Positions 1-64,000 of a stretch of 64,000 nt of DNA are shown here, in pieces (the first letter of the stretch is position 1; every line of letters begins with the position of its first letter). The stretch comes from Gammaproteobacteria bacterium (GTDB taxonomy: Bacteria > Pseudomonadota > Gammaproteobacteria > RBG-16-57-12): NCBI GenBank assembly GCA_022712945.1, contig JAFLJP010000057.1:35449-99448 (forward strand), in the 5' to 3' direction. The translations under genes were made by a program, and so were the position numbers. The notes under the pieces were generated by a model. The model was not told the origin of the DNA, did not search any database, and was given only the letters and a program-made list of their open reading frames with translations.

Positions 1-1
1 G

Positions 2-850
2 GGACAACTCATCGATGGTAAGGCGATCTCCGCTGGAATTCGCCAAAACATTAAAGTTCGCGTGCAACAGCGTGTTGCTCATGGTAAGCGTGCTCCGGGG
101 CTTGCGGTTATTCTGGTGGGTAGCAACCCTGCTTCTGAGATTTACGTTGGTGCGAAGCGCAAAGCGTGTGAAGAGGTCGGTTTTAAATCCATTGCCCATA
201 ACCTGCCGGCAGATACCACTCAAGAGACCCTGCTGACACTCATTGATGAACTCAATCATGATGAGACCATTGATGGCATTCTGGTTCAGCTGCCCCTGCC
301 CGAAGGGTTGTCAGTAGATGCCATTATCGAAGCTATTTCACCCCATAAAGATGTTGATGGTTTTCACCCTTGTAATATTGGTCGCCTGGCTCTGCGCCAA
401 CCCGCCTTACGCCCCTGTACCCCTAAAGGTATTATGACTCTGCTGGAAAAAACCGGCGAAGAGATCAGAGGCATGCACGCGATCATTGTGGGGGCTTCCA
501 ATATTGTTGGTCGACCCATGGGGCTTGAGCTGTTACTGGCGGGTGTCACTGTCACCACCACGCATCGCTTTACTAAAAACCTGGAGGGCTTTGTGCGCCA
601 GGCTGATATTTTGGTTGTTGCGGTGGGTAAGCCGGGCTTTATTCCTGGCGAGTGGGTTAAAGAAGGAGCGATTGTGATTGATGTGGGTATCAACCGCATG
701 GAGAATGGCAAGCTCTGTGGTGATGTGGATTTTGCCGGTGCTAAATTGCGTGCGGGCTGGATTACCCCAGTACCTGGCGGTGTTGGCCCAATGACCATCA
801 GTACGCTGCTGGAAAATACCCTGCAATCCGCCGATGAACGGCAGGCATGA
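2..850 (+). CDS. folD: Bifunctional methylenetetrahydrofolate dehydrogenase/cyclohydrolase FolD (5' end lies outside the window)
   Basis: The frame is open from nt 2 ([19 protein letters not shown]...). The translation has the FolD Rossmann core ([33 protein letters not shown]). Stop is at 848-850. Confidence 0.9.
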
Positions 851-874
851 GACACCATAATTTTCAGGACTTTC

Positions 875-2392
875 TTAGCGCATCTGTAAGGCGAGCTTGG
901 CATGGTTAACCAGCTGCTGGAAACTTTCAAATTGTGACTTGCTCACGGGCATGTTTGAGTCGTGCATGTCGGCATAAAACATCCCTAGTGGTTTTTTTCT
1001 GTCACCAAATGCGGCAACTACAAAGTTATTAACCCCGGTTTTTTGTTCAAAGTCCCGGGGTAAAAATGCACGCCACTTTGGTTCCATGGCGTCCACGACA
1101 TGCAGTGTTTTATCGGCAAAAATGACTTTTGAAAAGAGATCGGTATCGCGATTGACCGGGAATTTAATAAAGCCTTTAAGTGACTCACCCCCCTTGCCAA
1201 TCACAATGCGGGCGGCGTATTGATCTCGCTTTGGAGACAACAGGCAGAGCGCGACCCGGCAAAAACCGGCTCCTTGACATAGCCCTTCCATCAGCTTCAT
1301 AAATATCTGATTAATATCTGCCCGTTGCATCATCATTTCGGTCATTTCATTGACAGTTTGTAACAACAAGGTCGGGTCACCTTTTGCCATACTCATTTCG
1401 CGTTCATCGGCCAGATCTACGCTGTTTTCGATGCTCTGGGCATAATAGGCGAACTGCTTGGCAATTCGGTCCCGAGCCGAGTCGCCACTCTCCATCACCC
1501 GGGGGGATAGCAGTTTTTTATTCAGGTTGAACTCTTTAGCCAGATGACAGCCCATTTCAAATGCTTTATTCAGTGCTCCCCTAATGACATCGCTATCCAT
1601 TCCACTCACTTTTTTTAACTGCGCCAGCACCTCAGTCAGTGGCTGAGAGTGGCGATAGGGTTTTGCGTAGAGTGCACCCATTACTTGGCTGGCGAGGTTA
1701 GGGATAAACCGGTTGAATTCGGCAGAACTGCTCACCTCTTTGCTCGGCTGCTTTTGAATTCCAAGGGTGTTTTTGATCTCGGTGGGAAAGCCCCAGTCGG
1801 AGAGCAGATCCTGGGCAATGTCATCAAACCCACAGGATAATACCTCTCGCTGTGCGGCTGGCCAGCGCTTCCCCTTCTCTTCGCAGAGTCGAACCACTGC
1901 CATGTATTGATCCGGCATCGCATAAGCGACAATCATTTCACCCAGGTTGTGCATCAGGCCACAGAGGTAGCTCTGCTCGATATTGTCGACTCCCGCCTTG
2001 ATGGCCATTTCGCGCATGAAAGCGGCTGAAAGGTAGGCGTGAACCAGCATGCTGTTTATGTCCAGCTCATGATCTCCCTGGGAGAGTGAGTCGAGCAATT
2101 TCAGTGACAGGCTGATGTTTTTAATGGTATCAAAACCCAATACCATTACCGCCTGCGAAATAGAACCGATTTTAGCTTGCCCCCGGTTGTAATGTACCGA
2201 GTTAGAGAGGCGCAACATTTTCACACTCAGGCTGGCATCTTTCATCACCTCCATTGAGAGCTGCATGGCATCGGAGTCCGGGTTTTCGCTGATTTTTGAG
2301 ATGCGGTTGACACTGGCACTGAAGATTGGCAGGTCACCCAGTTCGTCAAGGTTATGCTGAAGTTGCTGGTAGCTCTTTTCATCGCTTTGCAT
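875..2392 (-). CDS. HDOD-domain signal-transduction protein with a C-terminal sensor-like (GAF-type) region
   Basis: 505 aa. The N-terminal half matches the HDOD pattern (MLRLSNSVHYNRGQAKIGSISQAVMVLGFDTIKNISLSL...HAYLSAAFMREMA). It is convergent with folD. Confidence 0.55.
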   Translation of the reverse strand: MQSDEKSYQQLQHNLDELGDLPIFSASVNRISKISENPDSDAMQLSMEVMKDASLSVKMLRLSNSVHYNRGQAKIGSISQAVMVLGFDTIKNISLSLKLLDSLSQGDHELDINSMLVHAYLSAAFMREMAIKAGVDNIEQSYLCGLMHNLGEMIVAYAMPDQYMAVVRLCEEKGKRWPAAQREVLSCGFDDIAQDLLSDWGFPTEIKNTLGIQKQPSKEVSSSAEFNRFIPNLASQVMGALYAKPYRHSQPLTEVLAQLKKVSGMDSDVIRGALNKAFEMGCHLAKEFNLNKKLLSPRVMESGDSARDRIAKQFAYYAQSIENSVDLADEREMSMAKGDPTLLLQTVNEMTEMMMQRADINQIFMKLMEGLCQGAGFCRVALCLLSPKRDQYAARIVIGKGGESLKGFIKFPVNRDTDLFSKVIFADKTLHVVDAMEPKWRAFLPRDFEQKTGVNNFVVAAFGDRKKPLGMFYADMHDSNMPVSKSQFESFQQLVNHAKLALQMR

Positions 2393-2432
2393 GGTCTGTT
2401 TGGAAACCTTTTTGGCTGGTGTGACAAAATCA

Positions 2433-2469
2433 ACAGAACAACTGATCCGTCAATATAAAGTGGTTGATG
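2433..2469. repeat. 37-bp repeat R (acagaacaacYgatccgtcaatataaagtggttgatg), copy 1, abutting the IS256-type end
   Basis: A near-identical copy lies at 24841-24877. Both copies sit 5-25 bp from a 'gcctgtccgagaatag' IS terminus. Confidence 0.6.
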
Positions 2470-2474
2470 CGCTA

Positions 2475-3045
2475 GAAGCCTGTCCGAGAATAGATAGGCC
2501 TACTGCGAAAGCGTGTTTTTTGCTCATTTTCCCGCCAAATTTTTAGACTGTAAGTCATTCTGTGTAACGGCCGGTTTTAAATCACTGAGGGTTCTATTCT
2601 CCGCAGCTTGCTGCGGGGTAGTTTATTGTAGTCCGTCAAACGCTCTTCAAACTCAATGATAAAACGATTCAGTGCGGGTTTCCAATTCCTAATTGGCATT
2701 GTCCATTTTTTAGCCGCCGCTTGTGTCGCCAAGTAGATCACTTTTTTGGCTGAGTCATCCGTCGGAAACAGTTTCCGTTTTTTAATCGCTTTGCGAATAA
2801 CACTGTTCAGCGATTCAATGGCGTTGGTGGTGTAGATGACTTTACGAATATCATCAGGATAGTTGAACAAGGTGTTGAAGTTATGCCAATGATTTCGCCA
2901 TGAACGGCTGATCTGCGGGTATTTGTCATCCCAGCGCTCGGCAAATTGTTCGAGTGCTAACAGGGCTTCTTCTTTAGTCACTGACTGATAAATTTTCTTC
3001 AGCTCAGCTGCCACAGTCTTAATAGTCTTTCCATGGCACATACTT
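2475..3045 (-). mobile_element. Truncated IS256-family element: terminal repeat plus transposase 3' fragment
   Basis: The terminus 'agcctgtccgagaatagataggcctactgcgaaagcgtgttttttgctcattttcccgcc' is the reverse complement of the right end of the 24901-25067 element. It is followed by a transposase C-terminal fragment. The N-terminal ~250 codons are missing. Confidence 0.75.
2577..3041 (-). pseudogene. IS256/mutator-family transposase, C-terminal 154-aa fragment
   Basis: The translation (YTTNAIESLNSVIRKAIKKRKLFPTDDSAKKVIYLATQAAAKKWTMPIRNWKPALNRF) matches the conserved C-terminal block of IS256 transposases. Full-length proteins are about 400 aa. Confidence 0.8.
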
Positions 3046-3290
3046 CATCGTGTTACGCACCATGTGAATGATACAGAACTGTATTTGGGCCTGTGGATAT
3101 ACGGCATGCTGGGGCTAATGATAGGCAATTACACAGATTTCAGTACAGTCTCAGCCAGAGTTCGCTACTCTATTTAGAGCTCGTACATAAGTACGCATTT
3201 ATTTTTTTATTGGAGCGGTTTTATTGTTGACAACGGGGGAGTCCACATAAGTTACAAACTATCTTTCGTGCAAAGGTCTCAATACAACCT

Positions 3291-3388
3291 AGGAGGCTGT
3301 CCGAGAATAGAGGTTGTAGCGAGAGAGTGTGATTTTTAGTTCATTTTTTCGATAATTTGAGGCGAATGGTTGTTCTCTTTAACGAAAA
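3291..3388 (+). mobile_element. Solo IS256-type left-end fragment
   Basis: 'taggaggctgtccgagaatagaggttgtagcgagagagtgtgatttttagttcattttttcgataatttgaggcgaatggttgttctctttaacgaaaa' is about 95% identical to 24901-25000 and to 61731-61808. No adjacent transposase ORF. Confidence 0.7.
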
Positions 3389-3575
3389 CAGGATTTCTGC
3401 TGATCTCTCTGGGTGCCCTGTTTTCCATTGCCTCGGCACTTTATTCAGCGCGAGCTGATACTACTTAAAAAGGCGAAAAGAATTTTAAAGGTGAGTTGGA
3501 GAGAGAGCTTTCCCGCCTGCTGCCACACCAACACCCTGACATGAAAGATACATCCTCAAAAGGGGGATCTATGCA

Positions 3576-6035
3576 ATGAATGATGTTAACGAAACAGCTG
3601 ATAAAACGACCAGCAACCAGGGACTCTCCAGCGATGAGGCAGCGCGTCGTCTAACACAATATGGCCCCAATGCTCTGGAAGATAAGCAGGTTTCTGTTCT
3701 AAGACGCCTGCTCGGTTATTTCTGGGGACCTATTCCGTGGATGATTGAAATCGCGGCGATACTCTCTGCGCTGGTGCAGCACTGGGCCGATTTCTGGATC
3801 ATTATCACACTGCTGATCTTTAATGCAGCAGTGGGTTTCTGGCAAGAGTACACCGCTGGTAATGCGGTGGCCGCATTGATGAAGCAGCTGGCGATGAGGG
3901 CGCGTGTACGGCGCGATAAACAGTGGCAAGAGATCGATGCACAGAGACTGGTGCCGGGCGATATCGTGCGCATTCGCCTCGGCGATGTCATTCCCGCTGA
4001 TGTTAAATTGATAGAGGGTGATTATCTGAGCGTGGATCAGTCGGCACTCACCGGCGAATCACTGCCCACCACCAAGCGCACAGGCGATGATGCCTTTTCG
4101 GGAACGGTAGTCAAACAAGGCGAGGTCGTTGCACAAGTGATGGCAACAGGGGCCAATACCCGTTTTGGTAAAACAGCCAGCCTAGTGCAGCAGGCAAAAA
4201 CCGTCTCTCACTTTCAGAAGGCGGTTCTCTCCATCGGTGATTACCTGATCTACGTCAGCCTAGCACTGGTGGCCATCCTGATTATCGTTGGCTTACACCG
4301 GGGTTCCGACTGGCTGGAGCTGGTGCAATTTGCACTGATCCTTACCGTTGCCTCCATTCCCGTTGCCATGCCGGCGGTGCTCTCCATGACCATGGCGATG
4401 GGGGCCATGGCGCTGTCGAAACGCAAGGCGATCGTTACCCGTCTGGAGTCGATCGAAGAGATGGCCAGCATGGATGTTTTATGCTCGGATAAAACAGGTA
4501 CCTTGACGCAAAATCGCCTGACATTAGGTGAGATCGAAATTTTTCATGCCAAGGATGAGCAGGAGGTCTTGTTAGCGGCGGCACAAGCCTCGCGTGAAGA
4601 GGACAGGGATGCCATCGATGATGCCGTGCTGGAAGGACTGAAAGATAAAAGTCAGCTCACGGCCTTTCGCCAAACCGATTTCATCCCCTTTGACCCCGTA
4701 CACAAGCGCACGGAAGCCACCTTACAGGATGCCAGCGGCAGCACCTTTCAAACCGTCAAAGGCGCACCGCAGGTTGTTATGGAAATGGCGGGACTTGAGG
4801 GGGAGGGGCTGACACGCGCCCAGCAAATCATCGATGACTTCGCGCAGCAGGGCTATCGCGCCCTCGGGGTTGCGCACCGGGAAAGTGGCTCCGCCAGTTG
4901 GACCTTTCTTGGCATTCTATCTCTGTTTGATCCACCACGCGAAGACTCTGCGACAACCATTGCCGAGACACGCGCCTACGGCGTTAGCATGAAAATGGTG
5001 ACGGGCGACAACTTGTCTATCGCCAAACAGATTGCCACAAAATTGGGGTTGGGCAGCAATATTTTGCGTGCTGATGCCTTGCCCAGCGGAAACAGTGGCC
5101 TAGATCATCGAGAGAGCATAAAGGCGGTAGAGGGCGCGGATGGCTTTGCCGAGGTCTTTCCCGAGCATAAATTCGAAATTGTTAAAATCCTGCAAAATCG
5201 CAATCACATTACCGGCATGACCGGCGACGGCGTCAACGATGCCCCAGCTTTAAAGCAGGCCGACGTGGGGATCGCCGTCAGTGGCGCAACCGATGCCGCA
5301 CGCGCCGCCGCAGATCTAGTACTGACCGGGCCGGGGCTATCAGTGATCACCCATGCCATCGAGGAGGCACGACGCATTTTCGAGCGTATGAATGCCTACG
5401 CTATTTACCGCATCAGCGAAACCATTCGCATCATGTTCTTCGTGGTGCTGGCGATGATTTTTTTCGACTTCTATCCCATCACCGCAATCATGATCATCCT
5501 GCTCGCCTTCTTCAACGACCTGCCCATCATGACCATCGCGTACGATCGCACCGGACTGGAGAAAGGCCCGGTGAGATGGAACATGCGCCAAGTCATTACC
5601 GTGGCCACCGTCATGGGTATCGTCGGCGTGGTGGGCAGCTTTGGTATGTTGCTGATTGCTATGGACTGGCTGCACCTGGACGTGGCGCAAATTCAGACCT
5701 ATGTATTCCTGAAAATGGCCATTGCCGGGCACCTGGTGTTGTTCGTTGCACGAACCAAAGGGCATTTCTGGGAGCGTCCCTGGCCCGCCCCGATCATGAT
5801 CTGGTCTGCGCTAATCACCAAACTGGCCGCAACACTGTTGGCGGCCTACGGCTTCGGACTCATCACCCCCATTACCTGGCCAGAAATCGCACTCATCTGG
5901 AGTTATTCGTTCGCCTCCGCCTTGCTCACCGACTGGGTCAAGGTTCAGGTCTATCGCCACATGTCACAGGAGGCACCTCGCCATCGTGGTTTTCTGGCGC
6001 GGCTGAAAAAATCCCTGCATGTTTTTGGACGTTAG
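3576..6035 (+). CDS. P-type ATPase, type IIIA (plasma-membrane H+-ATPase family)
   Basis: 819 aa with DKTGTLT, TGD and [10 protein letters not shown] motifs. The N-terminus resembles plant and fungal PMA/AHA proton pumps (GLSSDEAARRLTQYGPNALEDKQVSVLRRLLGYFWGPIPWMIEIAAI). This is not the MgtA or Kdp signature. Confidence 0.85.
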   Translation: MNDVNETADKTTSNQGLSSDEAARRLTQYGPNALEDKQVSVLRRLLGYFWGPIPWMIEIAAILSALVQHWADFWIIITLLIFNAAVGFWQEYTAGNAVAALMKQLAMRARVRRDKQWQEIDAQRLVPGDIVRIRLGDVIPADVKLIEGDYLSVDQSALTGESLPTTKRTGDDAFSGTVVKQGEVVAQVMATGANTRFGKTASLVQQAKTVSHFQKAVLSIGDYLIYVSLALVAILIIVGLHRGSDWLELVQFALILTVASIPVAMPAVLSMTMAMGAMALSKRKAIVTRLESIEEMASMDVLCSDKTGTLTQNRLTLGEIEIFHAKDEQEVLLAAAQASREEDRDAIDDAVLEGLKDKSQLTAFRQTDFIPFDPVHKRTEATLQDASGSTFQTVKGAPQVVMEMAGLEGEGLTRAQQIIDDFAQQGYRALGVAHRESGSASWTFLGILSLFDPPREDSATTIAETRAYGVSMKMVTGDNLSIAKQIATKLGLGSNILRADALPSGNSGLDHRESIKAVEGADGFAEVFPEHKFEIVKILQNRNHITGMTGDGVNDAPALKQADVGIAVSGATDAARAAADLVLTGPGLSVITHAIEEARRIFERMNAYAIYRISETIRIMFFVVLAMIFFDFYPITAIMIILLAFFNDLPIMTIAYDRTGLEKGPVRWNMRQVITVATVMGIVGVVGSFGMLLIAMDWLHLDVAQIQTYVFLKMAIAGHLVLFVARTKGHFWERPWPAPIMIWSALITKLAATLLAAYGFGLITPITWPEIALIWSYSFASALLTDWVKVQVYRHMSQEAPRHRGFLARLKKSLHVFGR

Positions 6036-6193
6036 GGATGTAGAAGAAGTTAACGTACCGTTATTACGCCGAATTGTTGTTCACCCTATCTAGGCCGGTA
6101 TTGGGCGCATAGTGAGCTACGCAACGAATACCGGCCTAGAGAGGGTGGGCGAAAAGAGAAGTAAGCGCGGTATTTTAATAAATTCTACATCCC
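6036..6193. mobile_element. MITE1 copy (158 bp). TIR is gggatgtagaa...ttctacatccc, 3-bp TSD is TTA, with an internal 13-bp palindrome
   Basis: The element is about 95% identical to 11083-11241. The target-site duplication TTA lies at 6032-6034 and 6194-6196. The ATPase stop codon TAG (6033-6035) straddles the TSD and element boundary. Confidence 0.85.
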
Positions 6194-6869
6194 TTAACAA
6201 TGAGAAGTTCAACTGTGACTACAACGCATTCCGCATGGAAACCTTTGAAAATACGACAGACCCTCTTGCTCATCGTACGGTCATTTTTTATCGCGTTCCC
6301 CGCCATGGCAACTGAGAATGTATCAATGCCCGTAACGGGGAAGCTCACGCTCTCCGGCATTGTCCAACTTGGTCACCCTGTGGGCCGGCCTTTCATGACA
6401 ATCATTCAGTCGTTGTCACCGCAGTGAAATGTTTCTCCAAAAACATCCATTTCAAGGCAACGAATATTTGGTAGGCTCAAGTCCGAGGCCTGAATCCCAT
6501 TCACAGTCGAATGCTGTATAGACTCAGCAGCAACGCCCTGGGAGGCTATGAATAGGTCTGGTTGGGCTTAATCAGAGTTTCTTTGAGTAATGCTCAATAA
6601 GCCTGTCCGCAAGGTCAGAAGATCATTGGTGGTGGTGATTTTGTGAGGTAGTATGTGCATAGGTCTTGTCTGTATCACCGATTGGGCACGGGTTTGTTTG
6701 GTCGCTAACCATTGTACAGCCAAGGTTTTTTGCGTTTTAGATATTTAAATCGGCTTCTTTGATGAGGCTGTTCTAAACTATTCAAGTTACGGTGTGGATG
6801 TGCGATAACCTCCTTCCACAGCATGCCCTGTAAATGGGTGGTAAAATGCCACCGTTGATGCCGACATAG

Positions 6870-9389
6870 ATGGAAAAAACCATGCCAAAATCGAATGCCA
6901 AATCTGCTCCCTGTGCCGCCAAGTTAATTACACTGCCGCCTTTGGCGATGGATGAGAAGGCGATATCTGAAGATCTGATTCGCTATTACAGCCGCACCTT
7001 GGGGCGTGAGCTTAAAAACTGCACCCCGCACTATCTCTATGAGGCGTTGGCCTACACGGTGCGCGATCGCCTGATGGAGCGCTGGAAAAATACCCGCGCA
7101 ACCTATGAAAATCTCGATGCCCGTCGTACCTGCTATCTCTCATTGGAGTTTTTGATGGGGCGTGCGCTGGGCAATGCGATGTTGAATCTCGGCATCGATG
7201 ATGCGGCTCATCGGGCACTGTATGATTACGGTATCGACCAGGAGCAGGTGGCGGAGAGTGAGCCAGATGCAGGTTTGGGTAATGGTGGTTTGGGCCGTTT
7301 GGCAGCCTGTTTTTTGGATAGCTGTGCCACCTTGCAGTTGCCGGTGCTGGGTTATGGTCTGCGTTATGAATATGGCATGTTTCGTCAGCAGTTGGAAAAT
7401 GGTCATCAACTGGAAGAGCCAGACCACTGGCTGCGTGATGGCCACCCCTGGGAGCTGGAGCGGCCGGAGTTTACCCAGCGCATTCATTTTGGTGGTCGCA
7501 CCGAGCACTACACCGATTATGCGGGTGTTACACGGGTTCGCTGGGTTGACGCTCTTGATGTTTTGGCGGTGCCTTACGATGTGCCGATTCCCGGTTTTGA
7601 GAACGATACGGTCAATAGCCTGCGTTTGTGGAAGTCGACTGCGACGGATGAGTTTAATTTGAGTGAGTTTAACGCCGGTGACTACGTTGAAGCGGTGGCC
7701 TCGAAAAATAAGGCTGAGCACATCACCATGGTGCTCTACCCGAACGATGCCAGTGAGAATGGCAAAGAGCTGCGGCTGCGCCAGCAATATTTTCTTGCCT
7801 CTGCCTCACTGAAAGATGTACTGCGTCGCTGGGTGCTTCTGCATGGCAATGACTTCAGCACCTTTGTGGATAAAAACTGTTTTCAACTGAATGATACTCA
7901 CCCCAGTATCGCGGTTGCTGAGCTGATGCGGCTATTGGTCGACGAACATCATATGGATTGGGATGGGGCGTGGGCGATTGTCACCAAAGTGATGGCTTAC
8001 ACCAATCACACTCTGCTTCCGGAAGCACTGGAGCGCTGGTCGGTACCGATGTTTGCCTACTTGTTGCCCCGTCTGTTAGAAGTGATTTATGAAATTAATG
8101 CCCGCTTTATGAAGCAGATTGCCCAACGCTGGCCGGGCGATACAGCGCGCCAGCAGCGGATGTCGATTATCGAAGAGGGGCCTTGCCAGATGATACGCAT
8201 GGCAAACCTGGCGATTGTTGGTAGCTTCTCGGTGAATGGGGTTGCTGAATTGCACTCCAAACTGTTGGTTGAAGGTCTGTTTAAAGATTTCAATGAGATG
8301 TGGCCAGAGAAATTTAATAACAAGACTAACGGTGTTACCCAGCGCCGCTGGTTGGCGATGTGCAACCCCGGTCTGAACAAATTGATCACTCAGACCATTG
8401 GTAGTGGCTGGATTACCGAGTTGGAGCAACTGCGCAAGTTGATTCCCTATGCGGCTAAAACACAATTTCGCAAGCAGTGGGCCGATGTAAAACTGGCCAA
8501 CAAACAGCGCCTTGCCGCACTGGTGGAGAGAGAGTGTGGAGTGAAATTTGATACCTCGGCACTGTTTGATGTGCAGGTGAAGCGTATTCATGAGTACAAA
8601 CGCCAGTTGTTGAATATCCTGCATGTGATTCACCTTTATGATCGCATCAAACGGGGGGATACCCAAAACTGGACCAAACGCTGTGTGCTGATCGGTGGCA
8701 AGGCGGCCCCGGGTTATGCGATGGCAAAGTCGATTATCAAGCTGGTTGGTAATGTGGCTGAAGTGGTTAACAACGACCCGGATGTGGGTGATCTGTTGAA
8801 AGTGGTCTTCTTCCCGAATTATCGTGTTTCGGCGATGGAGGTAATTGCCCCAGGCTCTGACCTATCGGAGCAGATCTCTACCGCCGGTAAAGAGGCTTCT
8901 GGTACTGGCAACATGAAGTTCATGATGAATGGTGCGGTGACTATCGGTACGCTGGATGGAGCCAATATCGAGATCCGGGAAGAGGTGGGGGATGATAACT
9001 TCTTCCTGTTCGGTTTGACGGCACCAGAGGTTGATGCGTTGCGCCGCGATTACCGCCCCTGGGATTATATCAATCACGATGCCGATTTCAGCGCCGTCAT
9101 GAGCCTGCTGCAAAGTGGTCACTTCTGTCAGTTTGAGGCGGGTATATTTGATGACATCATCAATAGTATTACCAACCCCCACGATCCTTGGCTGACCGCC
9201 GCAGATTTTCGCAGTTTCGTGGATGCGCAGACGCAGGCCGCTGCCGCCTACCGTGATCAAAAACGTTGGGTACGGATGAGTATTTTAAATACAGCCACCA
9301 GTGGTAAATTTTCCACTGACCGTACTATGCGTGATTACAATGAAGAGATCTGGAAGCTTGAAGCGGTAAAACCGGCTGTGGTGGGCTAA
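6870..9389 (+). CDS. glgP: Glycogen/maltodextrin phosphorylase
   Basis: 839 aa. Carries the pyridoxal-phosphate site EASGTGNMKFMMNGA and the typical phosphorylase N-terminal region. Confidence 0.95.
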   Translation: MEKTMPKSNAKSAPCAAKLITLPPLAMDEKAISEDLIRYYSRTLGRELKNCTPHYLYEALAYTVRDRLMERWKNTRATYENLDARRTCYLSLEFLMGRALGNAMLNLGIDDAAHRALYDYGIDQEQVAESEPDAGLGNGGLGRLAACFLDSCATLQLPVLGYGLRYEYGMFRQQLENGHQLEEPDHWLRDGHPWELERPEFTQRIHFGGRTEHYTDYAGVTRVRWVDALDVLAVPYDVPIPGFENDTVNSLRLWKSTATDEFNLSEFNAGDYVEAVASKNKAEHITMVLYPNDASENGKELRLRQQYFLASASLKDVLRRWVLLHGNDFSTFVDKNCFQLNDTHPSIAVAELMRLLVDEHHMDWDGAWAIVTKVMAYTNHTLLPEALERWSVPMFAYLLPRLLEVIYEINARFMKQIAQRWPGDTARQQRMSIIEEGPCQMIRMANLAIVGSFSVNGVAELHSKLLVEGLFKDFNEMWPEKFNNKTNGVTQRRWLAMCNPGLNKLITQTIGSGWITELEQLRKLIPYAAKTQFRKQWADVKLANKQRLAALVERECGVKFDTSALFDVQVKRIHEYKRQLLNILHVIHLYDRIKRGDTQNWTKRCVLIGGKAAPGYAMAKSIIKLVGNVAEVVNNDPDVGDLLKVVFFPNYRVSAMEVIAPGSDLSEQISTAGKEASGTGNMKFMMNGAVTIGTLDGANIEIREEVGDDNFFLFGLTAPEVDALRRDYRPWDYINHDADFSAVMSLLQSGHFCQFEAGIFDDIINSITNPHDPWLTAADFRSFVDAQTQAAAAYRDQKRWVRMSILNTATSGKFSTDRTMRDYNEEIWKLEAVKPAVVG

Positions 9390-9396
9390 GGTTTTT

Positions 9397-11070
9397 TTAG
9401 TTCCTCAACAAACCGAGATCATCCGAGGCCAGTACCAGGGCACGAAGCCCTTCCCGGGTGCCGCTGTCCCAGGTGTCTAGTGGATTGAAATCGTCTGTTA
9501 GAACAATCGGCGTACGCTGGGGCGGGGCGATCGGTTTCGGTGAAAGAATACTGTTGATTACCCGCTCTCTGATGGGCGGGTAGATACGGGAACCAGCGAA
9601 TACTTCGTTGTTCAACTCTCTTTTTGCCCCGTTATAGGCCACCACGATGACATTGGAGATGTTGTTTTCATTCTCCTTGTGAATGGGGTAATACGCCACA
9701 TGCTTAAACAATGGGCGCAATGTTTTGAGAATGGAGTGGATGCCTGCGGTCTCATTTTGGATGTCAGCAATCAGGTTGATGGCAAAAATACCCTCATCAC
9801 TCAGCGCTTTTTTAACTAGACCAAACGCTTCGTAACTGAGCAGTAGCGTCGGGGTCAGGTCACCATTGAATACATCCATGATAACGTAGTCATAGCGCTT
9901 CTGGTTGGTGGCCAGAAAGTAACGGGCATCATTAACGTAAATCTCTCCACTCACTTTCAGATCAAAAAACTCTTTAGCCACATCGACAATCACTGGATCA
10001 ATATCAATCGCATCCACACTGACACCTCGCGCCTCGTAGCGCATGGGCACCACGCCCGCACCCAAACCGATAACCAACGCCTGGCTACCATTGGGGTTCA
10101 GACCATAGGGGATGAATTCCAGTAGGTAGGAGTACTCATAGAGCGACACCCGGTTAACCATGTCAAAGCCCCCCTGGGTGAAGCCATCAATTAGCAGGTC
10201 TCTGACATGCTGATCTCCATAGGTGTAATCAATTACCTTGGTGAGTCCATAATAGCTGCTGAGATTAGCAATCTCCTGAACTCGTGTACCATCCGCTAAT
10301 ACCATATCGACGGGTTTATAGGTCGGCCAGAAAATAACCGGTAACAGCATCAGCAGCAGCATGAGGTAGCGCTTGCGAAACACCACAAAGTAGATGACAG
10401 AAATGCCGATCAATACCGCAGCAGTGAGCATGAACACACTGTCTACGCGAAAGTAAGAGATCAGAAAAAAGCCGGTTGCGGTGGTGCCCACCATGCTGCC
10501 CAGTGTCGACAGGGCATAAAAGCGCCCCACGGTACGTCCAATGAGGTGAAACTCTTTGGTGGCTATTTTAATCAGGTAGGGGGAGACACAGCCCAATACA
10601 AACAGGGGTGGTCCAAATAGAAGGAAGGTGCTAGCAAAAGCGCCCCAGCGTAACCCCAGCGGTATGCACAATTCAATAACGGCTGTTTTGATGAAGGGGA
10701 TCAGCATGACCAGCAGGCCGCTGACCAGGACAATGCCGTAAAGGTTGTCAGGGTGTTCACGTTTATCTGCCCAGTAACCGGCTATCCAGTATCCCAGTGC
10801 CAGACTTAACAGCGCCACTGCAATCAGTGAAGTCCAGACAAACAGGCCCACACCAAAAAAGGGGCCGATGATCCGTGAACCCATCACTTCCACTACCATG
10901 ACAAAGCCACCACATAACACGGCGGTCAGCATTAAATACCTTAAAAACCAAGGGGAATGGATGTTGTTATTATCATCATTCATGGTGTTTCTTATACTCC
11001 GATAGTCAGTCCGCCCATGATATACCGCTGAGCGGATGCTTGACAGTATGCTGGAACGACTTTTTAACAA
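9397..11070 (-). CDS. Fused polytopic membrane domain/spermidine synthase-like aminopropyltransferase
   Basis: The N-terminus has about 8 TM helices. The C-terminal domain has a class-I SAM-fold SpeE-like block (ALVIGLGAGVVPMRY...YDYVIMDVFNGD). The true start may be the downstream Met (MNDDNNN, about nt 10986). Confidence 0.7.
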   Translation of the reverse strand: MLKSRSSILSSIRSAVYHGRTDYRSIRNTMNDDNNNIHSPWFLRYLMLTAVLCGGFVMVVEVMGSRIIGPFFGVGLFVWTSLIAVALLSLALGYWIAGYWADKREHPDNLYGIVLVSGLLVMLIPFIKTAVIELCIPLGLRWGAFASTFLLFGPPLFVLGCVSPYLIKIATKEFHLIGRTVGRFYALSTLGSMVGTTATGFFLISYFRVDSVFMLTAAVLIGISVIYFVVFRKRYLMLLLMLLPVIFWPTYKPVDMVLADGTRVQEIANLSSYYGLTKVIDYTYGDQHVRDLLIDGFTQGGFDMVNRVSLYEYSYLLEFIPYGLNPNGSQALVIGLGAGVVPMRYEARGVSVDAIDIDPVIVDVAKEFFDLKVSGEIYVNDARYFLATNQKRYDYVIMDVFNGDLTPTLLLSYEAFGLVKKALSDEGIFAINLIADIQNETAGIHSILKTLRPLFKHVAYYPIHKENENNISNVIVVAYNGAKRELNNEVFAGSRIYPPIRERVINSILSPKPIAPPQRTPIVLTDDFNPLDTWDSGTREGLRALVLASDDLGLLRN

Positions 11071-11082
11071 TTTTTCAGATTA

Positions 11083-11241
11083 GGGATGTAGAAGAAGTTA
11101 AAGTACCGTTATTACGCCGAATTTTTGTTCACCCTATCTAGGCCGGTATTGGGCGCATAGTGAGCTACGCAACGAATACCGGCCTAGATAGGGTGGGCGA
11201 AAAGACAAGTAAGAGCGGTATTTTAATAAATTCTACATCCC
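11083..11241. mobile_element. MITE1 copy (159 bp), TSD TTA
   Basis: Same TIRs and internal sequence as 6036-6193. TTA lies at 11080-11082 and 11242-11244. The element fills the 177-bp gap between the upstream gene's stop (11248) and the downstream gene's start (11070). Confidence 0.85.
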
Positions 11242-11247
11242 TTAGGC

Positions 11248-11670
11248 TCAATAGAGTAGCCCGTAGTTGGCGATGCCGCCTACGTGGGTAAACAGCCAGA
11301 GGGGAATGAAGATGCGCCCCATTCGTCGGTGTTTCTGGTTGATACGCCGTGCGAGCGGGGATTCCCCCTTATGAAATCGTGCCCAGAGCATCAGTGTGCT
11401 GCCCACTAATGGAATCAGGGCGATTGAGCCGTGGATGATAAGCCAGGTGAGCATGAGCGGGTCGGGCAGTTGGGGCATCTCACCAGGGATCAGGTAGCGA
11501 AGCAGGTAGCTGATAACAAAGGTCCAAGAGCCGACAACCATCAAAATCATGATGATACGGTGGCGCTGGGTGCGGGAATTGACCGCATCACGCCAGGCCA
11601 GTAGCAGCAGCCCGATGGCCAGGATGCTCCAGAGAAGGCCGAAATTTACTGAGAGTTGAGTGAAAGTCAC
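11248..11670 (-). CDS. Small 4-TM membrane protein (DUF420-like), function unknown
   Basis: 140 aa with four hydrophobic helices. The family assignment is tentative. Confidence 0.4.
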   Translation of the reverse strand: MTFTQLSVNFGLLWSILAIGLLLLAWRDAVNSRTQRHRIIMILMVVGSWTFVISYLLRYLIPGEMPQLPDPLMLTWLIIHGSIALIPLVGSTLMLWARFHKGESPLARRINQKHRRMGRIFIPLWLFTHVGGIANYGLLY

Positions 11671-11725
11671 GTTGCTGATGATCCTCTGTTGTCACATGGT
11701 TTGAGAGTGTGGTTGGTCTAATGAA

Positions 11726-12364
11726 TCACTGTTGACCATTCAGAAAGGGGTTGAACTGCCGTTCGTGGCCAAATGTCGAGCAGGGGCCGTGGCCAGGCAC
11801 AAAGGTGACATCATCCCCCAGCGGCAGCAGTTTTTGGGTGATGCTCTTAATCAGGGTGTTGTGGTCGCCCTTGGGAAAGTCGCTTCGGCCAACCGAGCCT
11901 TGAAACAACACATCACCCACAAAGGCGAGCTGATCGCCGGGGTGGTAGAAGACAAGGTGTCCTGGGGTGTGCCCTGGGCAGTGCAACACCTGAAGCTGCT
12001 GTTCGCCGATCGCTACACTCATTCCCTCTTCAAGCCACTGGTCGGGCTGAAAAACGGTGATTGGCGGAAAGCCGAACATCTCCGCCTGTTGTGGCAAGGC
12101 TTGCAGCCAGAACAGGTCTGACTTATGTGGGCCAATGATTGGTATACCCAGCTGTTTTGCAAGCGCTTCGGCACCACCCACATGGTCCAAGTGGCCGTGG
12201 GTGAGCAGCAGTTTATCGGGGATCACTTGCTCTTCTTCAACGGCAGCAAGTAGTTGCTCAATATTACCGCCGGGATCAATTAATGCTGCTTTTTTACTCT
12301 GTTCACACCAGACCAAAGAGCAGTTTTGCTGGTAAGAGGTGACAGGGATTATTCGATATTTCAT
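11726..12364 (-). CDS. MBL-fold metallo-hydrolase (glyoxalase-II-like)
   Basis: Carries the THGHLDHVGG metal-binding motif and the HCPGHTPGH block. 212 aa. Confidence 0.8.
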   Translation of the reverse strand: MKYRIIPVTSYQQNCSLVWCEQSKKAALIDPGGNIEQLLAAVEEEQVIPDKLLLTHGHLDHVGGAEALAKQLGIPIIGPHKSDLFWLQALPQQAEMFGFPPITVFQPDQWLEEGMSVAIGEQQLQVLHCPGHTPGHLVFYHPGDQLAFVGDVLFQGSVGRSDFPKGDHNTLIKSITQKLLPLGDDVTFVPGHGPCSTFGHERQFNPFLNGQQ

Positions 12365-12392
12365 AACGGTTTGTTAACTCTTTGAGCCTAAA

Positions 12393-12550
12393 GGAAGCTC
12401 TGAATAAGCGGGGTTAGAATTAGGCTGAGCGGGAATTGTTCTCATTTGTTTCGAAATGCGCAGTAATAGTCGCTCTATTGGAGCAATTTTCGGGACAAAT
12501 GAGGGCGATTTCAGCCAGTATAAAATAATCATGACTTGTTCAGAGCTTCC
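12393..12550. mobile_element. MITE2 copy (158 bp). TIR is ggaagctctgaataag...cttgttcagagcttcc, 4-bp TSD is TAAA
   Basis: TAAA lies at 12389-12392 and 12551-12554. The element is about 90% identical, inverted, to 15104-15261. The stop codon (TAG, minus strand) of the downstream ORF overlaps the last base plus the TSD. Confidence 0.85.
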
Positions 12551-13074
12551 TAAAGGGTAATGTTGATCTGCTGTTCGTCATCGTTGATCCACAGCTCACC
12601 ATCCTGAAGTGTACATTGCAGCGACATAGTACGTTTTACCAATGAGCTGAGATTGTCAACATTGGCTTGGTCTAGATGTTTGATGGTGAGGTTGTCAAAG
12701 CGCGCCAGTGTGCTCTGTATCTGTTTCAACCAAGGGGCTGTGGCGCGGGGCTGGTAGGTGTAGATAATCACCTGTTTTGCGCGGTGACAAGCGTGGCGAA
12801 TGCGCTTCTCATCGGGCTGGCCCAGATCAATCCACAGCAAAATTTCATCAATATCACTCTTTTTCCACAGTGCCGGTTCATCTTGAGATGAAAGCCCTTT
12901 GCCGAATTGAAGCGCTGGATCGGCATTAAGGATAAAAGCGAGCAGTCGCACCATCATCCGCTGTTCACTCTCTGATGGGTGACAGGCGATAGTGAGCGGG
13001 TGCTGCGCATAGTAGTTGCGATCCATATCAGTGATATTGATATCCGCTTTATAAATAGTCGAGCTGTTGGCCAT
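12550..13074 (-). CDS. yaeQ: YaeQ family protein
   Basis: The N-terminus (MANSSTIYKADINITDMDRNYYAQHPLTIACHPSESEQRMMVRLLAF) closely matches E. coli YaeQ. Confidence 0.85.
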   Translation of the reverse strand: MANSSTIYKADINITDMDRNYYAQHPLTIACHPSESEQRMMVRLLAFILNADPALQFGKGLSSQDEPALWKKSDIDEILLWIDLGQPDEKRIRHACHRAKQVIIYTYQPRATAPWLKQIQSTLARFDNLTIKHLDQANVDNLSSLVKRTMSLQCTLQDGELWINDDEQQINITL

Positions 13075-13155
13075 TCGGCACTTCCTTCAAATAGAGACCT
13101 TTGCACGATTCATATTTCCCTTGCTGGAACAAAAACTATTTTCCATGCAAAGCTT

Positions 13156-13710
13156 TCAAATAGTATAAATGCCAAATTCCCAGTATTTTTCCCCCGGGTT
13201 ACTTGGGCCGCTCCAGTCATTAGCGATAAGGACCTTTGAGATGTAGCGATTCATGAATCCGTGCCCGACATGAAGAACCGAGCCGCTATCTTTTGCAATG
13301 GCTATCAACTTGTTTGCAGCCTGCAGTGCTCTCTCTTTAGTGAATGCCATCGACTCACCATGGGATGAATAGCCACAAAACCACAGTAATCTGAATAGTG
13401 CCACCCAAAAGAGTGGTGAGGCATTCGGGGTGCGCCACTCTCCGTAGGGCAGCGCCACCTCTCTGAATAGTGGATCAATGTGGGTGATCTTCACACCCAG
13501 CCGTTCAGCCGATGCCACAGAGCGGCACAAATCACTACAGACCACCGCCTTACATGCCTGCGCCATGTTCATGGTCTCGGTTGATGGCTGACTTTTATGG
13601 TCAATTCCGGCGGCATTATAGGCATCAATCCACTGATGAAGCTCACTCGCCTTTAATTTTCCCGAGTAGCCGACGCTAGAAGCTCCGTGCCGAAGCAGGG
13701 TGATTTCCAC
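13156..13710 (-). CDS. Histidine phosphatase family (phosphoglycerate-mutase-like) protein
   Basis: Carries the RHG catalytic motif (ITLLRHGASS). The ORF track starts at 13851, overlapping the upstream gene by 134 nt. An in-frame GTG at 13708-13710 lies immediately before the RHG block, 8 nt after the upstream stop. I take that as the likelier start, by inference. Confidence 0.55.
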   Translation of the reverse strand: MEITLLRHGASSVGYSGKLKASELHQWIDAYNAAGIDHKSQPSTETMNMAQACKAVVCSDLCRSVASAERLGVKITHIDPLFREVALPYGEWRTPNASPLFWVALFRLLWFCGYSSHGESMAFTKERALQAANKLIAIAKDSGSVLHVGHGFMNRYISKVLIANDWSGPSNPGEKYWEFGIYTI

Positions 13711-13717
13711 TGGTGGC

Positions 13718-14635
13718 CTAACTTTTTGGCATGGTGGAGTGCAATACCCGTAAAAAAGCCTCAGGATCAAGAAAGCCCTTACCCCATGTCTCATCCAGGT
13801 CGACATTGGGCAGCATTGAAATGATCTCCTCAAGTGTCTTACCCTGGTCAATCAAATTCTGCATTCGTTCCTTCACCGTCACTAGCATATTACGGTAGAT
13901 CAGTAGCGCTTTTTTATCACCTAATGGGCCGTGTCCGGGGATGATTTTTGTATTGTCATCGGTGATCTTGAGAATATGATCCACGGTGTTAATGATGCCC
14001 GCTATATTTCCGTTACTGGAGGCATCAATAAAGGGGTACAGGCCGTTAAAGAAGATGTCGCCCATGTGAATGATGTTAGCATCTTTGAAAAAGATGATGC
14101 TGTCGCCATCGGTGTGAGCATTGGGCTGGTGGACGACGTGTATCTCTTCATTGTTAAGATGAAAGGTTACTTCGTCATTAAAGGTGATCAGTGGCAGTGC
14201 GGCTTTGGGTGATGCCGGTATCTCCATATTGAATGCTGCTATCACGTTGTCTCGGCTCATGCGCTCACGAACATTGTCGTGGGCAACGATAATCACATTC
14301 TCTTTAGCCAGATTTTCATTGCCACCGGTGTGGTCAAAATGCCAGTGGGTATTGATAGCGAAGCGGATCGGCTGATCAGACAGCTCGGCTATTGCTGCTT
14401 TAATTCTTTCAGTCAATGGTGCGAATTGATCGTCGATAATAAAGACACCATCCTCGCCAACAGAGAGGCCAATATTGCCACCCTCTCCCGTTAACATGTA
14501 GATGCCACTGCCAAGTGGGATTGTTTCGATGGTTGTCTCGCTGAACGAGCCATCACTCTTACCGGCAAATGCGCTGTTAAAAACTGAAAAAAGTATCAGG
14601 CACAGGCCGAATGCCACACGGTATAAATTGTTCAT
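13718..14635 (-). CDS. Periplasmic MBL-fold metallo-hydrolase (subclass-B3-like)
   Basis: Has a signal peptide (MNNLYRVAFGLCLILFSVFNSAFA), the HWHFDHTGG motif, and further His and Asp ligands. Confidence 0.75.
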   Translation of the reverse strand: MNNLYRVAFGLCLILFSVFNSAFAGKSDGSFSETTIETIPLGSGIYMLTGEGGNIGLSVGEDGVFIIDDQFAPLTERIKAAIAELSDQPIRFAINTHWHFDHTGGNENLAKENVIIVAHDNVRERMSRDNVIAAFNMEIPASPKAALPLITFNDEVTFHLNNEEIHVVHQPNAHTDGDSIIFFKDANIIHMGDIFFNGLYPFIDASSNGNIAGIINTVDHILKITDDNTKIIPGHGPLGDKKALLIYRNMLVTVKERMQNLIDQGKTLEEIISMLPNVDLDETWGKGFLDPEAFLRVLHSTMPKS

Positions 14636-14676
14636 CTTAATTATCCTTAAGCTTACAAAAAGTTCTTAACACCATC

Positions 14677-15090
14677 TTAATCAAAGACTTTACGACGTAA
14701 CGCCTTCTGTTTTCCATGACGTGTTTTGCTATCCATACGTTTGCGCTGTGAGTTGCGGCTGGGCTTGGTAGCACGCCGGGTTTTCTGTATGACAGTGGCA
14801 CTTTTTATCAGTTCGGTCAATCGTTGCAGTGCCTCTTCCCGGTTTTGCTCCTGGCTGCGGCTGCTCTGCGCCTTGATGACGATGACGCCCTCTTTATTGA
14901 TGCGCCGATCAGAGAGGGCCAGCAGACGCTCTTTGTAGTATTCGGGGAGTGATGAGGCACGAATATCAAAACGCAGATGAATCGCAGTGGAGACCTTGTT
15001 GACATTTTGCCCGCCACTGCCCTGGGCACGAATAGCACTCCATTCGATCTCATGGTTGGGGATCGCCACATTGTTGGAGATGATTAACAT
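14677..15090 (-). CDS. arfB: Alternative ribosome-rescue factor ArfB (peptidyl-tRNA hydrolase YaeJ)
   Basis: Carries the GGQ motif ([20 protein letters not shown]) and a basic C-terminal tail. 137 aa. Confidence 0.9.
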
Positions 15091-15103
15091 CGCGTTATCT
15101 TAA

Positions 15104-15261
15104 GAAAGCTCTGAATAAGTCATGATTATTTTAGGCTGGCTGAAATCGCCCTCATTTATCCCGAAAATTGCACCAATAGAGCGACTATTACTGCACATTT
15201 CGAAACAAATGAGAACAATTTCCTCTCAGCCTAAATTTAACCAGACTTATTCAGAGCTTCC
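15104..15261. mobile_element. MITE2 copy (158 bp), inverted orientation, TSD TTAA
   Basis: TTAA lies at 15100-15103 and 15262-15265. The stop codon of the upstream gene at 15262-15264 lies inside the TSD. The element ends 14 bp before the arfB ATG. Confidence 0.85.
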
Positions 15262-17316
15262 TTAACAACGAAAACGTCTGACTGCCTGAATAAATGCACG
15301 CGGCTCCCCCGGTTTCTGCTGCGTGGTATAGCGTAGTTGAATGTAGTGATTAAAGAGTGACTTTATCTCTTGGCGCTGTTTGGGTAGTTTGAACATCGCC
15401 TGCTGACAGCGCTGTTTTGGCCCGATCCAGGGGGCGTTATCCACTCCGCATTTGGCGAGCTGATGGCAGAGGGTTTGGTAGGCTTGTTGCAGTGGGTCCT
15501 GCACTCTCTGCCGTTGGTATAACAGGTAGAGTGATAGCAGCGCTAAAAAGCCCAGTATGATAAGCGTCATAAGGCCCACAAGGGTAGATATGTTCAGCTC
15601 ACCCATGCCCAACCGTTCAAACAGCTGTTGCTGTTTTTTCTGATTAAAACCGACCACCCACTGATTCCATTGGTGGTTGGCAGCATCCCAACTGCGCAGG
15701 GTTTGTAACCAGGCGCGAGCCATCCAGCGGGTATCGGGGTTGAACAGCGCATCGTTACGGGTTTCACTAAAGCGGTACTGATCCTCAAAGGCTTCGATGC
15801 GATCGGGTGCGATGGCGCGGGTGGGGTCAACCCGTACCCAACCCTCACCTTGCAACCACACTTCTGCCCATGCGTGAGCATCGGACTGGCGCACCAGCAG
15901 GTAGTCACCCAGCTCATTGTATTCACCACCTTGGTAACCGGTCACAACCCGAGCAGGAATCCCGGCCGCCCGCATCAGGGTGACAAATGCAGCAGCGTAG
16001 TGCTCACAAAAGCCTTTTTTTGCCTCAAACAGAAACTGGTCGATGGGATCGTCACTCTCCAATCGTGGTGGTGTTCGGGAGTAGTAGAAGGGTTGCTGGC
16101 GAAAATAGTCTAGCGCCAGGGAGACCCGCCCCCGGTCACTGGCAGCCTGTTGTCGCCACTGTTGGGCAAGTGCACGGGTTTGCGGATTGCGATGACTGGG
16201 CAGCTGAATTGCCCGTTCGTACTCCTGCATCAGCAGTTGATCGTTCCGGTAGTTGAGTGCAGAGCGGGTGGTGTAGCGGTACACCTCATTAACGCTCTGC
16301 TCACTCAGTAGCAGGAACTCTCTGCGCAATACGCTGTTATCCGGTTGTTCGGTGATAAGGTCCAGCGCAAACAGCCAGCGTCGGTGGTGTGGTTGCAGGG
16401 TCACGGTGTATTCAATCGGCTCACTGAGTGGGGCGACCTCGGGGGCCGCCAGACTATTGAGCAGGTCATTTTTGTTCAGTGCACTCCAGCGGCGGCCATC
16501 GGTTTGCCAAAGCACCGGGCCACGCCAGTAGAGCTGCTCGGCAGCGGGTATTTCACCGCTAAAGGTGACACGAAAGGCCACCTTGTCGGAATCGGCCAGA
16601 TGGCTGATATCACCAATACTCATCTCATCACTAAGGCCGGTTTTACCCGCGCTGCTGCTATTGGGCAGTGCCCACAGCGGCCCCGGTATGCGAGGCACCA
16701 GGATAAACAATATCAGCATCAACGGCAGGGCTTGCAGTAGCAGTGTGCTGGCACTTTTGAGGTATCGGCTCCGCTGCATCTCTCTGTTGTCATCGGGGTG
16801 GTTGAGCACCAGCAGTGCCGCAGTGAGCAGCACCACCACGGCGAGCAGATAGAGGCCGGATAAAATTGATTGGTCGTAAAGAAAGCCGCTGAGCACTAAA
16901 AAATAGCCGAGCAGTATGGTAATGGTGGCATCCCGCAGGGTGCGTAGTTCAAGCAGTTTAAGGCAGAGCATCAGCGTCAGTAGCGTGGTGCCGGCATCCA
17001 GACCATTCAGGGTATGGTATTGGAGATAGGTGCCGGATAGCAGCGCTGCCGCCAGCGTTAGCCTGAAAACGGTGTGGGGCAGCGACCACCTGTTCAGTTC
17101 GCTGAGCAGTCGCCAGCCCAATATTATCAGGCAGATCGTCACCACCCAGCCGGGCTGTCGCAACAGGTGGGGGATGAGGACCAGTAGCAGCGCACCGAGC
17201 AGCCAGATGATTCCGTTGCTCGGAGCCACCTGTTGCTCCTCCCGATAGTGGGCAGGTTTCTGTTTGCGCCACCAGATCATCCGTTTTTCCCGTACAGCGC
17301 CAGCGCACTCAGACAC
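15262..17316 (-). CDS. Transglutaminase-domain membrane protein (TgpA-like, DUF3488 plus transglutaminase core)
   Basis: 684 aa. The N-terminus has multiple TM helices. The transglutaminase core is GFCEHYAAAFVTLMRAAGIPARVVTGY...DAHAWAEVW. It is the third gene of a moxR-DUF58-tgpA arrangement. Confidence 0.8.
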   Translation of the reverse strand: MSECAGAVREKRMIWWRKQKPAHYREEQQVAPSNGIIWLLGALLLVLIPHLLRQPGWVVTICLIILGWRLLSELNRWSLPHTVFRLTLAAALLSGTYLQYHTLNGLDAGTTLLTLMLCLKLLELRTLRDATITILLGYFLVLSGFLYDQSILSGLYLLAVVVLLTAALLVLNHPDDNREMQRSRYLKSASTLLLQALPLMLILFILVPRIPGPLWALPNSSSAGKTGLSDEMSIGDISHLADSDKVAFRVTFSGEIPAAEQLYWRGPVLWQTDGRRWSALNKNDLLNSLAAPEVAPLSEPIEYTVTLQPHHRRWLFALDLITEQPDNSVLRREFLLLSEQSVNEVYRYTTRSALNYRNDQLLMQEYERAIQLPSHRNPQTRALAQQWRQQAASDRGRVSLALDYFRQQPFYYSRTPPRLESDDPIDQFLFEAKKGFCEHYAAAFVTLMRAAGIPARVVTGYQGGEYNELGDYLLVRQSDAHAWAEVWLQGEGWVRVDPTRAIAPDRIEAFEDQYRFSETRNDALFNPDTRWMARAWLQTLRSWDAANHQWNQWVVGFNQKKQQQLFERLGMGELNISTLVGLMTLIILGFLALLSLYLLYQRQRVQDPLQQAYQTLCHQLAKCGVDNAPWIGPKQRCQQAMFKLPKQRQEIKSLFNHYIQLRYTTQQKPGEPRAFIQAVRRFRC

Positions 17317-18230
17317 CGCTCATAATGTTGTTGACCCTGGCCGACCGGAATCTGCGAACCCGGAATCTCCAAACCATAACGAAGGTGATTCTGTTCCGCC
17401 TGCATGACCCAGTAGCACAACTGACTCAATTTACTCTCAACAGGCTGTGCCTCTACCATCTGCCAGTCGAGCTTCAACTCATCTGAACGGTCGCCACCAA
17501 ATTGCTTGGTCAACAGCCCGCGCTCCCGTGCCAATGCCTTCCAGTTGAGGTGGTGAAGTGAATCACCGGGGTGATAGGGGCGCTGGCCGACAAAATCATC
17601 ACTGCCACGCCCCCGGTCACCCTCTCCCCCTTGCTGCTGAAAGGGTACATCAGGCAGACGATGCTGGCCGGATGGCTGGGGGTAAACCAGTGCCGATGCC
17701 TCAAACTGAAGGTGGCTCCAGGCGTGGAAAAGGCCCAAAGGAAAACGGGTGTAGAGGGTGATCCGCTCCATGGGGTGTCGCCCACGGGTAGTTGTCGGGG
17801 CATCGAGATAGATCCATTTGCCTTCTCGGGGTTGCAGGTCGAGCCGCTGCGGCTCTTGTTTTGGCCAGCCTAATTTAATCGCTAGCCGTTGCCGGGGGGA
17901 TGGATTGTAGAGATGAACGGGAAACTTGAGCGGCTCGCCAGCAAAGACCGCTTGTGGGGTGCCACTCCGTAGCTGCAACCCCTGTAGATTTCGAAAACAG
18001 TGCAAAATGGAGATGATAACCACACTGGTGAGCAAAAAGACCAGAAGGTAGGCGAGGCTGTTGTTGTAATTAACGGCAGCTAAAAACATCGCCAGCAGAA
18101 TCATGCCAAAGCTGACTCCGGTCTGGGTGGGGAGAATATAGATACGCCGCTGGGTCAGAGTAATGGTGCCGGACTCCGGCCCCTCGCCGGTAAAAAAACG
18201 GGCCAGATTGAGACGGGCTGAAAGCGACAT
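17277..18230 (-). CDS. DUF58 (vWA-like) protein
   Basis: 317 aa. It sits between the MoxR ATPase and the transglutaminase, with 4-nt overlaps at both ends. Confidence 0.75.
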   Translation of the reverse strand: MSLSARLNLARFFTGEGPESGTITLTQRRIYILPTQTGVSFGMILLAMFLAAVNYNNSLAYLLVFLLTSVVIISILHCFRNLQGLQLRSGTPQAVFAGEPLKFPVHLYNPSPRQRLAIKLGWPKQEPQRLDLQPREGKWIYLDAPTTTRGRHPMERITLYTRFPLGLFHAWSHLQFEASALVYPQPSGQHRLPDVPFQQQGGEGDRGRGSDDFVGQRPYHPGDSLHHLNWKALARERGLLTKQFGGDRSDELKLDWQMVEAQPVESKLSQLCYWVMQAEQNHLRYGLEIPGSQIPVGQGQQHYERCLSALALYGKNG

Positions 18231-19168
18231 CAGGGAATGGCAACCTCGTGGAACAGCTTGAGCAGCGCCTCCCCACCGTAGTGCTCACCCGACTGCGGAT
18301 TGGCCAGGCGGTGGCCTGCAACGTAGGGGAGTGTCTGTTGCAAATCCTCGGGTAGCAGATAATCACGCCCCTCAATAAAAGCCCACGCCTTGGCCGCCTG
18401 TAGCAGTCCCAGCCCCGAACGCGGTGACAAGCCACTGGCGAAGTGGGGAGCCTCGCGGCTGAAACCGAGCAGCGCCTGAAGGTAGTCGAGCAGTGCCTCG
18501 GAACACTGCACCTCACTCACCTGCTGCTGTAGGGTCAACAACTGCGCCGTGGTGATCACCGCAGAGAGTGTATTGAGGCGCTCACGACCACTGTTACCCG
18601 CCAGCAGTTGCCGTTCGGCAGCGGCATTCGGATAACCCAATTGAATACACATCAAAAAACGATCCAGCTGTGACTCGGGTAGTGGAAAAGTACCAATCTG
18701 AAATGAGGGGTTCTGGGTGGCGATAACGAAAAAAGGATTGGGCAGCGGGCGTGTCTTACCCTCAATGCTCACCTGTTGCTCCTCCATCGCCTCCAGTAGT
18801 GCGCTCTGGGTTTTGGGTGTGGCGCGGTTAACCTCATCCGCCAGCAGCAGCTGCGAAAAAATCGGCCCCGGATGAAAATGAAACTCGCCACTCTCCCGTT
18901 CATAAACCGCACTGCCAAGAATGTCAGCGGGTAATAGATCACTGGTAAATTGAATGCGGCTGTACTTCAAGCCAAGCGTAGTCGCCAGCGCGTGGGAAAG
19001 GGTGGTTTTACCCACCCCAGGAATATCCTCAATCAGCAGATGCCCCCGAGCTAACAGGCAGGAGAGCGCCAGCTTAAGAGGAACCTCTTTGCCAAGAATA
19101 ACCGTATTAAGCTGCTGTAAGATGGAGCGAATCGTGGTTTGCATGGTTGATACCTGAGTTATTGCCAT
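18230..19168 (-). CDS. MoxR-family AAA+ ATPase
   Basis: Carries the Walker A motif GVGKTT, the LLADEVNRATPKTQSALLEAMEE block, and a sensor region. 312 aa. Confidence 0.9.
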   Translation of the reverse strand: MAITQVSTMQTTIRSILQQLNTVILGKEVPLKLALSCLLARGHLLIEDIPGVGKTTLSHALATTLGLKYSRIQFTSDLLPADILGSAVYERESGEFHFHPGPIFSQLLLADEVNRATPKTQSALLEAMEEQQVSIEGKTRPLPNPFFVIATQNPSFQIGTFPLPESQLDRFLMCIQLGYPNAAAERQLLAGNSGRERLNTLSAVITTAQLLTLQQQVSEVQCSEALLDYLQALLGFSREAPHFASGLSPRSGLGLLQAAKAWAFIEGRDYLLPEDLQQTLPYVAGHRLANPQSGEHYGGEALLKLFHEVAIP

Positions 19169-19375
19169 GTGATCGGCTGATCATTCCATAGTTTTAGTCA
19201 GGGCGGGGCACCAAACTTAATAGCCACCAGATTTGGCTGGTGGTGGTTGAGCGCATTGGTGTCACAGGGGAATTTATGGGGAAGTCCCGTACCCGTGATT
19301 ACGGGTGGCTGAATAAATATTTCCTGTGGAATCAAGAGGCAAGTGAGATTGTACATAATTTATGAATGATCCGGG

Positions 19376-19711
19376 CTAAATGTGTGACGCTTGATCTAAA
19401 ACTTCAGATGCCCACTGATTAATGCTCTTTCCACGTATTTGAGCAGCGGTTGCAACAGCCGCGTGCACATCAGGAGGTACCCTCAGCATCAGCTTGCCAG
19501 AATAGGTTTTTTGTGCCGCTCTACCCGTCTCTTCGCTAATCGAAATATAGTTATCAACAGACTCATGGAAAGCGCTCTCTAGCTCATCGACGGTGGTGCC
19601 ATGAAAACCGACAATATCTTTAATGCCTGCCAAATGGCCAACAAAAATACGGTCATCTTCATCGTATTCATAATGTGATACCAGCCTGTTCCAGGAATTT
19701 TCGAGCATCTT
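19376..19711 (-). CDS. hicB: HicB-family antitoxin (RHH C-terminus)
   Basis: Has the HicB N-domain (YEYDEDDRIFVGHLAGIKDIVGFHGTTVDELESAF) and a C-terminal ribbon-helix-helix (YSGKLMLRVPPDVHAAVATAAQIRGKSINQWASEVL). The start is uncertain. The longest ORF, to 19774, would overlap hicA by 107 nt. Confidence 0.7.
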   Translation of the reverse strand, partial: KMLENSWNRLVSHYEYDEDDRIFVGHLAGIKDIVGFHGTTVDELESAFHESVDNYISISEETGRAAQKTYSGKLMLRVPPDVHAAVATAAQIRGKSINQWASEVLDQASHI

Positions 19712-19922
19712 TAACTCGGTAGCGTACTGCTTCTTTATCAGGGTGAGGTCGATGGAAATCGACTCGAATATCATTCAAAACAAAACTAACAGCAGAACCC
19801 GCCCTCTCCGTGCGAATGGCTCCCAAAGAGAGGAACAACGCCTCTATTTTACGCGATTCGATATTCCCATTAACAGGGTCATCAAATATCGCTTTGAGCG
19901 TCTTTCTGATTTTACTGTTCAT
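19668..19922 (-). CDS. hicA: HicA-family toxin (YcfA-like mRNA interferase)
   Basis: MNSKIRKTLKAIFDDPVNGNIESRKIEALFLSLG...VSFVLNDIRVDFHRPHP is a HicA signature. It lies upstream of and overlaps hicB. The start may instead be the Met at 19952. Confidence 0.7.
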   Translation of the reverse strand: MNSKIRKTLKAIFDDPVNGNIESRKIEALFLSLGAIRTERAGSAVSFVLNDIRVDFHRPHPDKEAVRYRVKDARKFLEQAGITL

Positions 19923-20274
19923 GCCCTTAATGATAGCTGTTTTTGATGCCACAGTAAGCTAAAAGTGATATCAATAATTAAAATGCAAAAAGGACTCAAA
20001 TATTACATTGACTCTTTGTCTTTTTGGTTGGCCCAGTTAAGTTTTTATCGGGTGCTGTGTTGTAATATTTGACCCTTGAAACTCTAATGAATGCCCCCCC
20101 CAAAAACGAGCGTCAAAAAGCGATTCAATTTGGGGAGGGCAACTACTCTGACACAGAGAGTACACACCAAGTACCAGCAAAAGCCGGTTCTATTGAAAAT
20201 AAGGCTACACCACCTTCCCAATCGCATCGATTTCTGGCAAAGTAGAGGCCGATTTTAAATGATGGAGAGTCAAC

Positions 20275-20556
20275 GTGGCAAAAGCGAGTGCGCGACATAT
20301 TTTGGTAAATGGCGAAGAGCAGTGTAATGATTTAAAGGCACAGATTACAGCGGGGGCTGATTTTGCTGAGTTGGCAAAGCAGCATTCGGGGTGTCCTTCA
20401 GGGCGTGATGGCGGGAGCCTGGGTGAGTTTGGCCCCGGTATGATGGTGCCTGAGTTTGATCAAGTGGTTTTCAGTGCGCCGATTGGTGAGGTGCAGGGGC
20501 CGGTAAAGACTCAGTTTGGTTACCATTTGCTGGAAGTAACTGAGCGCACTGATTAG
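20275..20556 (+). CDS. ppiC: Parvulin-type peptidyl-prolyl isomerase PpiC
   Basis: 93 aa and near-colinear with E. coli PpiC (HILV...ADFAELAKQHSGCPSGRDGGSLGEFGPGMMVPEFDQVVFS...FGYHLLEV). It uses a GTG start after a GGAGAG RBS. Confidence 0.9.
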   Translation: MAKASARHILVNGEEQCNDLKAQITAGADFAELAKQHSGCPSGRDGGSLGEFGPGMMVPEFDQVVFSAPIGEVQGPVKTQFGYHLLEVTERTD

Positions 20557-20582
20557 ATCGTCTGCTGAATTGAACAGAATCA

Positions 20583-20616
20583 GGCCCGCAAGGTTTAACC
20601 TTGCGGGCCTTTTTTA
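20583..20616 (+). terminator. Rho-independent terminator after ppiC
   Basis: 'ggcccgcaagg tttaa ccttgcgggcc' forms an 11-bp GC-rich stem followed by TTTTTT. Confidence 0.8.
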
Positions 20617-20651
20617 TTCGTCAAAACGATGCGTTTTAGTGAAAGGCTTTA

Positions 20652-20684
20652 GGGTGGGGGGAAAGACAAGTAAGAGCGGTATGC
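20652..20684. repeat. MITE1 internal fragment (about 33 bp)
   Basis: 'agggtggggggaaagacaagtaagagcggtat' matches the MITE1 interior ('agggtgggcgaaaagacaagtaagagcggtat'). It has no TIRs. Confidence 0.4.
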
Positions 20685-20725
20685 TTTTCGGGGGTATCCA
20701 TAGTGGTTGAGTGGCTGTTTCTGGT

Positions 20726-22495
20726 TTAGAACGGCCAAACGATGGGGATGATGGTCAGTGCCATCGCGGCCAATATCACGGTAATCGGCAGGCCGAAGCG
20801 GAGGTAGTCGGAAAAGTGATAGCCGCCGGGGCCGTAGACCATGAGGTTGGTTTGATAGCCGATGGGGGTGGCGAAGCTACAGGATGCGGCGAACATGATC
20901 GAGATAATAAAGGGCATCATGCTGACATCCAGCTGTTGTGAGGTCATCAGTGCAATCGGGAACATCAACACGGCGGCGGCGTTGTTGGTGATCAGCTCGG
21001 TGCAGAGCACGGTCATCAGGTAGATGAGTATGAGTGCCAGCATTGGTTCTGCCCCGGCGGTTGCTACCAATTGGTGGGCGATGGCGCTGGCAGCACCACT
21101 TTTGGTGAGTGCCGCGCCAATGCCGATGGATGCGGCAATGACGATCAGCACTTGCCAGTCGACACTGCGTCGGGCGCTGCTGCTGCTGATGCAGCGTGTC
21201 AGAATCATCACCCCGGCTGCCAGAAAAGCGGCTTTGAACATGGTGAGCCAGCCGAGGGTAACAGCGCCGATCATAGCAACCATAATCGTCATCGCCAGGG
21301 CGGCTTTGTCGTGGTTGGGGCGCTTGGAACCGGCAACGGTACTGACCAGAAAGAAGTCACGTGAGTTCTTTTGTTGTTCGAGAAAGCTGGGGGAGGCTTC
21401 CAGCAGTAGGGTGTCGCCTGCGGAGAGATTGATGTCTCCAATTTTTTGATTCAAATGCTCACCATTACGGGCGACCGCAATGACGGCGGCATTGTAGTGG
21501 GCACGGAATTTTCCATCACGAATGGTTTTTCCCAGTAGTGGGCAGCTGTTGGAGACCACCACTTCTACCATGGTGCGGATATGGCGTGGTGAGTTGAGTT
21601 CTTCATGCTGTTCTGACGGGGGTTGCAGGCCACGAATTTTTTGCAGATCAACCACCGATTCGGTGACCCCGGCAAACACGAGAATATCATTGGCCAGTAG
21701 TTTGGTGCGTGGTGAGACGGCGGGTATTAGGTTGCCATCCCGCTCGATGGCGGAGAGAAACAGGCCGGGGAGTTGACGCAATCCGGCTTGTTCGATGTTT
21801 TTGCCAGCCAGTGGGCCGTTGGGTTCTATCTCCATTTCAATGGTGTATTGGCGCATGTTGTCGAATTGACTGATGGCGGGAATGCGTTCTTTGAGTAACC
21901 ACTTGCTGGTGATCAGGGTATAGGCCAGGACGATCAATGCGGCGGGCAGGCCAAGGTAGGCCAGCTCCCACATGCCAAGCCCGCCTGAGCCACTCTCTTC
22001 AATATAGAGACCATTGATAATCAGGTTGGTGCTGGTGCCAATGAGGGTCATGGTGCCGCCGACAATCGCCGCATAGCTGAGTGGCATCATCAATTTTGAG
22101 ACCGATATTTGCTGGCGTTTGGCCCACTCATTGACGGCGGGGATCAACATCGCTACCACTGGGGTGTTGTTGAGCAAGGCGCTCATGGCCATCACTGGGG
22201 CCATCAGTCGAAACTGAGCCCACATAATATTTTTAGGGCGTCCCAGCATACTCTGGCTGAGCCAACTGATGGCACCGGTATCTTTTAGCCCGGCGGCGAT
22301 GATGAACAGCAGTGCAACGGTGGCCATCCCTTCGTTGGCCATGCCCGCCAGCGCCTCTTGTGGTGTGAGAATGCCGACTAGCAGCAAAATCATCAGGCCG
22401 CCGACAATCACCACATCGGCTGCCACTTTGCTCAATAACAAGGCGCTGAAACAGCTGCCGATAACCGCTAGGGTAAACCACGCTTCCCAACCCAT
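20726..22495 (-). CDS. SLC13/DASS-family anion permease with two central TrkA-C (RCK_C) domains
   Basis: 589 aa. Polytopic N- and C-halves flank two regions typical of RCK_C regulatory domains. Confidence 0.8.
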   Translation of the reverse strand: MGWEAWFTLAVIGSCFSALLLSKVAADVVIVGGLMILLLVGILTPQEALAGMANEGMATVALLFIIAAGLKDTGAISWLSQSMLGRPKNIMWAQFRLMAPVMAMSALLNNTPVVAMLIPAVNEWAKRQQISVSKLMMPLSYAAIVGGTMTLIGTSTNLIINGLYIEESGSGGLGMWELAYLGLPAALIVLAYTLITSKWLLKERIPAISQFDNMRQYTIEMEIEPNGPLAGKNIEQAGLRQLPGLFLSAIERDGNLIPAVSPRTKLLANDILVFAGVTESVVDLQKIRGLQPPSEQHEELNSPRHIRTMVEVVVSNSCPLLGKTIRDGKFRAHYNAAVIAVARNGEHLNQKIGDINLSAGDTLLLEASPSFLEQQKNSRDFFLVSTVAGSKRPNHDKAALAMTIMVAMIGAVTLGWLTMFKAAFLAAGVMILTRCISSSSARRSVDWQVLIVIAASIGIGAALTKSGAASAIAHQLVATAGAEPMLALILIYLMTVLCTELITNNAAAVLMFPIALMTSQQLDVSMMPFIISIMFAASCSFATPIGYQTNLMVYGPGGYHFSDYLRFGLPITVILAAMALTIIPIVWPF

Positions 22496-22574
22496 GAATG
22501 ATGCCTATTCCTTCGTTGATCTATTTGACGGATTCTACTGATAAAACAGGGGTGTCGCTACTCTCCAGCCCATT

Positions 22575-23519
22575 TTATTCGTGTAGCAGTCGCTGCACCT
22601 GGTGTGGATCGTTGAGGGTGCGGATGTTATCGAACAGCCGTTGGGCTTCGTGGTAGTGGCTTTTTAGATAGCGAAGCCACTGTTTAAGGCGTGAAACAAT
22701 GTGGCAGTCGGCCACCCCGGCAGTGATACCGTCAAGCAACATGGTCTCAATCAGTGGAATAACGCAAGCCCAGGTTACGCTGCTGTGGCTGGCTCCCATT
22801 TGAAACTGGCGGATCTGTTGCACCAGGCCTGGGTTGATGATCACCCCTCGACCGATCATCACATCATCACAGCCGCTGATTTCTCGGCAGCGCAGGTAAT
22901 CATCCAGCGAGTTGATATCCCCATTGGCGACCACTGGAATGGTCAGTGATGCGCGGATACGGGCGATCCACTGCCAGTCGGCAGGTGGGCGATAACCCTC
23001 TTTTTTGGTGCGTCCGTGTACCACGATGCTATCGGCCCCGCCCGCTTCAACCGCGTGGGCGTTCTCTAGCGTGAGGGAGGTGTCGTCATAACCGAGGCGG
23101 ATTTTTGCGCTGAAGGGGATATTGTCGGGAACAACCTCACGCACCGCCGCCACAATCTGCTGAACCCGCTTTGGCTCTTTGAGCAAAACAGCCCCGCCTG
23201 CTTTGCGGTTGACGAATTTGGAGGGACAGCCGAAGTTAATGTCGATGCCTTTCGCACCCATCTCGATAGCTCGTTGTGCATTGATGGCGACAATTTCTGG
23301 CACGCCACCGAGTAACTGTATGGTGACGGGTGTGCCTGCCGGGGTGCATCCGTCATTGAGTAGCTCCGGGCAGGTGCGACGAAAGACGCGGCGCGGCAAC
23401 AGCCGATCGGTGACACGGATAAATTCGCTGACACAGAGATCAAGCCCTCCGATATCGGTCAAAAACCGGCGCATCTGCTGGTCGACTACGCCTTGCATTG
23501 GGGCGAGCAGGATCTTCAT
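22575..23519 (-). CDS. dusC: tRNA-dihydrouridine synthase (DusC-like)
   Basis: The Dus TIM-barrel motifs are present (LAPMQGVVD..., INFGCPSKFVNRKAGGAVLL, VVHGRTKKEGYRPPADW, VVANGDI). Its length and lack of extensions fit DusC. Confidence 0.75.
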   Translation of the reverse strand: MKILLAPMQGVVDQQMRRFLTDIGGLDLCVSEFIRVTDRLLPRRVFRRTCPELLNDGCTPAGTPVTIQLLGGVPEIVAINAQRAIEMGAKGIDINFGCPSKFVNRKAGGAVLLKEPKRVQQIVAAVREVVPDNIPFSAKIRLGYDDTSLTLENAHAVEAGGADSIVVHGRTKKEGYRPPADWQWIARIRASLTIPVVANGDINSLDDYLRCREISGCDDVMIGRGVIINPGLVQQIRQFQMGASHSSVTWACVIPLIETMLLDGITAGVADCHIVSRLKQWLRYLKSHYHEAQRLFDNIRTLNDPHQVQRLLHE

Positions 23520-24697
23520 GCACTCAATTCAACTACACCGTCGCAGATCTGCAACGTTGATTCACCATTAAGTACCGAGAGCAGTGGTTTGCCCAGTAAC
23601 TCACCACGCCACCCTTGCAGCAGCGCTTGTTCATGATCGCCCATCACCAGGGCCTCAATCTCTTTGCGGTTCGCAAGTGATGCCATGGCAATACGGCTTT
23701 TTGCCGCTACCATCCGCACCACAGACATCAGTAGATCCGCCTGCGCCTCTTGGTCGACGGTCGGCGCACGTTTTCTGGGGAAGGAGGGGCACGCCTCTTT
23801 TTCCACCGCCTTCCCCTTGGCAACCAGTGCCAACAGCTGATCACCATGGTGACTAACCGTGCGTTCATTGAGCCCCCGAATACGGGCCAGGCGTGTCACA
23901 TCCGCTGGCCCATGGCGAGCCACATCCAGCATCACCTCATCGGCCAAAATCCACTTGCGTGGTCTGTTTTTTTCACGGGCTGTCTGCTCTCGCCAGGCGG
24001 CTACTTCACGTAAAATGGCCAACTGGGGTGGTTTGAGTCGATTGGCACCCCGCACTCGCTGCCAGAATTGATGGTCATCTTTCTGATAACGAGAGTCATC
24101 CGCTAGGGCGGCAAAGTCGTTTTCTAGCCAGCTGCTGCGCCCCAGTGAGTCCAGTTCATCCACCAGGCGATGGTAGAGCGGCAATAGATAGCGCACGTCA
24201 TCGGCGGCGTATTCCAGCTGAGCGTCATCCAGTGGGCGCAGTGTCCAGTCGGTGCGACTGTGTGATTTGTCCAACTCAACTTCCAATACTGCTTGTACTA
24301 AATTACCGTAACCAATCTGACTTCCATGCCCCAGCAACGCGGCGGCAATTTGGGTGTCAAACAGTGGCTTCGGTAATTTCCCGTAGGCATCAAAGAAGAG
24401 CTCCAGGTCTTGGCCTGCGGCGTGAAATACTTTGATGATTTGTTCATCGTAAAGCAGTTCCATTAGGGGGCTGAGATCTTCAATTGCTAGCGGGTCGACA
24501 CAGGCAATCACATCCTCAGTGGCCAGTTGCAGCAAGCAGAACTGCGAGTAGTAGTGCTTTTCGCGCATAAACTCGGTGTCTAATGCCACCACCGAAGCCC
24601 CTTTGAGCTGCTGGCATAATTGCTGAAGTGATTCTGCGCTATCTATATAGTGTGCCTGCATGGCAAGGTTATCCTCTCTGTTTCGGTTAATTCGCAC
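23516..24697 (-). CDS. rnd: Ribonuclease D
   Basis: Has a DEDDy 3'-5' exonuclease domain (VVALDTEFMREKHYYSQFCLLQL...YAADDVRYL) and an HRDC region. 393 aa. Confidence 0.9.
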   Translation of the reverse strand: MRINRNREDNLAMQAHYIDSAESLQQLCQQLKGASVVALDTEFMREKHYYSQFCLLQLATEDVIACVDPLAIEDLSPLMELLYDEQIIKVFHAAGQDLELFFDAYGKLPKPLFDTQIAAALLGHGSQIGYGNLVQAVLEVELDKSHSRTDWTLRPLDDAQLEYAADDVRYLLPLYHRLVDELDSLGRSSWLENDFAALADDSRYQKDDHQFWQRVRGANRLKPPQLAILREVAAWREQTAREKNRPRKWILADEVMLDVARHGPADVTRLARIRGLNERTVSHHGDQLLALVAKGKAVEKEACPSFPRKRAPTVDQEAQADLLMSVVRMVAAKSRIAMASLANRKEIEALVMGDHEQALLQGWRGELLGKPLLSVLNGESTLQICDGVVELSA

Positions 24698-24840
24698 ACT
24701 GCTAGTACAGCAACCACTTTATATTGGCGGAATGCCACAGGGTCGCCCGAAGAGTTGCTCTGTCTGCTTCCATGGCGGCGTTGTGCTTCTTGTGAAGGGA
24801 ACAACCATTACCTGCAAAGCACGCCTTGCCACGAAAACAG

Positions 24841-24877
24841 ACAGAACAACGGATCCGTCAATATAAAGTGGTTGATG
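24841..24877. repeat. 37-bp repeat R, copy 2
   Basis: Matches 2433-2469 at 36 of 37 positions. It lies 23 bp from the MITE-like IS derivative. Confidence 0.6.
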
Positions 24878-24900
24878 TACTAGTTTCAGTTAGCTACTTT

Positions 24901-25067
24901 TCTAGGAGCCTGTCCGAGAATAGAGGTCGTAGCGAGAGAGTGTGATTTTTAGTTCATTTTTTCGACAATTTGAGACGAATGGTTGTTCCCTTTAACGAAA
25001 ATTGGCGGGAAAATGAGCAAAAAACACGCTTTCGCAGTAGACCTATCTATTTTCGGACAGGCTCCTA
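24901..25067. mobile_element. MITE-like IS256-derived element (167 bp) with 22-bp perfect TIRs (ctaggagcctgtccgagaatag)
   Basis: The left 100 bp match the solo ends at 3291-3388 and 61731-61808. The right 65 bp match the IS end at 2475-2540 in reverse complement. No coding capacity. Confidence 0.8.
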
Positions 25068-25101
25068 GGTTACTATGACGCCATTATAACAGAGGCCGTG
25101 G

Positions 25102-25605
25102 TTGTTAATTTCCTGTATGAACCCATTATTTAAAGCCTTTCTCGACCTGTGTCTGTTTCGGAGTGGCCCCCAGGACCTACCCACCTCAATCTGGCTGCGT
25201 AACGCTACTCTGGTGGGCTATTTTTTAGTCTCTGCTGCACTCTCCATGTCGATAGCGCCCGAGCTCAACTCTCTACTGGCGGCACTGCTGGACACTTTTT
25301 TCCTTGCGCTGCTGGTTGTCGGCTCTCTGTGGTTGGTGAGTAAGCGTGAGCGGATTAACCAGACGTTGGCCGCCATCTATGGTAGCGGAGTTCTGTTTAA
25401 TCTTGCGATTGCGCCATTGGCGATTATTTATCTCTCAATGGACAAACAGGCCGGGCCGTTACTCGCCACCGGAATTACAGCCCTTGGCCTGTGGAACCTT
25501 GCGGTACTCGGTAATATTTTACGTTACGCCCTTAACTTGCCACTGATCGCCGGTATGGCCATCGCTATCACGTATCTAGCTCTTTCATCGCTACTTGTGC
25601 GTTAA
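25102..25605 (+). CDS. Polytopic inner-membrane protein, function unknown
   Basis: 167 aa with 4-5 hydrophobic helices. It lies immediately upstream of mpl, with a 12-nt gap. Confidence 0.4.
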   Translation: MLISCMNPLFKAFLDLCLFRSGPQDLPTSIWLRNATLVGYFLVSAALSMSIAPELNSLLAALLDTFFLALLVVGSLWLVSKRERINQTLAAIYGSGVLFNLAIAPLAIIYLSMDKQAGPLLATGITALGLWNLAVLGNILRYALNLPLIAGMAIAITYLALSSLLVR

Positions 25606-25617
25606 ATAGGACAGATT

Positions 25618-26988
25618 ATGCATATTCACATACTCGGCATCTGCGGAACCTTCATGGGTGGTATCGCCCAGCTAGCACGGCAGATGGGTTACACCGTCAG
25701 CGGTTCTGATACCAACGTTTACCCGCCGATGAGTACTCAGCTTGAACAGGCGGGCATTCAGATTAAAGAGGGCTTTCACCCTACTCACTTAGAGCCAGAG
25801 CCAGATCTGGTGGTGATTGGCAATGCGATGTCCAGAGGGAATTCATTAGTCGAGCTGGTACTTAACCGTGGCATGCGCTACTGCTCTGGCCCCGCTTTTT
25901 TAGCGGAGTATATTCTGCCCCAGCGCTGGGTGATTGGTGTATCAGGCACCCACGGAAAAACCACCACCAGCGCCATGGTTGCCTGGATTCTGGAGCATGC
26001 GGGTTTTAATCCGGGCTTTCTTATCGGTGGTGTGCCGAACAATTTTGATCTCTCTGCCCGCCTGGGCTCAGCACCTTTTTTTGTGGTTGAGGCCGATGAA
26101 TATGATACCGCTTTTTTTGATAAGCGCTCCAAGTTTGTCCACTATCAACCTCGCACTCTGGTGATCAATAATCTGGAGTTTGACCATGCCGATATCTTTG
26201 CCAACCTGGATGAGATCAAGCGCCAGTTCCACCACTTGATCCGTACCGTGCCCAGTAACGGGCGCATTATTTTCCCTGATAATGAGCAAGAGATTCACCA
26301 GATGCTCAAAATAGGCTGCTGGACGCCACAGGAGCTGATCGCTTCTCCCGCAGGCTGGGAGGCACGCAACCAGACAGCGGATGGATCGGCCTTTGATGTC
26401 TATTTTGAAGAGAAGCTGGTGGGTCACCTGAGCTGGCCACTGATTGGCCAACACAATGTGTTCAACGCCTTGGCCGCTATTGCCGCAGCACGCCATGCGG
26501 GGATTCGCAGTGCCGATGCGGTGGCTGCTCTGTGTGAGTTTAGCGGTGTTAAGCGCCGTCTTGAGCTGCGCGGGGTGGTTAACAATATCTCGATTTATGA
26601 TGATTTTGCTCACCACCCCACGGCGATTGCCACCACACTGGATGGATTGCGACAACGGGTAGGCCCACAGGCGCGTATTATTGCGGTGATGGAGCCGCGA
26701 TCCAACACTATGCGGATGGGGGTGCATAAAGAGAGCTTGGCCAATAGCCTGCGGGAGGCTAATCAGGTTTTAATTTTACAATCCAAAGCGATCGACTGGT
26801 GTGTGGATGAGATGATTGCCCAGCTCGCAGGGGAGGGAACGGTATTTGACCAAGTCTCCTCAATCATTGAACACTTACACCAGCACGCCCAGGCGGGTGA
26901 TCATATTCTGATGATGAGCAATGGGGGGTTCGGTGATATTCATACCCGGCTGTTGGAGGCGCTGGGGAGCGATGAAAAACCAGAATAA
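25618..26988 (+). CDS. mpl: UDP-N-acetylmuramate:L-alanyl-gamma-D-glutamyl-meso-DAP ligase
   Basis: Carries the Mur-ligase motifs (GICGTFMGG, VSGTHGKTTT, the DEYDTAFFDKRSKF block). 456 aa. Confidence 0.9.
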   Translation: MHIHILGICGTFMGGIAQLARQMGYTVSGSDTNVYPPMSTQLEQAGIQIKEGFHPTHLEPEPDLVVIGNAMSRGNSLVELVLNRGMRYCSGPAFLAEYILPQRWVIGVSGTHGKTTTSAMVAWILEHAGFNPGFLIGGVPNNFDLSARLGSAPFFVVEADEYDTAFFDKRSKFVHYQPRTLVINNLEFDHADIFANLDEIKRQFHHLIRTVPSNGRIIFPDNEQEIHQMLKIGCWTPQELIASPAGWEARNQTADGSAFDVYFEEKLVGHLSWPLIGQHNVFNALAAIAAARHAGIRSADAVAALCEFSGVKRRLELRGVVNNISIYDDFAHHPTAIATTLDGLRQRVGPQARIIAVMEPRSNTMRMGVHKESLANSLREANQVLILQSKAIDWCVDEMIAQLAGEGTVFDQVSSIIEHLHQHAQAGDHILMMSNGGFGDIHTRLLEALGSDEKPE

Positions 26989-27169
26989 ATAAAAAGGATT
27001 GAAAGGTTCAGGTCGATGATCTACGAACCCAATGGCCTGTCGAATCGATCACAACAATAAAAGAGAAAAAACCGGACAATGAAGCCAGAGTATTTGCAAC
27101 ATGCATTCAGAGTAGCGCGGATGATAAAAGCAGTGGAGTCCACCCCCATGAGTATCGGTTTCTAATTAA

Positions 27170-28237
27170 ATGCCCCGCATCTACCTCTTGATCATATTAC
27201 TGCTGAGCAGCACGCCGATCTATGCACTGGAAAGCTATCTCGATATGGAGGGCTTTGTTTATACCGGGCCGGTTCCCTACAGTGAATTTGTCAGTGACTG
27301 GTCATCTGGTTTTCAAAAAAATAACAACGTGATTGGCTATTCATGGTTAGAGGCGGGTGTCCACAACCAACGCTGGGGGCTTGCCATTGTGCAGCAGCAA
27401 TATATGCAGATGGAGCTCTCTGATGATGCCGCTGAATTTTATTACCTCACACAAAACAGACTGCCGCTTGACGCGGGCAGACAGTACCAGATTGACTACC
27501 GGGTGGATGCTTATACAACCGAAGGGGTTCGTCTGTTTCACCGGACAAATCCTTTTCAGAACCTGTCATTGCAGATAGGTGCGCATATCATGAAGGGTAG
27601 CGAGTTACAGTCGGGATATACCAAAGGTAATATTACTGCCAGCAGTCGCAGTGACTACGATTTTGATAACCTGCAAGTTGACTATCACTACTCTGAAGAT
27701 AGATTATTCAATGGGGTGGTTGAATCGATAACGGGAGAAGGTATCGCGCTTGATCTAACGGCCCATTGGGCGATCAGCCGTAATAACCAACTCTCACTCC
27801 AGGTTCGAAATCTGGGTGGCTACATCAAGTGGAAAGATAACCCCCGCAGCAGCGGCACCATCGAATCGAGCGATAAAGAGTACGATGATAATGGCTATAC
27901 CACGGTTAATTCAACACTGAATGGCATCACACAAACTGAAAACTATCGCCAGCAGTTGCCACTGTTGTGGCAGAGTGAATTTGAGCACCACTACAGTTCA
28001 CGTGGTCGATTACATGCTCAACTAATGGGCAGTGAGGTACAGAGCTTCTATCGTGTCGGCATGAGTTATCGGGTGTTTGGCAAGCAGAGTCTGACGCTTC
28101 TCTACACACTCAACACCCAATCCTTCAGCTTCGGTTACCAAAATGAGTGGTTGAGCCTGCAGATGCAGTTTGATGCAACAAAGCCCAATGAGAGCCACAC
28201 GCTGGGCCTGTGGTTACAGGCCAACTACGGTTTTTAA
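27170..28237 (+). CDS. Secreted or outer-membrane protein, function unknown
   Basis: Has an N-terminal signal peptide and alternating amphipathic beta-like segments. The C-terminus ...LQANYGF ends in an aromatic residue. Confidence 0.4.
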   Translation: MPRIYLLIILLLSSTPIYALESYLDMEGFVYTGPVPYSEFVSDWSSGFQKNNNVIGYSWLEAGVHNQRWGLAIVQQQYMQMELSDDAAEFYYLTQNRLPLDAGRQYQIDYRVDAYTTEGVRLFHRTNPFQNLSLQIGAHIMKGSELQSGYTKGNITASSRSDYDFDNLQVDYHYSEDRLFNGVVESITGEGIALDLTAHWAISRNNQLSLQVRNLGGYIKWKDNPRSSGTIESSDKEYDDNGYTTVNSTLNGITQTENYRQQLPLLWQSEFEHHYSSRGRLHAQLMGSEVQSFYRVGMSYRVFGKQSLTLLYTLNTQSFSFGYQNEWLSLQMQFDATKPNESHTLGLWLQANYGF

Positions 28238-28403
28238 GGGCGAGGCTTTATCCCCAAAAATTGCCCAATAGCTTGCTATTACTCTTATTTTTTCCCTCCC
28301 CATCTGTCTTATACAAGGCTCTTCCAAAGAGTAAAAAGCGTGTACTCAACGCTGAACTCGACTATATTCATTCAGCGATGAATAGAGATGGTTCACTTAA
28401 TCA

Positions 28404-29021
28404 ATGGTAAATAACAGCAATCAGAGTATATCCCTCGCCATAACGGGTGCCTCCGGCGTACTGTATGGCTTGCGTCTGCTGGAGTGCCTGATCCAGGCGG
28501 GTGAGCCGGTCTTGTTAATGATTTCCCAAGCAGCACAGGTGGTTATTGCCACCGAAACAGATCTTAAACTCACCTCTCGCCCGGCAGAGATTCAACAACA
28601 GCTGGGTGCCCGTTATGGTGCCAAAGAGGGGCAGCTTCAGGTGTTTGGGAAAACGCAGTGGATGGCATCCGTTGCCAGCGGATCGAATGCGCCACGGGCG
28701 ATGGTGGTCTGCCCTTGCTCTACTGGCACTCTCTCCGCTATTGCCACCGGTGCCAGTAATAATCTGATTGAACGGGCGGCTGATGTGATGCTCAAAGAGC
28801 AGAAGAAGCTGATTTTGGTTGTGCGAGAGATGCCACTCTCTGCCATCCATTTAGAGAATATGCTAAAGCTATCACGTCTGGGGTGTGTGATTATGCCAGC
28901 CAGTCCGGGCTTTTATCACCGGCCAACTGAAATCAATGGCTTGATTGACTTTGTGGTTGCTCGCATACTGGATCAACTGCATATTCAACAAAAACTGATG
29001 CCCCGCTGGAGTGATTCATAA
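28404..29021 (+). CDS. ubiX: Flavin prenyltransferase UbiX
   Basis: ISLAITGASGVLYGLRLLE ... MVVCPCSTGTLSAIATGASNNLIERAADVMLKE is the UbiX/Pad1 fold. Confidence 0.9.
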   Translation: MVNNSNQSISLAITGASGVLYGLRLLECLIQAGEPVLLMISQAAQVVIATETDLKLTSRPAEIQQQLGARYGAKEGQLQVFGKTQWMASVASGSNAPRAMVVCPCSTGTLSAIATGASNNLIERAADVMLKEQKKLILVVREMPLSAIHLENMLKLSRLGCVIMPASPGFYHRPTEINGLIDFVVARILDQLHIQQKLMPRWSDS

Positions 29022-29264
29022 TCCTGGATTCCCCAGTTGACCGCTTCATTTTGGTGCCAATGAGTTAAATATGGAAATAATAGACTTTGATTTATCTATT
29101 CACCTAGTGGATAAGTTACGCTACGGTGCGAATTGCACGCTTGCGAGGGCGCATGGCCGCGTTACAACGCCTTGGAATAGAACCGGCTATTCCGCGTTGT
29201 TGTGCCTTGCCCTGCACCCCCGCAAACGCACACTTCGCTCCGTCCAACTGAGGATTCCAGGATA

Positions 29265-29843
29265 ATGGATAAATTACGCATACCACTTTTTCCACTTCAC
29301 TCGGTACTCTTCCCTGGCGGCGCTCTGCCACTGCGTGTTTTTGAAAGCCGTTACCTTGATATGATCAGCCAGTGCATGCGTAGCCAAAGTGGCTTCGGTA
29401 TCTGCCTGATTAGCGATGGTTCGGAAGTGGGTGATGCGGCGACCCCCTTCAACGTGGGTACTCTGGTTGAAATCAGCTATTTTCAGCAGCTTAAAGATGG
29501 CTGTCTTGGCATCACCGCTCGGGGTAAACAGCGTTTTCGTATTCTCTCCAGTGAAGTGCAGCCCAATCAACTGACCCTGGCCGATATTGAGCTGTTACCT
29601 TTCATCGACGAGCTTGCACTGCCCGAGGAGTTCAGCGATTTTTGCGGCATACTCAGTAATATATTTGAGGAGCTGGGGCACCCCTACACCAGCCTGCCAA
29701 AGAGTTATCACAGTGCCACCTGGGTGAGTGCAAGATTGGCAGAGCTACTGCCGATCGGCCTGCAAGAGAAGCAGACCATGCTGGAGATGGATGATCCGAT
29801 TCAGCGCCTGATCCGGATTCGTGAGATTATTGAAGATAAATAA
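29265..29843 (+). CDS. Lon N-terminal (substrate-binding) domain protein
   Basis: IPLFPLHSVLFPGGALPLRVFESRYLDMI is the LON-N PUA-like signature. The ORF track starts at 29202, but the Met at 29265 fits the domain start. Confidence 0.7.
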   Translation: MDKLRIPLFPLHSVLFPGGALPLRVFESRYLDMISQCMRSQSGFGICLISDGSEVGDAATPFNVGTLVEISYFQQLKDGCLGITARGKQRFRILSSEVQPNQLTLADIELLPFIDELALPEEFSDFCGILSNIFEELGHPYTSLPKSYHSATWVSARLAELLPIGLQEKQTMLEMDDPIQRLIRIREIIEDK

Positions 29844-29850
29844 CAGTCTG

Positions 29851-30207
29851 CTACAGGGTATCCAAAACCATACAGATGGTCACCACAACGGCCGCCACAC
29901 TCAGTAGTAGTACCGCCCCTGCGGCACAATCCTTCGCCACCTTGATGCTGGGATGAATCTCCGGGTGCAGGTGGTCAATCATCCGTTCCAGTGCCGTATT
30001 GAACAGCTCTGCCGCAAGAATTAGTGCGCCCATCATTATCATCACCCCCCACCACAACAGCGTTGGCTGTAACCAAAACATAACCGGCAACATTACAAGT
30101 GCCAAAATAAGCTGGCTACGAAAGCTTCGTTCACCTCGCCACGCCGCCACAATACCGGAAAAGGCAAAAGCAAAGCGCTCACTGAATCGGCGGTTTTTCA
30201 TATCCAT
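29851..30207 (-). CDS. dgkA: Diacylglycerol kinase
   Basis: 118 aa with three TM helices. Carries the conserved DgkA motif FRSQLILALVM ... AELFNTALE. Confidence 0.9.
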   Translation of the reverse strand: MDMKNRRFSERFAFAFSGIVAAWRGERSFRSQLILALVMLPVMFWLQPTLLWWGVMIMMGALILAAELFNTALERMIDHLHPEIHPSIKVAKDCAAGAVLLLSVAAVVVTICMVLDTL

Positions 30208-32365
30208 CCTCCGGTAGCAAGTCTAGTAAGCAGCGTGTTACCTCCCTCAGTGCCAGAATCAACGGCTTGCGCCCCGTGAAATCACCCCGTTTCAGGCATT
30301 CATCCACAGGTTTTTGCTGCAATACCCGCTGCAATAACAGGCTGCATTGTGAGTGGTTCAGTTCTGCTTGGTGATTTACCACTCCCCAGCACGCCAGTGG
30401 CCGCAGTGCATGCAGGGTCAGTTCATAGCCACGTTGATGATCAGCAAAGTGGTATAAATCCAGTAAATCTAAACTCTCTAACGGCGGCAGCGGTAGATTC
30501 GGCTGTTGTCGCAAGAGCAGCAGTGCTACCTCAACGTCCAAACCGGCCAACGGCTCGGCGAGCTGAGCCAGTAAAAACTGCCGACCTCGCTGTCGTGCTT
30601 GCTGGAATAGTAACTCACCGGCACCACTCAATGGCTGTAACACCAGTGTTGCGTGAGCACCACTGCTCGATTCACGTCCGATCCCTAATAATACTGGCTC
30701 TAAGCCTTCATGTTGCCAGAAGTGTAAAAGCTCCGTTGTGGCACCAAAACTGGCCCCCAATAGATCCAGCTGGCGTTCACCACACGCTACTTTGACTGCT
30801 GACAACAGGTGGTGACCAAACCCTTGACGCTGCAATTGTGGGTGAATCGCAATACGCATCACCCGGCCGCTGTTCAGTTGTGCCCCGGTTGGCAACCCCA
30901 GCTGTGCTGTTAACGTTTGTGCTAGCAGATGTCCGGGTGGGCGTCGTCGGCCCTGTTGAATTTTTGTTGCCATTTCAGCATCAAAACCTCCTTCATCAGC
31001 AAGCAGCAGCACACCAACGACCTGCGCCCCCATCTTCTGTGGCGTCTGCATCAAATAGAGGGATAAAGCCGGATCATCAAGAAGATGTTGGAGATCAGAA
31101 GGAGAGGTGCGGTAGTGGGCGCTCACTAATAGGCCAAACAGTGCCTTCAGCAGTGAGTGGTTTTCCAGCAGCTCTTGTTGGGTAACCAGGCGAACGCAGC
31201 ACTGCTCAGGGCGAAGAGCTGGCATATCGTCCAGTTTGTCCGCCTCGGCATCCAGGCAGAGGGCACTAAATAGCAGTGCCTCAAGCGGGTCGTTATCCGA
31301 CCAGCGAATCGGTTGTTTCAGATGTAACGCCTGCCAGCCCGGTGCCGCCTCATCAAGGTGTTGCTGAAAGCGAATCGCAAAGCCACGTCCACTGCCTTCA
31401 TAGCCGTGAATAGTGGAGGCAAAGACAACTCGACTATAGCGTGCCAACAAAGCCTGCAATATCGCCACCGGGATTGCCGCCGCTTCATCCACCAATAGCA
31501 AGTCAGCCTTCTCTTTGGATGCCAGCAGCTGATCGGGAGCAATAAACTGAAGCACCGCTCCCTGCCAGCAGAGAGCACTACCGCTCACCTCAATTGCCAA
31601 TAGTCGTGCTGCCTGCTCAAAAATCGGGCGAACTGCTTCACGACTTGGTGCGGTGACTAAAACCCGCTTCGCGCCCTGCTGCAATAACTGCGCGGCGGCC
31701 AAGCCGAGGGCGCTGCTCTTTCCCCTGCCACGGTCAGAGGTGATTACCAGCGGTCGACGCCGGTGCCCTCGCCGTACATGGTGTATGGCCTCCACGGCCT
31801 GTTGTTGATCTTGAGTGAGATAAGGTGGTTGAGGTGGCGCTGTTCTAGCAACCGCAACGGACAATGGTGATAATGACGGCAGCGGGCCCCCTTGGGTGCA
31901 AAATATAACCCCTTCGGCAGCGCGTAATTGATGAATAAAGTACGGGATAAACCGCCCGCCATTCGTTACTCGCCGGTGGAGAGAGCAGGGGGCATCAAAA
32001 GTGGGCCACTCTGAAAGCGGTGGTGTGAGCAGCAACAACAGGCCGCCACCACAAATTGTCCCCGCCACGGCACCAAAGGCATCAGGGTCAAAACCCGTGT
32101 GAGCATCATAAACAAGCAAAGTGCACTCGCTACCCAGCAACCCTCTGGCTTGTGAATTGGTTACCGAATCAATATCACACTGAGGCTCGCCTACCCAGCA
32201 ATGATTTGTCTCGGCGAATGAGCTGCTAATAGCCAGAGCCACAGAGCGACACCATGCTGCCTCACCCGATAAAACCAGTGTCCGGCGATGATGTTGCTGG
32301 CGTGCCTGATCACGTAGTGCTTGGGCAAGTTGAAGATAATCACTCCCGTTCTGTTCGGCTATCAT
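30179..32365 (-). CDS. tmcA: tRNA(Met) cytidine acetyltransferase
   Basis: Has the helicase-like ATPase core (VITSDRGRGKSSALGLAAA; DLLLVDEAAAIP) followed by a GNAT domain (RIAIHPQLQRQGFGHHLL). 728 aa. Confidence 0.85.
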   Translation of the reverse strand: MIAEQNGSDYLQLAQALRDQARQQHHRRTLVLSGEAAWCRSVALAISSSFAETNHCWVGEPQCDIDSVTNSQARGLLGSECTLLVYDAHTGFDPDAFGAVAGTICGGGLLLLLTPPLSEWPTFDAPCSLHRRVTNGGRFIPYFIHQLRAAEGVIFCTQGGPLPSLSPLSVAVARTAPPQPPYLTQDQQQAVEAIHHVRRGHRRRPLVITSDRGRGKSSALGLAAAQLLQQGAKRVLVTAPSREAVRPIFEQAARLLAIEVSGSALCWQGAVLQFIAPDQLLASKEKADLLLVDEAAAIPVAILQALLARYSRVVFASTIHGYEGSGRGFAIRFQQHLDEAAPGWQALHLKQPIRWSDNDPLEALLFSALCLDAEADKLDDMPALRPEQCCVRLVTQQELLENHSLLKALFGLLVSAHYRTSPSDLQHLLDDPALSLYLMQTPQKMGAQVVGVLLLADEGGFDAEMATKIQQGRRRPPGHLLAQTLTAQLGLPTGAQLNSGRVMRIAIHPQLQRQGFGHHLLSAVKVACGERQLDLLGASFGATTELLHFWQHEGLEPVLLGIGRESSSGAHATLVLQPLSGAGELLFQQARQRGRQFLLAQLAEPLAGLDVEVALLLLRQQPNLPLPPLESLDLLDLYHFADHQRGYELTLHALRPLACWGVVNHQAELNHSQCSLLLQRVLQQKPVDECLKRGDFTGRKPLILALREVTRCLLDLLPEDGYEKPPIQ

Positions 32366-32377
32366 CCCAATACGGCC

Positions 32378-32998
32378 TTAACCCACCACATCCAGCTCAC
32401 GCTGGCGAAATTGAACCCCGATTTGCTGCTCCGCAATGTGGCGGCAAGCGTCAATATCGACCCCCTCAAGCCCGTTAATTGCACTCATGCTGACCTCGGG
32501 AACGTACGGTTTAACCGCAGCAGAAAAATCAAGCATCGCCTGGAAAGCACCGTCAAGTTTGGGTCGGGTGTGCTGATTGTAAATGGCCTCATTCTGCGCA
32601 TTCATAGAGATCGATAGCGCATCCACTTTACCGGCCAGCTCGGGTGCCACATCACGAGCATGCACCAAAGAGGCAAGACCATCGGTATTGAGCCGAATCG
32701 TCGCTCCTTGCTGTTTTAACTTATCAGCAACGGCCAGCAACACATCAAGGCGCAGAGTCGGCTCGCCTAAGCCACAAAATACAATCTGCTGATAGCGCGA
32801 AGGGTTACCCACCGCCGCGAGAATTTCATCAATAGCAGGCTCGCGCCTGATCAGAAGATCATAGCCCTGCACCTCCCAACAGCCGTTAAACTTAGGGCAA
32901 AAACCGCAGCGCAAAGTACAATGATAAGTGATATTCAGATAACAGTTACCATGTAGCTCATAAGCCAGTACATCATCTTCGTTATTCTTCGACATCAA
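32378..32998 (-). CDS. Small radical-SAM protein, function unknown
   Basis: Carries a CX3CX2C motif (CTLRCGFC) near the N-terminus of a 206-aa protein. It ends 13 nt before tmcA. Confidence 0.6.
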   Translation of the reverse strand: MMSKNNEDDVLAYELHGNCYLNITYHCTLRCGFCPKFNGCWEVQGYDLLIRREPAIDEILAAVGNPSRYQQIVFCGLGEPTLRLDVLLAVADKLKQQGATIRLNTDGLASLVHARDVAPELAGKVDALSISMNAQNEAIYNQHTRPKLDGAFQAMLDFSAAVKPYVPEVSMSAINGLEGVDIDACRHIAEQQIGVQFRQRELDVVG

Positions 32999-33210
32999 GC
33001 ACCTTGAGTAGGGAGTTCATTAGTCTGTGGAGATAAACACGCCATAAAACAGCCGTTTGATCTTGATGGTACTATTATTGGTGCGTAAAACGCACCCTAC
33101 GTTTGGGTGATTGGATTTCATGCACCATAAAAGTGGGCTTTAGTGGCGATGCGCTGCTTTGTTTGAAGGTCATTGTCGAGCTGTTTGAGAGCTGAACACT
33201 GCTTGGCTTA

Positions 33211-33282
33211 GGGATGTAGAATTTATTAAAATACCGCTCGGACTTGTCTTTTTTCCCACTCTATCTAGACCGGTATTCGTTC
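33211..33282. mobile_element. MITE1 truncated copy (about 72 bp of one end)
   Basis: Starts with the TSD-like TTA (33208-33210) plus 'gggatgtagaatttattaaaataccgc...ctatctagaccggtattcg', then diverges ('ttcagagcttg'). Confidence 0.55.
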
Positions 33283-33342
33283 AGAGCTTGATGAAAGATC
33301 TGAAGCAGTCAACCAAGCAGCGTTTCCTGAAACTGCCTCAAT

Positions 33343-33951
33343 TCAACTCGATTTCCCCAGCGCTTTTTTAAGTGTGATCATGCGAAACCAACCACCCAGC
33401 AGTGCCGGTCGATTATCGATCACCTGTAGTGCAGGGCAGTGGGGCAGTAGCGTTTCAAATACCACATCAAGGCGCGTTGCAATCATGCCAGTTATCGGGC
33501 TGAGCAGACGACGCAGTGGGGCAGAGCGGCCTGGGGTGAGGAATTTATCGAGGATGATAATGGTTCCTCCGGGCTTGAGTACTCGCTCGGCCTCTTTTAG
33601 CGCCTGTGATGGCTCGGGCACTACCGCCAGGATAAGGTGCATGACCACGTGATCAAACTGCTGCGCTGGAAAGGGGAGCTGCATAACATCCCCTTGATAG
33701 AGTTTAATGTTGTCACGTGGGTAATACTGTGCACGTTTGAGCATGGCGCGGGTGAGGTCGATGCCGTGATAGTAAGGGCCGCTTGGTAGCAGGGGAATAT
33801 CCAAGCCGCTACCAATACCACTGATCAATATGTTTTGTTTTGGTGTAGTCGTCAGCCGTTGCAGGCTGCGCTGGCGCACAGCTGTTGATGCGCGGGCAAC
33901 CAAAAAGTCATAGATTGGGGCTAGCAGGGTATAGCTTTGTTGAAGTCCCAT
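33343..33951 (-). CDS. Class I SAM-dependent methyltransferase
   Basis: Motif I is ILISGIGSGLD and the post-I acidic residue is present. 202 aa. Confidence 0.7.
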   Translation of the reverse strand: MGLQQSYTLLAPIYDFLVARASTAVRQRSLQRLTTTPKQNILISGIGSGLDIPLLPSGPYYHGIDLTRAMLKRAQYYPRDNIKLYQGDVMQLPFPAQQFDHVVMHLILAVVPEPSQALKEAERVLKPGGTIIILDKFLTPGRSAPLRRLLSPITGMIATRLDVVFETLLPHCPALQVIDNRPALLGGWFRMITLKKALGKSS

Positions 33952-33958
33952 TTTAGTG

Positions 33959-34342
33959 TCAATGGAGTTGGTTGGGCTGTGATAGGGTGAAGGGGGTGAT
34001 CAGGGTTTTAAAGGGTGTCCCGTCTTCACTTATCATCTGGTAGTGGCCTCGCATATAGCCCACGGGTGTCTCCAATACGGTGCCGCTGGTATATTCAAAT
34101 TGTTCGCCTGGGCGCAGGTAGGGCTGTTTCCCTACCACGCCTTCACCAAAGACCTCCTGTTCGTTACCATCAGCATCGGTAATCACCCAGTGCCGGGTGA
34201 TTAGCTTGGCTGCGACACGACCATGATTCTGAATGCAGATGGTATAAGAGAAGACAAAATGACCCTCTGTTGGGATGGAGTGCTCACCGATGTAAGCACT
34301 CTTTACTTCGACATTGATTTTGTGAGGTGGCTCTTTTGGCAT
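33959..34342 (-). CDS. apaG: ApaG (DUF525) protein
   Basis: 127 aa. IGEHSIPTEGHFVFSYTICIQNHG...GEGVVGKQPYLRPGEQFEYTSG is the ApaG fold. Confidence 0.9.
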   Translation of the reverse strand: MPKEPPHKINVEVKSAYIGEHSIPTEGHFVFSYTICIQNHGRVAAKLITRHWVITDADGNEQEVFGEGVVGKQPYLRPGEQFEYTSGTVLETPVGYMRGHYQMISEDGTPFKTLITPFTLSQPNQLH

Positions 34343-34368
34343 ATGATTATCTGTCTGAAAATTATTTA

Positions 34369-34527
34369 GGAACGAGCGCGGAATAACTTATGCAGTTATG
34401 ACGCAGAAATTTTTCTCCAGTTCAAACGATCTCAAGAGGCGCATAGCTGGCTTACGTAACGATTGAGATCGTTTGAACTGGGGTGAAAGAGCAAGTCAGA
34501 ATGTAGGCGTTATTTCGTGATCGTTCC
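34369..34527. mobile_element. MITE3 copy (159 bp). TIR is ggaacgagc...gatcgttcc, TSD is TTA, with an internal 15-bp palindrome
   Basis: About 93% identical to 42036-42194. TTA lies at 34366-34368 and 34528-34530. The internal perfect inverted repeat is ttcaaacgatctcaa / ttgagatcgtttgaa. It sits in the divergent promoter region, 27 bp from the apaG ATG. Confidence 0.85.
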
Positions 34528-34603
34528 TTAGGGAAACTTTGAGCAAACGGCTCAGAGCTACCCCAATTATAACCGAACACCATCCGAGGGGAAGGGGAGT
34601 TAA

Positions 34604-36577
34604 ATGAAAAGTCTCTGGAATGATGCTGAGGCAGCGGAGTATTCATCAGATTTGGGGTTGCGTGTCTATACGTCGAGATTGCTGGGGCGTGATGAGAGTC
34701 TGGTGCTGCATGGCGGTGGCAATACCTCGGTAAAAATTTGTGAAACCAACCTGGTAGGGGATCCTCAGGAGATTCTCTATGTCAAAGGATCTGGCTGGGA
34801 CTTGGTCAGTATCGAAGAAGGTGGTTTTGCACCGGTTCGCATGGATCATCTGCTAAAGCTGGCTATGCTCTCTTCATTGAGCGATGCCGAAATGGTTAAT
34901 GAGCTAAAAACCCAGTGCACCGTGGCCAGTGCGCCTTCACCATCGGTTGAGACGATTCTTCACGCGACCTTACCTTATAAATATGTGGATCACACCCATG
35001 CAGATGCGGTGTTGAGTCTTTGTAATACCCCGGATGGAGAGCAAGCCATCCGTGATATTTATGGTCAGGATACGGTGATTATTCCTTACATTATGCCAGG
35101 TTTTGATCTGGCCCGTGTTTGTGCAGAACGTTTTGCGGCGGAGGCGAATGAGAAGACGATCGGTATGGTGTTGATGAATCACGGTGTCTTCTCTTTTGCC
35201 GACAATGCCCGTGAGTCGTATGAGCGAATGATTGAGCTGGTGGGGCGTGCCGAGAGTTCTCTCGCCGCTAAAGGGGCGTGGCAGCTTGATGCTGTCAGAG
35301 CTGAGCCGATAACAGGCCCAAAGCATCTCGCCCATGCACGGCTGCGGGCAGCGCTCTCCCAGGCGGCGGGTAAGGCTCAGTTGCTGAGCCATCAAGATGA
35401 TGCGACGAGTGAGGCGTTTTCCCGGCGTAGTGATTTGCAGGCGATTACCCAGCAAGGGCCAGCCACACCGGATCACGTGATTCGAACCAAGCAGCTTCCA
35501 CTGCTCGGTGATGATGTCGGCAGTTATGTGGCGGCGTACCAGCATTACTTCGATAAACACTCTGCCGGGGCCAAGGCTCCCGTTACGATGTTAAACCCGG
35601 CACCCAAGGTGATTATCGATAAAACACTGGGGCTCTGTACCGTTGGAAGCAGCGCCAAAGAGACATCGATCATTGGCGATATCTACCGCCACACTATTTC
35701 GATTATTCTAAGAGCCGAAGCGTGGAGTCGCTGGCAGGCACTGCCGAGCAAAGATATTTTTGATATGGAGTATTGGGAGCTGGAGCAGGCTAAATTGAAA
35801 AAATCGAGTGTCGTTCTCTCCTTCTGCGGAGAGGTGGCATTGGTGACTGGTGCTGCTTCCGGCATCGGCAAGGCGTGTGTTGATTCGATGTTGTCACGTG
35901 GTGCGGCAGTTATCGCTCTGGATATTAATGAAGGTGTAAAAAGTAATTGGGATCGGGCCGATGTTTTGGCGCTGGTTTGCGATGTGACCAAAGAGCAAGC
36001 TTTAGCAAATGCTGTGGAGCAGGGGGTGCGATGCTTTGGTGGTCTGGATATATTGGTTGTCAATGCGGGTATTTTTCCCGGCGGTCGTCGTATCAGTGAG
36101 TTTGATATGGATGAGTGGCGAAAGGTACAACAGGTCAATATCGATGCCAATATGCAGCTGCTCAAAATAGTTCATCCATTATTAAAGTTGGCTCCCAATG
36201 GTGGTCGGGTGGTTGTTATGGCTTCAAAGAATGTGACCGCGCCGGGCCCTGGGGCGAGTGCTTACTCTGCCTCCAAGGCGGCGTTGACGCAGGTTGCACG
36301 TATTGCGGCGCTTGAATGGGGTGGTGATAATATTCGTGTCAACACTCTGCATCCGGATTGCGTCTTTGATACCGGCATTTGGACAGATGCGGTGTTGCAG
36401 GCGCGAGCGGCTCACTATGGCGTAACGGTTGATCGGTACAAACGTAAAAATATTTTGCAGGTGGAGGTGACAAGCCAGAATGTGGCTGAACTTGTTGCTG
36501 AGTGTTGTGGGCCATTGTTTGCCAAAACAACAGGGGCACAAATACCGATCGATGGGGGGAATGACCGGGTTATCTAA
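34604..36577 (+). CDS. Bifunctional class-II-aldolase-like/short-chain dehydrogenase protein
   Basis: 657 aa. The C-terminal SDR region has TGAASGIGKA and YSASKAAL (YxxxK). The N-terminal 400 aa is typical of the rhamnulose-1-phosphate aldolase/alcohol dehydrogenase fusion family. Confidence 0.75.
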   Translation: MKSLWNDAEAAEYSSDLGLRVYTSRLLGRDESLVLHGGGNTSVKICETNLVGDPQEILYVKGSGWDLVSIEEGGFAPVRMDHLLKLAMLSSLSDAEMVNELKTQCTVASAPSPSVETILHATLPYKYVDHTHADAVLSLCNTPDGEQAIRDIYGQDTVIIPYIMPGFDLARVCAERFAAEANEKTIGMVLMNHGVFSFADNARESYERMIELVGRAESSLAAKGAWQLDAVRAEPITGPKHLAHARLRAALSQAAGKAQLLSHQDDATSEAFSRRSDLQAITQQGPATPDHVIRTKQLPLLGDDVGSYVAAYQHYFDKHSAGAKAPVTMLNPAPKVIIDKTLGLCTVGSSAKETSIIGDIYRHTISIILRAEAWSRWQALPSKDIFDMEYWELEQAKLKKSSVVLSFCGEVALVTGAASGIGKACVDSMLSRGAAVIALDINEGVKSNWDRADVLALVCDVTKEQALANAVEQGVRCFGGLDILVVNAGIFPGGRRISEFDMDEWRKVQQVNIDANMQLLKIVHPLLKLAPNGGRVVVMASKNVTAPGPGASAYSASKAALTQVARIAALEWGGDNIRVNTLHPDCVFDTGIWTDAVLQARAAHYGVTVDRYKRKNILQVEVTSQNVAELVAECCGPLFAKTTGAQIPIDGGNDRVI

Positions 36578-37124
36578 TCTGATATTTTTTTGTCCGCTTC
36601 GCTGTTCTGTTTCAGCGGCGTTAAACAGTTTTCATATTTCCTGAAAGCACATGGATTGTGCTTGTTTTCCTGTCAGTGCCGACCATTGCTGTTGGGGTGA
36701 AGTTATTATCTGGCAGCAATCTTGATTTATTGGTTCCGGCGATAGATGGCGGTTTATCTGCGCCTGCAATGACTGCCGTGGTTACCCAAAAATCAGGGTT
36801 GCTATGGAACTAAGCAATAGCTATTTTGTCGCTTGCGCATTGATCGAAATATTCCTTCCACCTGAGCCCCCTACTCACTGGATTAAAAACCCACTATAAC
36901 ACTCTGATTTTATCCGTAAATTTATTATTGAAAAGTGACCGAAAACAGGCTTGCTTAGCAGTATGAAATCAAGTAGGCTGCGGTTAACACCCAGTCAGCT
37001 CATTCAGCTATCAGCTGAAAGTGTTGGCCCGGAGGAGACTCTGGGTTTGGGAGTAATAAAAAAAGGTCGCAAGTCAGTCCATGGCAGTATTTTGGAGCGA
37101 TGAAGCGGAATTTTCTAACAAAGT

Positions 37125-38564
37125 ATGGAGGGAGGCCTCGTGTCTGCAATAACAACCGATGATAAGACATACAATTTTGATGTCGTGCGGGCATTCACCA
37201 TCTGTGCAGTCGTCTACCTAGTAGTCGGTGCAACGGTTGGTGTTTACATCGCATCAGAACTGGCTTGGCCTGTTCTGAATTTCGACATTCCTTATATTAC
37301 CTTTGGGCGTTTACGTCCGCTTCACACTAATGTCGTTATTTTTGCTTTTGGTGGTTGTACACTGATGGCAACATCATTTTATATTGCACAACGTACATGT
37401 CATGTGCGCTTGTGGAGCGATAAAATGGCATGGTTCACTTTTTGGGGTTGGAACCTTGTAATGGTGTTGGCTGTGATAACACTTCCCTTAGGCATGACCA
37501 GTGGTAAAGAGTACGCCGAGCTGGAATGGTGGATTGACATCATCCTTGCGGTGGTGTGGTTATCCTACATGTTCAATTTCATTATGACCCTGGCGATCCG
37601 TAAAACGTCACATATCTATGTGGCGAACTGGTTCTTCCTAGGCATGATGATCATGATTACCTATCTTCACGTTGGTAACTCACTCGCTATTCCTGTTGAC
37701 TTCACTAAATCATATTCAATGTTTCCTGGTGTTCAGGATGCAATGATTCAATGGTGGTACGGTCACAATGCGGTAGGTTATTTCTTAACGGCAGGTTTCT
37801 TGGGGATTATGTATTACTTCATTCCTAAGCAATCAGGTCTTCCAATCTTCTCATATCGTCTGTCAGTTCTTCACTTCTGGGCACTGATGTTCGGTTATGC
37901 TTGGTTGGGTGCTCACCATCTGCAATATACGGCACTTCCAGATTGGACTGGTTCACTGGGCGCGGCAGTCTCTATTGCGATGATTATCCCATCTTGGGGT
38001 GGTGCTTTGAATGGTCTGTTGACCCTGTCAGGTGCATGGCACAAGCTGCGTGATGATTACATTCTGCGTTTCCTTATCGTCTCTTTGGCGTTCTACGCAA
38101 TGTCTACCTTCGAAGGTCCTGTTATGTCGGTTAAGACAGTTAATGCACTGTCTCACTACACTGACTGGACGATTGGTCACGTACACTCAGGTGCGCTTGG
38201 CTGGGTAGCGATGGTCTCGATTGGCGCGATTTACCACATGGTAGAGCGTATGTGGAATACTAAGATCTACTCCACAGCAATGGTGGCCGCCCACTTCTGG
38301 CTCGCAACAATTGGTGCTGTAATCTACGTCTGTGCGATGTGGGTATCGGGTATCATGCAAGGTTTGATGTGGCGTGCTACAGATGACTACGGCAACTTGA
38401 CCTATACATTTGTTGAGTCTGTTGCGGCGATGCACCCATTCTATGCAATGCGTGCCATCGGTGGAATGATCTTCCTGCTTGGTGCCATCATCATGCTCTA
38501 CAATATCGTCATGACGATTCGTAGTGCCGATAAGCAACCCAGCATGGCTACCGCTAAGGCGTAA
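37125..38564 (+). CDS. ccoN: cbb3-type cytochrome c oxidase subunit I
   Basis: 12 TM helices with the conserved His ligands of the CcoN family. First gene of ccoNOQP. GTG at 37140, after GGAGGG, is an alternative start. Confidence 0.95.
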
Positions 38565-38578
38565 GGAGGAGAAAGATA

Positions 38579-39244
38579 ATGTCTTCTAATAATGAAAAAA
38601 TGTCTTTCCAGGAAAAGACAGAAACAAACGTATGGCTATTAGTGGCAACACTGGCACTTGGTCTTACTGTTGCGGGTATTGTGGAAATTGTTCCACTGTT
38701 CTATCTCCCGCAGACGATGGATGCTGGCTTGACCGAGGAAGAGGATAATATTCGTCCTTATACCGCGCTTGAGCTGGAAGGTCGTGACGTCTATATTCGT
38801 GAAGGCTGTTACTTATGCCACTCACAAATGATTCGTCCTTTCCGTGACGAGAAAGAGCGTTATGGTCACTACTCGATTGCAGCTGAATCGAAGTATGATC
38901 ATCCGTTCCAGTGGGGTTCAAAGCGTACCGGTCCTGACTTGGCACGTGTTGGTGGCAAATACTCAGATGAGTGGCATTTTCAGCACATGATGTGTCCAAA
39001 GTGTGTTGTGCCTGATTCTGTTATGCCTAATTACCCCTGGTTAGCAGATGCTCTTGTTGATCATGATACGACAGCCAAGAAAATGGCTGCTCTGAGAATG
39101 GTTGGCGTACCTTACACTGATGCAGATGAGGCGGGTGCCGCCGATGCAGTGAAGGGTAAAACAGAGATGGAAGCGATGATCGCTTATCTGCAAGTTCTTG
39201 GGACTATGGTGAATTTCCAGGAAGGTAAGGACTATCGTAAATGA
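38579..39244 (+). CDS. ccoO: cbb3 oxidase subunit II (monoheme c)
   Basis: An N-terminal TM helix, a single CYLCH heme site, and CcoO-typical length. An RBS GGAGGAG lies upstream. Confidence 0.95.
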
Positions 39245-39459
39245 TTGATTCGCTGAGGGAACACTTTGCAACAGACTGGGCTTCGTTAACCTTGATTGAC
39301 TGGTTTGGGATGTTGGCGGCTGTTTCCTTGGCGATCCTTATGTTCATTCTCTATGTCTACGTGTTTGCACCAGGCAATAAAGAGAAGCTGGAATCACACA
39401 GAGATCTTGTCCTTAAAGATGATTTGACCGATGGGGAGAATAACCATGGCAGAAACTAA
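39241..39459 (+). CDS. ccoQ: cbb3 oxidase subunit CcoQ
   Basis: 72-aa single-TM protein. Its start overlaps the ccoO stop (ATGA) and its end overlaps ccoP. Confidence 0.7.
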
Positions 39460-40300
39460 TCAAAATAAAGTTCCTGATACCGGGCATGAGTGGGATGGTA
39501 TCCGCGAACTGACAAACCCACCGCCACGCTGGTGGAATATTGCATTCATTATGAGCTTTGTATGGTTGGTGGCATATATCATCATCTATCCATCCATTCC
39601 TCTAGTGAATGATTACACCAAAGGCGTCACTGGCTGGACCGCGCTGCAAGAGTATAAAGATGCCGTTGCTGCGAATGATGCTATTCGTGCGCCATACATC
39701 GCAAAGTTAGAGAAGATGAGTGCTGAAGAGATCCTTGGGGATCAAGAGATGAAAAACTTCGCCAACTCTTATACTAATGCGTTGTTTGGTGATCGGTGTG
39801 CATCGTGTCACGGTTCAAATGGACAGGGCGTTGAGAAAATGTTCCCTGTGCTGAATGACGATGACTGGTTGTACGGTGGCACCTTGCAGGATATAACAGA
39901 CACCATCGTAGATGGTCGTGTTGGTTTTATGTCTGCATTTCAGGGGCAACTTGATGAAGCAGAGATAGGTCAGCTTGCTGATTTTGTAATGAATGTTTCA
40001 TCTGGTAGCGCGACTCAAGCTGGTTGGGATGCATATAACAATGCAGGTTGCTCAGGTTGTCACGGTGAAGATGCGAAAGGGAACAAGTGGGTTGGCGCTG
40101 CTAACCTGACCGATGGTATCTGGCGCTTCGGCAGCAGCCGTGATGACGTTCTTAAGACTATCAAATTTGGTGTAAACCAAGATGGTGTTAAAGGTACTCA
40201 GAGTGGCGTAATGCCCGGCTTTGGTGAGATGTTGTCAGCGAACGACATCAAACTTCTAACCATTAGAGTTTGGTCTCTAGGTGGCGGTCAAACTGAGTGA
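39446..40300 (+). CDS. ccoP: cbb3 oxidase subunit III (diheme c)
   Basis: Has an N-terminal TM helix and two CXXCH sites (CASCHG, CSGCHG). The start at 39446 follows a GGGAG RBS. The ORF track alternative is 39431. Confidence 0.9.
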   Translation: MAETNQNKVPDTGHEWDGIRELTNPPPRWWNIAFIMSFVWLVAYIIIYPSIPLVNDYTKGVTGWTALQEYKDAVAANDAIRAPYIAKLEKMSAEEILGDQEMKNFANSYTNALFGDRCASCHGSNGQGVEKMFPVLNDDDWLYGGTLQDITDTIVDGRVGFMSAFQGQLDEAEIGQLADFVMNVSSGSATQAGWDAYNNAGCSGCHGEDAKGNKWVGAANLTDGIWRFGSSRDDVLKTIKFGVNQDGVKGTQSGVMPGFGEMLSANDIKLLTIRVWSLGGGQTE

Positions 40301-40355
40301 TCTCTTGTTGAGAGGGGCTTGTCTCCTCTCATTTCTATGAAATAAGGAGATAGAA

Positions 40356-40472
40356 ATGGATGCAGTAGCAATTTTAGCAATACTGAGTGCAGTCGTATCT
40401 GCCATTATTTTCGTTGTCATGATTATTAAAGGCATTGCCTTGGTTAATCAGGATCCACCCGAAGAGAAATGA
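40356..40472 (+). CDS. Unannotated 38-aa single-TM ORF between ccoP and ccoG
   Basis: MDAVAILAILSAVVSAIIFVVMIIKGIALVNQDPPEEK. AGGAGA lies 6 nt upstream and a strong terminator follows. It is below the ORF-track size cut-off. Confidence 0.35.
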   Translation: MDAVAILAILSAVVSAIIFVVMIIKGIALVNQDPPEEK

Positions 40473-40493
40473 AGATTGATTGCAGTGATGAAT

Positions 40494-40526
40494 AAAGGGG
40501 CTTTTAAAGCCCCTTTATTTTTTATA
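40494..40526 (+). terminator. Rho-independent terminator
   Basis: 'aaaggggcttttaaagcccctttatttttt' forms a GC-rich stem plus T-run. Confidence 0.7.
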
Positions 40527-40598
40527 GCTATATAAAAAAACTGACCGAGTATAGTATTGGCGCATAGATTAACGGCTATGTGATGAGTGGGGGTTTAG

Positions 40599-42020
40599 GT
40601 GAGCGAGCAAAACAAGTCGAATCAAAGGAGTGAGGGTTTAGGTGAGCTTTACGAAGAGTCTCATCACGTTAATGTGGGGGGGGAGACGATTCATGCTAAA
40701 CGTATGGGTGGCCGTTTTCGTCAATATAAAGATCTAGTCTGGCTCTTTTGGATCGGCTATCTTGTGTTACCTTTTTTGCGTGTGAATGGTGAGCAGATTG
40801 TTCTATTCGATATTCCCGCACGGCAGTTTCATTTCTTTGGCGCTACCATCTATCCTCAGGATATCTGGATGCTCTCCTTTGTTCTTGTTCTTTTAGCGAT
40901 GATGCTCTTTGGTATTACCGCTATCGCAGGCCGCGTCTTCTGTGGTTTTTTCTGCTTTCAAACTGTATGGACAGATTGGTTTGTCTGGATCGAAGAGAAA
41001 ATTGAAGGCACGCCACGACAGCGACGTAAATTAGATGAGTCATCATGGAACAGTGAAAAAATAACCAAACGTGGTACGAAGTACGCAATATGGTCTTTGA
41101 TCTCTCTGGTTACCGGTATCAGCTTTGCTGCTTATTTTATGGATTCCTATGAGTTGCTAAAAGACTTAGTGACCTTTGATGCCCATATTGCCGCCTGGAC
41201 AACGCTGATATTGTTTTTTCTGGGTACCTTTATCCTTGCTGGTTTTATGCGTGAGCAGGTCTGTTTTTGGTTATGCCCTTACGCACGAATCCAGTCTGTT
41301 ATGGTGGATCGTGACTCTATTATCCCCTCTTATGATATTGCCCGTGGAGAGCCGCGTGGTAAGCTTAAAAAGGGTGTAAATGATGACCGAAAAGGTGATT
41401 GTGTCGATTGCAATCAGTGTGTAGTTGTCTGCCCGACAGGTGTTGATATTCGTGAAAGTGCTTTGCAGGAAGGCTGCATTATGTGTGGCCTCTGTGTTGA
41501 TGCTTGCGATACGGTGATGGAAAAAATTGGCAAGCCAAAAGAGTTAATTCGTTACGCATCGGACAATGAGATGCAGGGCCAAGCTCAACCTGCACTGCTG
41601 AAGCGCCCCAGAGTCATCATCTACCTGGCTATCTCTCTCGCATCAATATTGGCGATTATTTATGGTTTGGCCAGCATCCCGGCATTGGAGCTGCACGTCG
41701 TACACGAACGTCAACCGCTCTATGTGAAAATGTCTGATGGCTCGATACAAAATACCTATACCATCAAGATCTTAAATAAATTACCCGAAGCGCTTGATGT
41801 TAAGGTGACCATTGAAGGTGTTGCGGGTGCTGATATTATTGATTTGCCCGACGTGTTGACCCTGGATACGGCCAAGGTGGTTCCTTATACTATCCGTATT
41901 AAAGCGCAACAGGCGGGTATGGCAGGGGATAATGTGCCAGTTATATTCAAAGTTGAGGCACTGAATGATCCCAGTATAAACGAAGAGTATGAAAGCTTTT
42001 TTATTGGCCCATCTCGATAG
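40599..42020 (+). CDS. ccoG: Cytochrome c oxidase accessory protein CcoG (polyferredoxin)
   Basis: Has several TM helices, two 4Fe-4S motifs (CVDCNQCVVVCP; CIMCGLCVDAC), and a C-terminal FixG-like domain. Confidence 0.9.
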   Translation: MSEQNKSNQRSEGLGELYEESHHVNVGGETIHAKRMGGRFRQYKDLVWLFWIGYLVLPFLRVNGEQIVLFDIPARQFHFFGATIYPQDIWMLSFVLVLLAMMLFGITAIAGRVFCGFFCFQTVWTDWFVWIEEKIEGTPRQRRKLDESSWNSEKITKRGTKYAIWSLISLVTGISFAAYFMDSYELLKDLVTFDAHIAAWTTLILFFLGTFILAGFMREQVCFWLCPYARIQSVMVDRDSIIPSYDIARGEPRGKLKKGVNDDRKGDCVDCNQCVVVCPTGVDIRESALQEGCIMCGLCVDACDTVMEKIGKPKELIRYASDNEMQGQAQPALLKRPRVIIYLAISLASILAIIYGLASIPALELHVVHERQPLYVKMSDGSIQNTYTIKILNKLPEALDVKVTIEGVAGADIIDLPDVLTLDTAKVVPYTIRIKAQQAGMAGDNVPVIFKVEALNDPSINEEYESFFIGPSR

Positions 42021-42220
42021 GAAAGTTCTGAATAAGGAACGAGCACGGAATAACTTATGCAATTATGACGTAGAAATTTTGCTCCCGTTCAAACCAACTC
42101 AAGAGGCGCATAGCTGGCCTACGTAACGATTGAGATCGTTTGAACTGGGGTAAAAGAGCAAGTCAGAATGTAGAAGTTATTTCGTGATCGTTCCTAAGTC
42201 ATGATTTATTCAGAGCTTCC
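42021..42220. mobile_element. Composite: a 38-bp MITE2 mini-variant (TSD ATAG) carrying a nested MITE3 (42036-42194, TSD TAA)
   Basis: 'gaaagttctgaataa | MITE3 | taagtcatgatttattcagagcttcc' is flanked by ATAG at 42017-42020 and 42221-42224. MITE3 duplicated the TAA of 'ctgaaTAAgtcatg', which is seen intact in MITE2 at 15104-15261. The ccoG stop TAG lies inside the ATAG TSD. Confidence 0.85.
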
Positions 42221-42234
42221 ATAGGTAGGGTATA

Positions 42235-42783
42235 GTGAATAAAGGTAATAAGGGTGTATCTGTGAAAGAGAACGAAACTGACGATGTAATACGTGTGCCA
42301 GCGTGGAAAAGCCCTTGGGTTTGGGGGATGGCGATACTGGTGACAACGATGCTTGTTGTCAACTTTACCATGATCACTATTGGTCTAAATACGCATACCG
42401 GCTTGGTTGTAGATGACTTTTACGCGAAGGGAAAGGCTTACCTGCATGAGGAGGTAAAGCACAACGAAGCTGAGCAACGTCTGCAATGGCGTATGGTTTT
42501 AAAAGAGCCCAGTACACCAAAGCTTAATCAACTACAGCAGTACCAGTTTATTTTGAAAGATAAGCAGGGTGAGCCGATTAGTGATGCAGCGGTTGAGCTG
42601 TACGTTTATCGGGTAAATGATGCGAGCAAAGATTTTTCGATGCGGATGAAGGAAATTAGGGCCGGTGTTTATGTGGCCGAAGCTGAGTTTAAACTGCCGG
42701 GGCATTGGGATTTGATTGTGTCGGCAGTTAAAAGTGAGGAAGATCAACTTGATCTTGCGCGACGTATCTTTGTCCAGGATTGA
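42235..42783 (+). CDS. ccoH: FixH/CcoH family protein
   Basis: 182 aa with a single N-terminal TM helix and a periplasmic domain. It sits between ccoG and ccoI, as in canonical clusters. GTG start. Confidence 0.75.
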
Positions 42784-45269
42784 GTGCTCACAGCAGAATG
42801 GGTAGTCAGGTTGATAGCTGCTTTCACTGTAGCCTGGAGATCAAGTCGGGTTCGCTGGAGCAAGTTGAGATTAATGACCAGCTTGAGCGTTTCTGCTGCT
42901 CGGGTTGTGCACTGGTTTGCCAAGCCATCCACGACTCGGGTCTGGATGGCTTTTATCAGCGTGTTAGGGAGAGGGAGCTGGCACCACCTCCTGAGCTTCT
43001 TGGTAATCTTGCACAGTATGATCTTGAAGATATTCAACAGGACTTTGTTAAGGTAAATGGTACTCGGCGTGAGGCGATTCTGCTTGTTGAGGGGATCCAC
43101 TGTGCGGCTTGTGTCTGGCTGATTGAGCGTGCACTGGCCCCTCTGGAGGGTGTGCTTGAGGCTGAGGTCAATCTAGCTCACCACCGTCTTCGTCTCCGTT
43201 GGGACGATGCAAAAGTAAAACTCTCCGTGGTTCTAAAGCGACTGGCAGCTATCGGCTATTCCGCTGTTCCTTTTGACATGGAAAAACTGGAAGGGCAACA
43301 GCAAAAAGAGAACCGCGCCTTACTCTATCGCATGGCCTTTGCCGGTTTTGGTGCGATGAATATGATGTGGCTCTCTATCTCGATCTATGCCGCTGATATG
43401 TCGGCATCAGGTATGGATCTGGATCATCGTCACTTCTTGCAATGGATAAGTCTGCTGCTTGCAACACCGGTTTTACTCTATTCTGGCTGGCCTTTCTTGA
43501 AAGGTGCGCTGAGCGGTCTCCGTTACCGACAAATGACCATGGATCTACCCATCGCCATCGGTGTGGTGGTGACCTATCTCTATTCCGCATGGGCGACCAT
43601 TAATAATCACGTCGATGTCTATTTTGAAACCGTGGTGAGCTTCCTGTTTATCATTCTGGTGGGGCGATATATTGAAAGGGTAACCCGCCGCAACGCCACA
43701 TCAGCCACCAGCCGCCTGATGGAGTTGCAGCCTCGCTCGGCAACACTATTGGTTGATGGCGAAGAGACGCTGGTGGCGGTGCGCCAGTTACAGGTTGGCG
43801 ACAGAGTGATTATTCGTCCAGGTGAACGAATTCCTGTTGATGGTGTAGTGACCGAGGGTGCCAGCGATGTGAATGAATCGATGCTGACAGGTGAGGCGCT
43901 GCCAGTGAAAAAGTCGATTGGTGGCAAGGTGGTTGCGGGCAGTGTTAATAGCCAGGGAACGCTGGTGGTTGAGGTGGTGGGTATTGGTCAGCAGACCGCG
44001 CTCTCGAAAATTATTCATCTTGTCGAAGCGGCGCAAGGGTCAAAAGCGCCGATTCAAAGTATGACCGACCGGGTTGTTCCCTGGTTTGTTCTCACCACGC
44101 TATTGTTGGCTAGTGGAACCTTTATCTATTGGGCATCTACGGCTGACTATGATGTGGCTATGTTGGCGGCGGTCTCTGTGCTGATTATCACCTGCCCCTG
44201 CGCATTTGGCTTGGCCACGCCGATGAGTATTGCGGTGAGCGTTGGCCATGGTGCAAAAAATGGCCTACTGATTCGCAATGGTGCGGCACTGGAGACACTG
44301 GCGGGTGTTGATCATGTGGTTTTTGATAAAACCGGGACAATCACCCAAGGCCGCATGAGTGTTGGTGAAGTGATTCTTAATCAAGTGGCTGGGGTTAATC
44401 GTGAGCAGTTGTTGAGTTATGCGCTACTGGCAGAATCCCGTTCTGAGCATCTGGTTGCACGGGCGATTGTTCAATATGCAAAGGATCAAGGTATCTCCAC
44501 GCAAAGTGCTTCACCAGATAGTTTTACCAGTCTGCCTGGGCTTGGTGTGGTGGTTGAGGCTGACGGGCGGATTATTCAACTGGGTAGTCGGCGTCTGCTT
44601 GATCACTTAAATATTGTTTTCCCCCGAGACCTGCTGAGTACCTACGATGAAATAGAATCCTCAATGGGCGTGGCAGTGGTGGTAATGGTTGATGGTGTTG
44701 TGCTCGGCATTATCAGTGTGTTTGATCAAATTCGTGATAGTGCGGCTGCCTTAATCTGCGCGCTTAACGAACGAAATATTGGTGTGACTCTGCTGACTGG
44801 GGATAGCCAAGCGGCGGCGGATGCCGTAGCTAAAAAATTGGGCGGCACGTTGGAGGTCATCGCCGAGGTATTGCCGCAGGATAAAGACCAAGTTATCGAT
44901 ACATTGCAAAAACAGGGAAAGTCGGTGGTAATGGTTGGTGATGGGGTGAATGATGCGCCTGCATTGGCACGGGCAGATGTGGGTATTGCCATGGGCTCAG
45001 GCACGGATGTCTCGCTGGAGTGCGCTGACATGGTGTTGATGAGCAATCAATTGATGCGCCTCTTGTTTGCATTGGATCTGGCTCAGCAGACGATTAGAAC
45101 CATAAAACAAAATATCAACCTATCACTGGGATATAATGTTATCGTGGTGCCCACGGCGATGAGTGCCAGCTTGACCCCAGTGTTTGCTTCAATTGCGATG
45201 CCGATAAGCTCATTGCTGGTTATCGGCAATGCTATTTTAATCAAACGCCGTGCCAAGCTTAAAGAATAG
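42780..45269 (+). CDS. ccoI: Copper-translocating P1B-type ATPase CcoI/FixI
   Basis: Has an N-terminal CxxC metal-binding region, the CPC motif ([12 protein letters not shown]), DKTGTIT and [10 protein letters not shown]. It overlaps fixH by 4 nt. Confidence 0.9.
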
Positions 45270-45278
45270 GAGAGAAGT

Positions 45279-45470
45279 ATGGATGTTATCTATGCATTAT
45301 TGCCCGCGATGATTATGCTTGCACTGGTGAGTGTGGTGGTCTTTTTCTGGGCAGCTCGGGCTGGGCAGTATGATGATCTTGAAGGGCCTGCTCATCGAAT
45401 TCTCGATGATGATGATGACCCGCTGCTTCCGGTTTACAAACGACGCGATGAAAAGAAAGAAGCAGAGTAG
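45279..45470 (+). CDS. ccoS: cbb3 oxidase maturation protein CcoS/FixS
   Basis: 63 aa. MDVIYALLPAMIMLALVSVVVFFWAARAGQYDDLEGPAHRILDDDDD is the CcoS signature. Confidence 0.85.
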   Translation: MDVIYALLPAMIMLALVSVVVFFWAARAGQYDDLEGPAHRILDDDDDPLLPVYKRRDEKKEAE

Positions 45471-45512
45471 CGACGACGCAACATACGTTATTCGACAACA
45501 ACCTGGGGGTAA

Positions 45513-46025
45513 ATGATGTCAGAATCAGAATATAGTCAGCAGGAACTGAAGGCCGCACAACTTCCGCATCAACTATTTTTGTTTAATATGGTGGGGAATC
45601 ATATTCTTTTAACCATTATTGCACTGAGCAACTCGACCATTCCCTGGTTGGCGCTGGGTGTCCCTGTTATCTCCCTGTTTATTGTTGGTTATACCTTTAT
45701 TCGTGGTATGAGCCAAAAAAATCATGAAAGTGAGTTTGTGCGCTGTCACTGGCGCATGGTGATAAAACGCACCAAACTGTTCATGATTGCTTACGCGTTG
45801 CTGGGTACCGCCATTGCTATCGCCTGGCTTGTTCACAACTCTATCGCCATAAAAGAGATGGCCTATGCCATTGTTGGTGGGTTGGGTATTTTGCCTACGA
45901 TGGTTTTGGTGCTTGTTTTGACGGTGATGGAGTCAGAGTCACTGAATAAAGCAACGAAGGGTATTCTGGATGATAGTGATCGTAAAAAGTTTTTAGGTGA
46001 AACACCGGTAGCGGAGGCTGAATAG
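45513..46025 (+). CDS. Membrane protein, function unknown (downstream of ccoS)
   Basis: 170 aa with 4 predicted TM helices. No recognisable motif. Confidence 0.4.
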   Translation: MMSESEYSQQELKAAQLPHQLFLFNMVGNHILLTIIALSNSTIPWLALGVPVISLFIVGYTFIRGMSQKNHESEFVRCHWRMVIKRTKLFMIAYALLGTAIAIAWLVHNSIAIKEMAYAIVGGLGILPTMVLVLVLTVMESESLNKATKGILDDSDRKKFLGETPVAEAE

Positions 46026-46048
46026 CCTCCCTTCATATCGCCGTTGTT

Positions 46049-46159
46049 TTAATCCGGACTACGTTTGTCGCCATCGCTACGGTCTGGTTTTTTACGAAGA
46101 GCCCAATAAACCAAGCCTAGCAGCCCGAAAATGATGGCTAATTCAATAAAAGCGCCCAT
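46049..46159 (-). CDS. Unannotated 36-aa single-TM ORF
   Basis: MGAFIELAIIFGLLGLVYWALRKKPDRSDGDKRSPD. AGGAGA lies 6 nt upstream of the ATG. It sits just upstream of ycgN on the same strand. Confidence 0.3.
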   Translation of the reverse strand: MGAFIELAIIFGLLGLVYWALRKKPDRSDGDKRSPD

Positions 46160-46192
46160 GTTATTCTCCTGATAAATTAGTCTCCTGTTATG

Positions 46193-46681
46193 TTAACAGG
46201 AGCATTCTACCTCGTGCAGCTTTAATTTTTGCAATAGCTCCTCTTCAGTAATAATGAAGTCTGCATGTTCCCAGTCACCCAGTTCACTTTCATGAATTAC
46301 CTTGCCACTGATCGATCTGTTAGCCTCATGGAGGCTCTCTTCTTTTCCACTGACAAGTGGGTGCCATGGCAGCAGCGGTTCACCGTACGCCAGTCGTTTG
46401 TAAGCGCAGGTGCTTGGTAGCCACTCTGCTGTCTCAGCCAGTTCGGGTGTAATTTGAATGCAATCGGGTGCCAATGAAAAGCGGTTTTCATAATCACTGC
46501 ACCGTGCAGTGCATTTGTCCAATAAGTTACAGGCAACGCGGGTTAGGTAGATATCACCGGTATCCTCATCTTCAAGTTTGTTAAGGCAGCAAAGCCCACA
46601 ACCATCACAAAGCTGCTCCCACTGTGCCGCATTCATCTCTCTGAGTGGCGTTTGTCGCCAAAAATGGAGTGTATGACTCAT
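46193..46681 (-). CDS. ycgN: YcgN-family cysteine-cluster protein (UPF0260)
   Basis: FWRQTPLREMNAAQWEQLCDGCGLCCLNKLED... is colinear with E. coli YcgN. Confidence 0.85.
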   Translation of the reverse strand: MSHTLHFWRQTPLREMNAAQWEQLCDGCGLCCLNKLEDEDTGDIYLTRVACNLLDKCTARCSDYENRFSLAPDCIQITPELAETAEWLPSTCAYKRLAYGEPLLPWHPLVSGKEESLHEANRSISGKVIHESELGDWEHADFIITEEELLQKLKLHEVECSC

Positions 46682-47109
46682 TTGCTTGAATTTTTCGGTG
46701 TGAATTCGTCACCCAGTGTGTTGACTAGTTGCCGAATGACAAGTGCTTGTTCTTCAATTGTGTAGGGGTGAGCGCGGTGTCGGCCCCAAATGGGTGCGGG
46801 CCAGGATGGATCATCCTGATAACGTACCACATGGTGAATGTGCAGCTGTTTGACAATGTTACCTAAGGCCGCGATGTTGATTTTATCGCTATTAAACGTT
46901 GTGGCTAGAGATCTGGATAATTGGCTGGACTCACGGGTAAGCTGTTGTTGCTCTTTATCGCTGAGCTGAAAAATTTCGCTTACATCGTGTTTTTTCGGTA
47001 CCAGAATAAACCAAGGATAGTTTGCATCATTCATCAGTAGCAACAGACTGAGCTGAAATGTACCGACAATGATGCAATCTTTATTAAGTGTTGGGTCAAG
47101 CTGAAACAC
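46678..47109 (-). CDS. HIT-family hydrolase
   Basis: Carries the histidine triad LHIHHVV. 143 aa. It overlaps ycgN by 4 nt. Confidence 0.8.
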   Translation of the reverse strand: MFQLDPTLNKDCIIVGTFQLSLLLLMNDANYPWFILVPKKHDVSEIFQLSDKEQQQLTRESSQLSRSLATTFNSDKINIAALGNIVKQLHIHHVVRYQDDPSWPAPIWGRHRAHPYTIEEQALVIRQLVNTLGDEFTPKNSSK

Positions 47110-47300
47110 GTTGGATTCCTGTTTTTTGTGGCGAATTAAGTAGCGTCGGTGTTATTTTACGATGATCCTGTGAAATATAATAGCGACAACCCAAAGCCAC
47201 TAATAGTGGCAGCGATATCGGTATTGTTTGCGTGATCCTTTTTTTAGGCTTATTTTAATGAGATGGGTAGAACTTAAGTGAACAGAAAAGAGGGAGCGAT

Positions 47301-47960
47301 ATGCTATCACGTGCATTAAACTTAATGGTGGGTGCTAGCCTCAAAATTGAGCCAAAAAATGGTGATTCCTGCTATTTGGTTGAATTGATCGGTTATATGA
47401 CAGATCAGAGTTTGATGGTGACACCGGCATACGGTGATGACAGTGTCAGTATGCTTAAAGAGGGAGATAAACTGGCGGTGCGGTACCTAGGGAGTGACAA
47501 AAGTTATGCTTTCTACAGCAAGGTGATTTACGTGTGCGACAAACCCTACCCTTATTTGCACTTGGAGTACCCAAAGGGTGTTCAAGGGTTATCTGCACGG
47601 CGTGCCAGTCGAGTGCCCATTGAGGGCCCTGTCATGCGCTTGAATATCTGTGATGATGGTCGGCAGCTCTCTGTGACCATGGCGGACATCAGTACACATG
47701 GTGCTCGTTTTATCTCATCGAGTCGACTGGGCGGTCGAGGTGATGAATTTGTTATTGAAATGCCAGATATCGGGCAAGCTGTAGGGAAGGGGTTGTCTCT
47801 GCCTTGTGTTGTTCGGCATGTGTGTGAGCAGTACCCCGATGCGATGGGGGTTGCCACAACCTTCCACCATGGTGTTGAGTTTGACCATTTGGATGAAGCT
47901 GCGCAGCTTTTTATTGCTCGCTTTATCAAGGACAGCATTACCCGTACCGGGGTGCGTTAA
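47301..47960 (+). CDS. PilZ-domain c-di-GMP receptor (YcgR-like)
   Basis: Has an RxxxR motif (RRASRVP) and a D-x-S-x-x-G motif (DISTHGARF) about 30 aa apart. The N-terminal domain is YcgR-N-like. Confidence 0.7.
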   Translation: MLSRALNLMVGASLKIEPKNGDSCYLVELIGYMTDQSLMVTPAYGDDSVSMLKEGDKLAVRYLGSDKSYAFYSKVIYVCDKPYPYLHLEYPKGVQGLSARRASRVPIEGPVMRLNICDDGRQLSVTMADISTHGARFISSSRLGGRGDEFVIEMPDIGQAVGKGLSLPCVVRHVCEQYPDAMGVATTFHHGVEFDHLDEAAQLFIARFIKDSITRTGVR

Positions 47961-47974
47961 ATCGGAGGGAAGTT

Positions 47975-48415
47975 ATGCTTGTTGATATTATTATTGCGTT
48001 ATCTGCGGCTATTGCCGGGTTTTTAATTGGTCGCTCCTATAGCGGTGAGTCAAAGCAGGCTATGCAAGCGAATGAACAGCGATTGGCAGAGGCAGAGCAG
48101 GCATTGGCAGGCTATCGTGAAAAAGTGACCGAGCATTTTCAGGGGACGGCGCAACTTGTCGAGCGAATGAATGAGAATTATCGGGAGGTTTATCAGCACC
48201 TTGCCGAAGGTGCGCAGCAGTTAACCGATTGTGAAACAACCCTTAAGGCAGCGTATCCGCCTATGATTTCTGAACAATCAGCGGATGCGTTACCGGTAGG
48301 GGTGGCGGCATCTCACGAAGCACAGGCCGAGTCAGCTACAGAAACGCCGGAAAAAAGGGCGGATGAAAGTGAGCTGCGCGATCCGGCAGCCTCGGCGAGA
48401 CAGGCTGGCTTTTAA
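47975..48415 (+). CDS. yhcB: YhcB/ZapG (DUF1043) inner-membrane protein
   Basis: An N-terminal TM helix, then LAGYREKVTEHFQGTAQLVERMNENYREVYQHLAEGAQQL, matching the YhcB core. Confidence 0.8.
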   Translation: MLVDIIIALSAAIAGFLIGRSYSGESKQAMQANEQRLAEAEQALAGYREKVTEHFQGTAQLVERMNENYREVYQHLAEGAQQLTDCETTLKAAYPPMISEQSADALPVGVAASHEAQAESATETPEKRADESELRDPAASARQAGF

Positions 48416-48592
48416 CCATCTATTTGGGTAACTATTCAGCGTGTTTAGGTTTTGCCTCAAATCGAGGCATTTTCGCACGGAAAGAGGGAGCATATAGGGC
48501 ATATGTAACCGATTGAGTACGAAAATAACGAAGAGTTGAGGCAAAAAATGAATACGCTGAGTAGTTACCTATTTGGTTAACTTAATATTTCT

Positions 48593-48970
48593 TTACGTAT
48601 ACAGATCAATACCGAGAGTCCGTTTGTCAGCGGTATCATCACTTGCTGCGTCACTTTGATTGTTGCTTAGCTGACGGCGCTCGCTGCCACTTCGGGTGTC
48701 GAGTATAACGGGGGTTTGATGTTGTCGGCGCTCCACACGGCGATGTTCACCCCTCTCTTCATGGGCAGGTATCGGTTTTATTTCATTGTCTGTGGTGCCC
48801 TTCAAGGTAGTTGCTTCAGGCTGAATCATTTCGTGCAGGCCAACCTTAACGGGTTGAACTTCTGGGTAGGGGTCAATTGCCGTTGCGGGTTTGGTTGCTC
48901 GGGGCTTCAGATTGTCGCTTCGCAGGTTTCGAATGCCAACGTCATCGGGCCTAATATTAAAAGAAGTCAT
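48593..48970 (-). CDS. Hypothetical low-complexity, probably disordered protein
   Basis: 125 aa counted from the second Met (GGTGGAGAG RBS). Charged and polar sequence with no motif. Confidence 0.35.
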   Translation of the reverse strand: MTSFNIRPDDVGIRNLRSDNLKPRATKPATAIDPYPEVQPVKVGLHEMIQPEATTLKGTTDNEIKPIPAHEERGEHRRVERRQHQTPVILDTRSGSERRQLSNNQSDAASDDTADKRTLGIDLYT

Positions 48971-49191
48971 ACTACTCTCCACCTATACATCACTCTCATT
49001 TTCGGGTTAGCGTCCACAAAGCCGATTTTTTCCAATAGATATTTCATATTTTAGCTATAAATCCAGTTTATCGCCAACCGTTATGATGCTTATGCCCATC
49101 CTCTCATTTTGATTAAACCCTTATTCGGGTTTGCCGATAAATTGTACAGTCCATGATTATTTTCTGGGCATTGTAAATAATGAGAGCTACC

Positions 49192-49605
49192 ATGCGAACA
49201 AAAATCTATGAGATTCCTGCCTGCTTCATAGAGACGATAGAGGTTGGTGCTGAACGTTATAACTTGATTCAATTGGCATTAAGTCGGTTGGGTGGCCCTC
49301 TGTGTTTTCCCCTGCTGGGATTGCGTCACCTGGATATGGTGCTTGAAAAAGAGAGCTGGGTTTGTATTGATCGTGGTGCACTGGATCTGCCTGTGGCCGC
49401 TTGGCATTTGTTTGAAAAAGAGAGTCACCTGAACCTTCAGTCAACGGTATTGTGTGAACTACGTCACTATCAAGCCAATACTGATATCCTGCTGCCTTAT
49501 ATCTGGATGAGCATGGAAAGCATTCTTAAAGGGTATTTATCCAACGGACACTCTCATCGTGGCGCATCAGTCGTGCCAATGTTTTCTAAAAAAACGCCAG
49601 ATTGA
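49192..49605 (+). CDS. Hypothetical protein
   Basis: 137-141 aa (start at 49180 or 49192). No recognisable motif. Confidence 0.35.
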   Translation: MRTKIYEIPACFIETIEVGAERYNLIQLALSRLGGPLCFPLLGLRHLDMVLEKESWVCIDRGALDLPVAAWHLFEKESHLNLQSTVLCELRHYQANTDILLPYIWMSMESILKGYLSNGHSHRGASVVPMFSKKTPD

Positions 49606-49694
49606 ATTCGCTCCTTTAGAACACTACGTTGTCAGCCAATGCTTGGGATGAATTGGGTCGATAAGTTGTCGTAGTGAGCGTAGAATGGTGGCGA

Positions 49695-49740
49695 TTTCAA
49701 CGGGTGTAAAACAATCATGACTTATTCTCCGTTCCTTTGG
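49695..49740. repeat. Degraded MITE2 end remnant
   Basis: 'ggcgatttcaacgggtgtaaaacaatcatgacttattctccgttcc' aligns with the MITE2 right end 'gggcgatttcagccagtataaaataatcatgacttgttcagagcttcc'. Confidence 0.4.
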
Positions 49741-49866
49741 CTCTTTGCGGATTATTAAAGTGCTCGCACCTTCTATCTGATTTTTAAAATAAATAAATTC
49801 GACATCCACTTAAGTAGTGGAGAGGCATCAGACGTTCTTTAGACCACAGCCATGAGGTAGTATTAG

Positions 49867-50322
49867 GTGCGAGTTGTTTTTTTAGTGGTTTTAACCACGT
49901 TGTTGTTGGCCTGCGACAGCGTTGATACATCAATTAATATTCAGGTGGAAGCCCCCCCCAGAAACCTGGATACTGAGCTTTTAACCGCAGGGAAGATGGT
50001 TTACGATAAACACTGTCAACGGTGTCATGGTGTTGAGGGCGTCGGCTCAAAAAACTGGCAGGTGCAGGGACCGGATGGCAAATATCCAGCACCGCCACTG
50101 AATGGGGCGGGACATACCTGGCATCACCCAAAAGCTATCTTAATCAGTGTCATTAAAGATGGCAGCCCCGGTGGCATGGGGAACATGCCGAGAATGCGTG
50201 ATAAGGTCAATGATGCTGAAATAGAGGCACTGATCGCCTGGATGCAATCACTCTGGAGTGAGAAAGCGTATCAAACCTGGTATCGACACGATCTTGCTTA
50301 TCGGGATAATCAACCCGAATAA
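49867..50322 (+). CDS. Monoheme c-type cytochrome, lipoprotein
   Basis: Has a lipobox (LLLAC) in the signal peptide and a single CQRCHG heme site. 151 aa. Confidence 0.8.
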   Translation: MRVVFLVVLTTLLLACDSVDTSINIQVEAPPRNLDTELLTAGKMVYDKHCQRCHGVEGVGSKNWQVQGPDGKYPAPPLNGAGHTWHHPKAILISVIKDGSPGGMGNMPRMRDKVNDAEIEALIAWMQSLWSEKAYQTWYRHDLAYRDNQPE

Positions 50323-50479
50323 TTTATTAAGTGCAATCTTGCTGCTTCCTTATTTTATGTCACAAAAAATAGTGATTCAGCCAGTGTGATTGTGGTCTGT
50401 TTTTCTGTTAAATCAGTGCGCCTTCGATTTTTTCCAATCTTGTAAAATATCAAGGCTATGTCGTTATTGAGGAGAGATA

Positions 50480-50872
50480 ATGTACGGTTTTCATGCGAGA
50501 AATATTTCGGGTTGTTTTGATGGCGTGGTTGATAGTGTCATCGCTGCGTTGGCGAAAGAGGGCTTCGGTATCATCACTGATATCGACTTTCAGGCGACGA
50601 TGAAAAAGAAGCTTGATCATGATCGCCTCCCTTATCGTATCCTCGGGGCTTGTAATCCTTCACTGGCTAAAATGGCAATTGAAGCAGATGCTGACATCGG
50701 CCTGCTGCTACCTTGTAATGTGGTGGTTCGTACCGAGGAGAATGGCTCTATTACGGTTGCCTTTATGGATCCGGTTGCTGTTTTAGGTCTGGTTGATCAG
50801 CCGGGGGTTGAGGCATTGGCCGCAGAAGTGAGAGAGAAGTTGATGAATGTACGAGATAGCATCACCAATTAG
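50480..50872 (+). CDS. DUF302 domain protein
   Basis: [37 protein letters not shown] ... [11 protein letters not shown] is the DUF302 signature. Confidence 0.85.
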
Positions 50873-50919
50873 TTTCACGCCTTCACCCTATTTAATCAAG
50901 ATTTGATAGAGGATTTTTT

Positions 50920-52773
50920 ATGCCCGATTATCGTTCTAAAACCAGTACCCACGGTCGTAATATGGCTGGTGCCCGCTCACTGTGGCGTGCCACCGGGATG
51001 AAGGATGGTGATTTTGGCAAACCCATTATTGCGGTTGCCAACTCCTTTACTCAATTTGTACCTGGTCATGTGCACTTAAAGGATATGGGGCAACTGGTCG
51101 CCCGTGAAATTGAGAAAGCGGGCGGTGTGGCAAAAGAGTTTAATACCATTGCTATTGATGACGGCATCGCCATGGGCCACAGTGGCATGCTCTATTCGCT
51201 ACCTTCCCGCGATTTGATTGCAGACTCGGTGGAGTATATGTGTAACGCCCACTGTGCCGATGCGCTGGTTTGCATCTCCAACTGTGACAAAATTACTCCA
51301 GGCATGCTGATGGCGGCGATGCGCCTGAATATCCCGGCAATCTTTGTCTCTGGTGGGCCCATGGAGGCGGGTAAGGCAACCATTAAAGGCAAGACGATTG
51401 CGCTGGATCTGGTGGATGCAATGGTGTCGGCTGCTGATCCAAACGAGACAGATGAGGATGTGATGACCCTGGAGCGTTCAGCATGCCCAACCTGTGGCTC
51501 CTGCTCTGGCATGTTCACCGCCAACTCGATGAATTGCCTTACCGAAGCGTTGGGATTATCACTGCCCGGTAATGGTTCACTGCTGGCAACTCATGCTGAT
51601 CGAAAAGCGCTATTTTTACGTGCCGGTCGTGAAATTGTCAGCCTGGCTAAGCGTTACTACGAACAGGATGACCATACGGTATTACCTCGCTCGGTGGCTG
51701 GCTTTAAGGCGTTTGAGAACGCGATGAGTCTGGATATTGCCATGGGTGGCTCTACCAATACGATTCTTCACCTGCTGGCGGCAACACAAGAAGCGGGTAT
51801 TGATTTTACCGTTGCAGACATTGATCGTCTCTCTCGCAAGGTGCCACAGCTCTGTAAAGTGGCACCCAGTACCCAGGAGTATCACATGGAGGACGTGCAC
51901 CGCGCGGGTGGTGTCTTCGGTATTCTGGGTGAGCTGGATCGAGCCGGGCTGTTGCACACCGATATTCCAACGGTACATAGCGCCACCATGGGAGATGCTT
52001 TGGCAGCGTGGGATGTGATGCGCAGTGATGATGAGCAGGTCAATACCTTCTACCGTGCTGCTCCCGGTGGTGTGCCTACTCAGCAAGCGTTCAGCCAGGC
52101 TGAACGTTTTGATCAACTGGATGATGATCGACAATCAGGTTGTATTCGTGATAATGCACACGCTTTCAGCCAAGAAGGCGGTCTGGCGGTACTGTTTGGT
52201 AATATTGCCGAAGAGAGTTGTATTGTTAAAACTGCGGGTGTTGATGAGAATAGCCTGAAATTCAGTGGCCCGGCCCGTATTTTTGAAAGTCAGGATGATG
52301 CCGTTGCTGCGATTCTTGCGGATCAAATCGTCGAGGGTGATGTGCTGATTATTCGCTACGAAGGGCCAAAAGGTGGCCCAGGCATGCAGGAGATGCTCTA
52401 TCCAACCTCATACCTGAAATCAAAAGGGCTGGGCAAAGCTTGTGCCCTACTGACCGATGGCCGCTTCTCCGGTGGCACTTCAGGCCTGTCGATTGGACAT
52501 GCCTCGCCCGAAGCGGCGGAAGGGGGTGCCATCGGCTTGGTAGAAGAGGGCGATAACATTGAAATTGATATTCCTAACCGAACCATTAATCTGGATATCA
52601 GTGATGATGAATTAGCCAGTCGTCGCGTGGCGATGGATGCAAAAGGTGAGGATGCTTGGAAGCCAGTTAACCGTAACCGCCAAGTGAGCGTAGCGTTACA
52701 GGCATATGCTGCGTTGACCACCAGTGCATCACGGGGTGCCACTCGGGATATCTCTCAGCTTGGTCGAAAATAA
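50920..52773 (+). CDS. ilvD: Dihydroxy-acid dehydratase
   Basis: 617 aa. Has the IlvD/EDD family motifs, including the [16 protein letters not shown] Fe-S cluster cysteines. Confidence 0.95.
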
Positions 52774-52915
52774 AAAAGCATATTTTTTAATAGAATGTAT
52801 CGGGTATTTTGACCCGCTTATATTAGTTGGGTATATTGGATCTTCTTTACAGCTTGGGGACGGGGCTGGCTGAAGATAGAATAAATTAAAAATGTCTACT
52901 GAGGGTGGAGAGAGA

Positions 52916-53506
52916 ATGAAAAAGCGAAGTGTATTGGGTTTGATGGGGGCGGCTCTGTTGTCGTTATCAACTATGGCAAGTGCCGCTGGTAATGCAGAAA
53001 ATGGTGCGGAACTGGCTGCGGGTTGTTTTGGTTGTCACGGTGAAGATGGCCACAGTGTGGTGCCAAGTTTTCCAAAACTGGCAGGATTACAAGCTGACTA
53101 CACGGCCAAGCAGATTTTCGATTTTCAAGGCGGCAAACGAACGGATGAGACCATGGTGGGCATGTCTTACATGGTTGCCAGTAAACAAGATGCGCTGGAT
53201 ATTGGTGCTTATTTTGAATCACAAAGCCCTATGAAAGGTGAGGCAACAGGTAGCAAGATAACCCAGAAAGGGGCTAAGGCCTACGCTGATTTGGGCTGTG
53301 CAACTTGTCATGGGATAGGGGGCGAGGGAAAAGGTAACCTGTTCCCACGAATCGGTGGTCAACATCTCGATTATCTGGCTAAAACACTGCAAGACTTCCG
53401 CTCTGGTGAGCGCACTTCAGACCGTAGCGGTATGATGGCACCACTGGCTAAAAAGCTGACTGATGATCAAATTGAATCATTAGCAGATTACATTAGCGGC
53501 CTGTAA
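52916..53506 (+). CDS. Cytochrome c4 (diheme)
   Basis: A signal peptide plus two CXXCH sites (CFGCHG, CATCHG) in two homologous halves. Confidence 0.9.
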   Translation: MKKRSVLGLMGAALLSLSTMASAAGNAENGAELAAGCFGCHGEDGHSVVPSFPKLAGLQADYTAKQIFDFQGGKRTDETMVGMSYMVASKQDALDIGAYFESQSPMKGEATGSKITQKGAKAYADLGCATCHGIGGEGKGNLFPRIGGQHLDYLAKTLQDFRSGERTSDRSGMMAPLAKKLTDDQIESLADYISGL

Positions 53507-53525
53507 TTACTCTTTCTGGCTACTA

Positions 53526-53638
53526 AGGGATGTAGGATTTATTAAAATACCGCACTTACTTGTCTTTTTGCCCACCCTATCTAGATAGGGTGAACAACAA
53601 TTCGGCGTAATAACGGTACTTTAACTTCTTCCACATCC
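53526..53638. mobile_element. MITE1 short variant (113 bp, lacking the internal palindrome), TSD TAA
   Basis: TAA lies at 53523-53525 and 53639-53641. The TIRs are intact, and the central 'ggccggtatt...aataccggcc' segment is deleted. It sits 20 bp after the cytochrome c4 stop. Confidence 0.8.
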
Positions 53639-53714
53639 CTAAGGGCACACCGCCTACTGGCGGCGTGCCTTTTTTATGTGGGTTAATATTTAGTAGTAGG
53701 TAGTGGTGCCTTGC

Positions 53715-55328
53715 CTACCCAGCAACCCGGTAGCTGAACTGCTGGAAATCTGGCCCCTGCTTTAAGCTCTTTATCAGCTCGACTTTAACCTGGGCATGGG
53801 CGGTAATGCACTGTATTGTTTCTCCCTCTTGGAGGCCATCAGGCAATATAAGTGTGGCTAACGGGTTATTGAAATCACCCCGAGGCAGTAATAAGCCACC
53901 GTTTGTTTCAGTTTTGGTTTCTGCGTGGGTGATGATCAACGGTGCCGCATCTACTGCCAGCAAGGAGACGCCGACGATGGCCTCTGAATCAGCCTCATAG
54001 AGCTGTTTCCAGCAGGTTTGGGCAATGCTCCAAGGCTTTTCCAAATCGTTAGCATTTCGGATTAACAGTAAACTTCCCTTTAAAAACTTCTCGTAGTATT
54101 GCAGTGGGCAGCTTAAGCCATAACCACCGATCCCGACATCGACCTGTTGAATTTTATCTATTATCCACTCTTGGGAGTCAACTTCGGCTTCCAGCCACTG
54201 GTTGGCAAGATGAAGGGTCCAGGTGGGGCTGTGATTGCTTGATAGTTGAACTTCCTCTTCGATGAGTAGCTGATGGCAATTTTTTAGACCAACTGAAAGT
54301 GTCATCTCCTGAGAGTGGCTGCGGCGTTCATAGCTCCGGGGTGGTGTTGTTATCCAGCCATTGCGTAGTCGTTCCAGCAGTGTCTGTTTCAGTTGTGTAT
54401 GTTCGGTATCGCTACTTTCTTCTGTACTCCTTTGGCCCAGCAGTACATCTTTTTCCAGTATGGTATCGATATTGATTCTTAACAGGCCATCTGCTTCGTC
54501 GGGTTGTTGTTCTGCGGGTAGATATTCTGGCGGGCGACCTGAGTTAAGGCAGATGACCCACTCGCCGCCAGAGCGCCATTCACTATCGCATGGCTCGAAG
54601 TGACAGTGATGAGCCCATTGGCTGAGGATATGGTAACTACTGACAATTTCACTTCTTTTTAAACGGAATGGGTTGATGGCTGCAAACAGTAGCACAGCGA
54701 CAAATGCCTCTTCAATTGTCTCTACCGCACCGGTTTTATCGTAAAGTGGCATATTAATGAGTTTGAGCTGTTGTGCACGATGATAAAGCCGTTTTATCTT
54801 ATTCCAAATGTCGTTGCTAATCGGTTCGTAGCTAAGGTAATGCTCCATTAAATAGCGAGACTCCAGCCGCAACGCATGGCAAAAACTCTGGGCGAGCAGC
54901 TCTTGTTGCTGTTGTGGATCTTCGCTTTCTATAAACTCGCTGATGATGATCTCGTAGCTGGCGATGCTCTCTTGAAGCAGGTGACGGGTTAACTTAACCG
55001 ACACGGTATTGCGTGCCTTTTTAGCATCACGTTTCGAGTCGTCGATTAAAATCTGACTCTGTTTGTAGAGCTTGATCATTAGCTGGTAGCGATAGGATGT
55101 TGCCAGTACGGCTTTATTGAGATAGCGCAGGCTCTTGATTAAATGTGTCTTTGCCTGATCTGTCTTCAGTGAGTCGATGTTGTCCAGCCATGATAGCTGC
55201 TCCTCAACGTAGCGTTTGTCGGTTGTCATTTGTTGAATGGCTTCATTTTTTTCTGCACACATGAACACTCTGCCTTTTAACCGCTTTTGGATAACGACCC
55301 TGGCATATTTATACCTTGTGATACGCAT
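53715..55328 (-). CDS. Large hypothetical protein (537 aa), function unknown
   Basis: A long ORF with coding-like composition and no transmembrane segments or known motifs. The start is uncertain (alternative Met at MCAEKNEA). Confidence 0.5.
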   Translation of the reverse strand: MRITRYKYARVVIQKRLKGRVFMCAEKNEAIQQMTTDKRYVEEQLSWLDNIDSLKTDQAKTHLIKSLRYLNKAVLATSYRYQLMIKLYKQSQILIDDSKRDAKKARNTVSVKLTRHLLQESIASYEIIISEFIESEDPQQQQELLAQSFCHALRLESRYLMEHYLSYEPISNDIWNKIKRLYHRAQQLKLINMPLYDKTGAVETIEEAFVAVLLFAAINPFRLKRSEIVSSYHILSQWAHHCHFEPCDSEWRSGGEWVICLNSGRPPEYLPAEQQPDEADGLLRINIDTILEKDVLLGQRSTEESSDTEHTQLKQTLLERLRNGWITTPPRSYERRSHSQEMTLSVGLKNCHQLLIEEEVQLSSNHSPTWTLHLANQWLEAEVDSQEWIIDKIQQVDVGIGGYGLSCPLQYYEKFLKGSLLLIRNANDLEKPWSIAQTCWKQLYEADSEAIVGVSLLAVDAAPLIITHAETKTETNGGLLLPRGDFNNPLATLILPDGLQEGETIQCITAHAQVKVELIKSLKQGPDFQQFSYRVAG

Positions 55329-55444
55329 TGGCTTGAGGAGGTAGGCCTGCGGAGTCGTTTCTTGTTTTTTATTAGTTGGGGTTGCGTATTTGAATGAACC
55401 TCTTGCTATGCTAGCGGCATGTTTTTGTTGTTTGTAAATTAAAT

Positions 55445-56368
55445 CTAATCAGACTTGTTCAGCGCCTCCTCAAGTAAGAATTCCATTAATGCCTTCTGTG
55501 CATGAAGGCGGTTTTCCGCTTCATTCCACACCACGCTTTGGGAGCCATCGATAACGGCGGCACTGACCTCTTCACCACGGTGGGCGGGTAGGCAGTGCAT
55601 AAACAGCGCATCCGGCTTGGCCAATTGCATTAATGCTTCGTTGACCTGGAAGTCTGCAAAGGCTGCTTCGCGTGCTTTTTGCTCCTCCTCTTGTCCCATG
55701 CTTGCCCAAACATCGGTCACAATCAAGTCACTATCGGTTGCTGCAATCCGGGGGTCGTGGCTCAGAGTGACGGCATTTCCAGCGGCGGCAACCAGTGTAC
55801 CGTCAGGTTCATAACCCACCGGTGTGGCAATGTTGAGTTTAAAGCCAAACTGACGTGCGGCATTGATGTAGGAGTGGCACATATTGTTGCCATCGCCAAT
55901 CCAAGTGACGGTGCCTCCCTTGATAGAGCCTCGTTGTTCAACGTAGGCCTGCATGTCAGCCAGTAGCTGGCAAGGGTGATACATATCGGTCAGCGCGTTG
56001 ATTACCGGGACTTGTGAATACTCGGCAAAACGCTCGATTTTTTCATGCTCAAAGGTGCGGATCATGATGATGTCAACCATGCTCGATAGAACGCGTGAGG
56101 AGTCCTCTATGGGCTCACCACGGCCCAGCTGGGTATCCCTGGACGATAAAAAAATCGCATGGCCGCCAAGCTGTGCGGTACCGGCTTCAAATGAGACTCG
56201 AGTACGGGTGGATGATTTTTCAAAAATCATCCCCAGTACCTTGTTTTTCATCGGTTCATAGATTTCACCACGACGATGCATCGTTTTTAACTCAATGGCA
56301 CGACTGATCAAGCCATTGAGTTCATCCGCAGTGAAGTCCATCAGGGTCAGGAAGTGACGAAGTGCCAT
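55445..56368 (-). CDS. argF: Ornithine carbamoyltransferase
   Basis: Carries the STRTR carbamoyl-phosphate motif, HCLP, and OTCase-typical length. Confidence 0.9.
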
Positions 56369-56389
56369 CTCTGCATCCTCGAATAGGGT

Positions 56390-57562
56390 TTAACTTAAAA
56401 AACTCTTTACCAGCGTACTCACTCTGGTGACGAGTTGATCTATTTCGCTATCGCTCAACAGCAATACCGGTAGTAAACGTATAACATTATTGCTGGTGAC
56501 GTTGATCAGGAGTCTTTGCTCTAGAGCCTGCTTGACCAATTCAGCACAGGGCCGGTCAAGCTGGATGCCGATCATCATGCCATGGTGGCGGATCTCGACA
56601 ACCCCGGTTGTGGTATCAAATTCAGACTTGAATCCATTAACAATCTGCTGGCTACTTTCCGCTGCCCGCTGTGCGGCATGGCTCTGTTCCATCACCTCAA
56701 TAACTGCCAAAGCCGCATGGCAAACCAGCGGGTTGCCGCCAAAGGTAGAGCCGTGACTGCCAGCACCCATCAATCCGGTTGCTCTGCCGTTGGTAAGGCA
56801 GGCACCAATGGGTACGCCGTTACCCAACGCTTTTGCCAAGGTCATTACATCGGGGGTGATATCACAATGCTGGAACGCAAACCACTTGCCGGTTCGGCAC
56901 ATGCCGGTTTGAATTTCATCCAGCATCATCAGCCACTCATGCTGATCGCAGATTGCCCGCAATTTTCTCAGGTAGTCAGCAGCGGGAATATTAACCCCCC
57001 CTTCACCCTGAACAGGCTCAATCAGCACCGCAACAACATTAGGATTACTAGCAGCGACGGCTGCAATCGCATCAATATCGTCATAGGCGACCCGCACGAA
57101 ACCTTCGGTCAGCGGGGCAAAGCCCTCTTGCACTTTCGGGTTGCCGGTTGCTGAAAGGGTGGCCATGGTCCGGCCATGAAAACTGTTACTGGCAACAATA
57201 ACAGCAGGTTTGTCGATCCCCTTTTTATGGCCGTAGCGGCGGGCGATTTTAATCGCCGCTTCATTGGCTTCTGCACCCGAGTTAGAAAAAAACACCTGCT
57301 GCATACCCGAGAGTGAAACAAGCTTGTCGGCCAAGCGTTGCTGGGCCGGAATACCATAGAGATTTGAGGTGTGTAGCAAGCGGCCCGCCTGCTCAGTAAT
57401 GGCCTTGGTCACTTGCGGGTGGGCATGGCCAAGACTGCAAACCGCGATACCGCTGATGGCATCAAAATATTGTTTGCCCTTGCTGTCCCACAGCCACGAC
57501 CCCTCCCCCCGCTCAAAGCAGACCGGTAGCCGCGCATAGGTTGGCATGATTGAATCTGACAT
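56390..57562 (-). CDS. argD: Acetylornithine aminotransferase
   Basis: A class-III PLP aminotransferase (SGAEANEAAIKIARRY; DEIQTGMCRTGKWFAF; lysine in TLAKALGNG). It lies upstream of argF on the same strand. Confidence 0.9.
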   Translation of the reverse strand: MSDSIMPTYARLPVCFERGEGSWLWDSKGKQYFDAISGIAVCSLGHAHPQVTKAITEQAGRLLHTSNLYGIPAQQRLADKLVSLSGMQQVFFSNSGAEANEAAIKIARRYGHKKGIDKPAVIVASNSFHGRTMATLSATGNPKVQEGFAPLTEGFVRVAYDDIDAIAAVAASNPNVVAVLIEPVQGEGGVNIPAADYLRKLRAICDQHEWLMMLDEIQTGMCRTGKWFAFQHCDITPDVMTLAKALGNGVPIGACLTNGRATGLMGAGSHGSTFGGNPLVCHAALAVIEVMEQSHAAQRAAESSQQIVNGFKSEFDTTTGVVEIRHHGMMIGIQLDRPCAELVKQALEQRLLINVTSNNVIRLLPVLLLSDSEIDQLVTRVSTLVKSFLS

Positions 57563-57758
57563 GCTGTTCTTAATTCCCTAAAATGACAAAAGGCAGCACT
57601 AAGCGCTGCCTATCAATTAATCTGCCATCTTATCCCGGTTGCCACAATGATGTAAATAGCGATATTAGATGCAAGGAAAGCCGGGTGTTGAATCTGTTGG
57701 AAAAGGAGTAAAGCGAAGAGCTGATATGAAGGTGCCGGTGTCGAAGGTTATCAGGGAG

Positions 57759-58508
57759 TTACAAATCCCCGTCAGCGTGCTCATTATGGCAAAAGTTGAT
57801 TGCCGATTCATGCCTGAACTTCCCGTAAGCCAGGAAGTTAATCACTTCGCTGATCACCTGGTCATTCTGCATCAAAAATGGGTGACTCACCGGCAGGGTA
57901 ACAAACCCACACATGCCATCAACCTTGGTGCTCTCAACGGAGACTTTTCCATCATCCGGGTTGGGCAAAAAGGTGGAGAGTATTAGATTGATCGATCGGG
58001 TGCCCGCAATCACTCCCAGTTCAAAGTTGACTGCACCAAGATGTTTGGGAAGATCATCATCCCCGGTGCCGAGCTGCTGGCCTGCCGGGCCATTTAATAG
58101 ATCATACCCAGGCAGATTTTTTAACGTGTCAACAATCTCACTTCCATTGTTGGGCGGGCCGAGCATAATGACCCGCTTAACACCCTCGGGGGGGTGGTTT
58201 TTGTAATATTGACGAACCAGAATGCCGCCCAGAGAGTGGGTGACAAAATTTACCGGGTTTGATGCGTGTTCATGGCATCGAGATAAACCTTCATTGATCG
58301 CTATTTCAGAGAGCTTGATTATCTCTTTTTTCCGGGAAGGATAATCAACGTTAGCTACATAATAACCTTCGTTAGTCAGTCTCTGTTCGAGTTCATTCAT
58401 TGAGCTTGATGTTCTCGCTAGCCCGTGAAGCAATACAACGCATTCAGCGGATAGGGCGGATGCAGAGTACAGCAGCATTGAAATCAGCATTATGATTTGT
58501 CTGTTCAT
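57759..58508 (-). CDS. Secreted alpha/beta-hydrolase (lipase/esterase-like)
   Basis: Has a signal peptide and the GxSxG nucleophile elbow (THSLGG). 249 aa. Confidence 0.7.
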   Translation of the reverse strand: MNRQIIMLISMLLYSASALSAECVVLLHGLARTSSSMNELEQRLTNEGYYVANVDYPSRKKEIIKLSEIAINEGLSRCHEHASNPVNFVTHSLGGILVRQYYKNHPPEGVKRVIMLGPPNNGSEIVDTLKNLPGYDLLNGPAGQQLGTGDDDLPKHLGAVNFELGVIAGTRSINLILSTFLPNPDDGKVSVESTKVDGMCGFVTLPVSHPFLMQNDQVISEVINFLAYGKFRHESAINFCHNEHADGDL

Positions 58509-58565
58509 TTCAGTCAGTATAAAGTAGTCATGGTTTGCTTAGGAATTCCTTGAGGAGGGGGTGAG

Positions 58566-58961
58566 ATGAAACGTAAATTTTATATAGTGATATTAGCTTT
58601 TTCCGGTCTGGTGATTTATCTCGGGCTGGATAATTTGATGGTCGAGCACCCCTCGGTGGCACTAACCCCGCATGATCAACTGATTATGTATTCACTTACC
58701 GGTTGCAGTGCCTGTGAAATGAAGCGGGGTGAATTGCAGCGGGCAAACATTCCTTACGTTGAATATGTGGTGGATCGTCAGCAAGCTGCTAGCGATGATT
58801 TAACCCGCAAGCTGAATCAGGCGGGTTTTCCGGTAGGTGGAACCGGCTTCCCTAGCTTTGATGTTAAAGGTACGCTCATACCTAATAATCCGCCACTGTT
58901 TCAGATTATCAAAAACCTGGAAAATAGCGAAGCAAAAAAAGAGGCCAGCCTCTCTGGTTGA
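58566..58961 (+). CDS. Membrane-anchored glutaredoxin-like protein
   Basis: An N-terminal TM helix plus a thioredoxin-fold CxxC (TGCSAC). 131 aa. Confidence 0.55.
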   Translation: MKRKFYIVILAFSGLVIYLGLDNLMVEHPSVALTPHDQLIMYSLTGCSACEMKRGELQRANIPYVEYVVDRQQAASDDLTRKLNQAGFPVGGTGFPSFDVKGTLIPNNPPLFQIIKNLENSEAKKEASLSG

Positions 58962-59066
58962 TGAGAATCAACTCCTGCGCTGTTGTGTTTCTCTACGGGG
59001 CGGGATACAAATCCTTTGGGATGCCCTATCTTTTGTAGGTTGTCGTCAAAATTTCAAGGAGTAACA

Positions 59067-59675
59067 ATGAAAAACAATTTTTTTGAATGGATGTTGATGT
59101 TAGCACTTGTTCTGGGCTTTTCGTCCACCGTTACTGCTGCTCTAATCGATCGTGGCAACGGTATGATTTACGATTCAGACCAGAATCTTACTTGGCTTCA
59201 GGATGCCAGTATGAGTGATTTTGATGCTGAGGATTGGCATGCGGCTATGAGTTGGGTGGATAACCTGAATCATGGTGGTTTCTCTGATTGGCGCTTGCCG
59301 AGTGCAGACCTTACCTGCGCCTCTTTTTCCTGGATCAGTGCGAATACCTGCACTGGTAATGAATTGGGTCGTCTGTTTGTGGAATTAGGCGCTCCCGTTG
59401 ATTTTGGTTCTAGTAGCTCTTGGGGGCCATTTAATGATGTTCAGTATTTCATGTATTGGTCAAATACAGAGTACGGAAGTGAGCTAGCGTCGCTGTTTCT
59501 GATTGATGTCGGTGTGCAGATTGAATTCAATAAAAGTTTCAGAGCAGGTTATGTTTGGGCTGTACGCTCTGGTGATGTCACCGTAGCAGAGCCTGGTGCC
59601 TTGTTGTTACTTCTCACGGGTTTTGCCGGCATGTTAACTGCCAAGTACCGTCGTCGTTCACCAATTTTGGTGTGA
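59067..59675 (+). CDS. PEP-CTERM-anchored DUF1566 (Lcl C-terminal-like) protein
   Basis: A signal peptide, then the DUF1566-like core (LTWLQDAS...DWRLPS..EL..LF). The C-terminus VAEPGALLLLLTGFAGMLTAKYRRRS is a PEP-CTERM sorting signal. Start taken as the ATG after AAGGAG. Confidence 0.7.
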   Translation: MKNNFFEWMLMLALVLGFSSTVTAALIDRGNGMIYDSDQNLTWLQDASMSDFDAEDWHAAMSWVDNLNHGGFSDWRLPSADLTCASFSWISANTCTGNELGRLFVELGAPVDFGSSSSWGPFNDVQYFMYWSNTEYGSELASLFLIDVGVQIEFNKSFRAGYVWAVRSGDVTVAEPGALLLLLTGFAGMLTAKYRRRSPILV

Positions 59676-59824
59676 ATGTCTTTCTCCAGCTGGATTTTCA
59701 GATCAATGGTGGAATGGATGCGGATATCTACTGGGACCCTCTGAGGGTTGGATTAAACAATGTCGTTTCTGTTCCTAGGCCTCTATCATTCTGATCATGG
59801 AAATCGGCCTTTCTTCTATATCCC

Positions 59825-61141
59825 TTAGTTTAGTGGTTTGTTGAAGATTTTTGATTTGCGTTGATAGTTGTATAGCGTCTGCTTTTCGAGTGGTAATTTG
59901 CCAATATTTGTCTCGGCAAAACCACGCTCAATAAACCAGTGGGCGGTGTGTGTGGTGAGTACAAACAGGGTGTTCAGCCCCTGCTGCTTTGCCTGCTGTG
60001 TAATGTAGTTGACCAGCGTGTCACCCCGGCCGCTGTTGCGATACTCCGGGTGAATCGCTACGCAGGCCAGCTCGGCAATGTGATGTTCGGGGTAGGGGTA
60101 GAGTGCGGCACAGCCGATAATGGTGCCGTCACGCTCTACTACCGTGAATTGCGAGATCTCCTGCTCCAGCCGCTCCCGGGAGCGACGTACCAATATTCCC
60201 TGTTGTTCCAGCGGTTCCAGTAGTTCAATAATGCCACCGACATCCTCTATTTTTGCCTGACGAGTGCCCTCAAAGTGATCATTGGATATGAGTGTGCCAA
60301 TGCCGTCGCGGGTGAACAGCTCCTGTATTAATGCGCCATCGACGTGGCGGGGAATCAGGTGTGCACGGTGTAAGCCGTCTTGGCAAAGTGTAGCAGCATC
60401 ATATAGATAGCGCTTTGTCTCATCGGTTAGACTCTCATTGCAGTGGATCAGTTGCTGCGCCTCCGTGGGTCCCAGCTCTCTGATGAGTTTGCCCTGTTCG
60501 TCGACCAGCTCACTGCTCTCGGTAAGATAGATCAGTTTATCTGCTTTTAATGCACGGCAGGTTGATACCGCCACATCTTCTGCCAGCAGATTAAACACTT
60601 CGCCGGTTGGTGAGTAGCCCATGGGTGAGAGCAGTACAATCCACCCTTGGTCGAGCAGTTGTTGAATCGCCTCGTGATCCACACGGCGAACTTCACCGGT
60701 ATGGCAGTGGTCGATACCCTCGCGTACCCCCATCGGCTTTGCGGTGATAAAATTGCCCGAGGCAACCCGCAGCTGTGCACCCGCCATCGGAGAGTTGGCA
60801 ATACCCATGGTGAGTAGTGCCTCGATCTCCATACGCACGGCACCAACAGACTGTTTGACATAAGGGAGTGCATCACTATCGGTAATGCGAATGCCGTTAT
60901 GGGTTTGCGGGGTGATGTGATGCTGGGAGAGAGCGTGTTCGATCTGCGGGCGTGCACCGTGCACCAAAATCAGTTTGACCCCGAGACTGTTGAGTAGTGC
61001 AATATCGTGGATCAGATGGGCAAACTCCTCATCTGCCACACACTCGCCACCGAATGCGAGCACAAAGGTGCGCTCACGGAAGGCGTTAATGTAGGGTGCG
61101 GCATTGCGAAACCACTGAACAAAGGCATAGGGATCGTGCAC
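59825..61141 (-). CDS. argA: Amino-acid N-acetyltransferase (N-acetylglutamate synthase)
   Basis: An N-terminal amino-acid-kinase fold (FVLAFGGE...LILVHGARPQI) plus a C-terminal GNAT. Colinear with E. coli ArgA. Confidence 0.9.
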   Translation of the reverse strand: MHDPYAFVQWFRNAAPYINAFRERTFVLAFGGECVADEEFAHLIHDIALLNSLGVKLILVHGARPQIEHALSQHHITPQTHNGIRITDSDALPYVKQSVGAVRMEIEALLTMGIANSPMAGAQLRVASGNFITAKPMGVREGIDHCHTGEVRRVDHEAIQQLLDQGWIVLLSPMGYSPTGEVFNLLAEDVAVSTCRALKADKLIYLTESSELVDEQGKLIRELGPTEAQQLIHCNESLTDETKRYLYDAATLCQDGLHRAHLIPRHVDGALIQELFTRDGIGTLISNDHFEGTRQAKIEDVGGIIELLEPLEQQGILVRRSRERLEQEISQFTVVERDGTIIGCAALYPYPEHHIAELACVAIHPEYRNSGRGDTLVNYITQQAKQQGLNTLFVLTTHTAHWFIERGFAETNIGKLPLEKQTLYNYQRKSKIFNKPLN

Positions 61142-61188
61142 GTTGATATCCTGGCTGATTCGATTATATTTTCCGCCTCAGCGGCGTC

Positions 61189-61246
61189 AAAAGTGGTCTA
61201 AAAGTACTCATTTACACCTGTAAACTCCGTTTTTTAGACCACTTTT
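61189..61246. repeat. Perfect 15-bp inverted repeat (aaaagtggtctaaaa / ttttagaccactttt) with a 28-nt spacer, between yajD and argA
   Basis: Exact reverse complements. It lies 48 bp upstream of the argA start codon on the minus strand. Confidence 0.6.
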
Positions 61247-61288
61247 TCCTTGCTGAGACAAAAAATATTTTTTATGCAGAGGTCTCTA

Positions 61289-61639
61289 TTACTTACCCTT
61301 AAGCATATTTTGCAAATCGGCAAAAGGGTTGTGAGTGGCGGCATCGCGGCTGAGCTGCTCTTCTGCGCTGGTTTGTTCCGCTTCGAGCTGGCGTTGGTGC
61401 TCGTTATCGTGGCAATAGAGGCAGAGTAGCTCCCAGTTGCTGCCATCTCCAGGGTTGTTATCGTGGTTGTGGTCACGGTGGTGGACGGTCAGCTCCTGCA
61501 AATTTGAGCGGTCAAACTCACGGCAGCAGCGGCCACAGATCCACGGGTAGAGTTTTAATGACTTTTCACGGTACCCTTGTTCACGTTGTTGGCGATTGTT
61601 ATGGGCATTGGCCACAATCTGGTCAAGTTTGTTACTCAT
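61289..61639 (-). CDS. yajD: YajD-family HNH nuclease
   Basis: CGRCCREFDRSNLQELTVHHRDHNHDNNPGDGSNWELLCLYCHDNEH is the HNH zinc-finger signature. 116 aa. Confidence 0.85.
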   Translation of the reverse strand: MSNKLDQIVANAHNNRQQREQGYREKSLKLYPWICGRCCREFDRSNLQELTVHHRDHNHDNNPGDGSNWELLCLYCHDNEHQRQLEAEQTSAEEQLSRDAATHNPFADLQNMLKGK

Positions 61640-61730
61640 GATCCTAGAATCCTCAGATCGAAGTTAATTATTATCTACCGCCCGCTCATTATATACACAG
61701 ATTTCAACGAGCCACTGACAAAATTCATAA

Positions 61731-61808
61731 GGAGCTTGTCCGAGAATAGAGGTCGTAGCGAGAGAGTGTAATTTTTAGTTCATTTTTTCGACAATTTGAG
61801 GCGAATGG
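61731..61808 (+). mobile_element. Solo IS256-type left-end fragment (78 bp)
   Basis: 'ggagcttgtccgagaatagaggtcgtagcgagagagtgtaatttttagttcattttttcgacaatttgaggcgaatgg' matches 24903-24980 with 2 mismatches. Confidence 0.65.
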
Positions 61809-61947
61809 GCACCTTGAAAAAAGGTACTATTTTTAGAGGCGCGTTTATGTTGGCAGTACACCGGGAGAGGTTATTCCAGTATAGGTAATGGCGACAATAG
61901 GCTCTGCTTTTTCCTCGCCATTATCCCGTGCAAAATCCCCAAAGCAT

Positions 61948-62022
61948 TCAGGACTTATTCAACCAGAACCACCAGATGATGAACAGGATAAAAAAGCCAC
62001 CCGCTAAATTTAGCCATATCAT
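61948..62022 (-). CDS. 24-codon hydrophobic ORF translationally coupled to the Cu-ATPase stop
   Basis: [24 protein letters not shown]. Its ATG overlaps the ATPase TGA as ATGA. Confidence 0.25.
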
Positions 62023-64000
62023 GAGCTTTCCCCTCTGCGTGGTTTGAATAGCCGCAATCGATTAGCATTGCTCACCACAGTTACCGATGAGAGTGCCATC
62101 GCCGCTCCAGCAACCACCGGGTTTAGCATCACCCCCATCAGTGGGTAAAAGAGGCCGGCGGCAACCGGAATGCCTAGCGTGTTGTAGATAAAGGCCCCGA
62201 ACAGATTCTGTTTGATATTACTCAGGGTGGCTTGTGAGATCTCAATCGCATCGGCGACGCTGTGCAGTGAGCCACGCATCAGGGTGATGTCGGCGCTCTC
62301 CATCGCCACATCGGTGCCACTGGCGAGGGCAAAGCCCACATCTGCCTGGGCCAGCGCCGGGGCATCATTGATGCCATCCCCCACCATCGCCACCCGGCGG
62401 CCCTCATTTTGGTAACGTTCGATCAGCTGTGCTTTCTCTGAGGGCAGCACTTCGGCCACCACCTCTTCGATGCCGACCTCCTTGGCGACACGCTCTGCGC
62501 TAAGGCGTTGGTCACCAGAGAGCATAACCACCTGCAACCCCATCACTTGCAGTCGTGCCACAGCAGCGGCTGAGTCACTCTTTACCGTATCGTGCAGGGC
62601 CAGCACACCCAACAGCTCTCCTTCGTGGGCGACAAAAACCGGGGTCTCCCCTTGTTGAATCAGAGCTGAAACGGGCTCTCTGAGAGGGGTGAGGTCGACA
62701 CTGTTTTTTTGCATCAGTGCCGAATTACCGATCAATACCGGCAGGCCATCCACTTTTGCCGCCACACCAAAGCCACTCAGTGAATGAAACTCATCGAGAG
62801 GGAGAAGGGATAACTCACTCTCACTCGCCCGGGCCATAATTGCCTTCGCTAGCGGATGGTCGGAGCCTTGCTCGGCACTGGCGGCAATTTGCAACAACTG
62901 CGCCTCATCACAGCCGTGGGAGAGCACAACATTGCTGACTACTGGCCGTCCTTCGGTGAGGGTGCCGGTTTTGTCGAATACCACCGTCTCTATTGTTGCC
63001 GCCGCCTGCAACGCTTCACCATTGCGAATCAGCACCCCGTATTCAGCCGCTTTGCCCACACCCACCATAATCGACATCGGTGTTGCCAAGCCCAACGCGC
63101 AGGGACAGGCGATAATCAATACGGTCACCATGGCGACCAGTGCATGGTTCAAGGCAGGCGCTGGGCCAACGTTCATCCAAGCCAAAAAAGTGATCACCGC
63201 AATAATCAGCACCGTGGGGACAAATAGTGAGGCGATGCGATCCACTAGGCGACCAATAGCCGGTTTGCTCGACTGGGCACAGCGCACCATCTCAATAACT
63301 TGTGCCAGAACACTCTGTTCGCCAATCGCGGTGGCACGGCAGAGAAAGCTACCTGATAGATTAATCGTGCCGCCCACCACCAAATCGTCCGGCTGCTTAT
63401 CCACTGGCAGTGGCTCCCCGGTCAACATCGACTCATCAACCGATGAACTACCCTCGGTGAGGGCGCCGTCCACAGGCACTCTCTCACCTGCCCGCACTCT
63501 TAAAGTTTCATCCAATTTCACCTGTGAAATGGGAATATCCTGTTCGCGGCCATCACGCACCACCCGCGCAACTTGGGGGCGTAGATCCAGCAATCGATGA
63601 ATTGCCGCCGAGGTTTTACCCCGCGCACGCATCTCCATTGCCGCACCAAAGTTCACCAGGGAAATAATCATCATTGCCGCTTCAAAGTAGACGTGGCGCG
63701 CCTCGGCGGGCACCCAGTGTGGCAGTGCCAGAACAACCATCGAAAAGAGCCAGGCGCTGCCAGTGCCCAATGCAATCAGGGTATCCATATTGGCATCATG
63801 GTGTTTAAAGCTGCTCCAGGCACCACGAAAAAAGTGGCCGCCTGAGTAGATCATAACCCCCAAACAGAGCAGGCCGCCCAGCAGCCAGCCACCACGTTCC
63901 AACGGGCTATCAATACCCGGCATCACCCCAAACAGCATCGCAAACATCAGCGGAAAACCGGCCAGTGCTGCCGCCCCAGCTTGTTGAAGCCGCCGCCGAT
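62019..64000 (-). CDS. Copper-translocating P1B-type ATPase (CopA-like). The N-terminus lies beyond the window edge
   Basis: Carries the CPC ([13 protein letters not shown]), DKTGTLT and [10 protein letters not shown] motifs and a C-terminus typical of CopA. The frame is open to nt 64000. Confidence 0.9.

Follow-up and report, generated by a model that had tools for sequence, protein, structure and literature searches.

The question raised by the spacer between the rnd and mpl genes is what kind of mobile or structured element occupies it, and from where this element has come. In the window (the whole stretch of 64,000 nucleotides that was analysed), a 167-bp palindromic unit, which we call Y, is present with the rnd gene (23516-24697, minus strand) on one side and, on the other, mpl preceded by a small membrane-protein gene. 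A preliminary description of this DNA had proposed that the unit is a MITE generated de novo, by internal deletion of an IS256-type element at 2475-3388. Its account of the spacer was correct in part. Our ORF and domain calls returned the same gene neighbours, and we likewise found no credible ORF inside Y and none of 60 amino acids or more. The size of 167 bp is also right, provided that the CTA and TAG flanks are included (the GGAG...CTCC core is 24905-25065), while the position needs to be moved by one base to the right from the proposed 24901-25067. On the other hand, the terminal inverted repeats, described as perfect over 22 bp, are in fact 23 bp long, are perfect for 16 bp and differ from each other at a single position (G/A, position 17). 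Y begins with CTAGGAGCCTGTCCGAGAATAGA and finishes with TCTATTTTCGGACAGGCTCCTAG, and the 17-mer core of its terminal repeat occurs five times in the 64-kb window, against 0.12 occurrences expected. The plus strand of the window copy, running from arm A to arm B, is the better-folding one, and it is predicted to form a nearly full-length hairpin (-88.5 kcal/mol, z = -12.5). Y is thus short, non-coding, bounded by terminal inverted repeats and, as described below, found at many unrelated loci, as is required of a bacterial MITE. The features of the window that bear on its origin are collected in Table 1.

Table 1. Element Y, its parts and partial copies, and the neighbouring elements, with positions counted from the first letter of the window.
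Feature	Position	Strand	Basis or remark
Arm-B half copy of Y	2472-2544	-	Profile positions 97-166 (at 2542-2472); stops exactly at the start of the IS256-type remnant
IS256-family remnant, ~608 bp, internally deleted and frameshifted	2545-3152	-	Neighbouring element, distinct from Y, with inverted repeats of its own (2545-2572, 3124-3151)
Arm-A half copy of Y	3289-3390	+	Profile positions 1-102; same orientation as the half copy at 2472
Element X, unrelated 182-bp MITE-like element with 30-bp terminal repeats	24702-24883		Inserted at the CTAG flanking Y
Full copy of Y, arm A to arm B	24902-25068	+	nhmmer E = 3e-43, profile positions 1-166; 34-copy alignment
Left terminal inverted repeat, GGAGCCTGTCCGAGAATAGA	24905-24924	+	First 17 nt equal the tips of autonomous IS1182-family elements
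Arm-A half, GTAGCGA, of the nearly invariant asymmetric internal loop	24929-24935	+	Alignment; unpaired in the consensus structure
Conserved centre and apical loop (TTTGAGRCGAATRG ... TTTAACGAAAAT)	24969-25002	+	Site at which both half copies (2472-2544, 3289-3390) break off
Arm-B half, GCAGTAG, partner of the GTAGCGA loop half	25034-25040	+	Alignment; unpaired in the consensus structure
Right terminal inverted repeat, GGAGCCTGTCCGAAAATAGA	25046-25065	-	Differs from the left repeat at one position
Truncated arm-A copy of Y	61728-61813	+	Profile positions 3-86 at 61730-61813; outer flank TAA, not CTA

As the proposed parent lies in the same window, we looked there for everything that resembles Y. 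An nhmmer search with the profile of the family returned exactly four places, that is, one full copy and three partial ones. The left ~100 nt of Y (arm A) recur at 3289-3388 with 95% identity and at 61728-61827 with 79%, and arm B, the right ~71 nt, has an inverted counterpart at 2472-2542 with 94% identity. The further left ends placed at 3291 and 61731 in the preliminary description are therefore real, and it was also right that both arms recur; what did not stand is that they are the left (about 100 bp) and right (about 65 bp) ends of an insertion sequence. Both half copies, at 2472 and at 3289, terminate in the central loop of Y (profile positions 97-102), and their shared orientation means that they cannot represent opposite ends of a single element. 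A single insertion sequence at 2475-3388 does not exist, as the space between the co-oriented arms is taken by a separate IS256-family remnant and by 136 unrelated bases. The ORF at 2577-3041 encodes the C-terminal portion of a transposase of the IS256 family (PF00872, E = 7e-26), and the remnant of the gene runs upstream in another frame to about 3105, being frameshifted and missing its 5' part.

This remnant has inverted repeats of its own, and arm B lies outside them, which speaks against any derivation of Y from it. It terminates at AGACTGTAAGTCATTCTGTGTAAC (2545-2572), its inverted repeats being AGACTGTAAGTCATTCTGTGTAACGGCC at the same position and the partner at 3124-3151; these repeats, (G)AGACTGTAA...CTGTGTAAC, differ from the tips of Y, and no correspondence was found between the Y ends and IS256-type inverted repeats. 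The repeats of the remnant can be aligned with the two repeats of a homologous, intact element in locus L001 (GAGGCTGTA...GTGTAACTGC) and also with the right end of a homologue in L200, while beyond the repeat the remnant, L001 and L200 are unrelated to one another, so that arm B at 2472-2544 has to be regarded as flanking DNA. Judged by these alignments, the stretch 2472-2544 is a half copy of Y which abuts the IS256-type element and is not its end, whereas the IS256-type element at 2545-3152 is itself an internal-deletion derivative. Around 2.4 kb, the homology shared with related contigs breaks off at about 2428, and 2426-3390 is therefore a synteny breakpoint at which broken mobile elements have accumulated. 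We also considered the elements carrying the closest homologues of the IS256-type transposase (84% identity) as parents of Y and rejected them, as they have different ends. No transposase was found inside or beside any Y arm in the 64 genome loci described below. Failure to find an intact parent carrying both end sequences had been named in the preliminary description as the outcome that would refute its proposal, and our search found no such parent. At the level of sequence, Y is unrelated to the IS256-type element, the only thing they share being physical proximity at 2545, where the remnant abuts the half copy of Y.

The age of the rnd/mpl copy can be judged from a related hydrothermal-vent contig, UOFP01000016.1 (L006), whose flanking DNA is 88-92% identical to that of the window. 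It carries Y in the same spacer between rnd and the membrane-protein gene, with 95% identity to the window copy. Hence, the MITE-type nature of Y, as claimed before, is upheld, but its de novo origin is not: a lineage diverged by about 8% has the same copy at the orthologous site, so that this copy must be old. Conservation of Y at this spacer is no lower than that of its flanks. The orthologous site is occupied in L006 and in another contig, L007, and no empty site was found among the loci collected, including the related contigs at rnd/mpl. Three other contigs with an identical membrane protein, as well as L007 (which bears an Mpl of the L006 type), break inside Y, and this is how repeats behave in assemblies. 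No direct repeats of 8-9 nt border Y, either in the window or in L006. In comparison to L006, the window has about 200 bp more directly to the left of Y; most of this is element X, the remaining 22 bp being unassigned. X is missing from the orthologous site in L006, and thus it is X, not Y, that is polymorphic there. Little of the divergent promoter region between rnd and the membrane-protein gene of L006 lies outside Y, so both genes must be expressed through Y or from within it.

Y is not limited to these related contigs. A pattern derived from the starts of both arms was scanned over one genome per species and yielded 64 loci, about 45 of which have inverted end pairs, most of them 132-137 nt apart, as in the window. 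Our alignment consists of 34 full copies of 164-169 bp, including those of the window and L006; apart from the copy at rnd/mpl, 31 of this length are found in other bacterial classes. The aligned copies are 65-77% identical to Y of the window, except for those in L054 (98%) and L006 (95%), and it needs to be mentioned that the length is held at 164-169 bp even where identity falls to about 65%. The tips (terminal 20 bp) are nearly invariant across the 34 copies, CTA precedes 28 of them and TAG follows 27. The hosts include Mariprofundaceae and other Zetaproteobacteria, Nitrosomonas, Methylococcaceae/Methylococcales, Sedimenticola, Chromatiales, Thiotrichales and several unclassified Gammaproteobacteria, with one contig each in a Desulfocapsa MAG and a Polaribacter MAG. 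When Y and the arm consensus were compared with plasmids by BLAST, one unannotated copy was found, on plasmid pMPC6-328K of Pseudomonas sp. MPC6. Shorter (70-90 bp) and longer (224-307 bp) versions also exist, the longer ones holding small nested insertions, and many copies have lost an end or part of their interior or have been split by other elements. From the many unrelated genomic contexts in which Y occurs, we infer that it is mobile. Single pattern matches in Bacteroidota, Streptomyces and Lachnospiraceae have no arms and were discarded as probable chance matches, and the viral contigs scanned gave two tip matches only. Rfam gave no match in the window at gathering thresholds, and at permissive thresholds only weak, sub-threshold matches to microRNA-type or generic hairpins fell on Y. 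We found no description of Y in the papers that were searched or in Rfam.

The palindrome of Y extends far beyond its tips, and the 34 copies allow us to ask how it has been maintained. Bearing in mind that these copies are related, so that the covariation, mismatch and strand-bias counts given here are inflated by shared ancestry, we found that the consensus structure comprises 61 pairs, 33 of which show compensatory double changes (26 of the 32 pairs in the inner helix, columns 37-71 with 102-136); that mismatched cells are of the G·T or T·G type in 249 cases and of the A·C or C·A type in 33, columns with at least three such cells numbering 22 and 2, respectively; and that the A-to-B strand, which is also the strand on which the consensus structure was predicted, is the more stably folded one in all 34 copies, its advantage over the complement averaging 19.3 kcal/mol with RNA parameters and 6.2 with DNA parameters. 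Standard pairs are formed in 95.0% of cells, in comparison to 83.9% in 500 shuffles and 41-49% when the partners are slid by 1-3 columns; the respective covariation scores are 0.371, 0.166 and 0.05-0.11, and not one of the 500 shuffles reached the observed pairing or the observed covariation score. Besides the tips, the internal loop GTAGCGA/GCAGTAG and parts of the centre (TTTGAGGCGAATAG, TTTAACGAAAAT) are nearly invariant. If a palindrome decayed neutrally, or if its arms were converted to each other as duplex DNA, G·T and A·C mismatches should arise equally often, and the mismatch asymmetry thus points to selection on a folded single strand. Neither a promoter-like site nor a terminator was found in a scan of Y. 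With rough ORF calls, we saw no bias in the orientation of Y relative to neighbouring ORFs (upstream, 11 in the same and 18 in the opposite direction; downstream, 13 and 15), and therefore a simple role in cis on mRNA is not favoured.

The tips of Y point to another transposon family. A 22-nt match to the Y tip on a plasmid led to a decayed IS1182 element, in L073, which opens with CTAGGAGGCTGTCCGAG and whose decayed transposase gene begins about 60 nt inside this sequence. By protein similarity, the nearest intact relative of the decayed transposase is that of ISMno38, annotated as IS1182-like and bounded by a perfect 20-bp inverted repeat, CTAGGAGCCCGTCCGAGTAA, in which 15 of 19 tip nucleotides are shared with Y (by eye). 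ISKpn6, also of the IS1182 family, has the tips CTAGGAGCCTGCGCGG and the bounding repeat CTAGGAGCCTGCGCGGCAGA. Elements of this type (ISMno38/ISKpn6, NF033551) have the terminal GGAG(G/C)C(T/C)GTCCGAG in common with Y, and the joint tip pattern may also be written GGAG(G/C)CTGTCCGAG. We thus scanned metagenome contigs for the tip GGAG(G/C)C(C/T)GTCCGAG followed, 50-78 nt further on, by the coding motif W-(D/N)-x-D-Q, and obtained at least 120 loci with both tip and motif. Among the matches listed, cta precedes the tip in 118 of 120, and the complete elements are mostly 1.43-1.66 kb long, with an inverted tip and tag at the far end; that is, at nearly every copy among these matches the IS1182-family elements are flanked by CTA...TAG, like Y. 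One of them, at 6990-8459 of L158, is an autonomous element of 1470 bp, both tips of which (GGAGCCTGTCCGAGAAT) are identical to those of Y in the window at 17 of 17 nucleotides, and its 444-aa product matches the IS1182-family model NF033551 with 374 bits (cut-off 270), as well as DUF772 and DDE_Tnp_1.

The resemblance is confined to the tips. Unlike the IS1182 elements, Y is 161 bp long and has no transposase gene, and while the left and right ends of the L158 element are alike over about 26 bp only (by eye), Y is complementary along its whole length. Local alignments of 90-nt IS1182 ends, taken from the matches listed, with arms A and B of Y stop at about 17-28 nt, and no autonomous element sharing more than the terminal ~17 bp with Y was found among these matches, the 80-nt arms having no counterpart there. 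It follows that Y may not derive by deletion from any of the sampled IS1182 elements, which are plausible sources of its transposase rather than demonstrated parents. A tblastn search with the ISMno38 transposase revealed no IS1182 transposase in the window or directly beside Y at the Y loci; C-terminal fragments of such transposases lie near Y in L040 and L072, neither of them bounded by Y arms. As to the insertion site, 4-bp palindromic targets have been reported for Pseudomonas elements, namely GGCC for ISPsy36 of the IS1182 family and CTAG for ISPsy32 (PMC8027508).

Our explanation, which we consider probable, is that the copy of Y at rnd/mpl is an old, fixed MITE that has the tips and the insertion site of a large IS1182-family clade and is subject to a structural constraint on one single strand. 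A DDE transposase of the IS1182 family, supplied in trans, would recognise the tips of about 17-20 bp, GGAG(G/C)CTGTCCGAGAAT, and insert Y at CTAG, giving rise to the CTA...TAG flanks with a presumed duplication of TA or of CTAG; because CTAG is palindromic, the sequence reads the same whether TA is duplicated, CTAG is duplicated or these bases belong to the repeat. Every insertion would recreate CTAG at both ends of Y, and this would explain why other elements pile up beside its copies. In the window, X lies beside Y (24883/24902) and an X end abuts arm B at 2475; elsewhere, Y lies beside Y in L036, L054 and L070, and an IS1182-like end abuts Y in L072. The interior between the tips would be constrained to form a hairpin of about 160 nt in one strand, as RNA or as single-stranded DNA, and this hairpin might help transposition, replication or persistence of Y, or act at the RNA level.

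It is conceivable, though we think it rather unlikely, that Y goes beyond selfish DNA and is a horizontally spreading structured nucleic acid of about 165 nt with a functional strand-specific hairpin. The conserved loop GTAGCGA/GCAGTAG and the apical region could then be part of the function, and Y could act as an RNA on transcripts from its surroundings, or be an intermediate, in the form of single-stranded DNA, that an uncharacterised transposition pathway of the IS1182 type requires. One may go further and suppose that Y is mainly a functional structured RNA or single-stranded DNA element kept by its hosts for what it does, for instance in processing, stabilising or regulating transcripts, the transposon-like tips being just its means of spread. 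Covarying helices with conserved loops, the strong bias of G·U over A·C, the preference for one strand in every aligned copy, the constant length in spite of falling identity, conservation of the rnd/mpl copy that at least equals that of its flanks, and the occupied promoter region of L006, with both genes expressed through Y or from within it, would all fit this supposition. Nevertheless, we regard it as unlikely, as Rfam offers nothing better than weak generic hairpins, Y has no promoter-like site and no preferred orientation towards neighbouring ORFs, and many of its copies are damaged, as those of parasitic DNA would be. It is compatible with the MITE explanation.

Among transposases, those of the IS630/Tc1-mariner type should be considered, since this family inserts at CTAG and duplicates TA, a site preference common to it and Y. 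About 80% of Y copies have the CTA...TAG flanks and ISPsy32 has been reported to target CTAG (PMC8027508), but the tips of Y agree over 17 nt with those of elements whose products are bona fide IS1182-family transposases and which have the same CTA/TAG flanks, and no IS630-type element with such tips came to light in searches aimed at Y and at IS1182-type elements; hence, we find it quite improbable that Y is a MITE moved by an IS630-type enzyme. An even smaller probability may be given to Y being a host palindrome of the REP/BIME type, spread by a RAYT (Y1) transposase, or a recombinase site such as an integron attC or a dif-like sequence. It is true that Y is intergenic and palindromic with one strand favoured, and its conserved unpaired bases recall the folding of the attC bottom strand. 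However, REP units are far shorter than ~165 bp, the 20-bp terminal repeats of Y are identical to tips of DDE-type insertion sequences, and in the loci examined we saw neither arrays nor adjoining integrase or RAYT genes; the REP/RAYT and attC-like readings, together with a retron, were dropped because of wrong size, tips and context. Least credible of all is the origin proposed in the preliminary description, in which an IS256-type element at 2475-3388 lost its interior and kept the two ends. Although both arms do recur beside an IS256-family transposase remnant, which one of them directly adjoins, the inverted repeats of that remnant sit inside the arms and have homologues in two intact relatives, the arms share one orientation, the nearest transposases belong to elements with other ends, and Y occupies the orthologous site of a diverged lineage and occurs in other bacterial classes. 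Moreover, elements of the IS256 family make target duplications of 8-9 bp, and such a duplication is absent at Y.

For annotation, the immediate consequence of an IS1182-related MITE in this spacer is that the false link between the IS256-type element and the MITE is removed. Y defines a MITE family that has no entry in Rfam and no description that our literature search could find. It occurs in vent, sediment and nitrifier lineages of several proteobacterial classes, and both its tips and its insertion site link it to IS1182, a family that has been little studied. Its strand-specific covarying hairpin provides a handle on the question whether elements of the IS1182 type, or their MITEs, go through a single-stranded, folded stage or work as RNAs. 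Besides, copies of Y sit in promoter regions and may affect expression of neighbouring genes, as in L006, where Y takes up almost the whole spacer between rnd and the membrane-protein gene.

Y has well-known counterparts. ERIC/IRU of enterobacteria, Correia/NEMIS of Neisseria and RUP of Streptococcus pneumoniae are non-coding intergenic elements of 100-170 bp with terminal inverted repeats, which form long hairpins when transcribed and have orientation-dependent effects; Correia and RUP insert at TA-containing sites, and each of these families is confined to one genus or family of bacteria. Y, too, is a short, non-coding, intergenic hairpin element bounded by terminal inverted repeats, but in sequence it has no relationship with them. 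Unlike them, it is found in Zeta-, Beta- and Gammaproteobacteria and on one MAG contig labelled Desulfocapsa, and its tips indicate IS1182, not IS630. For Y, strand-specific covariation is documented over 34 copies.

The 167-bp hairpin MITE that we call Y is not alone in the spacer between rnd and the membrane-protein/mpl genes, as a second MITE-like element, X, whose sequence is unrelated to that of Y, is inserted in the window at a CTAG adjoining it (see table). The orthologous site in L006, the related hydrothermal-vent contig UOFP01000016.1, is without X, and X is therefore a true presence/absence polymorphism. It needs to be added that about 20 additional bases, TTTCAGTTAGCTACTTTTC followed by TAG, separate X from Y in the window (24884-24904). 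These bases are lacking in L006 and are unaccounted for by a simple insertion of X; candidate explanations are a footprint or the remains of another element.

The arrangement may bear on expression of the neighboring genes. In L006, rnd is called as a gene of 382 aa; the start that this call implies lies 11 codons downstream of the GTG with which the listed rnd ORF of the window begins (window 24664-24697). If the shorter rnd start is used, the nearest element upstream of rnd is X in the window, at a distance of about 38 nt, and Y in L006, at about 41 nt, and thus the promoters of rnd and of membrane-protein/mpl must be located inside the X/Y elements or read through them.

MITE-like and nested elements in the window and in the compared contigs (window coordinates unless a contig is named)
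Feature	Location	Characteristics
Element X, MITE-like, 182 bp	24702-24883	30-bp terminal repeats (GTACAGCAACCACTTTATATTG...), CTA/TAG flanks
X right-end fragment	2426-2475	adjoins Y half copy at 2475
165-nt MITE-like element, two inverted copies	12391-12555, 15099-15263	91% complementary
Palindromic repeats, 160-175 nt	6023-6196 / 11071-11244; 34368-34531 / 42035-42198; 33190-33281; 53523-53642; 20650-20682	
Insertion relative to L006, ~250 bp	29015-29264	inverted ends ATAATCCTGGATTCC... / ...GGATTCCAGGATAAT
Small nested element in Y copies	L044 4190-4420; L049 4016-4340; L052 ~4474; L064 ~4817	

MITE-like repeats are unusually plentiful in this genome. The palindromic repeats of the window represent at least two further families, one of which (34368-34531 / 42035-42198) has a match in contig L042 and matches weakly the center of the Y profile. 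The insertion of about 250 bp, which separates a flavoprotein-type gene from the next one, is likely to be a further MITE insertion polymorphism.

Y copies are themselves interrupted elsewhere. The small element nested in several of them (CGACAA(C/T)TGCTCC...GGAGCA(G/A)TTGTCGA) is inserted recurrently and precisely inside the GTAGCGA / GCAGTAG motifs of Y's conserved loop, and this pattern suggests a further element that targets the motif. In contig L016 (~1000-1100), a Y copy is broken near its center by an IS66-type transposase gene, an interruption resembling that which the IS256-type remnant makes at window 2545. Insertion into Y may be favored at its central loop. The IS256-type remnant (2545-3152, about 608 bp) is a non-autonomous, internally deleted IS256-family element which has kept both inverted repeats, its transposase being a frameshifted 3' fragment. 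Compared with the homologous elements in L001 and L200, the remnant has 44 bp, forming a GC-rich hairpin, inserted between its stop codon and its right repeat, and no 8-9-bp duplication flanks it. Synteny with the related contigs L078 and L079, which share the HDOD-domain gene neighborhood, stops nearby, at about 2428; beyond this break their neighbor is a Tricorn-like protease gene, while the window continues with mobile-element debris and then a P-type ATPase gene.

A Y copy 98% identical to that of the window is present in L054 (3659-3825), a contig binned as Desulfocapsa sp. MC-01, where it is accompanied by the 165-nt element. This co-occurrence, together with the high identity, points to one of two origins: horizontal transfer in recent times, or mis-binning of a contig that belongs to a relative of the window's organism. 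The 165-nt element is also found in contig L027, directly adjoining a Y copy, and in the window its two copies enclose a stretch of about 2.5 kb that contains four ORFs. The terminal repeats of the 165-nt element, GGAAGCTCTGAATAAG, are similar to IS5-type tips.

Follow-up and report, generated by a model that had tools for sequence, protein, structure and literature searches.

Nested IS and MITE elements are common enough in prokaryotes for annotation pipelines to separate the nested copies (PMC3852290). In these nested, or "Russian doll", insertions the target duplication of the inner element consists of outer-element sequence, so that the order of the two insertions is fixed. The composite between ccoG and fixH described here shares this property but differs from the usual nested insertion in two respects. 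Its outer host is unusually small, at 38 bp, and the empty, outer-only and alternative-secondary-insertion states have all been kept in related lineages.

Two groups of insertion sequences provide the closest comparisons for the elements at this locus. The ISAzo13 family is the prokaryotic counterpart of the eukaryotic Zator. IS5 itself has the target YTAR. The IS5 group generates 4-bp duplications (ISfinder). We analyzed a 64-kb stretch of DNA, the window, in which the spacer downstream of ccoG in ccoG-fixH-fixI-fixS (ccoGHIS) very probably holds a two-layer transposon fossil: an IS5-group-type MITE2 arrived, followed by MITE3 of the ISAzo13 family.

Results

Anatomy of the ccoG–fixH composite

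The composite is 200 bp in length (window 42021–42220) and its element boundaries and both target-site duplications can be read directly from the window (Table 1). The preliminary description had placed a MITE3 inside a 38-bp mini-MITE2 at this junction, and all of its coordinates, duplications and sequences proved to be exact. Removal of MITE3 together with one TAA leaves a 38-bp near-palindrome, built from two MITE2 tips that MITE3 has split. The 38 bp correspond to the first 19–23 bases of the MITE2 left end and the last 15–19 bases of the right end, joined at TCA/TGA, and mini-MITE2 consists of nothing beyond these two ~19-bp transposon tips. Its left arm and the left end of the full-length copy at 15104 are identical except for one position. 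The inserted MITE3 starts with GGAACGAGCACGGAATAACTT and ends with AAGTTATTTCGTGATCGTTCC, which reads GGAACGATCACGAAATAACTT when reverse-complemented. A MITE3-free form of the junction would read CTGAATAA joined directly to GTCATG.

The TAA flanking MITE3 had been attributed to duplication out of the MITE2 sequence, and this attribution holds. The 15104 copy retains the target ctgaaTAAgtcatg in undisturbed form, as CTGAATAAGTCATG with one TAA. As in a nested insertion, CTGAATAAGTC is undisturbed both in that copy and at the orthologous site in three related lineages (L123, L124 and L115).

Table 1 Features of the ccoG–fixH junction and related elements in the window.
Feature	Position	Strand	Comment
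Full-length MITE2, 158 bp	12393..12550	-	91% identical to the 15104 copy; TAAA/TAAA flanks; left end GGAAGCTCTGAATAAGCGGGG strongly IS5-like
Full-length MITE2, 158 bp	15104..15261	+	TTAA/TTAA flanks; holds the undisturbed MITE3 target
Second full MITE3 copy	34369..34527	+	93% identical; TTA at 34366-34368 and 34528-34530; no MITE2 ends
ccoG/fixG	40599..42020	+	Fer4_18 and FixG_C; upstream neighbor; stop TAG 42018-42020
Outer left target-site duplication ATAG	42017..42020	.	Includes the ccoG stop TAG 42018-42020; single xTAG at the L125/L126 and L131 empty sites
Left arm of mini-MITE2 GAAAGTTCTGAATAA	42021..42035	+	MITE3 target TAA at its end (42033-42035)
MITE3, 159 bp, non-coding	42036..42194	+	ISAzo13-type terminal inverted repeats of ~21 bp; not at the orthologous site in L123, L124, L115-117
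MITE3 target-site duplication TAA, right copy	42195..42197	.	Single TAA in relatives and in the 15104 MITE2 copy
Right arm of mini-MITE2 GTCATGATTTATTCAGAGCTTCC	42198..42220	+	Terminal 15 bases identical to the 15104-15261 right end
Outer right target-site duplication ATAG	42221..42224	.	ATAG/ATAG likewise in L123
fixH/ccoH	42235..42783	+	Downstream neighbor ORF

The junction was also recovered outside the window. In eight further assemblies of the population to which the window belongs, contigs encode a FixH identical to that of the window. The same 200-bp composite spans the junction in three of these independently assembled metagenome contigs (L001, L004 and L006), with 1–3 base differences, all within MITE3. 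The other five contigs start inside MITE3, as expected if MITE3 is present in several copies and assemblies break at it. Thus, the three spanning contigs and the five that start in MITE3 indicate that the window junction is no assembly artefact.

Terminal repeats link MITE3 to the ISAzo13 family

The inner repeat of MITE3 was found three times in the window, whereas shuffled sequences predict 0.00 matches. MITE3 has the properties of a MITE, being 159 bp long and non-coding, with terminal repeats of ~21 bp that contain 2 mismatches, flanks of TAA/TAA and TTA/TTA, and two copies in the window. The second full copy is bordered on both sides by ordinary unique sequence. MAGs of Sedimenticola and Leucothrix contain more divergent copies, at 70–79% identity. 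When species-representative genomes were scanned for the MITE3 repeat, at least 106 stretches were obtained, and the main sources among the matches listed were MAGs of Methylococcales, Leucothrix, Pseudomonadales and Sedimenticola.

The MITE3 terminal inverted repeat (GGAACGAKCRCGRAATAACTT, ~21 bp) is also the repeat of insertion sequences of 1326–1329 bp. Elements of this length, bounded by the MITE3 repeat, are present in L066, L024, L074, L098, L103 and L108. They enclose a 404-aa ORF, and the ORF from L066 matches Pfam DDE_Tnp_ISAZ013 (PF07592, 1.9e-101) and the NCBIfam ISAzo13 transposase (NF033519, 8.9e-139). When all MITE3-type repeats of the fetched loci were paired, 28 elements ranging from 59 to 1371 bp were obtained. 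Identical 3-bp flanks surround 20 of these (TTA in 11, TAA in 8 and CAA in 1), and five of the remaining eight have TTA with TAA or TAG as flanks. Target duplications of 3 bp have been reported for the ISAzo13 family (PMC10045372). The repeat held in common with ISAzo13 insertion sequences, together with the 3-bp flanks, marks MITE3 as an ISAzo13-type MITE with a TWA target and a 3-bp duplication.

Comparison of MITE3 with the ISAzo13 insertion sequences shows the same ~21-bp terminal repeat and the same 3-bp duplication, which for MITE3 falls at TWA. Unlike these insertion sequences, MITE3 has no coding capacity and an unrelated interior, and it is the ends alone that match. The matching full-length elements come from other taxa (Methylococcaceae and others), not from the organism of the window. 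No transposase of the ISAzo13 or IS5 type was found in the 64-kb window or in the related contigs. Since the window encodes no such enzyme, the transposases probably act in trans, and MITE3 would have been mobilized by an ISAzo13-type DDE transposase encoded elsewhere.

MITE2 ends resemble those of IS5

The ends of mini-MITE2 have five matches in the window, against 0.39 expected, and the hits include the two full 158-bp MITE2 copies. We compared the MITE2 ends to those of IS5A, taken from E. coli MG1655. The left ends are GGAAGCTCTGAATAAGCGGGG in MITE2 and GGAAGGTGCGAATAAGCGGGG in IS5A, and the right ends are GACTTGTTCAGAGCTTCC and GACTTGTTCGCACCTTCC, respectively. The left end of the 12393 copy is identical to the IS5A left end at 18 of 21 positions, and its right-end motif GACTTGTTC...CTTCC also matches. 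This copy and IS5 have GAATAAGCGGGG in common at the left end and GACTTGTTC at the right end.

All four elements seen with MITE2-type ends have flanking direct repeats of 4 bp. Those in the window are TAAA, TTAA and ATAG, and the one in L132 is TTAA. The L132 element was the sole find of a scan of viral contigs for a MITE2 parent and is another MITE, 128 bp in length, with the same ends and TTAA flanks. No autonomous IS5-type element with MITE2 ends was found in the window, in a local search of 122 loci, in viral contigs or in plasmids (blastn), so the assignment to the IS5 group rests on the similarity of the ends and on the length of the duplication. These two features suggest that MITE2 is a non-autonomous element of the IS5-group type. 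The TAAA and ATAG duplications of MITE2 do not fit the YTAR target of IS5 and, unlike IS5, the MITE2 copy at ccoG–fixH measures only 38 bp.

Empty, outer-only and nested junctions in related lineages

To obtain orthologous junctions, we used contigs that encode either a member of the same 90%-identity FixH cluster or a FixH from the clusters nearest to it. The lineages compared are related uncultured gammaproteobacteria. The preliminary description had pointed to empty or MITE2-only junctions in relatives as informative, and both the empty state and the 38-bp element on its own were found. The empty site reads CTCGGTAG followed directly by AGGGGCATAGTG in L125 and L126. L131 and the distant L119, L120 and L122 are also empty, while L129 and L130 are empty with a 10-bp deletion, the ccoG stop overlapping the fixH GTG. 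L131, which is without the 38-bp element, carries a palindrome of 31 bp that has inserted into this short spacer.

The 38-bp element is present alone in L123 as GAGAGCTCTGAATAAGTTATTATTTATTCAGAGCTTCC, with ATAG/ATAG flanks. L115–L117 contain a more decayed, 39-bp version of mini-MITE2 with ATAA/ATAG flanks and no MITE3. In L124 a different MITE of 161 bp (2326–2486) is located directly after the 38-bp element, at ATAG. The 38-bp element combined with MITE3 was observed in the window and its population only. Every lineage with the 38-bp element but without MITE3 (L123, L124 and L115–117) has a single TAA at the MITE3 site, and the window junction is longer than that of L123 by 162 bp, the 159 bp of MITE3 plus the 3-bp duplication.

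Order and age of the insertions

The relatives in which the 38-bp element has a single TAA and lacks MITE3, together with the TAA duplication in the window, indicate by parsimony that the 38-bp form preceded MITE3. The comparison thus supports an order in which the 38-bp MITE2-derived element came first and MITE3 afterwards. We propose that a MITE2-family element entered ATAG overlapping the ccoG stop, duplicating those 4 bp, and the only form of this layer ever seen at the locus is the 38-bp palindrome of two ~19-bp terminal tips. Later, and in the lineage of the window only, MITE3 inserted into the left tip at TAA, with duplication of these three bases.

This order agrees with the one originally proposed, in which MITE2 insertion, internal deletion and MITE3 insertion followed one another, with the exception of the middle step. 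Full-length MITE2 was seen at the ccoG–fixH junction in none of the lineages compared, so insertion followed by deletion in place is not separable from insertion of an already minimal element. We infer that the 38-bp form was produced by internal deletion of a 158-bp MITE2. It is possible, although we consider it doubtful, that mini-MITE2 instead inserted as a ready-made, ends-only element that was never full-length here and underwent no deletion in place. Both the presence of the same 38–39-bp form in all four carrier lineages and the existence of ends-only minis with target duplications in the ISAzo13-type family (59, 82, 87 and 99 bp) are in keeping with such an insertion. However, no second 38-bp copy was found in the window or in the fetched loci, giving no sign of a mobile family. 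When JGI metagenome contigs were scanned for the core CTGAATAAGTNNTNATTTATTCAG, the only match was a chance one, located where a coding region ends in an AT-rich, unrelated contig, and a single ancient deletion inherited by descent fits the data equally well.

The activity of MITE3 had been described as recent, which stands in a relative sense only: MITE3 is present in each of the eight contigs of the population, its two copies in the window are 7% apart, and the nearest relative, L131, which is without either element, shows ~7% nucleotide divergence. A neighbor-joining tree built from the flanking genes places L131 as sister to the window and L129 as sister to L123, both of these sisters being empty at the junction. 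The presence and absence of the 38-bp element is not congruent with this tree, and a single gain without loss conflicts with it. The conflict requires either recombination or two losses. Divergence of the flanks is mosaic, with values of 0.21, 0.03 and 0.08 between the window and L124 in successive 150-nt bins, and at a T/C site located 18 bp before the stop, one base is found in every filled allele and the other in every empty allele. The mosaic divergence and the co-segregating site favor recombination, and exchange of alleles by this route appears likelier than repeated precise loss.

The composite in its operon

The ccoNOQP-ccoG-fixHIS region had been characterized as tightly packed, which is roughly right, except that the ccoP–ccoG spacer is 298 bp long and contains a small ORF and a terminator. 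The best named match of CcoN is from Ca. Tenderia electrophaga (81% identity), followed by Sedimenticola, Thiodiazotropha and Sulfurivermis (78–79%). These homologues point to a host that is an uncultured gammaproteobacterium related to Ca. Tenderia, Sedimenticola and Thiodiazotropha, and not to the Methylococcales suggested by the repeat scan. FixH, FixI and FixS remain full-length. The real start of fixH is probably the GTG at 42256, with AAGGG before it, since the 31-bp insertion in L131 lies upstream of that GTG.

The composite folds as one long hairpin (-84.4 kcal/mol, z = -7.8), in which the outer MITE2 stem closes around the MITE3 stem. MITE3 is itself a hairpin, and the nested arrangement still lets the outer stem pair. 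No terminator-like site or T-run was found in 42021–42224. The promoter scan gave one weak hybrid match at 42209–42236 (TTCAGA-16-TATAGT), and the count for the region was not above shuffles. A search of 40200–42900 against Rfam at E ≤ 1 returned two insignificant matches, both outside the composite. The composite is most likely a tolerated, co-transcribed insertion, which would form a long hairpin within the ccoGHIS mRNA and let transcription continue. A polar effect or an effect on RNA processing is possible.

Might the 38-bp palindrome have been kept as a ccoGHIS stem-loop in at least four species-level lineages, and serve as a landing pad for palindromic elements? We regard this as unlikely. 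In favor of this reading are the two independent secondary MITE insertions in or beside the 38-bp element, in the lineage of the window and in L124, the palindromic insert that L131 has in the spacer, and the outer stem that still pairs in the nested arrangement. Among the window, L123 and L124, mini-MITE2 differs by 5–13% as compared with 22–30% at 4-fold degenerate sites (P 0.005–0.06, in tests that are non-independent). The decayed L115 copy, compared with L123 and L124, is not significantly slower than the 4-fold sites.

It is highly improbable that the palindrome is a native operon hairpin, an mRNA-stabilizing or attenuating stem-loop that merely looks like MITE2. Such a hairpin would account for the 16-pair fold of -19 to -22 kcal/mol (window and L123), for a stem core that is invariant in four lineages and for the slower change relative to 4-fold sites among the window, L123 and L124. 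However, the palindrome agrees with the MITE2 termini at 23 of 24 left-hand bases and at all 15 right-hand bases, and it is accompanied by a perfect 4-bp direct repeat and by clean empty sites in related lineages. In addition, no T-run follows the palindrome, and it contains one compensatory pair, a level of covariation equaled in 221 of 500 shuffles and not significant. An intrinsic terminator or REP-like hairpin was rejected for the 38-bp palindrome, which has an AU-rich stem, no T-run, covariation not above shuffles and no Rfam match.

The preliminary description had treated the outer ends as separate from MITE3, and the reverse, that they are integral to a longer MITE3 variant or that the 200-bp composite is one unit moved via its MITE2 ends, can be given almost no credence: the outer inverted repeats are intact with a 4-bp duplication and an IS5-type transposase could in principle move the composite, but the outer ends are found neither on the MITE3 copy at 34369 nor on any related paired element in other genomes, the outer element is alone, without MITE3, in relatives (L123 and L115–L117), and the composite junction occurs, among the window and the fetched loci, at ccoG–fixH only. 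The existence of MITE3 without the outer ends and of the outer element without MITE3 contradicts the notion of integral ends.

Discussion

The ccoG–fixH composite is a well-documented but ordinary transposon fossil. Nesting of prokaryotic elements is a recognised phenomenon (PMC3852290). Its value lies in the series of states kept in a single operon spacer, which provides the element boundaries, the lengths of the duplications and the order of two MITE families without experiment. The comparison also places an abundant repeat of 159 bp in the ISAzo13 family, which has been little studied, with TWA as the indicated target and a duplication of 3 bp. For cbb3 oxidase assembly genes, the composite would matter only if the 200-bp hairpin changes the ccoG:fixH expression ratio.

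The ccoG-fixH spacer in related lineages

The short spacer between ccoG and fixH was found in six distinct states across about eight lineages. In L124, a contig of a sister lineage, a 161-bp MITE distinct from MITE3 occupies positions 2326-2486, directly 3′ of the 38-bp element of joined MITE2 tips and at its right ATAG. The ends of this MITE are CCAGGGCATTTCATGAATT and AATTTATGAATTGCCCGGG, and a partial copy with 77% identity is present in the window at 19255-19375. The L124 MITE is a second independent secondary insertion, lying about 25 bp or less from the MITE3 site.

Two further arrangements lie near the start of fixH. The closest relative (L131) carries neither MITE at the junction and has a 31-bp palindromic insert, GCATCTCCCATTTTTAGAGGTGCCCTAAAAA, at ~1390-1420, bounded by AAAGG and TAATAAGGG and orthologous to window position ~42245. 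This insert would disrupt a fixH reading frame opened at the upstream GTG, so that fixH in the window probably begins at the GTG at position 42256. Among the six states is also a deletion of 10 bp between two ATAG repeats in L129 and L130 (~1495-1505), as a result of which the fixH GTG overlaps the ccoG stop codon (CTCGATAGTGAAT).

Flanking sequences of the junction

Position 42002 of the window, 18 bp 5′ of the ccoG stop codon, is T, and the orthologous site is C in L125, L129 and L131; the two bases co-segregate perfectly with whether the 38-bp element is present. Divergence along the junction flanks is a mosaic, which suggests recombination between alleles with and without the element. In another related contig (L123, 1016-2448), ccoG is divided into two ORFs of 190 and 293 residues, the result of a frameshift or else of faulty assembly.

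The ccoP-ccoG spacer is near-identical between the window and the related contig L115, despite a 23.5% difference at ccoG 4-fold sites. The small ORF 3′ of ccoP gave no Pfam match.

Coordinates of spacer features, ISAzo13-type elements and short repeats
Feature	Location	Remarks
38-aa hydrophobic ORF, MDAVAILAILSAVVSAIIFVVMIIKGIALVNQDPPEEK	window 40356-40472	after ccoP; conserved, gene call in all related contigs
Clear terminator hairpin, AAAGGGGCTTTTAAAGCCCCTTTATTTTTT	window 40494-40523	downstream of the 38-aa ORF
566-bp ISAzo13-type copy	L087 2467-3032	transposase fragments (aa 153-251) retained
Ends-only ISAzo13-type minis, 59-99 bp	L014 918-976; L090 279-360; L091 3937-4023; L029 3354-3452	
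Short inverted-repeat family	window 2472-2542, 3289-3388, 24902-25068, 61728-61827	
Another short inverted-repeat family	window 6023-6214, 11071-11251, 20650-20682, 33190-33281, 53523-53643	
Isolated 143-bp inverted-repeat element	window 48427-48569	

Related and additional repeats

Elements with ISAzo13-type repeats form a size series that includes the 566-bp copy and the ends-only minis, most of them surrounded by TTA or TAA duplications. In five of the 28 paired elements (L019, L066, L087, L088 and L103), the two 3-bp flanks mismatch solely at their second or third position (TTA versus TAA or TAG).

The IS5-like left end of MITE2 recurs, as GGAAGCTCTGAATAAGTC, in a 128-bp MITE with TTAA/TTAA flanks on an IMG/VR viral contig (L132, 1002-1129). 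Decayed single ends akin to the MITE2 terminus (e.g. ATCATGACTTATTC) lie in the window at 49684-49740, 55435-55473 and 58497-58553; none of the three has a recognisable partner end or a duplication, and all probably represent ancient remains of related families. At least two more short repeat families with inverted-repeat structure are found there, and MITE-like repeats are abundant in the window.
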